In this document: positions 1 through 64,000 of the stretch, one piece after another
Position numbering within the stretch: position 1 is the stretch's first letter
How the letters are laid out: each line of letters begins with the position of its first letter
NCBI RefSeq assembly: GCF_009914755.1
Contig: NC_060947.1
From: the human T2T-CHM13v2.0 reference genome, Homo sapiens
Reading direction: 5' to 3' (one strand)
Length of the DNA stretch: 64,000 bases
Translations under genes and position numbers: made by a program
The notes under the pieces: model-generated
Seen by the model: only the letters and a program-made list of their open reading frames with translations
What the model was told of the DNA's origin: nothing
The model's database searches: none

Positions 1-230
1 GGAAAAATAATACTGCCTTTATTCACAGAAAATGTAATTATCTATCCAGAAAATATAAAAGAATCTATAAGAGACTACTAGATATAATTAGTGACTGGCA
101 AAGTTTAAGAACATAAGATCAATATATAGAAATTGTTTTTTTTCCTTGCCTTGCTATAAAAAAAATCAACTGTATTTTTATACACAATAGTGAAGAACAG
201 GAAAATGAAATTTTTAAAAGCACCAGTTGT

Positions 231-525
231 GGCCAGGCGCGGTGGCTTATGCCTGTAATCCTAGCACTTTGGGAGTCCAAGGTGGGCAGATCACGAGGTC
301 AAGAGATTGAGGCCATCCTCGCCAACATGGTGAAACCCCGTCTATACTAAAAATACAAAAATTCGCTGGGCGTGGTGGAGCACACCTGTAGTCCCAGTTA
401 CTCGGGAGGCTGAGGCAGAAGAATTGCTTGATTGCTTGAACCCGGGAAGTGGAGGTTGCAGTGAGCTGAGATTTTCCAGCCTGGCAACAGAGCAAGACTC
501 CATCTCAAAAAAAAAAAAAAAAAAA
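231..525 (+). mobile_element. Alu (AluSc-like)
   Basis: Dimer with A tail; TSD AAAAGCACCAGTT. Confidence 0.95.
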
Positions 526-1269
526 GCACCAGTTACTACAGCACCAAGAAACATGTGATACTGAGGGATCAATCTAACAAAGTATTATAAGATTTGTACG
601 TTGAAAAGTATCAAAAACACTGATGAGAGAAATCAAAGACTTCCTTGCAGAGATACACTGTGTTCATGGATCAGAAGACTCAATATCATCAGTATTGCAA
701 TTCTCCTCCAAATTATCTATAGATTTTAATTCACAGCAAATAAAATCCCGTTTCTTTTTCAAAAATTTATAAGGTAACTCCAAAATTATATGGAAAAAAT
801 AATTTAGGATAACCTAAACAATTTTGTAAAAAAAAAAAGAAACTTGGAGTACTCATACCAATTGATTTCAAGACTTACAATAAAGCTATAATATTCTAGA
901 CAGCGTAGGCAAAAGGGTAACATAGATCAATGAAACAAAATAAAAATTCCAGAAACTGATCCACACATATATGGTCAATTAATTTTTGACAAGGATGCCA
1001 AGCTAATTCAATAGACAAAGTATAGTTTTTTTCGTCTTATCAACAAATGATGCTGGAACAATTAGATATATCTATATTCAAAAAATGAATCTCAACCTGT
1101 ATCTTGCACTATACATAAAAGTCAACCGGAAATTCATCATAGACTGAAATGTAAACCCTAAAGCTATAAAATTTCTAGAAAAAATAGAAGCAAATATTCA
1201 TGATCCTGAGTTGGGCAACTGTTTCTTAGATAGGACAGAAAAACCATTAACCATAAAAGAAAATATTGA

Positions 1270-1550
1270 GGCCAGGCACAGTGGCTCACGTTTGTAATCT
1301 CAGCCCTCTGGGAGGCCAAGGTGGGAGGATCTCTTCAGGAGTTTGAGACCAGCCAGGGCAACATAATAAAACCCTGTTTCTACAAAAAAAACCACAAAAA
1401 TTAGCTGGGCATGGTGGTGCACACCTATAGTACCAGCTACTCGGGAGGCTGAGGTAGGAGGATTGCTTGAGTTCAGGAGGCCAGCAGTGAGCCATGATTG
1501 AACCAGTGCTCTCCAGCCTGGGTGACAGAACAAGGCCCTGTCTGAAAAAA
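1270..1550 (+). mobile_element. Alu (AluJ-like)
   Basis: Alu dimer consensus. Confidence 0.93.
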
Positions 1551-1608
1551 ACAGACAACACAAGACTGAAAAATGGAACTTCAATCAAAACTTAAAACTA
1601 CTGCTCTT

Positions 1609-2352
<744 letters not shown>

Positions 2353-2733
2353 CAAAGCTGTATAATTTTTCAAAACCCTGCCAAATCAAAAAAATGTTAA
2401 GACACTTGTTCAAAATCATTAGTCATTAGGAAAAATGCAGAATAAAATTACAGTGAGATATTACTATTCACCTACCAGAATGGCTAAAGTTTTAAAGGAC
2501 AGACAATAACAATATTGGTGAGGATATGGAGCAAATGCAACCTTATATGTTGCTGTTAGGAAACAAAAATGGTATAGTCACTTTGAAAAATAGTTGGGCA
2601 GCTTAAGATATAAAGTTAAATACATAGTTTTCATACTACCCAGTATGAAAATGTACCCAGTACATTTCAGTCTATGATGCTTTTATATATTTACTGAAAA
2701 CAGGATATACATCTACACAGAAACCTGAACACA

Positions 2734-3029
2734 GTTTTTTTTTTTTTGGAGACAGGGTCTTACTCTGTTGCCCAGGCTGGAGTGCAGTGGCACAATCTCA
2801 GCACACTGCAACCTCCGCCTCTCGGGTTCAAGCAATTCTCATGCCTCCGCCTCCGAGTAGCTGGGACTATAGGCACACACCGCCACACACAGATAATTTT
2901 TATATTTTTAGTAGAGATGGGGTTTCACCATTTTGGCCAGGCTGGTCTCGAATTCCTGACCTCAAGTAACTCGCTCACCTTGGCCTCCCAAAGTGCTAGG
3001 ATTACAGGTGTGAGCCACCATGCCTGGCC
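2734..3029 (-). mobile_element. Alu (AluS)
   Basis: Reverse dimer with T tract. Confidence 0.95.
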
Positions 3030-4169
3030 TGAACACAAATATTTACAGCACCTTTATTCATAACCACCAAAAAGTGAAAACAGTCCAAATGTCCATCAGC
3101 TACTGGTGAATGGATACACAAATTATAGTGTTATCTCTTTAATGGAATTCTACTCAGCAATGAAAGGCAGCAAACTGGATAAATGCAAGGACATAGATGA
3201 CTCCCAAAAGCATTATGCCAAGTAAAACAAGCCAGACTCAAAGGCTATACATTTTGATCCCATTTATATGGAATTCTAGAAATGACGAAACTGTAAGGGA
3301 CAGAAATCAGATTAGCGGTTGCCAGGGGTTGGCAGTTTAGGGAGGGGACTGACTACAAAGGAGCATGAGGGAACTTTTTAGGTGACAGAAAATTTGATTA
3401 TTTTGATTTCAGTGGTGATTACAATTTATATAATTTTGTCAAAATTCATCGATTTTTACATACCTAAAAAGGGCAAATTTTACTGTATGTAAATTATACC
3501 TCAATAATTCTCAAGAAAAAAGTTGTGTTACAAAAGTAACAACCTCGAAAGAGCCAACTATTTTAGGCAGAGATCTACAACTGATTTGAACTGAAAAGGC
3601 TGATTTCTGATTATAAATTTAAGATCATGATTAAAGCACAGGAAGATATGCAGGGCAGATTAAGTTCATGAAAGTTGTGTATGTGTCTCTCACTGTTAAT
3701 TGATATAATTGTGTAAAAACGGGCTCTGGTAAGAAGGTGAGAAAGGCATAATTAAGAACCAAAATACTCCATTTGGTATTTATTCAAAACAGGCTGACAA
3801 CAGAATAAATGGCCATAATTGTCCTTACAAATTGCTTGAGTTTGTAGATGACTCATTCAAAGAACTGCCTAAGGAGACAGGAATTTTATTCAAGTACTAA
3901 TTCTCCTCACTTCACAACCACTCTGATTTAGAAGAGAAGGGGTGAAGTATTTTTATTCTATGCAATTTCTACCTCTTGATCAGAGTTCTGAAAAGACATA
4001 GTAGAAGCTTATCTTGGCAGCAGAGACAACAGGGTGGGAGAAGATCAAGAGTTTTCTAAAACCCCTAAAGGGCTTTTCTCTCTGTTTTGGCAGGCAGGTA
4101 GCTTATCCAGTAGTGGATAAGCCAGTGTGCATGGTTCTGGCTTTGCAAGGAGCTATGGTCAAAACAGTG

Positions 4170-4460
4170 TGGTTTTGTGTGGTGGTTCACACCTGTAATC
4201 CCAACACTTTGGGAGGCCGAGGCAGGAGGATTCCTTGAAGCCAGGAGTTTGAGACCAGCCTAGGTAACAAAACAAGACCTCATCTCTACAAAAAATTTTT
4301 TTAAAAAGCCAGGCATGGTGGAACATGCCTGTGGTTCCAGCTACTTGGGAGGCTGAGGTGGAAGGATCGCTTGAGCCTAAAAGTTCAAAGCTTCAGTGAG
4401 CTATGAAAATGCCACTGTACTTCAGCCTGGGTGACAGTGTCAGACCCCATCTCTAAATGA
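4170..4460 (+). mobile_element. Alu (AluJ-like)
   Basis: Diverged dimer. Confidence 0.92.
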
Positions 4461-4544
4461 AACAAAACAGTGATAGGATCCATTTAAGTACCATTATCAG
4501 AGCCCCAAGGAAGAAGTAAACTGAAAAACAGACTATAGAAACTT

Positions 4545-5100
4545 GTATTTATTCACTCATTCCTTCATCTATTCATCCAACAATTATTTATGGACTGCCC
4601 ACTCTGGGCCAGGCTCTGTGTTAAACTGAAGACATAAAGATAACCTGGACTGAAGTAGTTTACAATCTTGTGGTGGGCAGGAGTGGGGGGTGTATAAAGT
4701 GCAACAGCATCCAACAGGCTGGAGTACGCCATAACAGAAGAGGAAAATCAGACTTGTGATTTTTCCCCATATACCATTTTCTATCAAGTTCTCAGTGCCC
4801 CAGAGTTCACCAGGAAAGCAAAAATGGCAACCACTCCAGGCAGTGGGAACAGCACATGCAACAGAAGTACAAGTAAGCACAGTGTAGCCAGCAAACTTCA
4901 TTAAGTTCTAGGGTACTAAGAACCTGATAGAAAATAGCATGTAATAAAACTGGAGAAGTAGGCATGAATCAGAAAGGTCGAAGGCTTCATGAGTTATGCC
5001 AAGAAGTTAGATATCCTTGTGGGGTGTGGGGTAAACAATGGGCAGCCTATGAACAGGGGAAGAACAAATCAAGATTTGCATAAAGAAAGATGATTCCAAA
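4545..5100 (-). mobile_element. L2 remnant
   Basis: ATTCATTC-type L2 3' end in reverse followed by a degenerate body. Confidence 0.55.
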
Positions 5101-5211
5101 AGCAAGTCAGAGATTGGCCAAAAAAAAAAAAAAAAAAAAAAGAAGGAAGATGAGGAGTTTCCTGTATTTTAGCTGAAAAGCTGGTGGTGGACTAGAAAGT
5201 TGGTGTTAACT

Positions 5212-5332
5212 AATGGGTACTAGTTTAATACCTGAGTGACAAAATAATCTGTACAGCAAGCCCCCATAAGTTTAACTATATAACAAACCTACACATGTAC
5301 CCCGAACTTAAAATAAAAGTTAAATTAAAAAG
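5212..5332 (+). mobile_element. Severely 5'-truncated L1P 3' end
   Basis: L1PA-type 3' UTR; 18-bp TSD AGAAAGTTGGTGTTAACT at 5194-5211 and 5333-5350. Confidence 0.9.
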
Positions 5333-5787
5333 AGAAAGTTGGTGTTAACTGGAATGGCAGAAAGCCCTCCATGAACCACCCTTCAGTCATGCAGAGAAAA
5401 TGACTCATTCTCCCGCCCAATGTATATCTCTAGCTAGCCATCATGATTGTTTATTCTCTACCCCAACTGGACTAGCAGCTTCCTAGAAACTGGAATGCTC
5501 TCTCTCACTCACACACACATGCATGCACACATACTCATCTCCCCATTGCCTAGCTAAAGGTAGATGTTTAGTAACTGTGCAGACACTAAGGAATGAGTGA
5601 ATAAATAAATGAATGCATTGATGGTTTTGGCACAAGAAACCAATAGAGAGGTACTGCAAAATGCGATTGATGGGTTATCTTGGGAGTTACCAAGCTATCC
5701 ATCTGATGGAAAGTTGAAGTATAAGCTTCTGAGAGTCTTTTTCAATACAAAGATTTCATGATTCTAGTTCTCCCTTGCCCCTAATTA

Positions 5788-6097
<310 letters not shown>

Positions 6098-6994
6098 TAA
6101 AGGTTCCAGAGAAAGAAAACTACTGATTTTCATAATTAAGCTACTGAAGGCAGGCAGCATGGCAGATCAAAAAGTACAGAATGTCAGGTGCTTGGAGGTG
6201 GACCCAGAAGCAAGGCCTAGAAGGAAATCCAAGTGACAAGAGCACATTACTAGAAAAGACAGTGCAGCAACAACCAAAGGTCCAGGCAGGTGAGCAGTGA
6301 GCATGAGGATACTCAGCAAGGTAAAAGCAGACAGAATATAACATCAGGGAAATCTGGTAAAAAGGCAATTAGTGGGTGAGCATCTATAACATCAGGATTG
6401 GGCAGCAAAGACCCAACCACAGGTATGGGTCTAGGCAGAGCTTAAGTTCCCCAGAAGCTTAGCTAAAAAGAAAACATGTTCCTACCTTTGGATGAATTGG
6501 GGTGCCAACCATTGTACCCATAAAAGGACTTCACAGGGGATAAACAGAGTAAGGACCAGTTTCTGGCCCAGAAATACAAGGGCTAGTCTTAATCACAACG
6601 AGCCAGACAACAGCAATCTTACAAAAACATGACCACACAAAGTCAGAATGATACTAGCAAACATGCTGAACTGCTGAGCTAGCAGTCTGAGGTTCCCAAA
6701 ATTCTCTCTAACTCAAGACAGGCTAAGACTCAAAGCCTCATTCAGGGCTGACCTGCCCCAGCTCTGTCCATTGGAAAGCCACGTAGACAGAGAAGCCAAC
6801 AGGCTCACACAGTCCCCCCAACATCAGAGAGTATGAGGCACGCCTCTAAGTTCAAAAGAGGTGCTCAAAAATACCAGTGAAAGAGAATGAGAGCCTGTCA
6901 CACAGAAAGAAAGGAGAAGAGGAATATGGAATCCAGTATACAGAGATCTTGTCTCTGTACATTTACTCCACTCACAACTACTTTTAGGAATGTT

Positions 6995-7279
6995 TGTCGC
7001 CCAGGCTGGAGTGCAAGTGGGGCAATCTCGGCTCACTGCAACCTCTGCCTCCCAGGCTCAAGCGATTTTCGTGCCTCAGCCTCTCGAGCAGCTGGGACTA
7101 CAGAAGCGTGCCACCAAGCCTGGCTAATTTTTGGGTTTTTTTGTTTGGTTGTTTGTTTTTTACTAGAGATGGGGTTTCACCATGTTGGCCAGGCTGGTCT
7201 CGAACTCCTGACCTCAAGTAATCCGCCTGCCTCAGCCTCCCAAAGTGCTGGGATTACAGGCATAAGCCACCAGGCCTGG
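6995..7279 (-). mobile_element. Alu (tail missing)
   Basis: Reverse dimer. Confidence 0.93.
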
Positions 7280-8299
7280 TCAAAAATGCATATCTTAAAA
7301 AGCTCTATGGCCCATAGGTATTACCTAGAAATCTATTCATGTTCACATTTCATATAATTTATTCATTCTCATATTTGTAGTCATATCTAGAAAAAAGAAT
7401 TTGACACCAGGTTAAGATCATGTCCCCAACTATATATGAAACGTTTTGTGGGAAAATCAGATTCCTCTTACATTTTTATCTAATGTACCTTATCATGAGC
7501 ATAACAGGTAACTGGGAAGACAGTCAGTATTGCTACTCTTATTTCCCATTCTGAACCACAGATTTAGATGGTCTTAAGGGGTTTAAGCAATGCTCTGGCC
7601 TTTTTACTCTCACTGTACAGATGAAAATCTGAGGACCATTGAGAAAGTTACATAACAAACTACAAAAAAAAAAAAAAATTGCACAACAAACTAGTGGCAT
7701 AGCCAGCAAAGAAACCCAGATGCCTATGTTCCTTCCATGTTTGCAGTATCATCAAATCTGGTAGAGATGCCTGTCATTAGGAAGTTAAATCCAGTAAAAT
7801 GTATTTACTTATAATTCTTTTTTTTTTTAATAATTCTTAACTCTTTCCAATGAGCTCATATATATAGCCCAACAGAAAATCTGCTCTTTCCATTCACACA
7901 GACCATCGATACTTGATACGACAGAATGGAAATCCACTAGAGCTTACACAATTTAGATTCTCTAACTCCAAAGCAAAAGAAGGCCTCAAGCAACATTATT
8001 TGATTATGAGATTTTGCTGCTGGGAAGAATTAATCAAATTCATCCTAGAGGCTCATCTGCTGCATGACATACTCATTCCTTGATACTGAAACTCCCTAAC
8101 AAATTTCAACACAAGATGTGATGGTGACTTCTTTTCCTAGTACTTTCTGATCTTCATCTGTTACCTTGACTAGCATTTGAAGGAATGAAAATAAGGAGGT
8201 TGCTTTATCCCTAGTATCACACAATCTTTTGTATTTATATTAAAGCTGGGAAGACAGAAAAGGTCTCACTTAAGGACACACTTTTCACTACTTACGAAT

Positions 8300-8712
8300 A
8301 CGAAATAAGTGAAGAAGACAAATACCACATGTTCTCATTCATATGTGAGAGCTACAAAAATGGATCTCATGAAGATAGAGAGTAGACTGGTAGTTATCAG
8401 AGGAAGAGTTTGGGGGAAGGGAAGATGAAGAGAGGTTGATTAATGGGTACAAATATACACTTAGAAGAATAAGACCTAGTGTTTGATACATCAGTAGAGT
8501 GACTATAGTTAACAATAATCTACTGTATATTTCAAAATACCTAGAAAAGAAGATTCCAAATGTTTCCAGCAAAAAAAAAGAGATAAATGTTTAACGTGAT
8601 GGATATCCCAATTACTGATTTGATCATTACACATTTTATGAATGTATCAAAATATTACAGGTATCCCAAAATATGTACATCTATTAATGTATCAATAAAA
8701 ATAATAAAAAAC
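8300..8712 (+). mobile_element. L1MA-type 3' end
   Basis: CACATGTTCTCATTCATATGTGAGAGC...GTATCAATAAAA; template for the mosaic at 9551-9975. Confidence 0.85.
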
Positions 8713-8773
8713 TAAAATTACTGAAGAGGTGAGAAAGTCTAATAACTGGTAAATCATAAATAAAATCACATTC

Positions 8774-8985
8774 TTCGAGACCAGCCTGGCCAACATAGCA
8801 AGACCCCGTCTCTACTAAAAATACAAAATTAGCTGGGTATGGTGGAGCACACCTGTAATCCCAGCTACTCAGGAGGCTAAGGCAGGATAATCACTTGAAC
8901 CCAGGAGGCAGAGGTTGCAGTGAGCCGAGATCATGCCATTGTACTCCAGCCTGGACAAAAAGGGCAAAACTCCATCTCAAAAAAT
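8774..8985 (+). mobile_element. 5'-truncated Alu
   Basis: Starts at TCGAGACCAGCC. Confidence 0.92.
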
Positions 8986-9193
8986 TTTAAAAGTGAGTAC
9001 TAGATTCTTCCACGTGGTAAACGGATATAAGAGATACTGGAAAGTGACAGTGAGGAAAATAATGTAAACCTAAATATCCTTTAGCTTACTTTTTTGGCAT
9101 TTCGCTCAAATTCAGGGAGTTCCCCTAGACCTCATTAGGCAGAACTTAGATTAATAAATTTGTCCAGCAAAAAATCCCTACTTTTAGAATAAG

Positions 9194-9491
9194 TTTTTTT
9201 TTTATTTTTTTGAGACAGAGTCTTGCTCTGTCACTCAGTCTGGAGTGCAGTGGCACGATCTCAGTCACTGTAGTCTCCACCTTTTGGGTTCAAGCGATTC
9301 TCCTGTCTTAGCCTCCTGAGTAGCTGGGATTACAGGTGCGCACCACCACACCCAGCTAATTTTGTATTTTTTGTAGAGACAGGGTTTTGCCATGTTGGCC
9401 AGGCTGGTCTTGAACTCCTGACCTCAAGTGATGCACCTGCCCCAGCCTCCCAAAGTGCTGGGATTACAGGTGTGAGCCATTGCGCCTGGCC
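9194..9491 (-). mobile_element. Alu (AluS)
   Basis: Reverse dimer. Confidence 0.95.
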
Positions 9492-10465
9492 TAGAATAGC
9501 TTATTTTTGTCTATTTGCCTTTTATAGTAGATGTGTCTAAACATAGTGAGATATTTTCATACATTCATGTGTAATGATCAAATCAGAGTAATTGGGATAT
9601 CCATCACCTTATTATAGGCATGCACCACCATACCCAGTTAATTTTTGTCTATTTGGCTTTTATAGTAGACGCATCTAAACACAGTGAGATGTATTTTTTC
9701 TAGTGATAAATCAAACTAGAATCCAAAACTACTAATAATATACTAAAGGTCACCTTAAACACTTATCTCTTTTTTTTGCTGGAAACATTTAGTAGAGACA
9801 AGATTTTGCCATGTTTGAACTCCTGGCCTCAAGCTGTCCGCCCGCCTCAGCTTCCCAAAGTGCTGGGATTATAGGTTGATTAATGGGTACAAACATACAC
9901 TTAGAAGAAATAAGACCTAGTGTTGGATAGATCAGTAGAGTGACTATAGTTAACAATAATCTACTGTATATTTCATTCTGCTGAATGAATAAATAAAATG
10001 AACCATACTCCTCTCCAGAATCAGAGACGGAAAAATCAATACAAATCATTTTTAAAAAGATAACTGTACAGTGTGTAAACCTAAGAAACACTACTTCAGA
10101 AAGGTGACCAAGTTAACATCATCAATGATAAGCCTGTTGACACTATGTACCGTGGATATATGATGAGAATGGCCCTTCACCTCCCTGGTCTTCCTCCCCA
10201 AAATCCACAACTCACATCTAATCATGAGAAAAACATCAGACAAATCCCAATTGAAGGACATTCTACAAAACACCTGACCAGTATTCCTCTAAACTGTCAG
10301 TCACCAAAAACAAGGAAAGTCTGAGAAACTGTCACAGCCAAGAAGAGTCCAAATAAATATGATGACTAAATATGATGTGGTGACCTAGATGGGATCCTGA
10401 AAAAGCAAAAGGACATTTGAGAAATACTAAGGAAATCTGAATGAAGTATGAACTTCAGTTAATTT

Positions 10466-10468
<3 letters not shown>

Positions 10469-10516
<48 letters not shown>

Positions 10517-10537
10517 TTTTTCCCTTTCTTGAGAAAG

Positions 10538-10574
<37 letters not shown>
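10469..10574. repeat. (AC)23 at 10469-10514 and a (TC)n tract at 10540-10574
   Basis: Directly visible. Confidence 0.98.
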
Positions 10575-10577
<3 letters not shown>

Positions 10578-10780
10578 CAGGCTGGAGTGCAGTGGCACAA
10601 TCTCGGCTCACTGCAACCCCAGCCTCTTGGGTTCAGCGATTTTCAAGTCTCAGCCTCCTGGGTAGTCCCAAGCATGCCACCACACCCGGCTAATTTTTTT
10701 GTAATTTTAGTAGAGACGGGGTTTCACCATGTTGGCCAGGCTATTCTCGAACTCCTGACCTCAAGGCCCAGTCAGCCTCC
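10575..10780 (-). mobile_element. Deleted/partial Alu
   Basis: Reverse Alu with internal deletions. Confidence 0.88.
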
Positions 10781-10867
10781 CAATAATAATAATATATTAA
10801 TATTGGCTTATTAATTATGGCAAATGTACCATTCTAATGTAAGATGTTAATAATAAGGGAAACTGAA

Positions 10868-11150
10868 CCAGGTGTGGTGGCTCACGCCTGAAATCCCAGC
10901 ACTTTGGAAGGCCGAGGTGGGCAGATGGCTTGAGCTCAGGAGTTCAAGACCAGCCTGGGCAAAATGGTGACATCACGTCTCTCCTAAAATACAAAAATTA
11001 GCTGGGCATGGTGGTGCATGCCTGTGGTCCCAGCTACTCGGGAGGCTGAGGTGGGAGAACTACTTGAAACGGGAGGCCAAGGTAGCAGTAAGCCGAGATT
11101 GGGCCACTGCACTCCAGCCTGAGAGAGAGTGAGACCCTGTCTCAAAATAA
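10868..11150 (+). mobile_element. Alu (AluJ-like)
   Basis: Dimer; TSD TAATAAGGGAAACTG. Confidence 0.94.
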
Positions 11151-11321
11151 TAAGGGAAACTGGGTATGGGGCATATACAGGTATCCCAAAATATGTACAT
11201 CTATTATGTATCAATAAAAAATAATAAAATATTGTTCACTATTTTTTCTAGTGATAACTCAAACTAGAATCCAAAACTACTAACAATATACTAAAGGTCA
11301 ACTTCAGTGAAAAGTGAATTG

Positions 11322-11646
<325 letters not shown>

Positions 11647-11702
11647 CTACTGGGACAGTCTTTCTGAGAAGTGCTTTAAGTGCATGTTAGAAGCCAGGGA
11701 CA

Positions 11703-11866
11703 TTTAGCCAGGCGTGGTGGCACGTGACTGTAGTCCCAGCTACTCAGGAGGCTGAGGTGGGAGGATCTCTTGAACGGGGAAGTCAAGGCTGCAGTGAGCT
11801 ATGATCATGCCACTGCACTCCAGCCTGGGCAACAGAGCAAAACCCTGTGTCAAAAAAAAAAAAAAA
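11703..11866 (+). mobile_element. Alu right monomer (J/FRAM-like)
   Basis: Right arm plus A tail. Confidence 0.9.
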
Positions 11867-12769
11867 GCAGCAGCAGCCAGGGATATGAATTAGGAGTGGG
11901 GTGGGTAGAGAGTGAGTGGGGCTGCTGGAGACAATGTTCCCATGGCACTGACCCTGGTTAACAGTCTTTGAGCAAGTACTATCACTTGCTGTAATTCCTT
12001 CTTCCTCATCCTTTGCTCCTTTTGAATATGATGATTTCTAGGAATGAACCTTCTTTATGACACATGCTGTATATTATTTGGTTTGAAGCAGGCTTGAATT
12101 TATGTCACTAAGGCAATGTTCTTTTTCAAAGCTCTCGGTTAGTTCTTAAGATATCAGAACCTGCAAAAAGCACGTGTAGGGCTGTTATTATCCCTTCAGA
12201 TCAATAGCTCAGTCACTACTATGAGGTATTAAGAAAGGAATTAGGAAGACAAGCAAATCTTTAGGGCTGCATCTATTCTAGCAAAAGAAGCACAGTAGTG
12301 AAGCACAAACATATTTTAATAAAAACCATTTTAGCAAGTGAGTTCTTACCAAGCAAAGAAATCCTGGGCTACTCTACCCAAATGTTTTCATAAAGGTTTT
12401 AGCTATGAGGCAATCAGATTCCAGGAGCTACAGGCAAACAGAGAAGGCTTGGAGGCTGGGGGATGAGTAGACGTGGGGATGAGTAGATGTGGGCAACAGG
12501 TGGACACAGGAGCATTTACACAAATACGTTAGGTTCCAACTAAGTGCTCCAGAATATTCACTAAAATATTCATTTTAATGTCAAATCCCTTCACAATTTA
12601 AATCAATATTTGAAACATGTCAACTGCATACACCTGTCTCCTAATAAAGTAAAACTTAAAAGGAAATACTGAAAAACAATGGAGAAGGTCTCACTCAGCA
12701 AGAAATGATATTCTTTAGAATCTCCTACTTAAATAACAATCTCTTCTGCTACTCTTAGTGACTTGTTTC

Positions 12770-13655
<886 letters not shown>

Positions 13656-14008
13656 TTTTTTTAAACATTTAAAAAGATTTCTTGGTTATCTCAAGAAAGA
13701 ATCCCCAAACTCTGCTTCTAACCACATATCAGAAAGAGAATCAATGAGCCCTGGACACCTGTTGTACAAGAAAGAAACCTGCAATTAATTTCCTATGGCT
13801 CATCTAATAGTCATCAGATGGAAGTAGTTTTGTCAAAATAGTGTCTTTGAGTCAAACATGAAGTGAATTAAGAGCCAGCGGCAAAATCGGGGATGAGCGA
13901 CCTATTTTAACAATGTGGTCAATCCATCAGCAATAACAACTTGATTGTGTAGCACAATCCTGGAGCCTGAACAGCCAAGGATATGCACATTCAAAAATTG
14001 CTAATGCT

Positions 14009-14323
<315 letters not shown>

Positions 14324-14721
14324 TCACAAAGCTTTAGATACAAAATCAGAAACTACCATCTAAGCTTTAGAGGGAAAAAAAAGTTTTGTCCTTTTACAAT
14401 AAACATTTTTGAAAAAAATTAAAACCCTCCAACAGTTACTATAGAATCCTGGACTTATATGGCAGTATATAAAAGTCAGGAATTCAGGAGGCAGAAGTTG
14501 GAGAACCCTTATTTTTTAAAGTTCAGGTTTGAGTAGACTTGTTTACAGTTCAGTTGGTCAAGCAGAGCTTGTTTACATTCCGGGTAACATCTGAAGACAT
14601 CAACTGATAAAATGGGGAGGGGGCAAAAAGAAGTTCATTACCCAGTGTTGGTAAGAAACAATGCACTTAATTTTGTAAATAGGTAAGGAGGTGTAAACTG
14701 GACTTTATATTTTACTTACCA

Positions 14722-14870
14722 AGTGTTATGAATGTTTGGGTTCCCCCTCCAACCCCAAGTTCTTAATATTGAAATCCTAACCTTCAATATGGTATTAGAA
14801 GGTAGGGCCTTTGAGAGGTGATTAGATCATGGCAGTGAAGCCTGGAGGAGTTAGTGCCCTTAAAAGAAGC
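14722..14870 (+). mobile_element. MaLR LTR (MLT1A/MSTD-like), 5' half; 3' half at ~17563-17773
   Basis: TTGAAATCCTAACC...GCCTTTGAGAGGTGATTAGATCATG; resumes after the ERVL insert and ends GCAGCCTGAAC...AAGACA. Confidence 0.75.
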
Positions 14871-17123
14871 CAGACAGTTCCAAAGTGAATGGACACCATC
14901 CTGTTTGGAAGGCTGCTACTTAGATCAAAGAAGGTAAAAACAGATCCACTCAGTGGGCTGAATTACATGCAGTTTTTCTAACAGTGATGAAAGAATTGAA
15001 CAATGGTGCAAACCCCTGGGTTTGGGTTTTTACTGACTCATGGGCAGTGACCAATGGCCTAGCCATACACTCAGACAAGAGGGCCATGGACACCTGGACT
15101 ATCAAAAGAATGCCCAAATGAAGCATGGCCCTGTGGAGACGTGAGGGGGCATTAAAGGAGAGTAAGTCAGTGCCCATCAGAACTCCCTTCCAGGTTTGGA
15201 AGTTGACTGGAATCGACAAGTAGATATCCCTGTGTGCTCCCTTGAAGTGGCCACCTGGGCCCATGAAATGAGTGGATATGGGGGTATTGTAGCACTACAG
15301 TGATGGGCTGAATCTAGACATGTTCCTTTTGCACCCTCTCAGGCACAAAATGCCAGAAAGAACTGTTCTGTTTCTCAGCAAAAGAGACAGAGATTGCTGA
15401 TGGCTGCGGGGCAGATTCTCTGGTGGGAAGGCCCTGAACATAGCTGGCAACTGAGACTAATGCTGGTAGCCCCGTGGGGAGGCTAAAAATGGGACCTGAC
15501 AGGAATAAACACTGACTCTGGAGTGGGCTTTGCTTATCTAATGGAAGATGAAAATGCTCAGAGTACCATAAAAAAATATAGAAGATATTGTATAGATTTG
15601 GATGGCTGGCCATCATTTTTTCAGACCAAGGAACACACTGTACAGCCCACAAAGTCCAACAATGAGTAGCAAGATATCCTTAGTGTAACAGTTTGACAGA
15701 GAAGTAGAATGGGCAACTGAAACCTTGGTTGTCTAAAACGGGGAGATAAAAGCATGAAGGGCTGGCTTACACACCTTCATGAGTGTGTGCTCACACCTCA
15801 ACATGAATGGGACTAGAGTGTCCCTGATAGATTTTTTTTTCCTCTGTTTTTCTGGTTTATCTGGGGAAGAGGGGGTGGGGAAGATGCCAGTATGAAAGAA
15901 ATTAAATCTTGGAACCCCAAAATCACTAAGCTAAAGGGAAAAGTCAAACTGGGGACTGCTTAGGGCAAACCTGCCTCCCATTCTATTCAAAGTCATCCCT
16001 CTGCTCACTGAGATGAATGTGTATCTGATTACTTCCTTTGGAAAGGATAATCAGAAACTCAAAAGAATGCAATCTTTTGTCTCTTATCTACCTATGACCT
16101 GAAAGGCCCCTCCCAGCTTCAAGTTGTCCCGCCTTTCCCAACTAAACCGAGGTACATATTGATTGATGTCTCAGGTCTCCCTAAAATGTGTAAAACCAAG
16201 CTGTACCCCGACCACCTTGCACACATATCATCAGGACCTCCTGAGGCTGTCACAGACCATCCTTAACTTTGGCAAAATAAACTTCCTAAATTAACTGGAC
16301 CTATCTCAGATATCTGGGGTTCACACTGATATGACTATGTAGTTCCTGCCAAGGGAGGACTACACTAACATAACGACTATAGTTTGTTCTTTCTTCCTCA
16401 AATCACCTCAGGAAAAAAATATTAATTTTTTCTCCCCTACCTGATGCAATGGCCCTAGGACCAGGGCTGCAAGTACAAGTGTTAGAACAGCAGGGATGAT
16501 TTCTAAGCAAAAAACAAACTATGTTTTTAAACCTTACGTCAAAATTCCTAAGGTCATGATGGATTGTGCCTTCAATCCATCTAGCAAAATTGGGGCTAAC
16601 TGTGATTGCAGCTATATTGCCTGGTGGTAAAAATAGCTCACTAGTTCTACACCTTTGTAACCTTACCCTGTCTGAGTAGACTGAGGAGGAGGTACTTGCC
16701 AGACTTGTACTGCTGCCTGCTATCTAGACCAGCACAGTGACAATTCTAATGTCTCTTCCAATGTTGAAAAAGTTAGTGTACCAACGGAGAGAAGGAGAAA
16801 TACTAGCTGAAATTAAAGAAATGAATAAATGGGATATTGAGGAAAATTAAATATTATGTTACCAACTCAAGAGTCTCAGAGCAAGAGATAACATTGTCTA
16901 TAAGCTCAATAATCCCAGATGCCTGAAAGGGTAAAGCTATATATATTTACCAAGGCCACTCCTGCTTTTGGAAGCTGACAAGATTGAGAAGAAACCCACA
17001 AACAGGAGTGGCCTCATCTTGGAAGACATTCATATACTATGATGGGCTGAAGTAATTATTAATGATTGTGCATAGTATATACTTTTATGTGAAAAATCCA
17101 TAGTCAAAAACCAGGGGGTGGCC
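14871..17123 (+). mobile_element. ERVL-class internal (pol) remnant, MER21-int-like
   Basis: RNase H motif STQWAELHAV...VFTDSWAVTNGLA (14945-15065); integrase-like TGINTDSGVGFAY and IIFSDQGTH; purine-rich tract AGGGGGTGGCC directly before the LTR. Confidence 0.82.
15891..16325 (+). mobile_element. MER4A-type (ERV1) solo LTR nested in the ERVL remnant
   Basis: CCCCAAAATCACTAAGCTAAAGGGAAAAGTCAA...GGGCAAACCTGCCTCCCATTCTATTCAAAGTCA...TTCACA. Confidence 0.85.
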
Positions 17124-17555
17124 TGTGGTATTATGGTATATACTGGTTTTCATCCACGGTTCCTGGCTCATAACTTCCATAGCCCTTGTTACAGCATTTT
17201 GTTATAATGTTGGGTGTGTTAGGACTCAGGGGGCAGGCCTCTGACCTTTTCCTGCCCTCCTTTCTTATTGTAGGTCTTAAGAGCCTTCCATGCAAGGGTC
17301 CCACCCTATACCCTGGGGGAAGGAATGCTGATGTCTTGAAGCTTCCATAAAAACCCAAGGGGTCAGGGTTCAGTAAGCTTCCAGATAGCTGACACGTGGA
17401 GGTTCCTGGAGGGTGGCAACCCCAGGAAGGGCCTGGAAGCTCTGAGCTTCTTCTCCCATATCTCACCCTATGTGTCTCTTCAACTGTATCCTCTGTAGTA
17501 CCCTTTATAATAAACCGGTAAGCATTAAAAAAAAAAAAATTAACTATAAAAAAAA
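17124..17555 (+). mobile_element. MER21-type LTR truncated at its poly(A) site, followed by an A tail
   Basis: TGTGGTATT...CACGGTTCCTGGCTCATAAC; AATAAA at 17509 then A13 at 17527. Confidence 0.8.
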
Positions 17556-17797
17556 TTTTTTTAAGGCCAAAGAGTTTGCTATCCCTCTCTCTGATTTCAA
17601 CCAGAAGACAGCGTCTGCAAACCGGGAAGAGTGCCCTCACCAGACATCCTATCTGCCAGAGCCTTCATCTTGGACTTACCAGGCTCTAGAACTTTGAAAA
17701 GTAAATTTCTGGGTTGTTTAAGCTACCCAGTCTGTGGTATTCTGTTATAGCAGCCTGAACTAGGGCAAAGACAACCTTCACTCAATATTTTTATAGA

Positions 17798-17950
17798 ACA
17801 CCGGTTTTCAAATTTTATTATGCCTCACCATCACCTGGAGGGTTTGTTAGAATACAGATTGCCAGGCCCTACCCAGAGTTTCTGGGGTAGTACGTCTGAA
17901 TCAGGGGCCTGAGAATTGCATTTCTAACAGCTCCCAGGTGATGTGATACA
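17798..17950. mobile_element. MER5A-like hAT-Charlie MITE
   Basis: ATCACCTGGAGGG...GCCTGAGAATTGCATTTCTAACAGCTCCCAGGTGAT. Confidence 0.8.
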
Positions 17951-18150
17951 CTGTCTTGTCTTTTGTAAACACTCTAACAAAATTAGAAAACCTACGATCA
18001 AATGTAAGGACCTAAACAAAATTCAAAACTAAATTTACATAATTTGTGAATTTTCTGCTTTTTCTTTTGCAACAAATATTTTTTGAGCATTTATTCCAGT
18101 GCCCAGAACTAGACTGGACACTGGCACTGGGTGGAGTACTGAGTAAACTA

Positions 18151-18468
<318 letters not shown>

Positions 18469-19736
18469 TTATTTTTTAGATGTTGTTCTACAGGTAGAGG
18501 GGGGCTAATAACTAGTCTCGTAATTCATTAATTACAATTGCAGGAAGAGGTACATAAGAGAAGTACAAGGTACTATGAGGCCCTGTAAGATTGGGTGGTC
18601 TGACATTAGCCTGGGTCAGGGAAGGCTTCTTTAAGGAAAAGACACTTGAACTTAGTTCTGAAGGAGGAGCAGAAATGGGGTCCTCGGGGAGAGAGCATTC
18701 CATATAGTGGGAAGACCGCACACAGTAGAAACAGAATACAGTAGGAGGGTAGATCCCTCAGAGAAGGCCAGAGATACTGTTGCAGGCAGGCATGCAGAGC
18801 CTAGCAGGTAGAGTAAGGAGTCTGAATCGTGCTCTAAGTATGAACGGAGCTACTAGGGATTCTTAGCTAGAAACTAACTTAATGTATGTTTCAAAAAGAG
18901 TCAGCCTAGCTGCTTTGCAGAGATGGAATAAGAGTAGCAAGAGTGGATCCAAAAAAACAATTCAGGGGACCACAATCTGTGGAATTGGGTGATGGACTGG
19001 GTAAGACGGAGTGAGGGAAAGGAAGAAAGATTCAAGGCTAACTCTACAAAATGTTGTGAAGTGATTAGCAGTGCTTTTTCCAATCTGAATTGAATTTTTC
19101 CCTATGGCATAGTGTGAGAGGAAAACAATGGATTTTATCTGTGCCTGGGAAAAGACGGGGCTTACAAAAATAAACAGTAGGATGACAGATCAAATGTTTC
19201 CCTTTTCCAAGAATGGAAAATTCCTTTTGAGAGCATTATATATTAAGCTCGTAGGTAGCTTTAATGTCTCCTTTCACATTTGTGGAAGCAGACTGACAGG
19301 ATTATTCATCTCATGCCATAGTCTCTGAACTATAGGAGCATCTTACTTTTACCTTCTCATAGCATTTGTCACTTTCTGTCTTGTATTTTCATTATATAAC
19401 AATGTTTCTTATCTCCCTTCTAAAACTGTAAGTTCCCTAGTGAAACATAATTTACCACAAAAATAAGAAATCCCAAAGACAATCTATGTACTCCAACCTA
19501 GGGATGTTGTAAGTAGGAAGGGGATTAGAGAAAAAATAGGCAGAAAATTATTTTCTTTTGGCTCATTAAACAAATGAGTTATCCTTAAAAAAGTGACACA
19601 GGAAAAGTTTTTTTTTTAAAGTACTTACGTATTTTATGTAAAAATGTTTAAAGCAGCAATCAAATATAATTAAAGAAAATAGTAAAAGGTTGGAAAATAT
19701 TGCCTGCTGTAATTGGAAAGGCTACTAAGCAAGATT

Positions 19737-19784
19737 TGGAAGATCAAGGGCAAAAATGAATGGAAGATCAAGGGCAAAAATGAA
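19737..19784. repeat. Perfect 24-bp tandem duplication TGGAAGATCAAGGGCAAAAATGAA x2
   Basis: Directly visible. Confidence 0.95.
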
Positions 19785-20040
19785 AATACTTCCACTCTTT
19801 CATGTCACCACATCCTTAAACCGCACTGACAATGGCTAATTGAAGTTAACTAGAGCTCTACAGCAAACTCAGACCATAAATAATTTCTACCCTTAGCAAA
19901 AATCTATCTCCCCTCCCACCGCCCCCACAACAAACACCTCTACAGTCCAAGTATGTGCAACACTCTTAACTGTGTGTGGCAGAAGAATCTTAGTCCCTCC
20001 CTTCTTTGGGAGCTAAGCTTTCCATCTAAGAAAAAGCCAA

Positions 20041-20372
<332 letters not shown>

Positions 20373-20423
20373 TCAGATACCTCAGTCCAGGTCCTAGCAT
20401 AACTCATTAATTTAACATTCATT

Positions 20424-20810
<387 letters not shown>

Positions 20811-21388
20811 CTACTTTCTGATGGGGTCTGATAAGGTCCTAGACTCAAGCATGTTAAAACCAACCATGCATTCTTATAGGCTTCATAACAACCCAAAATG
20901 GTATTTCTTGCTCACAAAACTTCATTTGGGGATTTATTCAAATGACACCTTCTCAGTGAGGCCTTCTTCACCCTTTGAAAAACTGCAACCCTCACCCCTG
21001 ACACTTTCTATCATCATTCTCTGCTTTATCTTTCCTTTATCACTCATCACAGGAGATATTACAATTATGTTGTTTACTGCCTGTCTCCCTGTCCACTGGA
21101 TTGTCCTCCCAAATCTGTTCTTCCTTTCTTCCTGAACACCTCACTTTCCAACCAGAAACTACATTTCCCTGTCTCCCTTGTGGCTAGGGAGGGCCACATG
21201 ACTAAGATTTCTCCAATGGCATGTGCGCAAAAGTAATATGTGAAAGTTTCTGTCACCTTCCTAAAGAAGCTTCTCCTGGACTCCCTTTCCTTCATGCTGG
21301 CTGGAACTTTAAAAATCAAATGCTGTGAAAGACAGAATTGACCAACACAGCCTGGAATGGTGGATGGCCTCATAGAAAAGAAGCTGCT

Positions 21389-21743
<355 letters not shown>

Positions 21744-22942
21744 CTATAATTTTTTGGCCACTGTATTTTGGAGCTCTTTGTTACATTATTTTACCCTGTA
21801 CCCTAACAACAGCTTCCTACATTAGAATGTAGAGACAAAAAGGTCAGAGATTCCTGTCTGTTTTGCTCATCAGTCCATCCCTACCAAGTAGAACAGTGTC
21901 TGGCATGTGATAGGATACTCAATAAATATGTGTGAATGGATTAAATAGACAACTTTATTATCATCGCCCTCCCCATCTCCAGATCACCTTCATGGCTACC
22001 AGAAATTAGATTACAAAATCCAAATGCTCCCCAGAAGTTCCTATATCCCATTCACTGCCATCTTCCCCCGGTTCCACTGAGTGTGCCCTTCAGCCCCACT
22101 AGCCTCCTTTAAGCTTCTCCAATGTGCCTGACTCTTGCCCAACTCAGGGTCTTTGTGCAAGCTGGTTCCAGTAACTACTCCCAAACCCCTTTGCAGAAGT
22201 AGTCCTCATTCCTTCAGTTATCTGCTTAAATGTCATCTCCTCTGACAGAACTTTCATGTTACCCTATCAAAACATATCCTATTTCTGCTATCTCTGTATC
22301 CTATTCATTTTATTCATAACACTTATGAAAATGAGTAAATAAAAAATGTGTTGGGTTTTCCATTCTAAACTGGATTATAAGGTCCATCAGGACATGAACC
22401 ACTTTTGTTTTTATTTACCACTTGGTCCCCATTGCCTAGCATATAGTGCCTAGCTGGTTATAAATAGGTAATAAAGGAGTAAACAAATGAACTTCACTAA
22501 AGATGTTGCATGTTTAAGTATGTTGGGGTGGATATGAGTTACTTAAAGCATATGTAGCTCTCCATAAATACAGTATTCAAATGTCCTTGACTACCTTCCT
22601 GACAATAACATAAGTTTCTATTTATGGGGCTATAAACCAATGCACAACCTGGCAGATTTTTTATTGCTTTCTTAGAAGGATTATCACTCCCTCTTTCCAC
22701 TACTAGCTTTTAGTTGCTAATAAGCAGGTAGAATTTTAATGACTCCTATTGGTATGATGGACTAAGTAGCTTTTACTAGGATGTTTCCAATGCAGGCTCA
22801 CATGGGGATATAATTTAAAATAAATGATTATTATACTTTAGGACCATGCCAACTGGCCTCCCAGGACCCAGGACTAAAGCTCCTCTGCTTTCTCAGGTCA
22901 AAGTTTCAGTTAATCAATTTGCTTCTAAATTATGTAACCTGA

Positions 22943-23354
<412 letters not shown>

Positions 23355-23852
23355 CACACTGTTTTTAAATAACATTTCTTTCCTTCTGTATCTGGTCTGT
23401 GATGTGATGGTGGATACACAAACTTATGCATGGGATAAAACTGCATAGAACTAAACACATACACACACACACACACACCCCATGCACACACACACAAGTG
23501 AATACAAAATATGGAAAATCTGAAAAACATTGGTGGACGGCATCAACATCAGTATCTTGGTTGTGGCATTATAGTGCAATTTTACAAGATGTTACCACTG
23601 GGGAGAAATTGGGTAGAGTACGTGGGATCTCTCTGCATTTTTTCTTACAATTCCATGTGTATCCATAAATATCTCAATAAAATTTTACATCAAAAATGCT
23701 GTTTCAACACAGAAACTCTAGGATACTACAGAATTCAGCTGGTTACTTTTCTGAAGAAAACAGGAAGGAAGACGCTGGGGAAATGAGAGAAAGAGAAGTA
23801 GGAGTAAATATGAAACTTCATAGTGGGAAAGGTTACTAAAAGAACACTGCAT

Positions 23853-24772
<920 letters not shown>

Positions 24773-24939
24773 AAAAGAACACTGCATATTCTGAAAACAC
24801 AGTCACATATCCGAAATCTACTTCAGGTCACAGTGTCAAAGAGTAAGAGACCAGAACATATGTTAAGGAACATCTAGTTCCATACCTGCATTCTAAAGAC
24901 CTGAAAAGTGAGGCTCAAAAAATAATTTGCAAAATGTTA

Positions 24940-26430
24940 AAAGTTTTAGAAAAAAGAAACAGGAGACTAGCTTCCCAACATTGGCATAGAGAAAGATTGC
25001 TTAAACAAGATACATAAAGCACTAACCATAAAGAAAAAGACAGAAAAATTTAACTACATTAAAATTAAGAACTTGTTTATCAAAAGGTACCAAAAAAAAA
25101 ATAGTAAAAGCAGAAGGCAAAGTATCTTAGAGAAGATATCTGCAACATAGATAACCACAAAGCTTTAGTGTTTTGAATATGAAAAGGACTCTTAAAGTTA
25201 GTATGAGAAAGATAACCCAATAGAAAATAGTAAAAGGAAATAAACAAGTAGATAAGGAGAGAAACATAAATGGCCCATAAACATATGCAAAAATGTTTAA
25301 CTTCATTAGTAATCAGAGAAATGCAAATTAATATCATCGTGAAATAAAATTTCACACACAATAGATTGGCAAAAAGAAAGAACTCAAACAATAGCAAGTG
25401 TTGAGAAAATATAAATCAATGGAAACTCATATATTGCTAGTGAGAATGCCCATTGGTACAACTACTCTGGGTAACAATTTTACCTCCTTTTGTAAAGATG
25501 CACATTCCAAGACCTATGATTACGTATGTGAGACTTCCTATACATACAGTTTTGTGTTTCTATGTATATGCAAATCCTACACACACACACACCCCACAAG
25601 AGAAATATCCTTTAATAAATACACACACACCAAAAGATACATATTGTTCTTAGCAGCACTGATCATGCCAGGAAAATAAAAAATCCTGTGAACAACCCAA
25701 AGGCCCATCGACAGGAGAATGGATAAACTCTAGTAAACTCCCAAGGTGAAATATTATTCAGCAGTGACAATGAATGAATTATGCCTACATAAAACCTTAA
25801 AAAGAATCTTAGCAGGCCAGGCACGGTGGATCACGCCTGTAATAATCTCAGCACTTTGGGAGGCCGAGGGAGGGCGGATCACTTGAGGCCAGGAGTTCAA
25901 GACCAGCCTGGCCATGGCAAGACCCCGTCTCTACTAAAATACAAAAATCAGCCAAGCATGGTGGCATATGCCCGTAGTCTCAGCTAGTTGGGAGGCTGAG
26001 GCAGGCGAATCGCTTGAACCCAGGAGTCAGAGGGTGCAGTAAGCCAAGATCACCCCACTGCACTCCAGCCTGAGAGACAGAGTAAGACTCTGTCTCAAAA
26101 AAAAAAAAAAAAAAAACTTAGCAATACAATATTGAGTAAAAAACAATATACAAACCATTTTTATAAAGCTCAAAATAAGAAAGCTAAATATCTAAGTTTG
26201 CATACATACATGTTAGAACTATAAAATAGAATGATTATTACAAAAATAAGGCTAATGGTTACACGGTGGTGGGAAGGCAAGGAGAGGAGATAGGGAAGTA
26301 GTACATAGGTAGAATTGTATTGCTAATGTTATAATTCTCAAGTTGGGTAGTGGGTATGCAGGGGTTTATTTTATTATTATGCACATATTTTATATCTATT
26401 CTATTTGCATAGAATATTACATTTTTAAAT
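24940..26430 (+). mobile_element. L1ME-type remnant containing an Alu at 25815-26117
   Basis: AACTTCATTAGTAATCAGAGAAATGCAAATT and related L1 motifs; Alu dimer. Confidence 0.75.
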
Positions 26431-27366
26431 GACAGTTTCTTTTAAAAGGAAGTGATTTTTCCAAGGCTACACTGCTCATTAGTAGAGGCACCATAACAAA
26501 GAAGTTCCCACCCCCATACCTCAAAAAACTTCCACAATGTGAGGTACATATTAGGAAATAAACAGATACTTGTTAATGCACATTGAATTTCATGACTACT
26601 TAAAATCATCAATTTCAAACATGGATTCTATAAATCCATTAATAAATCTTCTGATTTGATTACGTATGATTTTTATTTTGATTGCACTGCCTTCATTAGT
26701 ATCTTTAATAAGTAATATGTCTGAATTTTTACAGGAATATTTTAATTGCACTGCCTGAAATTTCAAAACAGGGATATATGTTCTCCTGATACTTTTAATC
26801 AAGGTCTGGGGTCTAACCTAACAAATGATTATGACTTTTAAAATAGACTTTATTTACAGACTCAATTTTCTGAAACTGCTCCCTTGCTAGGGCTCTCAGC
26901 CTTAGGTTGAATCACTGGCTGTAATAAACATGGCACCCAATTCAGCTCGACCAAATTACCACTTGTTCTCAAGTATATACACATGAATTGTCTACTTATT
27001 GCCTCCTACTGTCTTCTAGCAGCTGTCACTCAGCCTGTCCAAGGACTGCCACTCTATCTAACATTCTGCAACTAATTAATTGTATTCATAAGTAGAGATG
27101 AGTAAGAGTGCTTTTGAAAAATAATGGCAGGTGACCACTGGCAAAGGCAGTGTTGATTCCCAGGAAGCTTGCCCGTAATATTCCAGCATCAACAAAAATC
27201 CTCTCCTCCATTAGTGCTGTTAGCTAAAAGATTAATATAATTAGATTTGAGTTTAATTAATTCTAGAGCATAGTTACCAACCAAGGCATGGGTCTACATT
27301 AGATCCTCAATCATTCAGATCAGTGTAAAACTAAACAGTATACCCCTATTAAAAACCCATAAACAG

Positions 27367-27773
27367 TGTCAGGCCTCTGAGCCCAAGCTAAGCCATCATA
27401 TCCCCCTGTGACCTGTAGGTATACATCCAGATGGCCTGAAGTAACTGAAGAATCACACAAGAAGTGAAATTTAAATGGCCTGTTCCTGCCTTAACTGATG
27501 ACATTACCTTGTGAAATTCCTTCTCCTGGCTCATCCTGGCTCAAAAGCTCCCCCACTGAGCACCTTGTGTCCCCCGCCCCTACCGGCCAGAGAACAACCC
27601 CCTTTGACTGTAATTTTCCTTTACCTACCCAAATCCTATAAAACAGTCCCACCCCTATCTCCCTTCGTTGACTCTCTTTTTGGACTCAGCCCGCCTGCAC
27701 CCAGGTGAAATGAACAGCCTTGTTGCTCACACGAAGTCTGTTTGGTGATCTCTTCACACGGACGCGAGTGAAA
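27367..27773 (+). mobile_element. LTR7 (HERV-H) solo LTR
   Basis: TGTCAGGCCTCTGAGCCCAAGCTAAGCC...CTTCACACGGACGCGAGTGAAA; AACAG on both flanks. Confidence 0.93.
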
Positions 27774-27989
27774 CAGTACTTCCTAAAATTTGTCAATGTT
27801 CCCATCCAAAGTATATAAAATTCAGTTCAAACTCATTACTATTAAAGGGGAAACTGAAATTTGGGGTAGAATACCGTCAAATGTGCAATCAAGAGATGGA
27901 GACCCAAAGAGTAAAACAGATAAAAACCCAACAGAAAATAGTCAAAAGATTCGCTCACTCGTAGACTCTAAGCCTAAACACATAGTACA

Positions 27990-28300
27990 GAATTATAAAG
28001 CTGGGAAATAACTTAGATATATATCATCCCAGGAGCCCATGCAGTTCACAGATAAGGAAACTGAAGACAAGGGCAATAGAACTGAGCCTGGAATTCCATA
28101 TTTCTGAATTCTCAATTCACTGAATAATCTTGGAAAAGCCACTTACCCTCTCTCAGTCCATTTTCCCAGCTATAATGAAGATGTTGGACTACTAAATGGC
28201 CTCTAAGGTTCTTTAATAGTTCTAGGATTCACTGAGCCTTACAGACCATCTAGCAGCCCAAGCCCTTTATTTTACAGATGGGAAGTCTAGCAAACTACAA
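27990..28300. mobile_element. MIR fragments
   Basis: CAGATAAGGAAACTGAAG and TTTTACAGATGGGAA core motifs. Confidence 0.6.
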
Positions 28301-28383
28301 TTATTTATAGTAGAGTCTGCCATTCCTGGCCTATAGACACTTTAGATTTGTTCATTCATCTTCACATGATCCTAGGACATAAA

Positions 28384-28846
28384 TGTGACAGTTAATTTTA
28401 TGTGTCAACTTGACTAGGCCACAGCATGCTCAGGTATTTGGCCAAGCATTATTCTAGATGTGTCCGCCAAGGTGTTTCTGGATGAGATTAACATTTGAAT
28501 CAGAAGACTGAGTAAAGCAGATTGCCCTCCATAATGTGGGTGGGCCTCATCAAATCAGTGTAAGGCCTGAGTAGAACAAAAAGGCTGCCCTTCCCCTTCC
28601 CTCAGCTAAGGAATAACTCCTCCTGCATTTTCCTGCCTTCAGAATTGAATAGTGACTCTTCCTGAGTCTTGAACCTACCAGTCTTCAGACTGGAACTTAC
28701 ACCATCAGTTCTTCTGGGTCTCCAACTTGCAGACTGCAGATCTTGGGTCTTGTCAAGCTACATAAACCCATGAGCCAATTCCTTATGATAAATCACTTCT
28801 TGTATATATCCTATTGGTTCTGTTTCTCTGGAGAATCCTAATAACC
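28384..28846 (+). mobile_element. MLT2 (ERVL) LTR
   Basis: GTTAATTTTATGTGTCAACTTGACTAGGCCA...CCTATTGGTTCTGTTTCTCTGGAGAA. Confidence 0.88.
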
Positions 28847-29314
28847 AAATGTGTATAATAAACTAATGCTTATACAGCACTTAAAACAGTTCCTGGAACT
28901 TACCACTCTAGGTTTTGCTGTTATGATGATTAAAAGGCAAAGAAAAACAGCTTACAACTATAACAATTCCATAAACCTGCAACATATCAATGAAATCATG
29001 GATCAGCAATTCAAGATATCCTACAAAACACAAATGCCTACACCTAAAGTAAAATTTTAAAAAAGATTTTTAAAAATTTCAAATCTTGACCCATATAAAA
29101 TAATTAGATTAGCTCCATCTTTGTGCAATAAGGACTTAAATGAGACACTACTATCATTGCTGAATATCTGGTACCCCCTAAAGTTGCAATAAACTCACAA
29201 AAATAATAACATTAAAAGTACTTGCACCTCGATAAAGCTGTTTAAAAACAAATTTTGAAACAAGAATTTGAAAAACACATAGACAAAAAGTTATCAAAAG
29301 GACTTAAAAATTAC

Positions 29315-29612
29315 ACCTGGCGTAGTGGCTCACACCTATAATCTCAGCACTTTGGGAGGCCGAGGCAGGAGGATCAAATGAGGCCAGGAGTTTCAGACCA
29401 GCCTGGTCAACACAGTGAAACCCTGACTCTACTAAAAATGCAAAATTTAGCCAGGCATGGTGGTGCACGTCTGTAATCCTAGCTACTCGGGAGGCTGAGG
29501 CACGAAAATAATTTGAACCCAGGAGGCAGAGGTTACAGTGAGCCACTCCACTCCAGCCTGGGTGACAGAGCAAGACTCTATCTCAAAAAAAGAAAAAGAA
29601 AAAGAAAAAAAA
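29315..29612 (+). mobile_element. Alu
   Basis: Dimer. Confidence 0.93.
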
Positions 29613-29829
29613 ATATTTGATTAATAAACACTTCATTTGGTATTTATACTGGAGTATTTTTTAATTGATATATAATAGTTGTACATATTTTAGGAGTACG
29701 TTAAGTACTTTGAAAATATAATAGCAAATTGCTGAAGAAAATCAATGTTGTAAATGTGTATGAAACCACAGTGAAGCTTATAGAGTTAATTCATTAACTA
29801 CATCACAGAATATTAAATAACTAAAATCA

Positions 29830-30184
<355 letters not shown>

Positions 30185-30654
30185 TTAGTCTTTGATCTCT
30201 CAGTCAAGCACTACAAGTCTATAATTATAAATGGGAAGATTAGAAATGCAAATAGAAATCGTATTTCACTTATTCAGCAAGCATTTAATGAGCACATATT
30301 ATGTCAGGCAGTGAGGCATTAGGGATATAGCAATGAGCAAAAATAGTCACAGGTCTTACCTTCATGGAGCATACTATATAGAGGAAATCTAGACACTAAG
30401 TAAGTTACCAAATACAGTATGCAAATGTAAAGTCAACTACAAAAAGAGTATGAAGGACAGGTTCATAGTAACATGAGAACCTGGCATTGTCTGAGGGAAG
30501 GATCAGGAACAGCTTCCTTAGGGAAGTGATGATTAAGCTGAGCTCTCAGAAATAAGTAAGAGTTGAGACAACTGACTACAGGAGAGAAGTGTACCAGGAA
30601 TATACAGTATATACAACGGTCCTGTGGCAGATGGAACACAAAAAATGAGGAAGG

Positions 30655-34615
<3,961 letters not shown>

Positions 34616-35115
34616 GAAAAAAAGTGAAAGAGAGAGAGCAATACCAGCAAAGTATTTAACCAGAAATCAGTCGAAAGTCAATGAAGTGCTCCTGGTGTGC
34701 GTCTGTAAAAGATCCCCCTGGAGCTGTGTGGAAGACAGATAGGAGAGGGCAAAAGTGGATAATAAAATAATCAATTGCAAAGGTCCAGGTAAATGACAGC
34801 AGTAGCTTAAACTTGAATGGTGGTAGGTGTGGGCATGAAGAAAGGTGGATGGATGTGACAGCATTTTCAGAAATAGAACCTACTGGATTCTCTGACAAAT
34901 GTGATGAAGGGAAAGGTTAGTATTAAGTATGACTGCTAGGTTTTTAGCTTGAGCTACTAGGAGGGGGATGGTGCCATTTACTGAACGGGAAAACTGGAGG
35001 AGGAACAAATATGAAAGTGGAGAGATGCTAATGACTTAGACGAGGGTGGCAGTCATGATGATAAAGAAAAGTGGCACTGACTAAGCATGGTGTCGTGATG
35101 AACTGGTTATGAGGG

Positions 35116-35477
35116 TGATATGTGTCCCCACCCAAATCTCATCTTGAATTATAATCCCCATAATACCCACCTGTCAAGGGAGAGACCAGGTGGAGGCAAC
35201 TGAATCATGGGGGTGGTTTTCCCCATGTTCTCGTGATAGTGAGTGAGTCTCACGAGATCTGACGGTTTCATAAGGGCCTCTTCCCCCCTTCACTCGGCAC
35301 TTCTCCTTCCTGCCACCTTGTGAGGGTGTCTTGCGTCCTAATTGCCTTCTGCCATGATTGGAAGTTTCCTGAGGCCTCCCCAGCCATGTGGAACTGTGAG
35401 TCCATTAAACCTCTTTCCTTTATAAATTACCCAATCTCAGGCAGTTCTTTAAAGCAGTATGAAAATAGACTAATACA
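35116..35477 (+). mobile_element. THE1 (THE1D-like) MaLR solo LTR
   Basis: TGATATG...CCCACCCAAATCTCATCTTGAATT...GACTAATACA; 5-bp TSD GAGGG. Confidence 0.92.
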
Positions 35478-35815
35478 GAGGGAATGAGATGCAATTCATG
35501 TTCTGGTAAGTCCGAATGATGCAGTCAGATCTGAAAGTCTATCAAAAGCTTTCTTATCTAATAGCAGTGAACTATAAATGTGTTGGTAAGGAATGTGCTC
35601 CTGAAAAAAGGCCTGATCTCCAGCTTTTTAAATAAATGACCACTAGTACTCAAGAAAATGAACTGCCATCCTGTCTCCCATGTGTAGTGAAAGTTACCAG
35701 AAATGTGTACCCATAATTTAAGCAGGGTAACTAAGTAAGCAGTCCTATAATAATATATGAAGTAGTGTCATGATATATTACCCCAAATATATATTTCATC
35801 CTGGTCTCTGCCTTA

Positions 35816-36241
<426 letters not shown>

Positions 36242-36376
36242 CTATGTATGGGAAGATTCCTATAGCTATTGTTGTGGAGACCTAAAGCCACCTGTTTTTA
36301 GCATCTCCTTTTTTAAAATCAAAATTACTACAGCAAACGTAAGGCATTGAAGATCGAGGTTTTGGTGTTTCTGCTG

Positions 36377-37032
<656 letters not shown>

Positions 37033-38063
37033 CATTTGGGGTTGGCATGTATGTTCTCTAAATTGACTGGTTCCCATGCTTTAAGTACAACAATGACCCT
37101 GCACCATTGCTCAAGTAATTGCCTCCTCCTGTAATGAGACTGCCCATCCCTAAAATCTCAGAACCTTCAGCCCTTTGGGTCCCCAGAGGCCCAGTTGACA
37201 GGCTACTTCCTCCATAAAGCTCTCCCCAAGAAATGAAGCCAGAGAGCCAGTGCCTCCTTCTGAATGCCTACTGCACTTACTGTGTATGTCCTTCAAAAGG
37301 ATGGCTCTGGTGACCTACTGGCCTTGTGTGGAGGATGGTCCTGTGTGCTGGTCTTCTCTCTCTTCTACCAAACTGCAGGCTACTGGTGAGCAGGGCTGTA
37401 CCTTACACACCTCTACAGCACCAAATAGGGGATGAGTGTTCCAAGAAAGCTGTGATTCACATGAATGTTTTCAGAAAAGAAGCCAGAATAAATTGTACAC
37501 TATACTATAGATCCCTTAATCCTTATTACTGCAAAATACATTAATTGTGAAGCTTAAAGAACGTCCCCACTGCTTACACAACAGGTGTAGCTTACATAAT
37601 CTGCTCTACCCAGCTGTTACTTACTTGTGGCAATTCCCTCCTGGCTTCTACTCCCTGTCGATATGTGGGATTACTGCACCATCCAGTATGATTTCCTTAT
37701 TCCTTGCTCCAATCATAACAAATTTGTTAATTTTCCTTTATAACAGTAAAAATGGCTGAAACTCCAAATAACCAGAGATATCCCTAGGGTTTTCCATGAC
37801 TATAAAACTCAAAAGACAATCCAGGATATAAACCAATATTTGTAAATATTGCCATAAAATTCATTGCTCAGAATTTTTTTTTTCCTATATAGTCTTCTTT
37901 GACAAAATACTGCAGTATTCCCACCATTTGGAAATTGTGTTACCCAAAAGGTATAGAATGGGATGAAGTGATGATGCAAATGAGTATTAGGACTATGAGC
38001 AAATGAATGGGAGCAGTAACAAAAGTCCAAAAGTCAGGAAAAATGAAAATCCACGAACTTGGC

Positions 38064-38147
38064 GATGCTCCAGAGAGGAAACCAGCAAGTGTTGACGCTA
38101 AACTGGCAGAAACATCAATACTTCCTGGCTCCCCCACTGGGTGCATC
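38064..38147 (-). ncRNA. MIR505: pre-miR-505 hairpin; 5p arm 38133-38112 (GGGAGCCAGGAAGUAUUGAUGU), 3p arm 38097-38076 (CGUCAACACUUGCUGGUUUCCU)
   Basis: Both recalled mature sequences are present on the minus strand within an 84-nt foldback with complementary ends GAUGC...GCAUC. Confidence 0.97.
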
Positions 38148-38369
38148 AATTTACCACCGGCAGGCTGCTCTTCTGCTTCAAGTGACAAACAGTAAGTGCT
38201 TTCAATGACAGTATGAAAAGGAATGACCCATAATCTAGAAGCATGGCTATGGGCAGCAAAGAAAAGATGTGATTGCTGGGAGTCTGTCTCAGCTGTACTG
38301 CTGATTAGCTTAATGATCTTGGACAAGTCATTTCCTTTCACTGAAAAAATACCAGTGTTTCACAATATT

Positions 38370-38909
38370 TGCGTGATGGAAAGAGTTAACATAGCAGGCC
38401 TGACACTGCTATTCTTAGTAAGGCCTGTTTGCAAGGTTGGTCCTTGGCTGGTGTCTGGGGACTTGGATTTTGGGAGGGTTTCCATCACCCTGATAAGAGT
38501 GGCTCACTCTGCTTAAGCTGTGTAAACAATAGGGTTTACACTGAATACCTGCTTTCCTCCTTGGGGTCTGGAATTTTGCTGTGTACCAGGTGGAGGGTGC
38601 CTGTGTGACCAGCTCCCACTAAAAACCCTGGGTACTGAATCTCTAATAAGCTTCCCTAGTAGACATTTCACACAAGTTGTCAAAACTCATTTGCTAGAGG
38701 AATTAAGCATGACCTGTGTGATTTCAGTGAAAGAGGACTGGAAGCTTGCACATGGTTTCCTCCAGACTTGGCCCCAATGAGCCTTTTCCCGTTACTGACT
38801 TTGCTCTGTATCCTTTTGCTATAATAAATCACATCCGCAAGCGTTTCTATGTACTGAGTTCTGCCAGTGAATCAACAAACCTAGGCCGGTTTTGAGGACC
38901 TCTGTCACA
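38370..38909 (+). mobile_element. MER68-type (ERVL) solo LTR inserted in a MIR
   Basis: AAAGAGTTAACATAGCAGGCCTGACACTGCTA...GTCACA; MIR pieces on both flanks. Confidence 0.82.
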
Positions 38910-39069
38910 ATTGGTATAGTGTTGAATAGTCTACCAAACGTTTTTTTCAACAGTCTTGTGAAATAGGTATTATTATTCCCATTCTATCGATGAAGAAACT
39001 GAAGTTCAAAAAGGTGAACAGAGAGTGTGCCCAGAAAATAAATATTTCCGTGTTTACTATATTATATAT

Positions 39070-39419
<350 letters not shown>

Positions 39420-41252
39420 GCTTCTTGGTGGCTGCTTCCTAAACTGATCATTCTTCATCTGTTATTACTGACTCAGACTGTGTTACCAATTCAGCTCAAA
39501 ACAATTAAACAAGTATTAATTGAACATCTACTGTTTACCTGATGCTGTGCTAACTGCAAGATCATTTTCAAGAACACTTCTGATTTTTCCAAGAATACCT
39601 TGGTAAAGAGAAAGGGACTAGGAAAACATTGCCACATTAATACTTTATGACAACATATAATAGAGACGCCTAAAAAACAAATGATGATATCTGCTTGAAC
39701 AGCAATATCATCAACATCACCAATCCTCCCATATTCCATTAAATACATATGGCACAAGAAATCAATGATTTCTACTTCACAAATACAGGTTAACCTTCTA
39801 AATCTGGAAATCCACGGTCCATTATCATTTATAAATCACATCTTCTATTATCAAGAAGTCAGCCGACCCAGTAATCCGTCCATACACTGCAATAATTGAG
39901 GGGCTGTCTGCCAATGTGTGGGCATAGGGCATCCTGTGCCCATATCTGCAGTGCTGAGCACTCATTCATCATTAAGCTGCAGCAGTGTTAACATATGCTG
40001 CAGTTGTGCCAGTATGTTTTGTTTTACGATCACCGCTAATCTACCCTTATACCAGGCCAAGAAGGTAAATGTTAAGTGAAAGGAAATAAACTCGAGAGCC
40101 AGCACCTAATTCATTTGTGGAAGCCCAGAACCTCCCTCCACCTAACCAGAAAAACTCCCCCAGTCTCGAGGGTTCCAGATGTAAAAGGTTCATCTGTATA
40201 AAGCACTACAGATGTACAGGAAATTCCACCACCTTGAAGAAAAAAATAGTATTTTTTTTTTATATCCCATGCATTCACCCTCTTTGAGAGAACTGAATAA
40301 CCATGTTAGACAAGCAATGAGCCTTGATTTTTTCCATCACTCAACAAACCAGTATTTGATTTCACTCAGTGGGCTAGTTCTTTGCACATCATGCAGACAC
40401 AGCAAGGTTAGTTATGGTTCTTTCAGGGGCCACTGGCCATCCTTTACCTCCTAGAACCCACTGCTCAGCAGGTGGTAAACTGGCAGCTTTTTGAAAAAAC
40501 AAGCTCTTTTGAACAGTTGCATCAATATAAAAATGGCCAGCTTCACCTGCCCAAATCTCAATTCAGCTAAAAGTTAATTAGGAACACTGGAAACTACCTG
40601 GTATATAGGCACTCAATATTACTCACTAAATGGCTGAATTATTAGCAATAAGCATAAACAAAAGGAACAAACAGTAAACACTTACAGAAAGTATTCAGGA
40701 CACATTCAGAGTTTTATGTTGCTTAGTCACTAAAAGGTAGATCAGGAAAAAAGAAGACAAAACCTGCTTTCACTTGTGTAAAGATTTATTTCAAGTTACA
40801 GTGGTTCATTTCTAAATAAGTTTCCCACCTTGCGTGGGGTCAGCCTAGCATCTATTTGCAAAAGAGCAGTTTGCCATGCGTAGGTCAGATGAAAGGAGAC
40901 AAATGCAAGAAACTCCTTTTTAACTGACATCCAAACAACCAGAAAATAACTGATATTGTACAATCTATTTTTAGTAGAAAGAAAAATGACAAGTATGTAA
41001 TAGTAACTTATTCACAAAGATCAAATTTCATGGTATGTCACAAATGTATTCAATGCAATGCAGTTACCATGCCCTCTATATCTATAGTTGTGTATGTAAT
41101 GATAATTACAGCTCAGGAAGACAGGAACCTTGTCTGTCTTGCTCATCTACGACCCCAGGATTGACTGCAGTGCCCAGCACATAGTAGGTGCTCAGTGAAT
41201 ATTTGCTGAATGATAATTGCTCTGCAAAACCATACAATGCCTTAATCATCTA

Positions 41253-41631
<379 letters not shown>

Positions 41632-41974
41632 TCAGCCTCTGTAACTGCATGATCCAATTCCCATAATAAATCTCAAAAAAAAGGAAAAAAAAAAAGATTA
41701 TACTATGGTCAGTATAGCTTTCGGCATTAGATGTATTTATTCTAATTCTTAGAATACTAGTAATGTATACGGTATACCCCAACTAACAAGAACTCATTCT
41801 TTGCTCATTCTGCATAAGAGCGGGTTTACAATAATCACTATCTGTAAGTAAAGGTTATTATTTATGGGATACATACAAAAGTTGTTCTTTCAAAAAATAT
41901 TTTACTGAACACCTACTAGGGACCAGGCACTGTGCTAGGAGCTAAGAACACACTGTGAACTGTCCCTGTCTAGG

Positions 41975-42091
41975 ACAGCCTTTCTCAATTAGGGTTCCTT
42001 CACTCCAGCTGCGCAGGAAAATGTTAATTTATTACTAACAATGCATGTCCTAGGGCATCAGTGCCAATTCTCTCCATGTTGAGAAAGACTA
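41975..42091. mobile_element. Small hAT-Charlie-like MITE
   Basis: Terminal inverted repeats CAGCCTTTCTCAA ... TTGAGAAAGACTA. Confidence 0.5.
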
Positions 42092-45000
42092 GGGAGCCAT
42101 ACAAGTTAAAAGGCAATTATAACACAATATGATTTAAAAAAAAAAAGTTGCTTTTAAGTATGGTCAAGTTCAACTGCTAAACCTAGACCTCTATGAACAG
42201 CCATGTGGGAGCCGAGATACACAGACCATTTGTAATAGTTGTGCAAATGTAAAAATATTGCAATACATACATACAGATATATTTCTAAACACAGTAAAAT
42301 AAAATCAATATTTTCCCGCTCGTCAATGTCAGGCCAGGATTATTAGTAAAGTGAAACAGAAAAAAAAAAATGTTTAATTACTCTGATAGTTTAAAGGGGA
42401 AACTAAAAACCTTCTTGCTCCTGGGGAAAAAACAAAGCAATTACCTGAACTATTTTCTTAATTGCCTCCATATATTGCTTCATTAGACTAGCCTTGCCTT
42501 GGACTCAAAGCAATAAATTAGCTACCTATTTCATTAATTCTTATTTTGTATTTTTTAGTCTTATTTTAAATTTCCATTCTTCCTTATGCAGTCTAATTTC
42601 TTCCTAGTCCTGGGCATTTTCTGTGTGATATTATGATTATATGCTACATGCTTTATGAAACCAAAGCAGTTTAAGGGCTTCTAGAATCAGAGATTTAAAT
42701 GTACTCCAGTATTTCACACTCACAATTAAGCTTTCATGTATCAAAGGTCTAGAAATGCATACCTGTTAACTATCACTGACAAGCTAAACTGACAGCATCC
42801 TCTTGACCAAGCCCCCAACCTACTTTATCAAGAAATCTCTTATTTTGAATCTTTAGTATAAAATAATTTCATAAGCCAAAAAGAGGGGGGAATTGTTTTT
42901 AGACTTTCAATAAATCTTTAAACCCAAGAGAACACGTTACTATAGTCACTAGGAATTGCATTAAGAATAAAACAAGACAGGATAACATAAAAGTCCATGA
43001 CCCTTAAATCTCAACTAGTCCAGACTTCTGATTAAATATGCCTTTGAAGAAAATAAATTGTACAGACAGAGTTATTATTACTTATTTACTGTATTTATGG
43101 AGATGTTGACTTGAGAACAGGTGGTGCTTTTATTGCACTCAGAGACATCCAACTCTTAAATCCTTTAGGACACCCTCTACATGCCTCAACCCTAAAATGC
43201 TATACACCAAATCCACCAATTTCTTTCCACCTCAAAACTGTCAAAAGGAAAGTCATAATTCATCAGAAAGAAAGGAACACAGTTATTAATGGCAAAGAAG
43301 TCAAGACCATGTATTTAAAAAAATACAATGAATCACTATTTTCTTTTAGCTTGAAATTGGAAAACTCGAAAAATAAATGGCATTTCAAAAATGATTCAGC
43401 AAACACAACTGAGCTATAGAAGATGATGCTTGTAAGAATCCTAAGGGATTCTTCCACGTCAGGTTTAAAATATAAAGGAAGCACTTCTCTAATATGTAGT
43501 CTAGTTTTCAATAACCAACAACTACAATCAACACCACTGTAATTTATTTCACAATCAAAACCAATATCAGACACGTACAGGTACACTAAAAAAACAACTC
43601 ATTTTGAAAGGAATTCATAGCTCTATTTCTAAAATATTAAAACAATCATAAGACAACTCACAACCTTGACTACATCTATACTGCTGTGAAAGTCTCAAAG
43701 TTCCACTCAAATCTTTAATTCTAGTCTTCTAGTAATTCAAATGGAAGTACCCCTCAAAGAATTTGTCAGGCAAAAGAGGAGAACAGCGCATGGTTTACTG
43801 ATCTAAGAGATGGAAAAATTGCCCCCCTCCCCCAAATTTTGAAGCCGTTTTTTAGCAATGATTATTTGATAGTAATTTTCACATTCAGTCCAACGGTATG
43901 CAGATTAATTCCTTGCCCTGGGCCTAGGGCTCAGACACAACTCCTAAGAACCTTCCAGCTTACCGCACTGGTACAAATTCCTGATACTTACCACAGTCAT
44001 GGCTGCGCAGGAAAATGTGAACAGCTGAATATTCCAGCTGCAACAATAAGGTCAAAGCTCATTTCAGTATTAGCAAAAGTGATTCTCTGCTGAGATCTTG
44101 GTCGGGGATGCAAAGTACTAGCCTCAAACCTGCAGGCTGGCACCTCAACAACTGCTGCAAATTCTACTGCATGCCCTGGCTTCCTGGGCCAGCACTGCTT
44201 AATTACTAGACTCTGATACGATGCAGATCACTTTTCGCAAAAGGGAAGCAATGGGCTTTTAGACCAATACTTGAGTTGTTCGGTTTCAAATGTTCAAATC
44301 CTTAAAAAAAAAAAAAAAGGATTTCAACAACTTAAGTTTAATGATTTTATTATGATTCAGAGCCCAGTTGTTTTCCACCATAAGAGTGCCACGTGAAAAG
44401 ATTATCCTTTTCCTAAATACAATTAGCTTTCATTGCCACCTTTCCCTTTTTGTCACCCCCACGCAACACTCCAAGATCACAAGAATCTATGTGAAACAGC
44501 TATTAAGAACAATACCCGCTTGCATTCTCAGGCTAAATGTGAGAAACCAATTTTAGTCACTTGCTTCAGCAAAGCTATCAGTACAAGCCATCACCTACGG
44601 ATTTCAAGATGATTGATATGTACAACCTCTACTGCTCTATGCCACAGGTAATAATCTGTTCCAATTTCATACTGCATGTTCCTGGGTGGGGTCAACATTT
44701 AGAAAACCATTAACACAGCACTATTCTAAAAAGGGATGTGCAAGTATTACTTTTAGCCAGTGTACACTTGTGAAAGTTTCAAATGAAGGAAAAATGAGAG
44801 CAAATATATCCGATGTATGAAAAATGTTAGCAACGTTTTGATTAGGAATAATTGCATGAATAAAACCAAATCGACATGTTCTCAAAAGATATATTTTAAG
44901 GCAGGTAGAGGAAAGCACTCAGCTTTCAACCCTTTTTCCTAACTACAGAAAAATCAAAATTTGCAGATGAACCCTTTCTTCCACATCATTGGCAGAAATA

Positions 45001-45607
45001 AAATCCTATTCCCGCCACCACCTCTTGCAATTAAGGAAGTTGCTACAAATAGCAGCACGGAACGTAAATGGTCCTGTTTCGCTCCATTCTTAATGTACCC
45101 TCTAGGAGTAAACAGGTTACTCAAAAAAGTCAGTAGCCAGAAAGCGATTTTCCCTATGGCTAACTCCCATGAAAATGAAATTCCCTTTTCTGGGGATTCT
45201 GAAGGGGGTAAACGTGGACGGAGGAGTCCAGTCACAGTCCGCCTTCTCCCATGGGTTCAAGGTCTGGAGTGCTCAGTCCTCCGCGAGGCTTCAGACCAGA
45301 GATCGGCAGCACGGGCAGTGGCGGCGCAGCCTCCTCGCGGCTGCACATCCACCCGGCCCACCCTGACAATCACGCTCGCCTTTCAAACACCCTAAAGGTG
45401 AGCTTTGTAGGCTGGGTCTCCAAAGTTTGCCCGGCCTCCGGTCAGAAGCCGCCCGCTGGCTGAGCCCTAGGCAAGGCTGAGTCTTGCCCTAGCCTCCGGC
45501 TCCCTCAGCCCCCAGCTCTTCTTTTGGGCCACCGTGACAGGTCTAGGTTTACCTCCATGTGCTCGTGGCAGAGGAAACAAAAGAAAGCAACCTCCCTGAG
45601 AATAAAA

Positions 45608-45616
45608 CGCCATCTT
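45608..45616 (-). promoter_or_regulatory. YY1 motif AAGATGGCG
   Basis: Exact YY1 core in the CpG island, oriented with the gene. Confidence 0.55.
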
Positions 45617-45955
45617 CGACTAATTGGCAAACTGAGGGGTCCCCGGGTCGGTCCCCCCACGAGTCCCCCCCACCACCCAGCCCGAAGGCGGCCCCCAGTT
45701 TCAGGCAGAGTTTGTAACAGCTCCGGGAAGCCCTGGTCGAATTGTCCTGGGGGCGAGGGTGGGATACCCCGAGAGCCCTACCTGCCTCCCCTCCCCGGCC
45801 GCCTGGGCACCGTGTTTCGGTGAAAAGGAAGAAGAGGGGTGGTGGTGTCTCCCAGAGACGTAACTGCCCCCTCAGAAAATTGTTGTGAGGGACCCGGCGA
45901 AGGGGCTGGCGAGCAAGCAAACCGGCACGCGCGGAGCCGCAGCGAGTGTACTTAC

Positions 45956-45982
45956 AAAACGATTCAAGCTCCGGCGGAACAT
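45956..45982 (-). CDS. ATP11C: ATP11C first coding exon segment, MFRRSLNRF (P4-ATPase phospholipid flippase N-terminus)
   Basis: Minus strand reads ATG TTC CGC CGG AGC TTG AAT CGT TTT then the consensus donor GTAAGT (phase 0), inside a CpG island. Matches the recalled ATP11C N-terminus MFRRSLNRF-CAGEEK. MIR505 in the downstream intron agrees with its known host gene. Confidence 0.93.
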
Positions 45983-46990
45983 CGCGTCGAAGGCTGCCGG
46001 GCGCTGAGCTGGGCTCTACCGGGCTGTCTGGGAAGGCGCCGTCCACAAAACACACTGCGGCGTGGGCCGGCGGCGCCAAGCGGAGCAGCGAGGCGGGCGG
46101 CCGGGCCACCCGCTCGCCGCCTGCCCCCCTCGGCTCTCCGCGCTCCCCCGCCCCCCAGCCGCCCGCAGCCTAGCCGCCGCCCCGCCTCACTCGCGGCCCG
46201 CCCCCGGCCTGCCTGACCCGGGGGCGGCGGCCCCGCGGATCGCCCTTATCTGGCCCCGGCACCCCGGGCCGGCAGCTCGCGCAGCACCCACTGAGAAGGC
46301 GAGCCCGCCGCGCGGGGGAAGGATGGCGGAGGAGCGCGAGGCTCCTCCTGTGGGGAGGGGGCGCCCCCGTCTCTCCGCCAGCGCCGGGCTCGGCACCCCG
46401 CGGGATGCGCTCTTCCCCGACGCGGCACCACCGCCCGCCTCCCCGCTGGACTCCGCGGCCGCCCCCCTCGGGGCACGGGGAACCCTCCCGAGGCACCCCG
46501 CGCCTCACCTCGCCTCAGCCCGACACTACTCCCCTGTCTCTGTCGGGAGCCACAGCCTCCCTCGCCCCGGCCCTAACTCGTCCGCCGTGCCGCGCCGCGC
46601 CGTTTCGCTCGCAGCCCCTCCTCGGTCCGCGGCTGCCGCGCCGCCCCGCGCTCTGGTCCCGCACTCGGGCCAGGGAGCCTGGGTACAGCCAACCGGCCCG
46701 CCCTGAGCCAGCCGACGGCCAGACTCCCTCTTCCGGGCGTGGTGGAGCCGGGCTCTGAGGCAGGGCACCGTGAAGACCCCAGCGCGGGAGGGGCGGGGCG
46801 GGGTGCGAGGGGGGACTAGTTCTGAAAGCCCACCCTCCTCATCTGCACCGACGAGGGTTCCCCCTCGACCCTCGCGCCGCTGTACTCCCACCTACGCGGC
46901 TTTCCCTCCTCTCAGTCTTTCTCTCGTCCTGCCTGCCCACCTAAGCCTTCTTACTTCCACTTTCTCTGAGGTTGTAAAGTCAGGCTTTGT
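45983..46990 (-). other. ATP11C: ATP11C GC-rich 5' UTR / first-exon region (TSS approximate)
   Basis: GC-rich sequence upstream of the ATG with only one upstream ATG seen (46842); GC boxes and a ZNF143 motif lie just beyond ~47000. Confidence 0.6.
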
Positions 46991-47087
46991 GTCGTTGCTG
47001 CTGCGCAGCGGGGCGGGATTTCCCTGACCCCCACCCCGCCCCACCCAGGCCCCTCCCGCTCGCCCCCTCCCCCTCCTTGCTCCCGGG

Positions 47088-47107
47088 GCAGCCTGGGAGT
47101 TGTAGTC
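47088..47107 (-). promoter_or_regulatory. ZNF143/THAP11 (SBS) motif GACTACAACTCCCAGGCTGC
   Basis: Match to ACTACAnnTCCCAG just upstream of the presumed TSS. Confidence 0.75.
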
Positions 47108-48491
47108 CAACCGTCCCCCTACTTCGCCTGGTACCGCGGGCTGGGAGCTCCCCCACACGCTAGTCCCGGGTTTGCCCAGAGGGTTGAAGAAGGAAGCGCG
47201 GGCTGAACAGCGGGTTCTCCACGCCGGCCGGCTGGGTGTGGAGGCCGGGCGCACTCGGTAGCTTCCTAGCGGTGGGACATGTGAGAAGGCTAAATTAGGC
47301 AAAGCTCCGAATCCTGGGAGCTTTCCCTGGAACGCAAAATGTGCGCATCAGGAAACCCTCTACACCCTCGGCCCCCAGCTTAGAGCTGGAATTTGCGAAA
47401 CTTTAAAAATTACAAAAGAAAAGCGAGTCCAGAATTGCCACGAGGCTGGGCATCCCTCCCAACTACCACAACCCCACCCCTTTTCACCGCCCCTTAAGGC
47501 GGGGCCCAAGGCTGTTGGAGAAGAACTTGCAGATTCTTCTATAAAAGTCAAAAAGAAGGAAAGGGAGTTCAGAGACTCTTACACGAGTCTTCCGCCTCGC
47601 CGCGTTCTCCTGCCAGTTTAGAGCTGGGGACAGGGCCCAGCCACACCACAGGCCTTCCCAAAGGTCGCGAATAGGCCTTTACTACTAGGCATAGGCGCTT
47701 CTCCTTTACCCTCCGGAGTTCGGATTCATTTCAACAAACCTTTGCTGGGAATTTTCTTTGTACCAGGCACTGTGCCAGGGCTGGACACAGCGATTTCTTA
47801 AAAGACCTCCCCAACAGGGTGGTCGCAATCTGGTTGGGGGATACAAACAAGCGAAAATGCCACGTTAGAATTTAATAATAGCTAGAGTTCAAAGTGCTAG
47901 AGAAATAGGGGAGAGCGACATTGCATCTGAAAATGGGGTTTGGGAAGTTTTCCTAAAAGCCCTGGAGATTAAACTAGCCCTTGAAACGTGGGAAGGCTTT
48001 AGAGGGACCTGACTGAGCCCAAGGGGACAAAGTCCAGGGTAGAGGGAGAGGTCGGTGAAAAAGCGCAGGACAAACTAAGAAAGAGATCACGCTGTAGTGG
48101 CAGACGCCCAGGACGTGTAGGTAAGGGCGGCTCGAACGAAAGCTAAAATCTAAAACTCTTCAAAAACATGTTACGAAGTTTGAACTTCATTCTGCGATCA
48201 ACGAGAAGCCCATCTCCCAATAAAATGCAAATGCAGGAGACCTAAGGTTTGTTCCCAAACTGTCCTAACTGCCAAGAAGTAAAACCAACCGTTTTCAATT
48301 CTTCCCCTCTTATGATTCCTTCTCTGCTCACAGTTGAGCCTGTATCTAATGATTTTTAAGATTTATGTTAAATTTATATTTATATTAATCAGATATTATG
48401 ATATTTTATTGACAAAAGAGATCTAAAGTTTTGCTCTCTACTGCTTTAAAGATTTTCAAATAGAGTTATTTTCTAGCTTTCTAGCTTTACC

Positions 48492-48787
<296 letters not shown>

Positions 48788-49206
48788 TCTAGCTTTACTT
48801 TTATTGAACACAGCAAATACTGTAATTTCTTCACTAGTTTATTTGTTGAACGACTGCTATGTGGCAGACATTATTCTAGATACTGGAATTGGGAGGTGGA
48901 GGAGGTTATTGTCTTTAGTTCTAGGTATAAGTCTAGAATTCTTACCAAAATACATCCTTATCAATAAAATAATAAACTAATTTAGACATTTGGGGATACA
49001 AGTGCTTGCTAGTGAATAGTAAATAATATCGTTCCAAATTCAATTCTGTTAAACAAGTGGAAAAAATGTACTTTGCTTATAGATTCAAACAGATCAACTT
49101 TAAAAAATATTAGAGACCTGAAATTTTTTTTTGTTTGCATTATGCTCTCATACATACCCATTGTCATGTTACTGCAGCCTAATCACAGGAATTTTAAGAT
49201 TCCTCA

Positions 49207-49553
<347 letters not shown>

Positions 49554-49633
49554 TTATAATTCTGCTATTTATTCTCTCAATTTATTTCAATACGCCACCT
49601 ATACTCATGGGTCCAGTCTAATTTGCTCAACTA

Positions 49634-50110
<477 letters not shown>

Positions 50111-50684
50111 TCAGCAAAACATGAAATTATGCAAGGTGATTTTTTCTGTATCCAAACTCAACCTGAAATTAGAGCTACTCTCACACACATCCTTCAGAGT
50201 CACTCCTTTGTGAGTTTTTTTAAGACAAGAAAAAAGATTTTGGTTCTTTTTAGTGCCTCCTCACAGTTTCCAAAGAAAACCCAGGTGTTGTAGAAAGCTG
50301 TTGTCTGTGACTATGTAAAGTAGGCCCTCAGCCAGCATTTTCATTGGGACAACTCCATTGAACAGAACTGCAAAAATGAACTTCCTCCTGCCTAAACTGT
50401 CAGAACCCCTGAAACATAACACCACCTCTTCTGGTGGATCAGCTAACTGCAACAGAAAGAAGCCCCACAGGTAGGAATTCAGAGGAAACAGTCTTGTTTC
50501 TGTCCTTATTACCAACTTGACTAGATAATGCTTGCTACCTGAGGGAGAGAAGGGAAGGAGTGCTTTCTCAATCCTTTCAGTTCTGTTGCACCATTTCTGT
50601 ACTAATTACCCAGGAGCTCTTCTTCCCTATTGTCCCCACCCCCAATCTTCCATACCTTCTACCTCAACCCCTCAGAAATCTCAC

Positions 50685-50832
50685 CATGGCAAGTGAGCAA
50701 AACAACCACTAGAGCATAGGATGTAGGCCACACCTGTGACGAAGGAGCGCAAACTGCTTCTGGGATCTGTGGGTCGGTCAGCAATTCAAGTAATCTGGCA
50801 GGAGGGGAGCGGTGCGAAGGAGTCACTTCCAT
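50685..50832 (-). other. Candidate upstream ATP11C exon ending in GCCATG|GTGAGA
   Basis: Long polypyrimidine tract plus TTAG acceptor at 50833-50870; donor ATG|GTGAGA; unique sequence with several CpGs. Confidence 0.55.
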
Positions 50833-51707
50833 CTAATACCAAAAAAAGAAAAAAGAAGAAAGAAAAAATTGAGGCTGTTGTATTAGCATCTAAATCACCC
50901 CATCATTAGCAAATCAAAGGAATTCAACTGTCTGTCTGAGCTTCCAAACATATCTGGTAAGACTATCTTTTGCCCATTTGAAATTTATTTCCCCCTTTCA
51001 AGGCTAGCCTTGATGTTTATTTATGATCAGTTTTACCTGTATCTTCCTTTTGGGCCCCTCCAATTCATTCTGTACACTGCAACCACAGAAATCTATGGCA
51101 AGCAAGTCAGATCAAATCACTCCCCTGCTTAGGACTTTTCAGTAGCTTCCCACTCTCTTAGCATAAGTTCAAAATCCTGCCTTAACATCACCAACAAGAA
51201 CCCTGAATTCTCTGACCTCTGCCTTCCCTCTCTAACCTCAGGTAGACGACTTTTCCTCTCACCAGGCTCTATCCCACGCGTCTGCTTACGTTCCTTGAGT
51301 TCCCAAAGCTCCTTCTTTCTTGACAGCTTTTGCACAGGCAACAGTCTCTGCTGGAACGCTTTCACCCACCGTTGCTATTCATCCTTCAGCTCTCAGCTTA
51401 AATGTCACTTCCTCAGATGACATCAGGGCTCCCTGTTATTGCCCTCCAAATAGCCCATATTAATTACATCCTAGGGTACTGACAGATGAGGTTAGTAATC
51501 ATGGAGAATGGCAGAAGTCCAAAGGGACTGAGTGATTATCTAATATTGTCTTGTTTTTCAAAAAGAGGAAGAAGATATATTCTAGTAATCATAATATTGA
51601 AGGCAGGTAAGGTTCTATAACTGACCATTAAAAGGATAGTTTTGTTTTTTTAAAAATCACCGTGGAAGGGAAGAGGCAATCGCTAGGAGCCACAATAAGT
51701 TCACTGA

Positions 51708-52091
<384 letters not shown>

Positions 52092-52141
52092 TAGAGAAGA
52101 GGTTAGAAAGATATGGCATAAAAAGACTAAATCTTCATGAT

Positions 52142-52409
52142 TGTAATCCCAGCACTTTGGGAGGCCAAGGCAGGTGAACCATGAGGTCAGGAGTTCAAGA
52201 CCAGCCTGGCCAAGATGGTGAAACCCCGTCTCTACTAAAAATACAAAAATTAGGGCGTGGTGGCGGGTGCCTGTAATCCCAGCTACTTGGGAGGCTGAGG
52301 CAGAGAATTGCTTGAACCCAGGAGGCAGAGGTTGCAGTGGACCAAGATCTTGCCACTGCACTCCAGCCTGGGCAAGAGAACAAGACTCCTTCTCCAAAAA
52401 AAAAAAAAA
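52142..52409 (+). mobile_element. 5'-truncated Alu
   Basis: TSD AAAAAGACTAAATCTT. Confidence 0.94.
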
Positions 52410-52801
52410 GACTAAATCTTTATCCCCAATAATAAGAAGTTATTGGTTATTGTCCAGATATATTAATATAATTATTGTATTTAGAAATGAGGAGGTAAAT
52501 AGAAGAAACAACTGAAATAACAAAAACAACTTGCCTTTGGGAACACAAATCTAGAGTAGGGAAGAACGGGATAAAGGACGTTTTTTTCTTTATAAGCCTT
52601 GTAACTGTTCTACTTTTTAAACTGTGTACACACGTTATTTTCATAAAAATTAGTTTAAAATACAAATAGCATTTGGACACAAAAACAGGGAGTAGGAGAG
52701 CATTATAGCCAAGGAAATGGCAAAGATGTGGAAGTGAAAAAATACTTCAGTAAATAGTAAGTAGACCTGTCTAGAAAAGCAACGGTCCATACTGAGGAGT
52801 G

Positions 52802-53231
52802 TGTGAAAGGAAAATAAGTCTTGGGGCCCCAAAATTGCTCAAGCTGGGAACTGCTTAGGGCAAACCTGCCTCCCATTCTATTCAAAGTCACCCCTCTGCT
52901 CCCTGAGATAAATGCATATCTGATCGCCTCATTTGGAGAAGCTAGTCAGAAGCTCAAAAGAATGCAACCATTTGTCTAGTATCTACCTATGACCTGGAAG
53001 CCCCCTCCCCACTTCGAGTTGTCCCACCTTTCCGGACTGAACCATTGTACATATTACACATATTGACTGATGTCTCGTGTCACCCTAAAGTGTATAAAAG
53101 CTGTGCCCCTACCACCTTGGGCACATGTCATCAGGACCTCCTGAGGCTGTGTCACGGGCACGTGTCCTCCACCTTGGCAAAATAAACTTTCTAAATTAAC
53201 TGAGACCTGTCTCAGATTTTTGGGGGTTACA
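52802..53231 (+). mobile_element. MER4A-type (ERV1) solo LTR
   Basis: TGTGAAAGGAAAATAAGTCTTGGGGCCCC...GGGTTACA. Confidence 0.87.
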
Positions 53232-53924
53232 AGTAGTAGATGGTATAAAATTTTAACTTTGATTCTCAGTAAGCCACTGGAATATGCATTCTACCAAATG
53301 AGAGAATAAACTAAGAGAGAGGAAGACATGGAATCCAGAAAATGGGATGAACATGAAAGAGAGGAGTAGGGAATTCCCCAGATGATAATGAATGAAAATT
53401 CAAGGTAGACAGCTGTGTAGCACACCTAGAGAGGTCAGAGGGGAGTAGGAAGATAGAGGAATCAAGAAGGGATGTCTTTAGAGAAAATAGAAAAACAACT
53501 GATACATTACTCAATGTGTTTGACCATGTGGAGAATAGTATTCAGAAAGGTTTTACAGTATTGTGGGAAAATTAGTGAAACCTTAGTGATAAACACATAG
53601 AAAGTAAAGCAAACTAAGTAACGAAAACCAAGGCAGCTGTTAATGCTAAGAAAAAGAAACAGTTGCTCAAGAAAGTAAATGAGTTATGATAAAATACTCC
53701 CTGACTCCACAGTGACAGACATTCACATAGTCATAGCAATCAAAACACTATATTCTTGGTTTACAAAATTAAAACTCTTTTGTAGGATAAAGGGAGAACA
53801 AGTTGGAGGGAGCTTTGTTGTAAGAGATCTAAGTCTTTGTTTTCCATAATACAAAGAAAATAAGTAGTATCTACAAATTGAAAGATTAAGAAATATCCAT
53901 ATAAGTACATTATATAGAAATATG

Positions 53925-55143
<1,219 letters not shown>

Positions 55144-55579
55144 ACATGCTCTTTTTCTTTATAAGCCATTTAAATATATTTAACTTTTTACTATGAATAT
55201 GCATTACTTTCAATAAATAAAAATTAATAAATGAGAATAAATGGCATTTTGAATGGGCAGAAGGGAAGGAGAATATTTCAGCCAAGAGAAACAGCAAAGA
55301 CATGAAACAGAAAAAACTAAGTAGACCTCCCTAGGGAAGCGAGAGTCCACATTGAGGAGTAGTCAAAGGTAATTTTAATAGCTGTCATTTATTTAGTACT
55401 TGCTATGTGCAGACACTGTGCTAGTCACTTTGTACACACTATATCACTCATTTACTCACTAACCCAATAAGGGAAGTACTACTATTATCTTCCATCTTAT
55501 AGGTAAAGAAACTGAGAGGTTATGGAACAAAACTCAAAGTTGTGCTCAAAGTCACAGCTAGAAAGTAGCAGAGCAAAGT

Positions 55580-55899
<320 letters not shown>

Positions 55900-58108
55900 C
55901 TATGTTTTGAGGCATAATTGACAAGATTTAATCACTGAAATAATTTATAGAACAGAGAGGGATGAATCCAAAATAACTCTAAGAAATTAAAGCTTACTAG
56001 GAAAATGATGTTCATTCATTTATTCATTTTAACAAATATTTACTGAATATCGACTACATCCGAGTAATTTGGTGGAAATATAGCAATGAATGTGAGAAAT
56101 ATGATACGATCCCTGCTCTCATAGAGCTTATTGTCTGTCATCCATAGGAAAATCACTCAGGGGAACCTCAGTGGAGAAAATTATGAGTTCATTTTTAACT
56201 ATGTTGAAGTAATAATAGGGTGTTCAAATAAAAAATGCACAGTATGCATGGAAAATGTGGTGTTACAGCTTAGTATAAGATGCTCTAAACCTCAAAAATC
56301 TATTCCTGGTCAAGGGAAATCAGAATTCAGAAAAGCTATTTCATTTAATGCTTCAGAAATTCTGCATGAGCTTTAAAAGCACAGTTTCAGTGTTAGCTGG
56401 GCTGGAAGCCAGATTGCAGGAGTTTATAGGTATAAACTGTTAATTTGCAAAGCTTGATGGTGGAAGAAAGAAAAAAAGGTCATACAATAGCTTAGGAGGG
56501 CTGTCAGCAGGGTTAAACAACTTTTCTTTTCCAAACTAGAGGAGACCTACACGTGTTTAAAAGTAGAAAAGGAAAGATTCTGTAGAAAGGAGAAGCTAAA
56601 GAAGATAATTGAGGAAGCTAGGTGTGAAATGAGGTAGAAAGGGATGAACTAGAGAACACACGGCTCAGATTTGAGAGAGGAGGAGGGGGTGCTCTTCCTT
56701 AAGACTATAAAGAAGGCTGAGAGAAGAAAAAGCAAATCAAGTGGTCTTAGGTGAAGAAAATGCATGTGAGTATGTGGTCTCTATCTTTTGAGCAAAGCTT
56801 AGTTTTTATGAGAATGGGCAATCGGGAAAGGGGATGGGGTTTCAGAAGGAATCAAAGAATACAGTTTGAGGTTCAGAGTTGAAAATTAGCAAAACTTTTG
56901 GTACTCCACAGCCCTATTTCAACCACTTTCTACTGTTTTAAAATAATAGCAGATTGCACCATCCTCCAGTCTTCCTGATCAATTAATTCAAATTTTATCT
57001 CACCCAGGCCAACATTTAGGTACTAAGACTCAGGCAGGATGCCATCAAAATCCATTAAAAATGGCTCTCTTCCCAGCAGTGATAGAGATGCAAACTCTCC
57101 TTAACAATCAAATCCAACCTTGAATTAATTAATATCTCTGTTGGTGTCTGTTTTATTTTTAAGCCATATAGTTCTTACTGGCTCAATTTCTAGCATTTTG
57201 TAACTCCATTTGGCACTCTTCAGCAAGTATTTAGTCTGCCTTACTTGAAAACGTGTTTGCCATTTTGGTTCCAGTTACTTCTTGTCACAGGATATAACTG
57301 TGCACAAATAACACCAACATGCACCAAAAATACACCAACATGCACAAAACAGAACAAACGCAAGAGCTTCTTCAGGGCAGGGACTATGCCTTATTTATCT
57401 TTGTCCCATTTCCCAGGGAAGAACATGGCACAATGTTGAAGCTCAGGGAATGCTGACAACAAATGAATGGTTATCTATGGGCTGTTAAGGAGACAGCCCT
57501 GAACTGAGATCCAGGAGATGTCAGTTGTACCTGTTAACTAGAGTTTTTCCCAGACAAATCACTTATACTCGCTGGACCCTATTTTCCCATGTGAAAATGA
57601 GGGGATTGGATGACATTAAATTGCTTCTGATTGAAATTGTGTGGATTTTACATGCCACTTTAAAGTGGATATAATTTTAGGTTTCCAAATAGCAATATTT
57701 AGATTGCTGTTAGAAACATTTTCTAAATTCCTGGCCAACTCCTTGGCTACTGCCTGTGAGTCAGAGTAGATCTGTACCTCAGGTCATCTCTCGTAGACAT
57801 AATAAGCAACTAAATGTGCTACTCGAAAGTTCTGTCCACATGGGAAAATTTGTCTCTTCCATTGTCCTTTATGGGCATCCCATGGTGGGCTTCCAGTGGT
57901 GCAGTCTGCCGCTTTCAGATGGTGCCTGCCACCTTAACTGTGCAAAGTTGTGTGTAAACCAGCCTCGTGTATTTATTTTTTTCTTCAGTCATTTGGTCAT
58001 AGGTGACTCGCCATAAGGCCACTGGTATGGATTTAGGGAGGGGCAGCAATATGGCAGGAGAAAGTGCCATGGGAGCCTGGACCACTTGCTTATGAAACTA
58101 ACTTATTT

Positions 58109-58386
58109 TGGCCAGGCGCGGTGGCTCACGCCTGTAATCCCAATACTTTGGAAGGCCAAAGCGGGCAGATCACTTGAGGTCAGGAGTTTGAGACCAGCCT
58201 GGCCAACATGGTGAAACCCTGTCTCTACTAAAAATACAAAAATTAGTCGGGCGTGGTGGTGAGTGCCTGAGGCTGAGGTGAAGAATCTCTTGAACCTGGG
58301 AGGCGGAGGTTGCAGTGAGCCAAGATCATGCCACTGCACTCCAGCCTAGACAACAGAGCAAAACTCCATCTCAAAAAAAAAAAAAA
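58109..58386 (+). mobile_element. Alu with an internal deletion
   Basis: Dimer lacking TAATCCCAGCTACTCGGG in the right arm. Confidence 0.94.
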
Positions 58387-59138
58387 GGCCTTTTCCCACA
58401 TATACACCTTCCACAAGATGATGAAATATCACTGAGCATACCAGCCTGTGTGGCCAGCCAGATCAGATAACACTCAGTTTGTGACCAGCAGCTGTGTCAT
58501 CCTACCTGGGTAGACATTTCATCTCCACTAGAATTCATCAGCAAACCAGGAGATTCTTCTTAAAAAGAGAGCTCCCATCAAAACAGGAAATAGAGGTGAG
58601 CAAGCCGTCCATCACAATAGGTATCTACTAGAGCTTCTCAAACTCCTGCCTCCCTCCTTTTATCACTGCCTTTTTCTAGCCACTGCCTCAAGTGTACAGG
58701 GCTCTTCTGCAATCCCCTCTGCCCTTATGAGTTGAGGAATGAGATCTGATAAACCTCTTCAATTTAAGAATTTGAGGACTTCTAAAAGTGTGTGAATGTT
58801 TATAAGAACCACAGGGAATGAGCAATGCTGGGTCTATGATGATGAGACCTCAAGTATCAATAAGTAAGCTTTTTGAGTGTGTTCACTGACCTACTGCCTC
58901 TTGAATGACACCTCGTAAGTGACTGCCAAGTATTCTGTGCAATACCTTCTGTTTTACATTTGTGGGAAGGTCTCTGCCCCAGTGGGCTCACCTTTCAATT
59001 TTCAACACCTCCTTCTTACTCCACCCACCCCCCCACTCTGGACTACTGCACCAGTGGCTTATGAGAATCTTCCTAATCAATCCTGAGGGGAACAGAGAAC
59101 ACCCAACAACAAAAGAAACCCATCAAATGAGTACTTAC

Positions 59139-59215
59139 ATTGTACGTTTCATTAAAATTCAGAGTAAAGCTACTTCCTTGACTGTGTGTGTACATAAATA
59201 CATATAGATTGCCCA
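59139..59215 (-). other. Candidate distal first exon (donor AAT|GTAAGT)
   Basis: Consensus donor at 59138-59133; X-box-like element immediately upstream (59218-59231); 5' boundary is a guess. Confidence 0.4.
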
Positions 59216-59686
59216 CAATCGCCCAGGCAACCAGATAGAATATTGGACTTTAAAGGCACAATGGTCATGTCATTCTTCACAAGAAGTTAATTAGCTTCTC
59301 TCTTACAGAACACTACGAAGACTATGATTGGTAATGTCTGAACTCCTGCTCAGCTATAAGTCATAATAAATAATTAGGCTATTTCTCTGGTAACTGTCAT
59401 TCCTTGACTGCTGAACAATCTTCTATCATTAATGACTGTTGTATTTTACCACAGGGCAGGCATGTTTCCAATGGCACCCAGGTATCCACAGGAAGTTTTA
59501 GCTAGGTCTAATTACTGTAAATCTCTTGCAGACCCACTCACCTCCCCATCCCAATATTGCTATCCAAATGAAATTAAGCTTAAAAGAATAGACAGGTCAC
59601 AAAAGGGTGGAATAGTTTATGGACCAAGTGCATGTGTGTTCATCATGCAACAGTTTTCTATTTCTCTTTAAGCACTGGATCATTAG

Positions 59687-60059
<373 letters not shown>

Positions 60060-60140
60060 TGAAGTACAGCCAGGCCACAAAGTAATTAAAACTGGAATAG
60101 CCAAACAAGAACTGAGATTGTTCTTTTTCTCAAAGTCCAC

Positions 60141-60450
60141 TGTATTAGTTGGGGTTCTCCAGAGAAACAACCAATAGGATATATGAGGAGATTTATTATG
60201 GGAATTGGCTCATGCAATTGTAGAGGCTGAGAAGTCCCAGAATCTGCAATCTGCATGAGACCGGCCACAAAATATCCCCATCTTTATAATGATTCCAGTA
60301 ACATTGGATTAGGGGCCCACTCTACTCCAGTATGACCTCATTTTAACTACATCTGCAATGATGCTATTTCCAAATAATGTCACATTATGGGGCACAGGGG
60401 GTTAGGAGTTCAACATATGAATTTTGGGGCACACAATTCAACCCATAACA
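60141..60450 (-). mobile_element. MLT2 fragment joined to an MLT1 fragment
   Basis: TGTATTAGTTGGGGTTCTCCAGAGAAAC... then TGGATTAGGGGCCCAC...ATTCAACCCATAACA. Confidence 0.75.
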
Positions 60451-60464
60451 CCAACACCATCACT

Positions 60465-60896
<432 letters not shown>

Positions 60897-60924
60897 TAAA
60901 ACTTACTCCCTACTACCTGTGATG

Positions 60925-61245
60925 CAACAGAGTAGTTTGGATATTGGTTGTTCCCTCCATATCTCATGTTGAAATGTGATCCTCAAGGTTGGAGATGGGA
61001 CCTAGTGAGAGGTGTTTGGAGGTGTTTGAGTCATGGGTGTGGATCTCGCATGAATGCCTTGATGCCATCCTCAGTAGAGTGAGTTCTTGCTCTATTAGTT
61101 CCCAAGATATCTGATTGTTAAAAAGAGCCTGTCGCCTTCTCTGCATTCTGTTGCTTCCCTCTCACCATGTGATCTGCGTACTCTGGCTCCCCTTGCCTTC
61201 CACCTGAATGGAAGCTTCATGAAGCCCTCACCAGAAGCAGATTCA
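60925..61245 (+). mobile_element. MST (MaLR) LTR
   Basis: TCTCATGTTGAAATGTGATCC...GAAGCCCTCACCAGAAGCAGAT. Confidence 0.82.
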
Positions 61246-61750
61246 GACAGAAATGTACAACAAAATGTGAGCTTTAGGGTAAGAAACTAAGCAGGGCATG
61301 GCGGTGCATACCTGTAGTACCAGCTACTGGGGAGGCTGAGGTGGAAGGATTGCTTGAGCCCAGAGAGGTCAGCACAGAAAATTTTATTTTTGACAATTCC
61401 ACTCTTTGCCATCTCTATTCCTTCAGAAAAACTAAACTTATAAAAGAAACTTGGTTTTACAACAGTAATATATTCCTTTTTTTGAACAAGTACAACTTTT
61501 ACAAGTTGACTGCTTTCATTGTAATAATCTATATCTGCCTGTCCTGTAGTGCTTTAGAAGTTTAGTTTTGCTGTGAGCAGCTTCATATTTATTTAGATGA
61601 ACATGTGGAAATTAAAAGCAAGAAGCTCAATAACATTGTTTTCTCCCAATTTGTAGCCAAGCAATTTGACATTGATTTTTTTTTTTTTAAAATGGTAGAG
61701 AGGGTCTATTTATAACAGATACAGTCAACTCTCAATATTTTCAGGGCTAA

Positions 61751-62386
<636 letters not shown>

Positions 62387-62479
62387 TAAAACTCTCTGAA
62401 AGTTCATAGATGTAAGTTATAGTTAGTCCTTGTTTATGACCTTTCTGTGCATTATATAAATAACTGCAAAACTCATTAA

Positions 62480-62832
<353 letters not shown>

Positions 62833-62861
62833 TTAACCCTTGTTTTCTAAGGCCCCAGTAG

Positions 62862-63271
<410 letters not shown>

Positions 63272-64000
63272 TAGAGATTGCACACAGTATGGCAGGGACT
63301 GTAGAATTGTGGGAACTGACAAAGCTGAAGACTTTTAGTAAGTCCCTGCTTGACACCACTATAACCATCTCACATGTAGTATACTACTTCATTGTGACTG
63401 CCCAAAGATCTGTGATTCCCAGCACCATCCCACAGCCAGCTCACCCCTAGCCCCGGTAGAAAGTAGTCTTCTTGCTGAATGAACATTCTTTCGGCTCTTC
63501 AGAACAACCCCTCTCCCCACAGGAGGGTGGAATTGAGGATCTCTAAGAATCCTTTTAACTCTATGCTTATATAATTTCATGTAGATAATATACAAGAGAA
63601 ATGTTTAAAATTTGACCTTTTAATGCTTTTTTAAAAAGTAATGGATTTTTAGAAAGGATTGTACTGAACAAAAGGAGCAAAATATAATATAATCCGTTTC
63701 AGGCCCATAGCCAGGATCAGGTTATAAGCTTAGTAGATGAGTGTAAGAAAGGTGATTCAACAGAAAAGGAGCAGGACTGGTCTAAGAGGGAAGAGCCGCA
63801 CTTGAAATTGGCTTCACAGTGCCCTCTGGAGAAGGGAAAAGTAAGGTAGCAATGGATGGATTGAGCACGTGACCCTGAATAGTTCTTACTGAATAGGGGA
63901 GACAAAATAGAGAGTGGGAGAGAAGGAAGTAAGGTACCATAAGAGATAAGACAATGTTGCAAAAAGGCCAAGAAGGAGAAATTTGTGACTCTCTTACTTA

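What the first reader, a model, noticed from the sequence alone, without database searches (positions are those of the whole stretch)
9551..9975. Seven-segment mosaic copied from local templates in both orientations: a fossil of multi-step template switching
Seen in sequence: these 425 bp are almost entirely copies of sequence within ~2 kb. 9551-9611 is inverted 8592-8655 (L1). 9611-9648 is inverted 11435-11472 (Alu). 9641-9690 is direct 9503-9552 (45/50). 9692-9752 is direct 11240-11300 (59/61). 9750-9790 is inverted 8558-8599, resuming the first L1 template with an overlap (TCACCTTA). 9788-9875 is inverted 11343-11431 and shares that Alu's private GGACAGCTTGAGG variant and missing GACCAGCCTGGCC. 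9873-9975 is direct 8433-8534. Most joins show microhomology (ATTTTTGT, TCA, TTT, AGG). Established: serial microhomology-mediated switching is the signature of FoSTeS/MMBIR or Pol-theta-mediated repair. Inference: one germline repair event with at least 6 switches, postdating the Alu at 11322. A few to ~13% divergence per segment suggests it is old and fixed. A repeat annotator would report only unrelated L1/Alu scraps.
Basis: partly seen in the sequence, partly recalled or inferred. Interest (0 to 1): 0.82.

Follow-up and report, generated by a model that had tools for sequence, protein, structure and literature searches.

The report
Old patchwork insertion copied from neighbours
A 425-base stretch in an intron of human ATP11C is a patchwork of short copies of nearby L1, Alu and unique DNA in both orientations, most likely the old scar of one error-prone DNA repair event of a known kind, with no sign of any function.

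Summary
In detail: all seven claimed alignments are at the stated coordinates.

Five pieces (C, D, A', B', E) are individually traceable to the local sources. C and D have no other match in the 3.1-Gb genome. B' shares a 26-mer found only twice genome-wide.

Two short pieces are not diagnostic by identity. A rests on collinearity with A'; B rests on collinearity with B' and a rare shared variant pair.

I found an eighth piece: 11176-11229 copies the L1 tail 8656-8710, starting exactly where A's template ends.

In source coordinates the pieces tile their templates almost without overlap, which random re-entry rarely gives. Non-CpG divergence is uniform at 3.5%. Both fit one concerted event that is old and later than the Alu at 11322.

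Three of six internal joins have 4-8 nt of overlap (P≈0.007-0.015).

Best reading: iterative template-switch repair (MMBIR/FoSTeS-like). Rejoining of broken fragments is not excluded.

This is a known kind of event; non-overlapping templates interspersed with other loci were described experimentally in 2026. Primate orthologues could not be examined.

The parts
9551..9611 (-). Piece A: inverted copy of L1 8592-8655
   Evidence: 57 matches, 2 mismatches, 2 indels. Not diagnostic alone. Assigned because it overlaps A' by 8 nt in L1 coordinates and abuts F's template at 8655|8656.
9611..9648 (-). Piece B: inverted copy of Alu 11435-11472
   Evidence: 33 of 38, with 4 of the 5 mismatches CpG-type. 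Identity is ambiguous. B and the 11322 Alu are the only 2 of 26 comparable window sites with the joint variant pattern, which has 310 sites genome-wide. B ends 3 nt from where B' begins in Alu coordinates.
9641..9690 (+). Piece C: direct copy of the 50 nt just left of the insertion point (9503-9552)
   Evidence: 45 of 50, with 3 mismatches CpG-type. It is the only other match in the genome.
9692..9752 (+). Piece D: direct copy of 11240-11300
   Evidence: 59 of 61. It is the only other match in the genome.
9750..9790 (-). Piece A': inverted copy of L1 8558-8599
   Evidence: 39 matches, 2 mismatches, 1 gap. Four derived states are shared with the local L1, including its A-run block.
9788..9875 (-). 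Piece B': inverted copy of Alu 11343-11431
   Evidence: 82 matches, 6 mismatches, 1 gap. Score 74 against 49 or less for 43 other Alus. The 26-mer is exact only twice in the genome. Eight derived states are shared.
9873..9975 (+). Piece E: direct copy of L1 8433-8534
   Evidence: 99 matches, 3 mismatches, 1 gap. The local source is the best of 40 scored genomic copies: 96% against 92% or less.
11176..11229 (+). Piece F (new): direct copy of the L1 tail 8656-8710, inserted inside an older repeat, 10 nt upstream of D's template
   Evidence: D20: 31 of 31 identical. alignment. The 31-mer is exact at only these 2 genomic sites, with none at 1-2 mismatches. The old repeat is collinear up to 11175 in L012, L013, L014 and L016.
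8433..8710 (+). Template block I: 3' end of an L1, source of E, A', A and F. Only 8535-8557 is unused.
   Evidence: It is contiguous with the L1 family alignment through 8655|8656.
9503..9552 (+). Template of C. It is also the left flank, ending at the insertion point.
11240..11472 (+). Template block II: unique or old-repeat sequence (D's template) plus the first 150 nt of the Alu at 11322 (templates of B' and B)
   Evidence: The Alu's target-site duplication is at 11310-11321 and 11614-11625.
8774..9414 (.). Context: an inverted Alu pair (arms 8774-8923 and 9265-9414, 88% complementary, 341-nt spacer) about 140 nt left of the insertion point. It is a possible trigger only.
   Evidence: pair I2. 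No test of a causal role was possible.

Best explanation
One ancient germline repair or replication accident produced the patchwork. A DNA end near 9552 (and probably a second lesion near 11175-11230) was extended by a poorly processive polymerase. That polymerase repeatedly let go and re-primed on nearby single-stranded DNA of either strand within about 1.9 kb.

It copied 38-103 nt each time from three places: the L1 3' end (8433-8710), the break's own left flank (9503-9552), and the block 11240-11472.

This is iterative template switching of the MMBIR/FoSTeS type, a sub-kilobase version of chromoanasynthesis. The product is a 424-bp insertion of seven pieces plus a 54-bp eighth piece 1.2 kb away. 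The element is a mutational scar in an ATP11C intron and has no apparent function.

Shown: local templated origin, the order relative to the Alu, a common age, and non-random tiling of templates.

Inferred: that the process was replicative, the polymerases involved, and the initiating lesion.

A refinement I consider plausible but unproven is that both ends of one break were extended. The left end made A then B. The right end made E, B', A', D and C. The two new strands finally annealed at the longest overlap, the 8-nt B|C join. That would explain why synthesis on the L1 and on the Alu runs towards itself from two sides and meets.
For: 1. Local templates.
- C and D have only their local partner in 3.1 Gb.
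- B' and F carry 26- and 31-mers that are exact only at copy and source.
- In all, 22 derived states are shared between copies and sources.

2. Sources are the originals.
- The Alu has its own target-site duplication.
- The L1 is contiguous with its family alignment.
- The copies are internal fragments.

3. One event.
- Non-CpG divergence is 16 of 459 (3.5%) and homogeneous (P=0.90 for 8 pieces, 0.99 for 7).
- Pieces tile the templates: L1 is E, a 23-nt gap, A', an 8-nt overlap, A, 0 nt, F. The right block is D, a 42-nt gap, B', a 3-nt gap, B. For the L1 pieces P=2e-4 to 6e-3, and for the right block P=6e-3 to 3e-2, whatever template length is assumed.
- The order A B..A' B' is interleaved and cannot arise from nested insertions.
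- C's template ends at the insertion point 9552. D's template starts 10 nt from F's insertion site.

4. Priming by microhomology.
- Overlaps are 8 nt (B|C), 7 nt with one mismatch or 3 exact (D|A'), and 4 nt (B'|E). The null mean is 0.92, P=0.007 for the mean and 0.015 for three or more joins of 3 nt or more.
- A'|B' becomes 3 nt once a source-side later change is polarised.
- The 8-nt A/A' overlap is the D|A' overlap itself, so new synthesis on the L1 resumes where A stopped.

5. Precedent. Experimentally induced complex insertions have pieces of 21-245 bp (median 77) and about 52% of joins with microhomology. They also show non-overlapping pieces from one locus interspersed with pieces from other loci. 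The authors attribute these to Pol theta- and Pol delta-dependent MM-BIR (PMC13065848, passages read).
Against: - No pre-event allele was seen, so 'one event' rests on internal consistency only.
- With CpG-type changes included, divergence is heterogeneous (P=0.02 for 8 pieces, 0.07 for 7). I attribute this to CpG-rich B and C, but it is also what different ages could give.
- Three of six internal joins have 0-1 nt of overlap by the automatic rule, and C|D carries one unassigned base. That fits end joining as well.
- Using each template base only once is what cutting up a single extra copy would give. The 2026 paper treats overlapping, not non-overlapping, insertions as the clearest sign of replication.
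- A and B are not individually attributable.
- F has 0 substitutions in 53 aligned nt against about 2-3 expected, so it could be younger.
- F ends in the L1's A-rich tail, as a retrotransposed copy would.
- No structure-prone sequence was found at the shared L1 breakpoint (z=0.28 and 0.45).
Confidence: 0.6

Rival explanations
1. Break-and-join shuffle. An extra copy of the region (for example a broken sister chromatid or over-replicated DNA) was fragmented at about a dozen points. The fragments were ligated in random order and orientation into two breaks of the surviving chromatid (9552|9976 and 11175|11230) by end joining or microhomology-mediated end joining. This would be a miniature chromothripsis-like event with copy gain.
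For: - Each template base appears at most once, apart from 8 nt.
- Fragment ends abut (8655|8656) or nearly abut (11431/11435).
- C ends at the recipient break. D starts 10 nt from the second recipient break.
- Three joins are blunt or nearly blunt, and one has a stray base.
Against: - A and A' both contain 8592-8599, which one blunt cut cannot give.
- Overlaps of 8 and 7 nt are long for classical end joining.
- The sources are intact, so a separate donor copy has to be postulated.
Confidence: 0.17
2. Several separate events. Independent small duplications, inversions and insertions accumulated at a fragile spot over time, and F is an unrelated event.
For: - Heterogeneous divergence when CpG-type changes are counted (P=0.02).
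- F shows 0 of 53 substitutions.
- F lies 1.2 kb from the mosaic.
- An inverted Alu pair nearby could make the site recurrently fragile.
Against: - Non-CpG divergence is uniform (P=0.90-0.99).
- The interleaved order A B..A' B' cannot be produced by nested insertions.
- A tandem-duplication-plus-deletions route needs at least 4 deletions with complementary edges.
- The tiling of templates is improbable for independent events.
Confidence: 0.12
3. Reverse-transcriptase origin. L1 reverse transcriptase jumped between local RNAs (ATP11C pre-mRNA and antisense transcripts) and made a chimeric cDNA. F would be a 5'-truncated retrocopy of the local L1.
For: - F comprises the last 54 nt of the L1, including its A-rich tail.
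- L1 and Alu sequences are involved.
Against: - The mosaic pieces are internal fragments without poly-A.
- Three pieces are direct and four inverted, so RNAs of both senses would be needed.
- No target-site duplication flanks F or the mosaic.
- F starts exactly where A's template ends, which retrotransposition does not explain.
Confidence: 0.04
4. Unrelated L1 and Alu scraps whose likeness to neighbours is chance or later gene conversion.
For: By identity alone, A and B are as close to distant family members as to the local sources.
Against: - C and D are not repeats and match only locally.
- The 26-mer and the 31-mer are exact only at copy and source.
- Internal L1 fragments cannot arise by ordinary retrotransposition.
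Confidence: 0.02

Closest known systems
Experimentally induced chromoanasynthesis-like complex insertions by mitotic MM-BIR (Nat Commun 2026, PMC13065848; passages read)
   Same: - Many short templated pieces (21-245 bp, median 77, in their most complex molecule).
- About half of the joins have microhomology.
- Both orientations occur.
- 'Non-overlapping or minimally overlapping' pieces from one locus are interspersed with pieces from other loci.
- Sequential pieces of opposite orientation occur at one boundary.
   Different: - Theirs are somatic, at dysfunctional telomeres or nuclease breaks, with templates from many chromosomes.
- This one is germline and ancient, all templates lie within 1.9 kb, and it is split over two insertion sites.
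- No inverted repeat or structure was found at the shared boundary here.
FoSTeS/MMBIR iterative template switching at pathogenic copy-number breakpoints, e.g. PLP1 (PMC6902434; passages read)
   Same: - Serial switches.
- Microhomology of 2-9 bp, and imperfect 'microhomeology' of 7-14 bp at 70-90% identity. The TCACCTT join here has one mismatch.
- Both direct and inverted pieces.
   Different: Those events move kilobases to megabases and are recent and disease-causing. Here the pieces are 38-103 nt, the whole scar is under 0.5 kb, and it is neutral and old.
Short-range template switches, four-point model, in great apes (PMC7954356; passages read)
   Same: An evolutionary, small-scale, local switch to a nearby template that leaves inverted copies.
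   Different: That model describes one switch and one return, with a median copied length of 12 nt. Here there are 8 joins in the mosaic (10 with F), longer pieces, and templates up to 1.9 kb away. A four-point scan would not describe this event.
MMB-TI templated insertions (PMC8421209; passages read)
   Same: - Inverted templated insertions flanked by microhomology (2-12 bp, average 3.7).
- Present as germline variants in normal cells.
   Different: Their detection signature requires the template within 100 bp and reads one inverted piece. Only C here has its template within 100 bp (its template ends 89 nt before C starts), and C is a direct copy.
SD-MMEJ / polymerase-theta end joining with multiple rounds of synthesis (PMC2943611; passages read)
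   Same: [quoted passage not shown]
- These cycles create new microhomology for the final join. This is the logic of my two-ended refinement, with the flank copy C and the 8-nt final overlap.
   Different: The insertions described there are far shorter and are templated right beside the break. From recall, polymerase-theta inserts are usually under about 30 nt.

Membership tests
Replicative template-switch rearrangement (MMBIR/FoSTeS, chromoanasynthesis-like) | Inserted pieces are copies of other genomic sequence, and the sources are retained (copy gain) | tested here: met
   The sources are intact and contiguous.
Replicative template-switch rearrangement (MMBIR/FoSTeS, chromoanasynthesis-like) | Microhomology or microhomeology at the joins beyond chance | tested here: met
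   overlaps of 8, 7 (one mismatch) and 4 nt at 3 of 6 joins, P=0.007-0.015. The other three joins have 0-1 nt by the automatic rule, and one of them rises to 3 nt after polarisation.
Replicative template-switch rearrangement (MMBIR/FoSTeS, chromoanasynthesis-like) | All joins formed in a single event | tested here: inconclusive
   Uniform non-CpG divergence, tiling and the interleaved order all fit one event. No pre-event allele or orthologue was available.
Replicative template-switch rearrangement (MMBIR/FoSTeS, chromoanasynthesis-like) | Synthesis rather than ligation of fragments (for example the same template copied more than once) | tested here: inconclusive
   Only 8 nt (8592-8599) are copied twice. 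Otherwise each base is used once.
Short-range template switch (four-point model) | One departure and one return on a local template | tested here: not met
   There are 8 joins and 7 pieces, plus F. The model is as described.
Polymerase-theta templated insertion / SD-MMEJ | Short inserts templated from sequence immediately flanking the break | tested here: not met
   Only C is templated from the flank. The other templates lie 0.9-1.9 kb away and the pieces are 38-103 nt. The size norm is partly recalled.
L1-mediated retrotransposition, twin priming or chimeric retrocopy | 3' end with poly-A, a target-site duplication, and a single RNA sense | tested here: not met
   The mosaic pieces are internal and of mixed orientation, and no duplication flanks them. 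F has the A-rich tail but no duplication.
Chromothripsis-type breakage and rejoining | Conservation of material with loss rather than gain, and random order and orientation | tested here: inconclusive
   Order and orientation look random and material is used once. But the sources persist, so there is a gain, and two joins have 7-8 nt of overlap.

The most novel reading that the evidence does not exclude
The tiling is a physical record. Two stretches of about 250 bp were used once each in units of 40-100 nt, and the unit ends coincide with one another and with the two insertion sites:
- 8655|8656 is shared by A and F.
- C ends at the left break.
- D starts 10 nt from the second break.

That would make this a datable germline example of the 'non-overlapping hotspot' behaviour so far seen only in cultured cells. 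It would imply that template-switch repair consumes, or is bounded by, discrete stretches of single-stranded DNA (gap-sized or nascent-fragment-sized) and can seed two insertion sites 1.2 kb apart in one event.
Probability: 0.25. Interest if true: 0.6.

Novelty: new member of a known kind. Interest (0 to 1): 0.38.

Why it matters
It has no functional consequence that I can see, because it lies deep in an intron of ATP11C. Its value is as a clean natural specimen.

It is a fixed-looking, sub-kilobase, eight-piece product of multi-step templated repair whose templates all survive next door. Junctions, order, orientation and template usage can therefore all be read directly.

Current evolutionary scans model a single switch-and-return, and repeat annotation would label this as unrelated L1 and Alu scraps. 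Events like this are therefore probably under-counted.

The once-only, abutting use of templates matches a feature recently reported in experimental chromoanasynthesis. A genome-wide search for such mosaics could test whether that feature is general in the germline.

Tried and rejected
- **Rfam scan of 8000-12000:** no family.
- **Empty-site reconstruction from repeat families:** failed. The left flank 9492-9552 and the right flank 9976-10056 are unique in the genome. The old repeat to the right only begins near 10054.
- **Exact-match microhomology script:** it gave zero everywhere, because later substitutions sit beside the joins. I replaced it with an X-drop rule applied equally to the null. 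That rule still mis-scores A|B, because two CpG doublets stop the extension. By reading, the overlap there is 1 nt.
- **Structure at the shared L1 breakpoint 8655|8656:** none (z=0.28 and 0.45; only two short inverted repeats, neither spanning the breakpoint).
- **Simple inversion of 9551-11175:** this would join A to F into one L1 piece, but it would invert the old repeat that is collinear today.
- **Nested insertions:** the A B..A' B' order is crossing, not nested.
- **Tandem duplication of a simpler precursor plus deletions:** it needs at least 4 deletions with complementary edges.
- **Copying errors as the sole source of mismatches:** rejected, because 7 changes are on the source side.
- **Continuation of the old repeat after F:** only weak support (z about 2.2-2.3 in 2 of 6 copies).
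- **No protein, structure or complex tools were relevant.**

Full report
**Observation**

I read 8200-11800 and ran a repeat search on 8000-12000. I then aligned each claimed segment to its claimed source.

| Piece | Mosaic coordinates | Source | Result |
|---|---|---|---|
| A | 9551-9611 | inverted 8592-8655 | 57 matches, 2 mismatches, 2 indels |
| B | 9611-9648 | inverted 11435-11472 | 33 of 38 |
| C | 9641-9690 | direct 9503-9552 | 45 of 50 |
| D | 9692-9752 | direct 11240-11300 | 59 of 61 |
| A' | 9750-9790 | inverted 8558-8599 | 39 matches, 2 mismatches, 1 gap |
| B' | 9788-9875 | inverted 11343-11431 | 82 matches, 6 mismatches, 1 gap |
| E | 9873-9975 | direct 8433-8534 | 99 matches, 3 mismatches, 1 gap |

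A BLAST of 9450-10050 against the whole 64-kb window recovers the same partners.

**Are the local sequences really the sources?**

The window's own genome (3.1 Gb) could be searched.

- **C's template (9492-9552):** 2 matches in the genome, itself and C.
- **D:** 2 matches, itself and 11240-11300.
- **B':** I compared it with the 44 window Alus that cover this part. It scores 74 against the Alu at 11322, and the next best score is 49.
  - The 26-mer across the variant is exact at 2 genomic sites, both here. A further 67 sites have one mismatch.
  - B' shares 8 derived states with that Alu.
- **E:** 96% identical to the local L1. The best distant copies reach 92% and 90%, with 40 scored of 5577 candidates.
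- **A':** it shares the local L1's private A-run block, 4 derived states in all.

Two pieces are weaker.

- **A:** the local L1 (77 bits, 86% with gaps) is beaten or equalled by distant copies (78.8, 78.8, 77.9 and 77.9 bits; 40 scored of 1176 candidates).
  - A lacks the source's 2-nt deletion and one source substitution.
  - That substitution is also absent from A', and it is polarised as a later change in the source. The discrepancy therefore fits copying before those changes.
- **B:** 5 of 43 other window Alus score as high or higher.
  - However, 4 of its 5 mismatches are CpG-type.
  - B and the 11322 Alu are the only 2 of 26 comparable window sites with a joint pair of variants. That pair occurs at 310 sites genome-wide. 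From recall, the genome holds roughly a million Alus.

For the L1 outgroup I used 5 of the 8 distant copies fetched (L004, L005, L006, L008, L009). I dropped L003, L007 and L010 because their matches to the source were split or partial.

**An eighth piece**

Piece F, 11176-11229, is a direct copy of the L1 tail 8656-8710.

- 31 of 31 bases are identical at the start (D20).
- It shares the derived states that distinguish the local L1 from other copies.
- The 31-mer is exact at only these two genomic sites. No site has 1-2 mismatches, and 6 sites have 3.
- F sits inside an older repeat that is collinear up to 11175 in L012, L013, L014 and L016. There is no target-site duplication.
- Continuation of the old repeat after F is only weakly supported.
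- F's template begins at 8656, the base after A's template ends (8655). F also lies 10 nt upstream of D's template.

**Tiling**

In source coordinates the pieces cover their templates almost exactly once.

- **L1:** E 8433-8534, then 23 nt unused, A' 8558-8599, an 8-nt overlap, A 8592-8655, no gap, F 8656-8710.
- **Right block:** D 11240-11300, then 42 nt unused, B' 11343-11431, a 3-nt gap, B 11435-11472.

I placed pieces of these lengths at random on templates of 278 to 4000 nt.

- Four L1 pieces: 8 nt or less of total overlap together with two or more abutting pairs occurs with P=6e-4, 6e-3, 3e-3 and 2e-4.
- Right block: P=9e-3, 3e-2, 2e-2 and 6e-3.
- Without F the L1 signal is weak (P=0.02-0.08).

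Further points:

- The 8-nt A/A' overlap is the same sequence as the D|A' junction overlap. New synthesis on the L1 therefore resumes where A stopped.
- C's template ends at the left insertion point.
- In the mosaic, the two L1 pieces and the two Alu pieces are interleaved (A, B, ..., A', B'). Nested insertions cannot give this order.

**Joins**

I used a mismatch-tolerant rule applied equally to 200,000 random local joins.

| Join | Overlap |
|---|---|
| B\|C | 8 nt (ATTTTTGT) |
| D\|A' | 7 nt with one mismatch (TCACCTT), 3 nt exact |
| B'\|E | 4 nt (AGGT) |
| A\|B | scored 0 by the rule, 1 nt by reading |
| C\|D | 0, with one unassigned G at 9691 |
| A'\|B' | scored 0, but 3 nt (TTT) once the source's change there is polarised as later |

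The null mean is 0.92. P=0.007 for the observed mean, and P=0.015 for three or more joins of 3 nt or more. The two outer joins cannot be assessed without the pre-event allele.

**Age and direction**

- Copy-source substitutions are 24 of 459 (5.2%). Non-CpG substitutions are 16 of 459 (3.5%).
- Non-CpG divergence is homogeneous (P=0.90 for eight pieces, 0.99 for seven).
- With CpG-type changes included it is not homogeneous (P=0.02 and 0.07). The excess lies in B and C.
- Polarisation with outgroups gives 22 shared derived states, 7 source-derived, 12 copy-derived, 1 where both differ, and 5 unpolarised. This does not differ from 1:1 (P=0.36).
- Some A and F columns in that count are indels rendered as mismatches by the fragment alignment.
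- Source-side changes show that real time has passed. The mismatches are not just error-prone copying.
- From recalled primate rates, this level of divergence suggests tens of millions of years.
- The Alu at 11322 has its own 12-nt target-site duplication, so it is the original and predates the event.

**Mechanism**

The best-supported reading is one concerted, templated event of the MMBIR/FoSTeS kind. A two-ended version fits the details:

- The left end is extended by A then B.
- The right end is extended by E, B', A', D and then a copy of the left flank (C).
- The final annealing happens at the longest overlap, B|C.

This version explains the convergent, abutting use of the L1 and the Alu, and why C stops at the break. 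It is inference.

The main rival is ligation of fragments of an extra copy. That would also give once-only use of templates and some blunt joins. It does not easily give the doubly copied 8 nt or the 7-8-nt overlaps.

Separate events, reverse-transcriptase jumping and chance are less likely, for the reasons given under rival explanations.

An inverted Alu pair lies about 140 nt left of the insertion point (88% complementary over 150 nt, 341-nt spacer). It is a possible trigger but is untested.

**Comparison with what is known**

For all of the following I read passages only, not whole papers.

- **Short-range template switches in apes:** modelled as one switch and one return, with a median of 12 nt copied (PMC7954356).
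- **MMB-TI detection:** requires inverted templates within 100 bp and finds junction microhomology of 2-12 bp (PMC8421209).
- **PLP1 rearrangements:** show iterative switches with microhomology of 2-9 bp and imperfect matches of 7-14 bp (PMC6902434).
- **A 2026 study of induced complex insertions:** reports pieces of 21-245 bp and about 52% of joins with microhomology. It also reports non-overlapping pieces from one locus interspersed with other loci, and opposite-orientation pieces at one boundary. It attributes these to Pol theta- and Pol delta-dependent MM-BIR (PMC13065848).

The present scar is therefore a germline, ancient and local member of a known kind. My four literature searches listed no description of this locus, but none of them was aimed at it.

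**Limits**

- No primate orthologues, no human population data and no repeat-family library were available.
- Genome searches score only the best 40 candidates, so 'best match' statements for A and E are relative to those.
- Supplements of the cited papers were not opened.

Noticed in passing
window 8774-8923 and 9265-9414: Two Alus in opposite orientation form a 150-nt inverted repeat, 88% complementary, with a 341-nt spacer. The left one starts mid-element. The pair ends about 140 nt before the mosaic's insertion point.
   Followed up: partly
window 11146-11206: The present-day junction of the old repeat with piece F folds into a modest hairpin as single-stranded DNA (-6.2 kcal/mol, z=-2.04, 6 of 200 shuffles as good). 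It may be chance.
   Followed up: partly
window 10470-10575: A long (CA)n run followed by a (CT)n run directly abuts an inverted Alu, inside the old repeat between the mosaic and F.
   Followed up: no
window 10054-11175: An old interspersed repeat, about 68-76% identical to 13 other genomic copies, starts abruptly at about 10054 in every comparison. It carries two later Alu insertions. One of them (about 10868-11150) has a target-site duplication readable.
   Followed up: partly
window 8651-8656: The shared A/F template boundary falls in a 6-nt palindrome (AATATT). A primer ending in AT could anneal there on either strand. No larger structure was found.
   Followed up: yes
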